This document shows positions 1-64,000 of a stretch of DNA of 64,000 nucleotides, piece by piece. Each line of letters opens with the position of its first letter. The stretch's first letter is position 1. This DNA is from Octopus bimaculoides (Eukaryota): contig NC_069002.1 of assembly GCF_001194135.2 (NCBI RefSeq), forward strand, positions 12,831,202 to 12,895,201. The letters are read 5' to 3'. Made by a program: the position numbers and the translations under genes. The notes beneath the pieces were generated by a model, which was not told the origin of the DNA, ran no database searches, and worked only from the letters and a program-made list of their open reading frames with translations.

Positions 1-27794: not shown

Positions 27795-28311
27795 CTACTG
27801 AGGTTGTATACTGTGACCATTGTAACAGAAAAGGTTCAAAGAAATCAATGTTCCAGTTTTGAAGCCTTGAATTGTTTCTTGAGGGTTTACTTCTGCTTGG
27901 CATGTTGGACATGACACTAAAGACACCAATGTCTTCAGGCAGTTGCAGCTGATTGGTACATGTTTCTTATCTTCTGTCTTTCTAGAGAAATCTATTGGTA
28001 CTGAGAAAACATTATGGATTTTGATGTTTTTTTCTTCAAGAACTGAGAGACTGGTGGAATGATTGACAAAATCTTTCTGTGCTGGTTCACTTTCAGAATA
28101 AGGTGTGAGTTCAGATGATAAAAGACCTGAAGATGATATTTGGTTGGTGCTTGGTTTTATGGTAACAAAATGGTTATCAGCTGGTAACAGATTTGGTGCA
28201 AAGTGTTGGTGTAATGGTGCCTCTTCTTCACAAGGTTCCTGTTTAATCTGAGCTGGTGATTGAAAACCAGAATCTCCTTGTTTATTCAGATCAAATGGGG
28301 TCTCTGACAGT
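27795..28311 (-). CDS. THAP gene terminal exon (LSETPF...IKQEP...CPTC...CYNGHSIQPQ*)
   Basis: Long non-repetitive ORF with TAG at 27797-27795; the in-frame phase-2 acceptor is ctaag at 28312. Confidence 0.75.
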
Positions 28312-31300
28312 CTTAGCAAAGGCTATAAAATAAAAGTATAATAAATAAAAATATAATAAATATATACCATTAATATATTATTGAAAGTTTACATTTAAAC
28401 TTTAAAATGAACAAAGAAAGTCACAATTTTCCATTTGTAATGATTAAAAAAAGAAAATCATCTTCTTTATACATGTATCCTCATTTATAACTGATTTATT
28501 TAGCACTCATTCAGGATAACATGGCATGTTCAGCTATAAACCATGTTATGCTTAGCATGGCTTGATCTCTGATTCTGCATGTACCACAAATTCGTGCCTC
28601 AGTCACCAGCCACAATGTGCTGAATTTTGCTCGTGTTTGTATGACTGTGGTATGAGGCAGTATATTTTTTACATGGATTTACATACTGTTGCTCATCAAC
28701 ATGGGACCAGCGAACACAAAAATAGGTAGGAAGGAAGGAAGTATGTATCTATATATGCATGCATGTATGCATGGATGTATGCATGCATGTATGTATGCAT
28801 CATCATCGTTTAACGTCCGCTTTCCATGCTAGCATGGGTTGGACGATTTGACTGAGGACTGGCGAAACCAGACGGCTACACCAGGCTCCAGTCTGATTTG
28901 GCAGAGTTTCTACAGCTGGATGCCCTTCCTAACGCCAACCACTCCGAGAGTGTAGTGGGTGCTTTTACATGCCACCGGCACGAAGGCCAGTCAGGAGGTA
29001 CTGGCAATGGCCACGCTCAAAATGGTGTATTTTAGCGTCACCTGCACAGGAGCCANNNNNNNNNNGATTTGGCAGAGTTTCTACAGCTGGATGCCCTTCC
29101 TAACGCCAACCACTCCGAGAGTGTAGTGGGTGCTTTTACATGCCACCGGCACGAAGGCCAGTCAGGAGGTACTGGCAATGGCCACGCTCAAAATGGTGTA
29201 TTTTAGCGTCACCTGCACAGGAGCCAGTCCAGCGGCACTGGCACAATCTCGCTCGAATGTTTTTACACGTGCCAGGAAGGTGACGCTGGGCACAGGTGAC
29301 ATCACGATTTTGCTTGCCCCAACAGGTCTTCACAAGCTGAGTTTCGTATTGCATGTATGTATGCATGTATGTATGTATGCATATGAGTATGTGTATGTTT
29401 ATATCTCTTTGCCTTCACATCATGTGATAGTTGTAAAATGCTTATCTGTTATACAAACAGTGTCATTCATTTCCAATACTCTGTGAGAACATGTCTGGCC
29501 ATGGGGAAATATTATCTTGCTTGGAAACAGGTGAGGGTTGGTGACAGGAAGAGCACCAGACTGTAGAAAATTTACCTTAATAAACTTCATCCAACCAATG
29601 CAGGCATGGAAAAATGGACATGAAAACGGTTATGATAATGATGATGTGCATTGTAGAGTTGGATTGTAAGGCTGACAGCAAATGTGGAGACACTTTCAGT
29701 AGGATTACCACTTGTAGAACCATTATGGTTGAGAAGTGGAGGAATGGAGGTTTCTGCAAAGTTGGTAAAAATTCTTTAGGCAAAAGACCAAAAGGATTGT
29801 ATGTAGTTTGGGTGGTTTGAGAATTTGTGGGCTGATCAAATACTTTTACAGTTTGAAACAGAAAATATTGTCTAACTGTTAACCATTAGTTCCTTTAACT
29901 GTTTTACTAAAGATCTAAGCTGAATGAAATAGAAAGAAGTATTTACCGGAATATGAAGTCTTGGAGTGTTGTTGTCTTTCAGTGGTTTAACCAGGTGGGA
30001 GTTAATGTTGGAATGACTAAAATGGAAATTGGAAAACAAAATTATTTAATGTTTTAACAAAATGATTTCAAATTTTGGCACAAGGCCAGTAATTTTAGGG
30101 GACGTGTTAAGTCAATTAATTGGTCACAGTAGTTGATTGGTGCTCTTTTAATCAACCCACCTTTCCCTGGCCCAGAGCATCAGGCTCACAATCACAAGAT
30201 AGTGAGTTTGATTACCAGATTGGGCTGTGTGTTGTGTTCTCAAACAAGACACTTTATTTCAGATTGCTCCTGTTCACTCAGCTGTAGAAATGAGTTGCAA
30301 CATCACTGGCGCCAAGCTGTATCAGCTTTTGCCTTTCCCTTGGATAACATCAGTGGTATGGAGAGGAGAGGCTTGTATGCATGGGTGACTGCTGGTCTTC
30401 CGTAAACAACCCTGCTCAGAATTGTGTCTTGGAGTGGAACTTTCTAGGTACAATCCCATGGCCATTCATAATCAAAGGAGTCTTTTTTTTACCTTTCCCT
30501 GAAAGGACAGATATGTTTGACCTTGGCAGGATTTGAACACAGAACATAGACAGCTGGAAGAAATGCTGCCAAACATTTTGTCAGACATATTAATGATTCT
30601 GGCAGCTCACCAGCTTAGTTTTAACACATATTTATATTTATAATATATAATACATCTCAGTAATTTTAACTCTAGTTCTTAGAAAGTTTTTTTTTTTTTG
30701 AAAATCAGGGGTGTCTGCCTTCCATGCTGGCATGGGTCGGACAGTTTGATGGGAGCTGGCCAGTCAGAATGCCTGCACCAAATTTCTGTGTCCGTTTTGG
30801 CATGGTTTTTATGGTTGGATGCCCTTCCTAATGTCAACCACTTTACAGTGGACTGGATACGTTTTATGCGGCACCAGCACCGGCAGGGTCACTAAGTAAT
30901 TTGCAAGACAAAAGCCCTTTGAGAGGGGAGGGGGAATTGGTGGAGGTTATCTTGTGTCAGATGATTAAAGGTTAGAGTGTGGCAGAGAGACAAAAACAGG
31001 CATCTTGCTGTAGAGGAGGTAGATGGTTGTCCATTCAGAGAGAGGTGGGTAGGGAGAGAGGGCAGCGAGAGAGATCAGGAATGAAAATGTATGCACATTG
31101 TATACGCTTTTCTCTTTTATTCTTTTACTTGTTTCAGTCTTTTGACTGTGGCCATACTGGAGCACCGCCTTTTAGTCGAGCAAATCGACCCCAGGATTTA
31201 TTCTTTAGAAGCCTAGTACTTATTCTATCGGTCTCTTTTGCCGAACCGCTAAGTTACGGGGACATAAACACACCAGCATCGGTTGTCAAGCGATGTTGGG

Positions 31301-34158
31301 GGGACAAACACACACACACATACACATATATATATACATATATACGACGGCTTCTTTCAGTTTCCGTCTACCAAATCCACTCACAAGGCTTTGGTCGGCC
31401 TGAGGCTATTGTAGAAGACACTTGCCCAAGATACCACGCAGTGGGACTGAACCCGGGACCATGTGGTTGGTAAGCAAGCTACTTACCACACAGCCACTCC
31501 TATGTAGAAAGGATTATGTACATGTGCATATAAGACCCTGCATATTGTACTTTAAAGGCAAAATATTTTAAGAGCCTGTATATTGTATGTACTAAGGGGA
31601 TTTTAAGGGTCAAAGATGAAAATCCCTCAGTGACTTACTTCACATGAAGGTCACTAACGATCTGGTGTTGATTTACTTCCATATTCATTTGGAATGTTTG
31701 AGGCTGTTCTCTTTTAAATTGTTCCTCTTCTTTCTGTGATACTTCATTGTTTGAAGATGATGCTGGAGTCTTTTGTCTGTAGCAGTTGCTAACATTGCTG
31801 TTACAACTGTCTTCTGTGTTTGGCTTGCAATATGGGTGGTCAATAAGTGGAGAAGGGATCTCTATCAATTAGAAAAGATTAAAACAAAAACAGTGAGAAC
31901 AAAAAAAAAAAGATGAATCAATATTTTCTCTTATTGAGAAGTATTCTGTGAAAATACGTTTTGGTAAATTAATTATTGAAAACAGTACATGTACGTGAAT
32001 GAACATAGGATATTTTAACCAACAATCAGCATACAATTACACATACATATAAACAGATACAAACATATACACACACATAAACAGGCTTCTCTCAGTTTCC
32101 AACAATCAAATTTACTCTCCAGGCTTTGATGAACCTGAACTATTTTAGAAAACATTTACCCAAAGTAACATGTGACAGGATTGAACCTGAAAACACAGGG
32201 TTGTGAAGTGAATGCCTTAACTACACAGACTTGCTTCTGTTTGTTGCTATGTTTGAGCCTTAAATGTGTTGGCATTCAGTCGGATGGAAACATAACAGCA
32301 ATGTATCATTTCATCTTTTACAATTATTATTACTATCTTATATGACTCAATAATGAGTAGGGGACGTTTTGGCATCCCCGATTTTTTGTTGACTTAATTG
32401 ACACCAGACATCTTGATGTCTTTCTCTCTCCCTTCTTCCTCTACTCGTCTTCTCTCTCTATGTGAGCATATTTCTCTTCATATGTATGAGAGGGAAAAAT
32501 AATTATACTAATTGTATTAAATTAACCCTTTAGCATTTAAGCTGGCCTTTCCAGCCCAAATATTCTCCCTATTTTATGTTGAAACTGATCAGATCCTGGC
32601 AACAAGGTAATGCAAGATTAATCCAGAACAATGGGAATAAATAAGCATTATATTTGACAGAGTAACCTGAATGCTAAAGGGTTAATAAATTGTAACGTTT
32701 CTCTCTTTCTCTTTGTCTCCCTGTCTCTCATTCTTTCTATCTGTATGTGTGTATTTCTGTGTATGTGTGCTTGCTTTCAGTGCCAAAAAAGTACAGTTGT
32801 CAAAACAGGCTGAATGTCCAGTCAGCCATGTCAAACCATCTGCATCCAAGCAGCAGCACCAAATTCCGCTTAATAATCGGGTGGTGAGAGTTGATAGTGA
32901 CATAAGCAAGATTGAGACATATGTTGATCTTACCTGTTTGTTGTTTTAAGGCAAATTGAGTGGAATCATTGTTTCTTTTTCTCTTCGTGGCCTTGTGAGA
33001 AGTTAACGAGGTCTTTAGAGAATAGTCTGGTATATTGAAAAGTGTTGGTACAGCATTCCATTTCAATCTGTTCTTTGTTACTTTGTTTGAAAACTGATCA
33101 TCTTCAAAGTGGTCAGCACATATGTGACAATTGTTATTAAGATAAAGAGGACTTTTGTCGAGAATATCATCTCTACAAGTATTCTGAACCCATCGTTGGC
33201 ACCTGAAAATAACAGGAATAAAAAAAAACAACTTGTTTTTATCATCATCATTTAACATCTGTTTTCCATGCTGGCTTGGGTTGGATGGTTTGACAGGAGC
33301 TAGCAAGATAGAGGACTGCTCCAATCTCCAATATCTGCTCTGGCGTGGTTTCAATAGATAGATGTCCTTCCTAGGGCTAAACACTTCACAGAGTGTACTG
33401 AGTACATTTCTCTTTGGTGTAGCACCAGCACTAATGAAATAACTAAGTAACTCGCAAGACAAGACATCTCAATATTAAGGTAGGTGGCTTTGTGCAAGGT
33501 GATGAAGGATAGGAACAAGTATTCTGTTGTATGGGAGATACATGGTTGTGTTGGAAGAAGAGGATGTTGGTGAAGATGTATCAGGGCGTGCCTTTAAGTT
33601 ACAGGAAGGTGAACCAAAGAGAAGTGGTATGAGTAGGTAAACAAGTTCATGGGAGTATGAGAAGCAAGTGTCAGTGTAATTAGTATTTAATCTATTTATA
33701 AGTATAAATATTCTAACCCCTAAAAAAAAAAAATAAATAAAAGCTCCAAATAAATCAGATGAGGACTATAGTTTATTGAGGGGGTGTAGATGTGATTGGA
33801 CATATGCCCTTCTTTACTGTTAATTTGAAGAACACAAAATTCTTACAAAACTACCAAAATAATTGCATATAACTCAAGAATAAAAATATCTTTTAAATAC
33901 CACAGTAATTTGTCATTGGATATTTAACAGAACTTTTAACCAATTTTTTAAGATTTTAAATGCAAGAAATTTAAAAACACACATAATTTCACATCAATTA
34001 TGTTAAATTTCTGAGTGAATTTTTCTGAAGAAATTGGTTTGATCTTACCTCTCTTTATTCTTTGGGAATCTGAAGAAAGATAAATCAGGTCGCTTGGATT
34101 GACGATTGGAGCAATTAATTGCTGAACAATGATTGTGAGATAATGAATGTGAAGTCAT
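27795..34158 (-). CDS. THAP-domain zinc-finger protein (N-terminus THAP12/PRKRIR-like), 4 coding exons, about 372 aa
   Basis: Exons 34158-34049, 33202-32934, 31861-31639, 28311-27795 join in frame (1119 nt). THAP C2CH signature CSAINC...FRFP...W...CADHF...AVPTLF. The last acceptor is uncertain. Confidence 0.88.
28797..29340 (-). mobile_element. Repeat family C (retroposon 3' end with (GAT)n tail)
   Basis: catcatcgtttaacgtccgctttccatgctagc... recurs at 11530, 15355, 45640, 47105 and inverted at 54320-54505, 57430-57610. Confidence 0.75.
31109..31500 (-). mobile_element. SINE family B copy
   Basis: Reverse complement of 39087-39447. Confidence 0.85.
31639..31861 (-). CDS. THAP gene exon (EIPSPLIDHPYC...DLHVK)
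   Basis: ttgatag / gtaagt, phase 1-2; DHxY motif (HCF-binding-like, as in other THAP proteins). Confidence 0.82.
32522..32685. mobile_element. piggyBac-type MITE copy (internally deleted)
   Basis: Same TIRs. Confidence 0.8.
32934..33202 (-). CDS. THAP gene exon (CQRWVQNTCRDD...CADHF...AVPTLFNIP...KRKR)
   Basis: tattttcag / gtaaga, phase 2-1; completes the THAP domain; NLS-like KRKR. Confidence 0.92.
34049..34158 (-). CDS. THAP gene first coding exon (MTSHSLSHNHCSAINCSNRQSKRPDLSFFRFPKNKER)
   Basis: ATG at 34158, AG|gtaaga donor; probable acceptor at 34232 within the 5'UTR. Confidence 0.9.
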
Positions 34159-34619
34159 TGTGTTATACAGTACTGGATCTGATTTCCCAAAATCCAGGAA
34201 TACTGTGTAATCTCTTGCAATATACTGGTACCCTATATTGAATAAACAAACCCTGTTTTTGAAGTTGGTTAATTTGCACACAGTGTGTTAAAAACAGTTT
34301 TTTCCTTTAGTTTTTAATAAGTAAATTGATAAAGATTAAACACAATCTATCAAATAAAATCATGTTTTTTATTTACTTTTCTTAGTTTAATTTTCGTATG
34401 ATATATTTTAAGAATTTTAAGTAAGTTAATGGTGGTCAAACAGATCCTGCATTAAAAATGTATTCATTAGAATCTGTTAAATACAGTTTACTCCTTGACT
34501 TTATATCTTAAGCAAATATCTATACTGTGTGCAGAAAACCATAAAAAAAACAGAAATCCTGGACAATTCTGATCCCCCAAATGCAAGGTGATTGCTCGAT
34601 ACTGTGCTTCAATCAACAA

Positions 34620-34853
34620 AATTGCCCGCTAAGATGGCCGCCGACAGCACAGCCAGCGGATACAGCAGTGGGTTGGTGGAGTTACCTACCTTCGTGAAAC
34701 ACTACCATTTTGCTGTGAACCAGCTGAATGACTTCCGGTGGAAATACGTGGCAAATCGCCTGCTGCTGCGCACGCATTGCGTCCTCACTATCGACTTCCG
34801 GTCCCTTGTTAGCCAAGATGTCAACGTGGAGCTTGTTCGATTTCAACCACAAA
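34620..34853. promoter_or_regulatory. Bidirectional promoter, THAP gene (-) / TMED gene (+)
   Basis: CpG-rich island in AT-rich DNA; ACTTCCGG (ETS/GABP) at 34731 and 34794; YY1-like AAGATGGCCG at 34631; NRF1-like TGCGCACGCA near 34767; minus-strand AAG|GTAGGT donor at 34689 marking a non-coding THAP exon 1. Confidence 0.7.
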
Positions 34854-34995
34854 ATGTTTTCCTTTCAGCACCTCCTGCTACTGATTTGCTGTTGGTGTTA
34901 TTTTGCGACTTTCTCAGATGCCTTATTTTTCCATATTAAGGAAACCGAAAAAAAATGCTTCATAGAAGAATTGCCGGACGAAACGATGGTTGTCG
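34854..34995 (+). CDS. TMED9: TMED exon 1 ([48 protein letters not shown])
   Basis: Signal peptide + start of GOLD domain, G|gtaagt donor at 34996; alternative in-frame ATG at 34818. Confidence 0.95.
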
Positions 34996-35076
34996 GTAAG
35001 TGACAGAATATCCTCTCCACCCACAACTGTGTACATGAAATATACATCCAAGCATATATATGCACACATACACACG

Positions 35077-35108
<32 letters not shown>

Positions 35109-35194
35109 AACATACGTTTTATCTTTATGTATGTGATATATATATATGTATATATACATATGTATAGACCTATATATACTTTATATGCATATAC

Positions 35195-35227
<33 letters not shown>

Positions 35228-35243
35228 CGTTTTATCTTTATGT

Positions 35244-35309
<66 letters not shown>

Positions 35310-38300
35310 CCTATATATATACTTTATATACATTATATGTGTATACACACATACATTACGTATATCTATATACTTTTATATGTGCATCTATTTATTAAAT
35401 GTATAAAGGTTGTGATATTTTGGAATGATTGATTAATAACTATACGCCTTTTCGATTTTACTCGTTTATTTTAGAAATGTTTCATACTTTATTTGTTCTT
35501 CCTTCTATAATCTGCCTCTATCTTTCCGTTCGCCTACATTTCCCCCTCTATTTTGTCCGCCCAGACTCTTGTCTATCAACATTGTCTGACTATATGTCTA
35601 CTCAGCTGTTTATCTATCTATCTATCTGTCTATCTTTCTATCTATACATATCCTGTCCCGATTTCCACATCACCTTCATTGAATATATACATGTATGTGT
35701 GTGTGTGTATATATAAATGTATGTATACACATACATTACGTACTATATATAGTGTATATATACATAGTCACATATATGTGTATTTGATACTGTTTGTGTG
35801 TATATGCAGTTACAAAAACAGACGTTTGTGTACCTGTCTTCGTCTTTTTTCTGTAAATTTGGAATATATACACACACTTATCTCTCCTTCTACACACTAC
35901 AAATGCATATATTACATTTTGTATGTGTATATGAACAGGTGTTTCTCCGTGTGTGTTTGTATAAAGATGATCTGAGTATTGTGTTTGTAATCAATCTGTT
36001 ACACCTGACAAAAATCCAGCTTGTCCAATTTATGTACAGAGGATAGGTTAGAAATAGAAGCCTGGTGCTTATTTTATTGCCCCCCCCCCCTTTGCCCAAC
36101 CGCCTAGTTAACAGGATGTAAACACAACGCCGGTTGTCAAAAGCACACAAACACATAGATACGACGGACTTCTTTCCGTGTCCGTCTACCAAATCCACTC
36201 AAGGCTTTGGTCAGCCCAAGGCTAAAGTAGAAGACACTTGCACGCAGTTGGACTGAACCCAGAATCATGTAGTTGGGAAGCAAACTTCTTACCACACAGC
36301 CACGTCTCTCTCTCTCTCTCTATATATATATATACACACGCATAAATGATCGGAAGTAGTTACACCTGTTGTTTAACCCTAGGTTAGCTCTGTGCCTCTT
36401 ATGATCATGTAGTTTTCCAACCGTGTCTTTATATCTAAAGACGGTATGAATTGAGGGAGATTTGGCTGCTCTTTTTAGTGATGTACATGTTTCCTACTGT
36501 TGTTGTTCATTCCCAAGGCGGCTCTGTTCCAGCAAATCAAAGGCATTCTAGCCATGATCATCCCGTCATATTTTTCAAACATTGTATTTTGGGCGACATT
36601 ATCTCACGTGTACATTTTTAAAGATGATTGTGTTATAGCAGATCCATGTCTTGTCGCTTTGTGACAATTGTTGTTGTGAGTGTTGTAGGGATTTTTTCTT
36701 GTCTCCACAAAGATAAACTCCCTCAGCAGTTGGAATCCACGAGTGTGGTTTCCATTTTCCCTTTCGGGGCCATTTCATTTCCATTTACTTCGCTAATGTC
36801 CTTCAAGGAGAAGAACCACATATGTTAACACAATTATAACCCGAAACCTTGTGGTCATGAAAAATATTTTAAATTCACTTATCCCCCCCCCCCCCATTTT
36901 ATGTTTCTCTTTTCTCTCTAGTCTGTTAGTGGATGTGTTATTTTGACAATTATTGTTCAGCTAACTCCTTGTTTTTGTTGTTATTGGGTTAAATTCAGAA
37001 TTTGAGGCAGACTGGGAATGGTCCACGTCGAGAGCATTTAGAACGTAGGGGGAGGAGGATGTGTGGGAGAATTCATTAAATTCAATTGTGAGGTCAGATG
37101 GAGAGAGGGAGGCGTTATGAGGACGGAAGGGTGGTGGTGGTGGTGGAGAGAGAAGTGAGAGCGTTTTGTGTTTTTTTTTCCGGTTGATAAAACCTTCCTC
37201 TTTTTCTGCACCATCCGCTGCTGCCATTATGTCTTGGGTTTAACAGTTTTCAGTTTATAAAAAAATAAGGTCGAGCTATTTACCCCCTACTCCCCTCCGC
37301 TTCTGCACGAATCGTTAGAATATCCGGAAAAAAAAAATAGTTTGCAATATTTGTCCTGGCTCTGCCAAGGTCAACTTTGCTTTTCTTCCCACCAGGGTCG
37401 ATAAAATAATGTACCAGTCAAGTACTGGGTGCGGAAATATAATCGACTCACCTCCTCCCACGGATATGAGGCTTCCGATGTCTCTGTCAGAAATAATTAC
37501 ATAGTTACACGTCAGCCCCCGATCCAGCAAGTCTACAATGAACAGTATTCCAGCCCAGCTGTGACAGTCTCCTCTCTTAGTCAGATATATTGCATCTAGG
37601 ATTTTATTTTCAAATATATATATATATTTTTTTGTTCCTATTTCCAGCCTCTTGTTGTCATGTTTTATAAATAGAAAGTTATTAGTTAAACAGATTTGCA
37701 ACATTAATTCCATTGAGATAAGCATTAGTAAATGTAAATTTCGGCTGCGAATTTGAATGGGGGAACATAGTCTTGGTTCAACTCCTGTTCCACAGAAACC
37801 GAAATCTACCCGTGATCCGCAAGTAACTTTCTTGGACAGATCCGGAGTTCTTCATCCTTCCGGTGCTTTACACTTCAGCGCTTTATATTTGTGTTTAACC
37901 TATGCGTTGTGGGTTCTCTATATATTAGTAAATGGAAACCCATCGGTTTCGACAACGAACAACATTCACTCCGATCAGCTGAACTTGATTTCATTGCGTG
38001 TACTTGTAACTTTTTGCCTGTTCTAACCAGTTTCATAAGTTTGTCCTAAACGTCCATACTTGTTTACAGACTTTTATAGTCAGCCCTTGTTTCATTCTGA
38101 GTAATATAAAACTTTCCTTCCGTAAGCCCCAAGTTACTCTGGTGAGTGAAAAAAAAAAAAGAAGGAATATTGGGAATGTGTATCAGATATGATGCCGGGC
38201 AAATATGGTTTGTGTATCACATAGGATACACAGCAGGAGAGACAAAAAAAAGGGTAGTATACATTTTCAGCTAGAATCAACGTGATACTATTATGATACA

Positions 38301-41300
38301 GGTTAGACCTTTCACTTGGATTTTCAATCCATCCGAAGGGCTTCCAATCTGTTTTCATCTGTGCAGTGGAATCATACCGAAAAACTAGTGATTACAAAAC
38401 GAATTTCCTTATCGTTCGTCTACTGCAATCAGTCTCCAAGGCCTTTCTACAGAATGGTTATGAGGTCAATCTTTCACCGAAATACGCTATTTAAAATGGA
38501 AAGCAATAATATAATTTGTTCTTTTGGTTTAGATTAACCATTTACAAATTACGCCCCTTTGGTAGTGTCAATGGTGTTGGTGAAATCCCACGCCCATGTT
38601 TTTTTTTTTTAATGTGCAATTTTATGAGTTTTATGAGCCATCACAACACCTGTCTAATTAGTTGAGCTCTATTGTAGTTCCTTGTTTAGCTTCTTATTCA
38701 TTCATTCACAATCTGGTAAGACTGCCTTCGCGTCAGAGCTGGTACTTGACTGACTGGTCGCTAGTTGGACGAGAGAGGGGAAAGTAAAAGTGAATTAACG
38801 GCTACAGGCCAGAACAATTAAGTAGCTGATTTATTTCAGATGATGCCGCTTTACGAACGTAATGGTCGTACTAATCGTTTAGGTCACTCCTCTTCGAACT
38901 GACAATGTTAACCAATTGTTTCTTTTCTTTTAGTCGCGTAATAAAGATTACGTTATATTTGTGTGTGTTAAACTGTAGGGTACGATTTGGTTGCTCTTTC
39001 TAGTTAGTCGAACGAGCAACCACGTAGAAACTCGTTTACTGGGTGATATTAGCAGTGTTGGGAATGGTGTATTTAGAAACGACCAAGTGGTTGTGTGGTA
39101 AGTAGCTTGCTTACCAACCACATGGTTCTGGGTTCAGTCCCACTGCGTGGCACCTTGGGCAAGTGTCTTCTATTATAGCCTCGAACTGACCAAAGCCTTG
39201 TGCGTGGATTTGGTAGACGGAAACTGAAAGAAGCCCGTCGTATATATGTATGTGTGTCTGTGTTTGTCACCCCAACATCGCTTGACAACCGATGCTGGTG
39301 TGTTTACGTCCCCGTAACTTAGCGGTTCGGCAAAAGAGACCGATAGAATAAGTACTAGGTTTATAGAGAATAAGTCCTGGGTCGATTTGCTCGACTAAAG
39401 GCGGTGCTCCAGCATGGCCACAGTCAAATGAGTGAAGCAAGTAAAAGAGTAATAGCAAAAGTGAGTGGAGGAGCTTTGATGGCAAAAACATATTCTTGCC
39501 TTTTATAATAGCATATGCTTTGAATAGTCCATTGTTTGGGTTAGTTCATTTTTTTGTGTATAATGTTTTTGACTTCTGGTGCAGTAATAATAATAAGGAA
39601 TGCTTAATCCAAAACATTGACGGTCCAAATTCATGTGACAAAACCATTGTCAGTAAACTATTCCAAAACAGGCAGCAGTGGCATGGCTTTTTTGTTTTTG
39701 TTGTTATACTCAAGATTCTGACCTTTCTGACACCCATGAAATCTTGGTAAAGTGATCTTGAGTGTAAAGGGTTTATTAGCCTGGGTCCTAAACTGATAAA
39801 ACTATGACAAAGGAGGAGAAAAGTATACAAGAAGTGAGCAAACTCTTGTCAACGTGGACTTCTAACATATTTAGAGCAATGAACCATGCCTGTTCTTTTT
39901 ATTATTGATTAAGAACAGCTCAGCTATTTCCTGTGGCAACTGTATTGATTTTTAGTCAAATGAACAACCATTTCCTTCTTGTTTAGTTTCCTAAGTAGGT
40001 CGGCTCTTTTTATTTATGCGCCCTTCTAAAGCCTAACCAGGCTCATGGGCCCGGTTTCTATGGTGTATGTGTTCCCCCCAGCTGGACGGGACACCAGTCC
40101 ATCACAGCGTTACTCAAGAAACAGGAAGAGAGAGTGAGAGAAAGTTAGGGCAAAAGAGTACAACAGGGGTTGCCACCATCCCCTGCTGGAGCCTCGTGGA
40201 GCTTTAGGTGTTTTCGCTCAATAAACACACACAACGCCCGGTCTGGGAATCGAAACCGCGATCCTCCAACCGCAAGTCCGCTGCCCTAACCACTAGGCCA
40301 TTGCACTTCCTCATGTTGGCTCTAATTGGAGTAAAAAAAACATTTAATATGAAAGAAAAGAGAAAAGCAAAAGAGTTTTATGATTTGGCTGACACAAATC
40401 TTGTTGCTGAATTTCAGCAAAACCACTGATGTGTATTACTGTCTCCTTACATGATAGTTGTAAACAAGTGTCTCCATCATGCAAGTGGTGTCCTTCATTT
40501 CTAATTTTCAGTGAAGACATGTCTAGCTATGAGGAAATATTATCTTGTTTGGAAACAAGTGAGTGGTGGTGACAGGAAGAGCATCCAACTGCAGAAAAAT
40601 ACACTTTAACAAATTCTGTCCAACCCATGCAAATATGGAAATGTGGACAGTAAAACAATGGTGTGTGTGTGTATCATCATCATTTAACATCCATTTTCAA
40701 TGATGGCATGTGCTGGATAGTTTGACAAGAGCTGGTCAGCTGGGGAACAGTCCAGTTTCCAATTGTCATTTTTGGCATGGTTTCTACAGCTAGATGCCCT
40801 TCCTAATGCCAGCCACCTTACAATGTGCTGGGTGTTTTGTACATGCCACTGGCATCGGTGCATTTATGCAACACCAGCATGAGTGCATTTTATGCGGCAC
40901 AGGCACAAGTGCATTTTATGTTTTACATCATCATCATCATTTAATGTCCGTTTTCCATGCTGGACGGTTTGACTGAAAACTAGTTGGCTGGGGAGCTGCA
41001 CCAGGTTCCAATTTAATTTGGTACAGTTTCTATAGCTGGATGTGCTTCCAAACACCAACTGCTCAAAGAGTGTAGTGGGTGCTTTTAACATGCCAGTTAT
41101 GAAACACTGGCATCAGCCATAACTACGTCACTTGGCTCGACAGGTCTTAAGCACAATATATTGCCAAAGGTCTCGGTCACTTGTCACCGCCTCAATGAGG
41201 CCCAAAGTTCGAAGGGTACTTTTTACGTGCCATTGGCATGGGAGCCAGTTACACGACACTGGCATATACATGTGTGTGTATATGTATATATATATAATAT

Positions 41301-44269
41301 ATATAGATAGATAGATAGATATACATACATATACATACATATACACATGTATTTGGTTGCATCACTGAGTTCAAATCCATTCAATGTCAGTTTTGCCCTT
41401 TCATCCTCCTGGAGTTGAACTTTCTTAGTACTTTAAGTTGTATTTAAATATGGGGGGGTTGATGTTATCAATTGTTCTCCTTCCTCTAAGGTGTTTGGTC
41501 CTATCTTTATGTAATAAATTATTATTAAACCTGGTAAGCTGACAGAATTGTCACTATGCTGGACAAAATGTTTAGTGGCATTTCATCAATCTTTACATTC
41601 TTTGTGCAAATTCCACCGAGGTCCTTTTGGGGCTGATGAAGTAAGTACCAGTCGAGCACTGGGGTCAATGTAATTGACAAGCTCCCCTCTCCCAAAATTT
41701 CAGGCCTTGTACCTATAACAGAAAAGGGATTTTTATTATTTCTGTGATTAAATAAACCAGTTTTACTGTTTACTGCAACCATCCTTATTAGTTTGTACCA
41801 CTATATTGTGAAATAAGAGACCAGTGTGTGTTGTGTTCATGTGTGTGTATCTTCTTGTATGAGTGTATGTGCATGTATTGGTATGTGTATGTTTGTGTGT
41901 ATTTACATTTGTTTCACTGCAGTTTAACATGTAGCTTTCCCAGGTATATATGAAGGGGTCCCCAAAAGTAACCGGAAACATTTTCTGTGGGACAAGCTCA
42001 TTGTAGTTCAGACTTCCACTGCTAGGAGCCACTTGATGTGACCCTCAGGCATCAGTCTGCCAAATGGCGTTGTCCAGTGAGGTTATACTGCCATCTAGTG
42101 TGTCTTTTTGCAGTGCTTCTCCCCTGTTCGGTGATTTTTGCAATGGCTGAAACAAAGGAACAATGTGCTTCTGTGGGGAAAACGGCAGCTGAAATAGTTA
42201 TCAAGCTTCAAACAGCTTACAAGGATGCTGCTGCCATGAGCAAAAACACAAGTTTACGAGTGGTTCTCAGGATTTAGGAATGGTCACGTGTCGCTTGAGG
42301 ACCAACCTTGTTCATGGTGACCGTTGACCTCTTGAACAAATGAAAACATCATGATAATTCATGAACTGATCTTGGAGGACCGTCACCAAGCAATTGACAA
42401 ACTTGTTGATATGACTGATGTGTCCTGGAGCTCCTGCCAACGAATTTTGAGCAAGGAATTGCGAACGAAATGAGTTGCAGCAAAATTTGTGTCTTGCTTG
42501 CTCACAGAAGATCAAAAGCAGNNNNNNNNNNNNNTGAAAGACCAGTTGGACGTTGATCAGGACCTTTTTTTTTTTTTGAAGGTCATCATTGGTGATGAAA
42601 GCTGCTGCTATGGAATTTGCAGATGTGGAAGAGGTGGAGGAGTTAAAAGGCATCACTTTGCAAGAATTCCAGTACTGCTTCCAACAGTGGAAAACGTGTC
42701 TGAACTGATGCATTGCTTCAAATGGGGGAATGCTTTGAAGGCGATAGAAGTGTAAACACGTAAAACTAAGTGAATGAAATAACATTGCAAAATTCCGGTT
42801 TCTTTTGGGTACCCACTCGTACATATATTGGTTGTTTTGAATTGATTAGGACATGTAATATGATTGATTTTCACCCATTTTCAGGCAAGTATAAAGTTGA
42901 GATTTTTGACAAGAATGTAAATAAATATGTACCAACCGTTCATGGGTTGGGCATACACGTTGAAGTGAAAGATCCTGAAGACAAAGTTGTTCTGTCAAGG
43001 GTAAGACTTTATGAAGTAATATTGTTTTTGTTGCTTTGTTAGCCTCTTTCAACAGGTAATGCTCATCTGTAACGTAGACAAGACACTCATTTAGGTCCCT
43101 TTCAGTTTACTGCTGGCAAAACCCTCAATGTTTATTACTGCTGTTGCAAATATGGTTCCTAATTGACAACTCTGTAATTTGTTAATTAGACAAGGATTAT
43201 TATTCATTTTGGTTTTTAACTTCTACACTGACATAAAAAGAAATATGTTAGATGATAGGTTTTTGCATTTAAACTTAAAGCAAAAACTGAAGGGTATGGT
43301 GATTAAATGAGACAAGTTCCACCCCTTCTCGTTAAGGGTTAGTTGGCATACTTATGGAATTCCCAGATATGTCTTTGGGCAAAGATAAACTTGTTCCTGG
43401 TCTCATTTATGTTGGAGCCATTCATCTGACAGTTTAACAATTTTTACACTCTCCATCATCATTAACCCCTGGACATTACTGTCCTGAGTCTAAGGACTCA
43501 TAGGGCCAGTTCCCTAGTTTCCATGGTGTATAAGTGACCGAGACCATGAGATTCTCTTTCAACAAGAACGCTAGTCCATTGTAGGGTTATCCATTTTCAG
43601 CTGAGTGAACTGGAGAAATATGAAATGAAGTGTTTTACTCAAGAACACAACACGCTGACCAGGTTGGGAATGAAAGCCATGATTTTGTAATGTCCTAACC
43701 GGTAAGCTATGTGCCTTTAATTCAACTTCAATAAAATTGCTCCAGATCACTTTGTCTTTTCATCTCCTCATATATACCATCTAAACACCACCCAGCCATC
43801 TGCCAAAATTTCAACATCTACAGATCATAATAGGTGCAGTGTTAACTCACCAACCATGCAACAAACTCATTTAGGCAGGAAACTTACCAAATATCCACTC
43901 ACCCTGACTGAAAAAAATCTCTCTTTCTNNNNNNNNNNNNNNNNNNNNNNNNNNNNNNNNNNNNNNNNNNNNNNNNNNNNNNNNNNNNNNNNNNNNNNNN
44001 NNNNNNNNNNNNNNNNNNNNNNNNNNNNNNNNNNNNNNNNNNNNNNNNNNNNNNNNNNNNNNNNNNNNNNNNNNNNNNNNNNNNNNNNNNNNNNNNNNNN
44101 NNNNNNNNNTTTATAAAATTATATTTAAAAGCCAAAATGAAAAAAAAAACAAAAACCTTATTTGTTAAATCAAGAAACACCAGCACTGTTCTTTAATTTT
44201 CATCACTGATTTGTCTATTTTTTCCAGCAGCTATCTCATACCTCCCCCCCCCACACATACATGCATGCA

Positions 44270-44310
<41 letters not shown>

Positions 44311-47300
44311 TGTTGTGTGTATATTGATGGTTTTGTGTGAATGTGTTTGTTACATACAAGTAGTCCTCAAGACTCCCTTGTTCAATTTTTGCACTCCTGT
44401 AAATTTCAAAAGCCCAAGGAGGAAAAAAACTAAACAGTCAAATCTTGAGGACTGCCTGTGGTTGTTTACTCCATTAATAACAGATTGAAATCTAACAATG
44501 ATTCTTTTCAGACTGTCTTGTCTATGTCTTTTTTATTTTTTTTATTTTTATTATTTTATTATATACTAACTACATTCCAGCTATCACCATCATTGGGCTA
44601 CCAGCACCTCTCTCTAGAGTTATTCACTGACTTACATAACATATTTCATTTTGTTTCTACAACTGGTTCCTTGCAGGCAAATACAAAGTACAAGTTTATG
44701 ACTACGCTGTCAAGGATTACATGCCCCCCGTACAGGATATCGGAATGCATGTAGAAGTGAAAGGCCCAGACGATAACGTTGTTCTCTCAAGGGTGAGTTC
44801 TTGTGACAAGGGGAAGTCATCAATTTTTTCGAAGGTGTTCTCTAGTAATTGGTCTCTTAAGAATGGTTTTTTTCCCTCTGTTGCATTATTTCACTGAATT
44901 AGGAAGCACTAGATGACCATATCAGGGAATTGCTCTTGCATGGCCTTAGCTGTTATGGCTAAAATGAACAAAATTTCTTCTTCGTTTAATAGCCAAAAAA
45001 CAAATTTTTCATTTTTCTGTGTCAATATTTTAATATTGACACAACATTTCTGGTCTTTTTCTTTTAGTTTCCAATATTTCTTAGTTTTGTCAAGCATTTT
45101 TTAAAATGGATTTTGTGGTTTTATTGTTTTATTTATTTTTTTTTTTTTTCCCTTTATTGACACTGGTTTTACAGGTCTGTAAATTTTTATCTTATAGTTG
45201 GTTTCTCTTCTCCTTTGTATTGATAAATAGGACCGATACCTAGTGTCCCTATTTGGTTCTACTGAGACAAGTAGAATAAATGATATGTAAATGTGTGTGT
45301 GAGAGAGAGAGAGAGAGAGATTTGTCATACTCCACAATTCTACTTACTGTTGGTTATAACAAAGATAAAAAGTATGAGGTTCACATCTCTATATTATTTG
45401 TTACTGTGGTCTAGATACAGTTCATCTGTTGTAAACCTGGTCCTATTCATAATGTAGACTTATATTTAGGAATCACCATCGCAAAAGATGATTGATTTTG
45501 TTTTGACTCCTCACATTCTCAATTCAAACCCTACCGAAGCTAACTCTTTGGCCTTCATCCCTCCATAATCAATAAAATACCAACCAAGTACTGAGGTCGA
45601 TGCAATTGACCCACTCCCTCCATTTCAGGCCTTGTACGTCGTCGTCGTCGTTTAACATCCGCTTTCCATGCTAGCATGGGTTGGACGATTTGACTGAGGA
45701 CTGGTGAAACCAGATGGCTACACCAGGCTCCAATCTGATCTGGCAGAGTTTCTACAGCTGGATGCCCTTCCTAACGCCAACCACTCAGAGTGTAGTGGGT
45801 GCTTTTACGTGCCACCCGCACGAAGGCCAGTCAGGCGGTACTGGCAATGGCCACGCTCAAAATGGTGTATTTTATGTGCCACCTGCACAAGAGCCAGTCC
45901 AGGGGCACTGGCAAAAACTATTATCATCATCATGGTAAGGCTGCTAGCTGGCAGAATTGTTAGCATGCCAGACAAAATGCTTAGCAACATTTCGTCTGTC
46001 TTTATGTTTTAAGTTCAAATTCTGCCAAGGTTAACTTTGCCTTTCATCCTTTCAGAGTCAGTAAAATAAGTACCAATTGAGCACTGGGGTTGATGTAATC
46101 AACTTACCCTGCTCCCACAAAATTGCCAACCTTGTGCCAAAATATGAAACTATTATTATTATCTGCTTATACTGGCAACTGTGATACATTAGGGGCAGAG
46201 GAGGGAGGTGACAGTTTTTTGTTGGCTTAAATACTTCCAAAAGAAGACTAATGTTGTTAATCCTCACTATATCTTCTGCTATCTTTTGTTGTGTATATTT
46301 TAAGGCCAACCTCAGTAAATTTACAAATGTATGCTCAATAATAAAAAATTAGTTCCTAGCTGCCATCCATATTCTTCTGATGTTTCTACAATTTTCTTCA
46401 CTTAATTCTTTCAGTTTGAGTGGTAAAATGTTATGTCATGTGTTCTTTATTCAGGGTTAAACATTGATATTCAGGAACAGTATTAGACCTGAAGTAGTTT
46501 ATCTTCTCCCTCTGTCACTTTCCCCCTGTCTTACTGTTGGTTGTACATTCTGATTTAGTTTGTAGTGATGGATCTCTGAAGGTAATGTTAGTGAGGTACA
46601 TTCCTGCTCTTTACTCAATAGAACTATCCCCTACTTATTGTAAGAGATTCCATATTCCACAGACAATTGTACCCTTAATATTTGGCAGGTTCAGCATGAT
46701 ACTGTGACAGGAATTGGCCCTTTGAATTGCAGGTACACTCCACCTAACAAGGACTATGGTAGAAGGCACTGCCCAAAGTAGAGCTGTGTAGGATAAATCT
46801 AGAGACCACACGATTGTGAAACAAAATTCATCATCATTCAATCACATGTCTATGCTCCCTTATTTGATGAAATTGGGGTATTATTGAGCATTGTGGTAGT
46901 TAGCATGTATCTTTGATGTTAATGAAATATGGGGCAAATGTTAGCTTTCATACTCACCTGGAGACGACAAGGGTAAATAGCTAAATACCTTCACTGAGAT
47001 TCTGTGTTTATGGACTTGCAGGCTGATCCATCCGAAGCCGGTTTGGAAAGATGAAACAAAAGAAAAATCTTAACCTAAAACCAAAGTGATTAAAACAATT
47101 CCATCATCATCATCATCATCGTTGTCGTTTAACGTCTGCTTTCCATGCTAGCATGGGTTGGAGGATTTGACTGAGGACTGGTGGACCAGGAGGCGACACC
47201 AGGCTCCAATCTGATTTGGCAGAGTTTCTACAGCTGGATGCCCTTCCTAACGCCAAGTCCATGTTGGTGACAATAAAACTTAGAAGTAATATGAGACCAA

Positions 47301-49849
47301 AAAGGGTAACAAATTCACCCAGACTATCTTGCTAGCAATAAAGGACTGACAAAGTATCTTGTGGAGATGAAATAGTACAGTTAAAGAAAGGTTTGTAAGA
47401 CTGAATTTGAGAAGACGAAGGGAATGGCAGATACTTTCTCATGGAATCAGTCTTGTGATCATTCTTTGAGCTAGAGATATTTTACCTGTGACCTATATTC
47501 ATAATGCCTAATGTTATTTAACTTTTAAATTCTTATCAATTACAAGTAGTTCTTGCTTTTTGAATTCCTCACAAGAATTTTCTGTTGCAAAATTGCAAAA
47601 TTTAATTTTTCAAAATTTGACATACTTCAGTGTGTGCTACCTTCCTTGTCCCTCCTTCCCTCCCAATGCAGTGTCCAAGCAGATGAATATGCAGTTGTCA
47701 TCTAAACCAAAGGCCTAATTGTTCGAGCAAAAATTGGCACCACCATATTTGACTCAATTCAGTGTTCTCATTCAGCAAGCAGTTAATGAGACATCTTGAA
47801 CTGTTTTCCTTTGCTCTGGGAAAAACCTCCTGCTGCACAAAATCATTATTAACCCTTTAACAATTAAGCCAGCCATATCCAGCCCAAATGTTCTATCTGC
47901 TTTGTCTTCATACTAGCCAGATCTGGCTTATCACACTTACCTTAAAATGTCATTCTAAAAATATACAATTATATCGTCCAAGTATTGAAGCTGTGAGATA
48001 ATGCATGATTAATTCAAAATAATGCGAATAAATAAGCATCACATCTGACAGAGGAATTTGAATGCTAAAGGGTTAATGAGCAATGATTTATAATGAATGA
48101 ACTCTTAAAGTCAAGAACTACTTTTGATTTCTTAGTTCCAACATATTGAATTTTAAGAACTCACCTTGAGAATAAACAAAGAAACAAGACACAAACTCTT
48201 TCTCAACTTTAAAAGAACATTTCAAATTTTTCAGATTTATTGTTGTTGTTGTTGTTGTTGTTTTTTAGCCCCAGGTCAGTCCTGATCTAGCAGACCTATG
48301 ATCAAAGATATTCAATCATGACCATCCCCATCCATTTATTCTTTTTCCTAAGTTGGGAGGGTGTGGATACAGGAGGTGTTTGGCTGCTATTTCTAGCAGG
48401 CTGGGCTTACACATGAACACAGCAGCTGCACCAGTCATTTGGGCTACTTTAACCCTTGTACCTTACTTTGAGGTTTTGTACTCATGGCAGAAGCGATCAT
48501 CATCATTATTATTATTAGTGGAAAATATCCCTTATATGTTAAGTTGTAAGTTCTATTGTTTCAAACCCTGATTGACCACTGCTGCTCAAGCAGAGCTATG
48601 CAAACTAAGCTGATAATAACTTGGCTCAATTTGAGCCATGAAGTGTGTTATTGTTCACATTGAGTTAATGTGGTTAGAGTGGACACAGTTCAAAGTAAGC
48701 AGAGCCTACAAAGGTTGCACAACTTGGATGATGAATGCGTGTGTGTTGGCTTAAATGAAAGAGATGCAAGGAGTGATTAAACTGAGCAAATGGATAGAAG
48801 TGGGAACTATATCAACAACCAACAGTGATGGGGGTTATTCAGGCAGTTGAGGGGAGATATTACAGCTGAAGTAGCAGAAATGGTAAGGAGATCGAATCTA
48901 ATGAAAGGAGAGGGCTTTATTTTTTCTTTATTGGCATGGCTGTGTGGTAAGAAGTTTGCTTCCCAACCACACGGTTTCTTCAGTCCCACGACATGGCATT
49001 TTAGTTAGGTGTCTTCTACTATAGCCTCAGGCTGATCAAAGCCTTGAGAGTGGATTTAATAGACAGAAACTGAAAGAAGCCTTTAGATGTGTATATACAT
49101 ATATATATGTGTGTGTTTGTATGTATATGTATGTGTCTTTGTGTTTGTGTCTGTCTCCTCCATTGCTTGACAACTGGTGTTTATATATGTTCCCATAGCT
49201 TAGGAGTTTAGTAAAAGAGAGAAGTAGAATAGATACCAAACTTTAAAAAAAGAACACAAGTACTGGGGTTAACATGTTTGATTAAAACCCTTCAAGATGG
49301 TGCCCCAGCATGGTCACAGTCCAACTGACTGAAACAAGTAAAAGATAAAAAAAAGCTAGCGATTTAGTCAGAGGAGGAAGGGTGGTGCTCATCCTTTTGT
49401 AGGGTTTCAAGACTAGTCTAGGGTGAAAGGGAAGAAGAATCTATCATTGGCTCCCTGGTTACTACAATAATAAACAGTGCATGGTTCTAGGTAGCAAAAT
49501 AGCCTCAAATTTGGGACCTGCTTCCAAGTGCAGATTCTACAAAAGGTACCCAAGGGCCAGGTGGAGGTGTTAAATGAGGTGGTAATGAATTAAGTCCACA
49601 ACACTGATAATTACTAATTAAGTCTGCTTCATCAGAGCTGACAACAAAAACTACTCAGTAACGATTCACCTGCATTGAAACAGTCGTTTTCTTCCTTTTT
49701 GTTAATTTTTGAATTGTATTTTTAAATGATAATTTTGTCTTTTTTTTTTTTTGCACAATCTATTTTAATTAATTAATTTGGTTTCGTAAAAACAAATTCT
49801 TTAATTCTAGTTTTTTTTTTTTAATAAGATGTTCTGATAACTTAGATAA

Positions 49850-49911
<62 letters not shown>

Positions 49912-64000: not shown

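What the first reader, a model, noticed from the sequence alone, without database searches (positions are those of the whole stretch)
42885..44792. Mutually exclusive duplicated GOLD-domain exon in the p24-alpha (TMED9/4) cargo receptor
Seen: two intact 116-nt exons with identical phase (1-0) and canonical splice sites encode the same 39-aa GOLD segment at 23/39 identity. Many conserved residues use different synonymous codons, which suggests an old duplication with both copies under purifying selection. Including both frameshifts to TAG at 44752-44754; skipping both gives G-AC TTA TGC TGC TGA. Only one-exon products are productive. 2A keeps the canonical [15 protein letters not shown] pattern, while 2B changes it (DY, QDIG, KGPDDN). 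Established: the GOLD domain is the lumenal p24 part implicated in cargo and p24-partner binding. Inference: one gene makes two ER-Golgi cargo receptors with different specificity or oligomer partners. This could parallel the vertebrate TMED4/TMED9 gene split. I know of no description of this arrangement but could not search.
Basis: partly seen in the sequence, partly recalled or inferred. Interest (0 to 1): 0.88.

Follow-up and report, generated by a model that had tools for sequence, protein, structure and literature searches.

The report
Alternative GOLD-domain exon pair, octopus p24
The octopus gene for an ER-Golgi cargo receptor (p24-alpha) carries two interchangeable copies of one exon, conserved across molluscs for over half a billion years, but both products are already in public annotations and the design is a well-known kind of splicing.

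Summary
The window is Octopus bimaculoides. Its p24-alpha gene (eca/TMED4/9-like, 34818-58119, + strand) has two 116-nt exons, 2A (42885-43000) and 2B (44677-44792). They share phase and AG/GT sites and are 23/39 aa and 79/116 nt identical.

The assembly gap lies inside the intron between them. Gap-free O. vulgaris and O. sinensis loci are collinear across it, with the same exon order.

Both exons are under strong purifying selection (dN/dS 0.01-0.06 against Argonauta, synonymous sites saturated). Using both or neither gives premature stops more than 230 nt upstream of the last junction.

The pair occurs in that order in octopods; a cuttlefish gene model holds both exons in that order. RefSeq or GenBank isoforms that differ only in this segment exist for bivalves, gastropods and a chiton. 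A similar pair is seen in a nemertean and two annelids, but not in Lingula, Priapulus or amphioxus.

Both octopus isoforms are already in RefSeq and UniProt (XP_014786959.1, XP_014786960.1). I found no paper describing them.

This is a real, ancient, tandem-duplicated mutually exclusive exon pair, a new member of a known kind. Any functional difference between the isoforms is untested. "2A canonical, 2B derived" holds only for octopod-specific changes.

The parts
34818..34995 (+). Exon 1 (coding part): start codon, signal peptide, GOLD strands beta1-beta2 and the first Cys of the disulfide. Ends GTC G|gtaagt, phase 1.
   Evidence: tblastn and reading of the sequence. The assembled protein is letter-for-letter XP_014786959.1 / XP_014786960.1. 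One search used 34998 by mistake, adding 3 nt in frame; the true end is 34995.
42885..43000 (+). Exon 2A, 116 nt, A-type alternative exon (residues 60-98).
   Evidence: AG/GT boundaries. Peptide is 100% identical in O. vulgaris and O. sinensis and 79% in Argonauta. dN/dS is 0.04-0.06 against Argonauta. Present in RefSeq isoform X1.
43001..44676 (+). Intron between 2A and 2B (1676 nt), holding the assembly gap 43929-44109. About 60-90 nt after 2A (43001-43089) is conserved with Argonauta.
   Evidence: Collinear with gap-free congeners; the missing piece is 169-187 bp. Conserved flank seen. Too long for steric hindrance.
44644..44676 (+). Conserved 3' splice region of 2B (TTTTGTTTCTACAACTGGTTCCTTGCAG), nearly identical in Argonauta.
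44677..44792 (+). Exon 2B, 116 nt, B-type alternative exon (residues 60-98).
   Evidence: AG/GT boundaries. Peptide is 100% identical in O. vulgaris and O. sinensis, 95% in Argonauta and 90% in a decapodiform mRNA contig. dN/dS is 0.01-0.04. Present in RefSeq isoform X2.
44793..44853 (+). Conserved intronic flank downstream of 2B (GTGAGTTCTTGTGACAAGGGGA...AAGGTG).
   Evidence: 81% identity to Argonauta across 44644-44853, including this flank. Its function is unknown.
55934..56038 (+). Exon 3 (constant): rest of the GOLD domain with the second Cys. Single copy.
56213..56359 (+). Exon 4 (constant): last GOLD strand and the coiled coil. Single copy in octopods.
57970..58119 (+). Exon 5 (constant): end of the coiled coil, transmembrane helix, FFEAKKLV tail and TAA stop. 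Single copy in octopods.

Best explanation
Exons 2A and 2B are a tandem-duplicated pair of mutually exclusive alternative exons in the single p24-alpha gene (eca/TMED4/9 orthologue) of Octopus bimaculoides. Each productive mRNA carries one of them.

The gene therefore makes two 231-residue type I membrane proteins. They are identical except for 16 of the 39 residues 60-98. In the models this stretch forms the end of GOLD strand beta3, the next three strands and their loops.

Shown: in octopus the one-or-the-other outcome is enforced at least by the reading frame. Because 116 nt is 2 mod 3, using both or neither creates a premature stop far upstream of the last junction. Inferred: such mRNAs are removed by nonsense-mediated decay.

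The choice between the exons is presumably made by splicing regulators that act on the conserved intron flanks. This is inferred and not shown.

The duplication predates the split of chitons, gastropods, bivalves and cephalopods. It may go back to the common ancestor of molluscs, annelids and nemerteans.

Across molluscs, the residues that distinguish the two types all lie at positions 65-81. These include E/Q65, K versus Y/H/F at 69, N/K72, V versus M/L at 75, T versus S/V/P at 77, and L/I81. The most likely role is therefore to present two alternative versions of one patch of the lumenal GOLD domain, changing what that patch binds. The partner could be cargo, another p24 subunit or a factor such as Tango1. 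This last step is inference.
For: Anatomy and frames:
- The gap is harmless and the exon order is confirmed in two gap-free congeners.

The same pair in relatives:
- Argonauta has 2A then 2B, 845 nt apart.
- A Sepia gene model holds both exons in that order.

Selection:
- dS is about 2 while dN is 0.03-0.12 for both exons against Argonauta and a decapodiform mRNA.

Products:
- Both exact proteins are in RefSeq, UniProt and GenBank for three Octopus species.
- A spliced exon 1-2B-3-4-5 contig exists.
- Other transcript-sized contigs carry A-type or mollusc B-type segments.

Other molluscs:
- Pairs of proteins annotated on one contig or assembly (RefSeq isoforms or GenBank gene models) that differ only in this segment exist in Mercenaria, Mytilus, Sinanodonta, Biomphalaria and Liolophura. 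In Babylonia and Physella the listed pair also differs in the last exon.
- Each mollusc exon is closer to the same type in other classes (0.58-0.73) than to the other type in other species (0.42-0.59). In eight of nine species it is also closer than to its own partner (0.46-0.69); Babylonia is the exception.
- Type-specific positions are confined to residues 65-81.

Fold:
- AlphaFold2 gives the same strand pattern, with block-mean pLDDT 80-92 over residues 61-100, for both isoforms.
- The isoform B model matches p24 GOLD crystal structures, with TM 0.71 to 5azw.

Other phyla:
- Lineus, Owenia and Capitella have two exon-2 copies with AG/GT sites. The lengths are all 2 mod 3 and the order is A then B.
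Against: - No RNA-seq junction counts for O. bimaculoides could be made here. The ratio, the tissue pattern and strict exclusivity are not shown for this species.
- RefSeq X1/X2 are models, and I could not see their read support.
- No functional difference between the isoforms is known.
- The one mapped TMED9 cargo contact that I found, the beta2 edge at E52, lies in constant exon 1 (PMC11414720).
- In Drosophila, oligomerisation is attributed mainly to the coiled coil (PMC10932740).
- B exons of the nemertean and the annelids show no clear affinity to mollusc B exons (0.38-0.52 against 0.34-0.54). Bootstrap support for a mollusc-B clade on 41 columns is only 6%. A single origin beyond molluscs is therefore not established.
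- No conserved RNA pairing that could steer the choice was found within 80 nt of the exons.
Confidence: 0.85

Rival explanations
1. Assembly artefact. Exon 2A sits on a 1.4-kb contig bounded by gaps on both sides and could be a misplaced piece of another p24 paralogue or a haplotype copy.
For: 2A lies between the gaps at 42522-42534 and 43929-44109.
Against: Gap-free chromosome-scale loci of O. vulgaris and O. sinensis, and the Argonauta locus, have the same 2A-then-2B order. The alignments are collinear across both gap positions. At 68% nt identity, with saturated synonymous sites, the two copies are not allelic.
Confidence: 0.01
2. One copy is a dead or decaying pseudo-exon that is rarely or never used, so the gene in effect makes one protein.
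For: No junction reads for this species were available to me.
Against: Both copies keep AG/GT sites and open frames, with dN/dS of 0.01-0.06 over saturated synonymous divergence. 2B is the better conserved copy in cephalopods, at 95% against 79% to Argonauta. 2B occurs in a spliced mRNA contig. 2A is the exon in the Argonauta protein model and in RefSeq X1. Both types persist across mollusc classes.
Confidence: 0.03
3. The pair is kept for regulation rather than for two protein activities. One version: each exon serves a different tissue or stage through its own splicing control while the proteins are interchangeable. Another version: double inclusion or double skipping is used as unproductive splicing to set dosage.
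For: Intron flanks of both exons are conserved to Argonauta. Both non-productive patterns would be decay targets. No isoform-specific biochemical role is known.
Against: Seven to nine positions (65-81) are fixed differently in A and B types across mollusc classes, with changes of chemistry such as K to aromatic and N to K. This is hard to explain if the proteins were interchangeable.
Confidence: 0.1
4. The exon-2 pairs of annelids and nemerteans arose independently of the mollusc pair. Recurrent duplication of the same exon, rather than one lophotrochozoan event.
For: Their B exons are no closer to mollusc B than to mollusc A. The same gene shows other, lineage-restricted duplications: exon 4 in Capitella and Lamellibrachia, the last exon in some molluscs, and a recent partial copy in Priapulus. 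Lingula has a single exon 2.
Against: The order is the same, A-like copy upstream, in all three phyla. Lineus B shares the YD..AKDY motif with mollusc B. All single-copy lophotrochozoans sampled keep the A-like form, which fits loss of B.
Confidence: 0.4

Closest known systems
Tandem exon duplication-derived mutually exclusive exons (catalogued for human genes in PMC8373072; the class includes tropomyosins, actinins, syntaxins)
   Same: Adjacent homologous exons of equal length and phase, with one used per mRNA. They are very old and under purifying selection, and they swap part of a folded domain without changing the fold.
   Different: This one is in a p24 cargo-receptor gene. It appears restricted to molluscs, annelids and nemerteans. 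Amphioxus has one exon here. TMED did not co-occur with the human catalogue paper in the full-text searches.
Vertebrate TMED4 / TMED9 (two p24-alpha genes)
   Same: Two alpha-type p24 proteins in one organism. Human TMED9 is the best solved relative, at E=6.5e-99.
   Different: They are whole-gene paralogues that differ along their whole length and have their own promoters (the TMED4 sequence is from my own knowledge). Here only residues 60-98 differ and one promoter serves both. The two events are independent, because deuterostome sequences lie outside both exon types.
Alternative splicing of Tmed2 (p24-beta) in vertebrate striated muscle
   Same: A p24 family gene whose product is changed by regulated alternative splicing (PMC5840707).
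   Different: It is in a different subfamily. As far as I recall it is a small cassette exon, not a duplicated exon pair (this is from my own knowledge and was not checked).
Docking-site/selector RNA pairing clusters (Dscam, 14-3-3 xi, MRP1 in insects)
   Same: Choice of one exon from tandem duplicates.
   Different: No significant or conserved duplex was found between the 80-nt flanks of 2A and 2B in three octopods. There are only two variants. The frame rule alone explains why only one-exon products survive.
Steric-hindrance exon pairs (alpha-tropomyosin exons 2/3 type)
   Same: In Capitella the two exon-2 copies are 45 nt apart and the two exon-4 copies 36 nt apart, which is probably too short to be spliced out as an intron (the length limit is from my own knowledge).
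   Different: In octopods the spacer is 845-1829 nt, so this mechanism cannot apply to the window.

Membership tests
p24/TMED family, alpha subfamily | emp24/GP25L/GOLD profile match over the lumenal and membrane parts | tested here: met
   PF01105 at E=1.3e-56 (isoform A) and 6.3e-57 (isoform B), covering residues 35-226.
p24/TMED family, alpha subfamily | Closest to alpha members rather than beta, gamma or delta | tested here: met
   PDB chains: TMED9 6.5e-99, TMED10 2.3e-25, TMED2 9.2e-16, TMED5 2.4e-05. Database relatives are named eca / TMED4 / TMED9.
p24/TMED family, alpha subfamily | Signal peptide, GOLD beta-sandwich with a Cys pair, coiled coil, one TM helix, and a short tail with FF and KKxx signals | tested here: met
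   The sequence ends ...FFEAKKLV. C47 and C119 are invariant in 75- and 74-sequence alignments. The models show eight strands and then a long helix. The GOLD part matches 5azw, 5azx, 5gu5 and 7rrm. Signal-peptide cleavage was not computed.
Mutually exclusive exons from tandem exon duplication | Neighbouring exons are homologous, with the same length, phase and splice-site type | tested here: met
   116/116 nt, phase 1 to 0, AG/GT, 23/39 aa, E=1.7e-13.
Mutually exclusive exons from tandem exon duplication | Mature mRNAs contain exactly one of the two | tested here: inconclusive
   The annotated proteins each hold one. One spliced decapodiform contig holds 2B only. Both-in and both-out are out of frame. 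Junction reads for O. bimaculoides could not be counted with these tools.
Mutually exclusive exons from tandem exon duplication | Both copies conserved in orthologues under purifying selection | tested here: met
Docking/selector RNA-pairing MXE clusters | Conserved complementary intronic elements that pair one variant exon with a docking site | tested here: not met
   RNAduplex on the 80-nt flanks in three octopods gave z between -2.5 and +1.4, and none was reproduced across species. Only flanks were tested; distant elements in the 8-kb and 11-kb introns were not.
Steric-hindrance MXE pairs | The intron between the two exons is too short to be spliced | tested here: not met
   1676 nt in the window, 1784-1829 nt in congeners and 845 nt in Argonauta. 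It is met in Capitella at 45 nt.
U2/U12 incompatibility MXE pairs | One flanking intron with U12-type splice sites | tested here: not met
   The 5' sites are gtaagt, gtaaga and gtgagt, and all 3' sites end in cag. None resembles the U12 consensus (the consensus is from my own knowledge).

The most novel reading that the evidence does not exclude
In lophotrochozoans the single p24-alpha gene may diversify by exon duplication instead of gene duplication, module by module. One pair of GOLD-domain exons dates to the common ancestor of molluscs, annelids and nemerteans. A pair of coiled-coil exons (exon 4) occurs in annelids. A pair of transmembrane and tail exons occurs in some bivalves and gastropods. 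Under this reading, the type-specific residues 65-81 of the exon-2 pair mark a so far unrecognised specificity-determining patch on the alpha-p24 GOLD domain, kept in two states for over 500 million years.
Probability: 0.35. Interest if true: 0.55.

Novelty: new member of a known kind. Interest (0 to 1): 0.35.

Why it matters
What p24 GOLD domains bind, and with which surface, is still poorly defined. Here evolution has held two versions of one 17-residue stretch (65-81) of an alpha-p24 GOLD domain apart since before the mollusc classes diverged, while everything else in the protein is shared. This points to a specific patch to test for cargo or partner selectivity. It also offers a clean natural pair for pull-downs and swaps.

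The finding adds a trafficking-receptor example to the short list of very old invertebrate-only alternative exon pairs. It also shows that gene models in several annelids and a cuttlefish mis-handle it, either by missing one exon or by stringing both together.

It does not change any general picture. Both octopus isoforms were already annotated, and the mechanism is standard.

Tried and rejected
- Misassembly or paralogue piece: rejected by collinear gap-free loci.
- A third exon-2 copy hidden in the gap or in the long introns: none found in the window or in gap-free O. vulgaris, O. sinensis or Argonauta, even at permissive E-values.
- Duplicates of exons 1, 3, 4 or 5 in octopods, as seen in annelids and other molluscs: none.
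- RNA docking/selector pairing near the exons: no reproducible signal.
- A blastn search for conserved intronic islands against Argonauta was swamped by simple repeats. Only the exon flanks stood out.
- The bootstrap NJ tree of the 39-41 residue segment was too short to resolve deep nodes, with mollusc-B monophyly at 6%. I relied on the identity tables instead.
- Look-ups of the isoform proteins in transcriptome-type assemblies for Octopus returned only the genome records. Mercenaria P0006 was not on record.
- Five literature searches for a description of a p24/TMED mutually exclusive exon found nothing relevant. No paper for the TMED9/2/5/10 heterotetramer entries 21gl/21gm was in the library. 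I therefore could not place residues 65-81 relative to the partner subunits.
- The suspected mariner remnant upstream of 2A gave no Pfam hit.

Full report
**What is in the window.** It located six coding pieces on the + strand. Reading the flanks gave the following gene model:

| Exon | Coordinates | Notes |
|---|---|---|
| 1 | 34818-34995 | ATG to GTC G\|gtaagt |
| 2A | 42885-43000 | alternative |
| 2B | 44677-44792 | alternative |
| 3 | 55934-56038 | constant |
| 4 | 56213-56359 | constant |
| 5 | 57970-58119 | TAA stop |

The two proteins built with 2A or with 2B are letter-for-letter XP_014786959.1 (isoform X1, with 2A) and XP_014786960.1 (isoform X2, with 2B) of Octopus bimaculoides. They are also UniProt A0A0L8FU33 and A0A0L8FTW4. 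The gene is on CM046622.1 of GCA_001194135.2. Both proteins match Pfam PF01105 (E about 1e-56). Human TMED9 is by far their best solved relative (E=6.5e-99), so this is a p24-alpha.

**The observation.** Both exons are 116 nt, bounded by cag| and |gt, in the same phase. They are 23/39 aa and 79/116 nt identical, with a reciprocal E-value of 1.7e-13 in the window. Between the copies, synonymous sites are close to saturation (dS 1.7) while dN is 0.28. Using both exons gives TAG at 44752-44754. Using neither gives TGA at 55945-55947. These stops lie 290 and 238 nt upstream of the last exon junction.

**The gap.** The N run at 43929-44109 is inside the 1676-nt intron between the exons. Exon 2A in fact lies on a 1394-bp contig with a second, 13-N gap on its left (42522-42534). 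Misplacement was therefore a real possibility.
- The orthologous loci of O. vulgaris (L001) and O. sinensis (L002) have no gaps.
- They carry 2A then 2B about 1.8 kb apart with identical peptides.
- They align collinearly across both gap positions.
- The stretch missing from the window is 187 and 169 bp there.
- No third copy exists in any of these loci.

**Conservation in cephalopods.**
- Argonauta hians has 2A and 2B 845 nt apart.
- A Sepia pharaonis gene model contains both exons, wrongly strung together.
- A 1166-nt JGI metatranscriptome contig (L004) is a spliced exon 1-2B-3-4-5 mRNA of a decapodiform cephalopod.
- Octopus against Argonauta gives 16-18 synonymous and 2.5-10 non-synonymous differences per exon. 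This is dN/dS 0.01-0.06, and 2B is the more constrained copy.
- Intron sequence is conserved only next to the exons. This covers about 60-90 nt after 2A, 33 nt before 2B (including the polypyrimidine and branch region), and 60 nt after 2B.

**Beyond cephalopods.** The protein search returned, for many molluscs, pairs of proteins annotated on the same contig or assembly (RefSeq isoforms or GenBank models) that differ only in this segment:
- Mercenaria (P0010/P0006)
- Mytilus (P0019/P0007)
- Sinanodonta (P0017/P0009)
- Biomphalaria (P0031/P0016)
- the chiton Liolophura (P0045/P0015)

In Babylonia and Physella the listed A- and B-type isoforms also differ in the last exon.

Each mollusc exon is more like the same type in other classes (A-A 0.58-0.73, B-B 0.62-0.69) than like the other type in other species (0.42-0.59). 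In eight of nine species it is also more like the same type than like its own partner (0.46-0.69); Babylonia is the exception. The duplication therefore predates the mollusc classes.

The residues that separate the types are 65, 66, 69, 72, 75, 77 and 81, and nearly 67 and 78-79. Residues 82-98 are shared.

At the DNA level, all three non-mollusc species below have two AG/GT-bounded copies, A-like first, with lengths that are 2 mod 3:

| Species | Phylum | Spacer between copies |
|---|---|---|
| Lineus longissimus | Nemertea | 1230 nt |
| Owenia fusiformis | Annelida | 2443 nt |
| Capitella teleta | Annelida | 45 nt |

Lingula has one exon 2. Priapulus and amphioxus have one exon that is fused with exon 3. 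The non-mollusc B exons show no clear affinity to mollusc B. Whether there was one origin or several outside molluscs stays open.

**Which copy is 'canonical'.** Single-copy exons of ecdysozoans are slightly closer to mollusc B (0.56-0.67) than to mollusc A (0.51-0.60); deuterostomes and rotifers are about equidistant. The G-I-G of 2B, not the G-L-G of 2A, is the common state outside lophotrochozoans. What is peculiar to octopus 2B is Q79-D80, shared with other cephalopods (D80 also in planorbid and physid snails), and G89/N93, which are octopod-only. The decapodiform 2B keeps KDPDDK.

**Structure.** AlphaFold2 models of both isoforms give the same elements. Block-mean pLDDT over residues 61-100 is 80-92 (isoform A) and 89-92 (isoform B). 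In the models:
- Exon 2 supplies the second half of strand 56-68, a short strand at 73-76, strand 83-88 and strand 94-100, with their loops.
- The type-specific positions sit in 65-81.
- The isoform B model matches p24 GOLD crystal structures, with 5azw at TM 0.71.

The disulfide cysteines (C47, C119) and the beta2 edge are in constant exons. In TMED9 that edge binds the misfolded MUC1-fs cargo through E52 (PMC11414720). The alternative segment therefore changes a different part of the domain. The GOLD domain was disordered in the TMED9 oligomer maps. I could not read coordinates of the heterotetramer entries 21gl/21gm.

**Mechanism of exclusivity.** Steric hindrance is excluded in octopods, where the spacer is 845-1829 nt. 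No U12-type sites are present. No reproducible RNA duplex links the 80-nt flanks. What is shown is the frame rule. Decay of the out-of-frame forms is inferred from the position of the stops. In Capitella the 45-nt spacer would add steric exclusion. The same holds for its two in-frame exon-4 copies, which are 36 nt apart.

**Novelty.** Five full-text searches found no description of a mutually exclusive or duplicated exon in any p24/TMED gene. The class itself is well known and often ancient (PMC8373072). The isoforms are already in RefSeq and UniProt. I therefore rate this as a new member of a known kind. It is solid but of moderate interest. Its value lies in the pointer to residues 65-81 as a candidate specificity patch.

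Noticed in passing
L011 (Capitella teleta KB309099.1) 2592-2710 and 3515-3661: The single annotated protein on record for this gene (P0043, found) uses 2A and 4A only; two further exon copies are not in it. A second exon 2 (119 nt) lies only 45 nt after 2A. A second, in-frame exon 4 (147 nt, coiled coil, 37% identical) lies 36 nt after 4A. Both have AG/GT sites. The spacers look too short to splice, so these would be steric-hindrance pairs.
   Followed up: partly
Protein P0004 (Lamellibrachia satsuma, 264 aa): The gene model strings two divergent exon-4 copies one after the other ([11 protein letters not shown]... then RVHLNISSGEE...). This is probably a mis-joined alternative pair like that of Capitella.
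   Followed up: partly
Proteins P0049 (Mercenaria X3), P0084 (Babylonia X3), P0095 (Physella X3): These RefSeq isoforms swap the last exon (end of the coiled coil, TM helix, cytosolic tail) for a divergent copy, for example ...FWWSVGQTGALILIGLLQVRHLKKFFISKKLV. This is a second duplicated-exon site in the same gene. No such copy is found in the window or in O. vulgaris, O. sinensis or Argonauta within the sequence held.
   Followed up: partly
L009 (Priapulus caudatus) 2370-2423: A recent partial tandem copy of the 3' splice site plus the first 54 nt of exon 2 (GNCKVQVYDRNVNDYLPT) lies 146 nt upstream of the real exon. It is truncated and is not an alternative exon pair. Exons 2 and 3 are fused in Priapulus and in amphioxus (L010).
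   Followed up: partly
window 42560-42770 (+), intron 1, next to the 13-N gap: Frameshifted stretch that reads ..[11 protein letters not shown].. and ..[16 protein letters not shown] / [14 protein letters not shown]... From memory it resembles the ends of a mariner/Tc1 transposase with an internal deletion. Pfam gave no hit, so this is unconfirmed.
   Followed up: partly
window 32800-33462 (-): Open reading frame with a THAP zinc-finger domain (PF05485, E=6.6e-11). It is the divergently oriented upstream neighbour of the p24 gene. The same neighbour is found in O. vulgaris, O. sinensis and Argonauta.
   Followed up: partly
Protein P0012 (Saccostrea echinata isoform X2, 242 aa): This model contains all of 2A followed in frame by the last two thirds of 2B (DYLPSAPGVGMLVEVKDPEGGIVLSR). 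It is either an annotation artefact or use of an internal 3' splice site in 2B.
   Followed up: no
Protein P0124 (Sepia/Acanthosepion pharaonis CAE1313773.1, 384 aa): The cuttlefish gene model includes both 2A and 2B joined by a spurious linker, and has a false N-terminus. The deposited annotation of this gene is wrong there.
   Followed up: no
window 44240-44310, 35020-35420, 41250-41350, 50000-50100: Long (TA)n/(CA)n-type simple repeats fill much of the introns. They also border several assembly gaps in the window (for example 22731-23177 and 24205-24648). They swamped the cross-species blastn.
   Followed up: no
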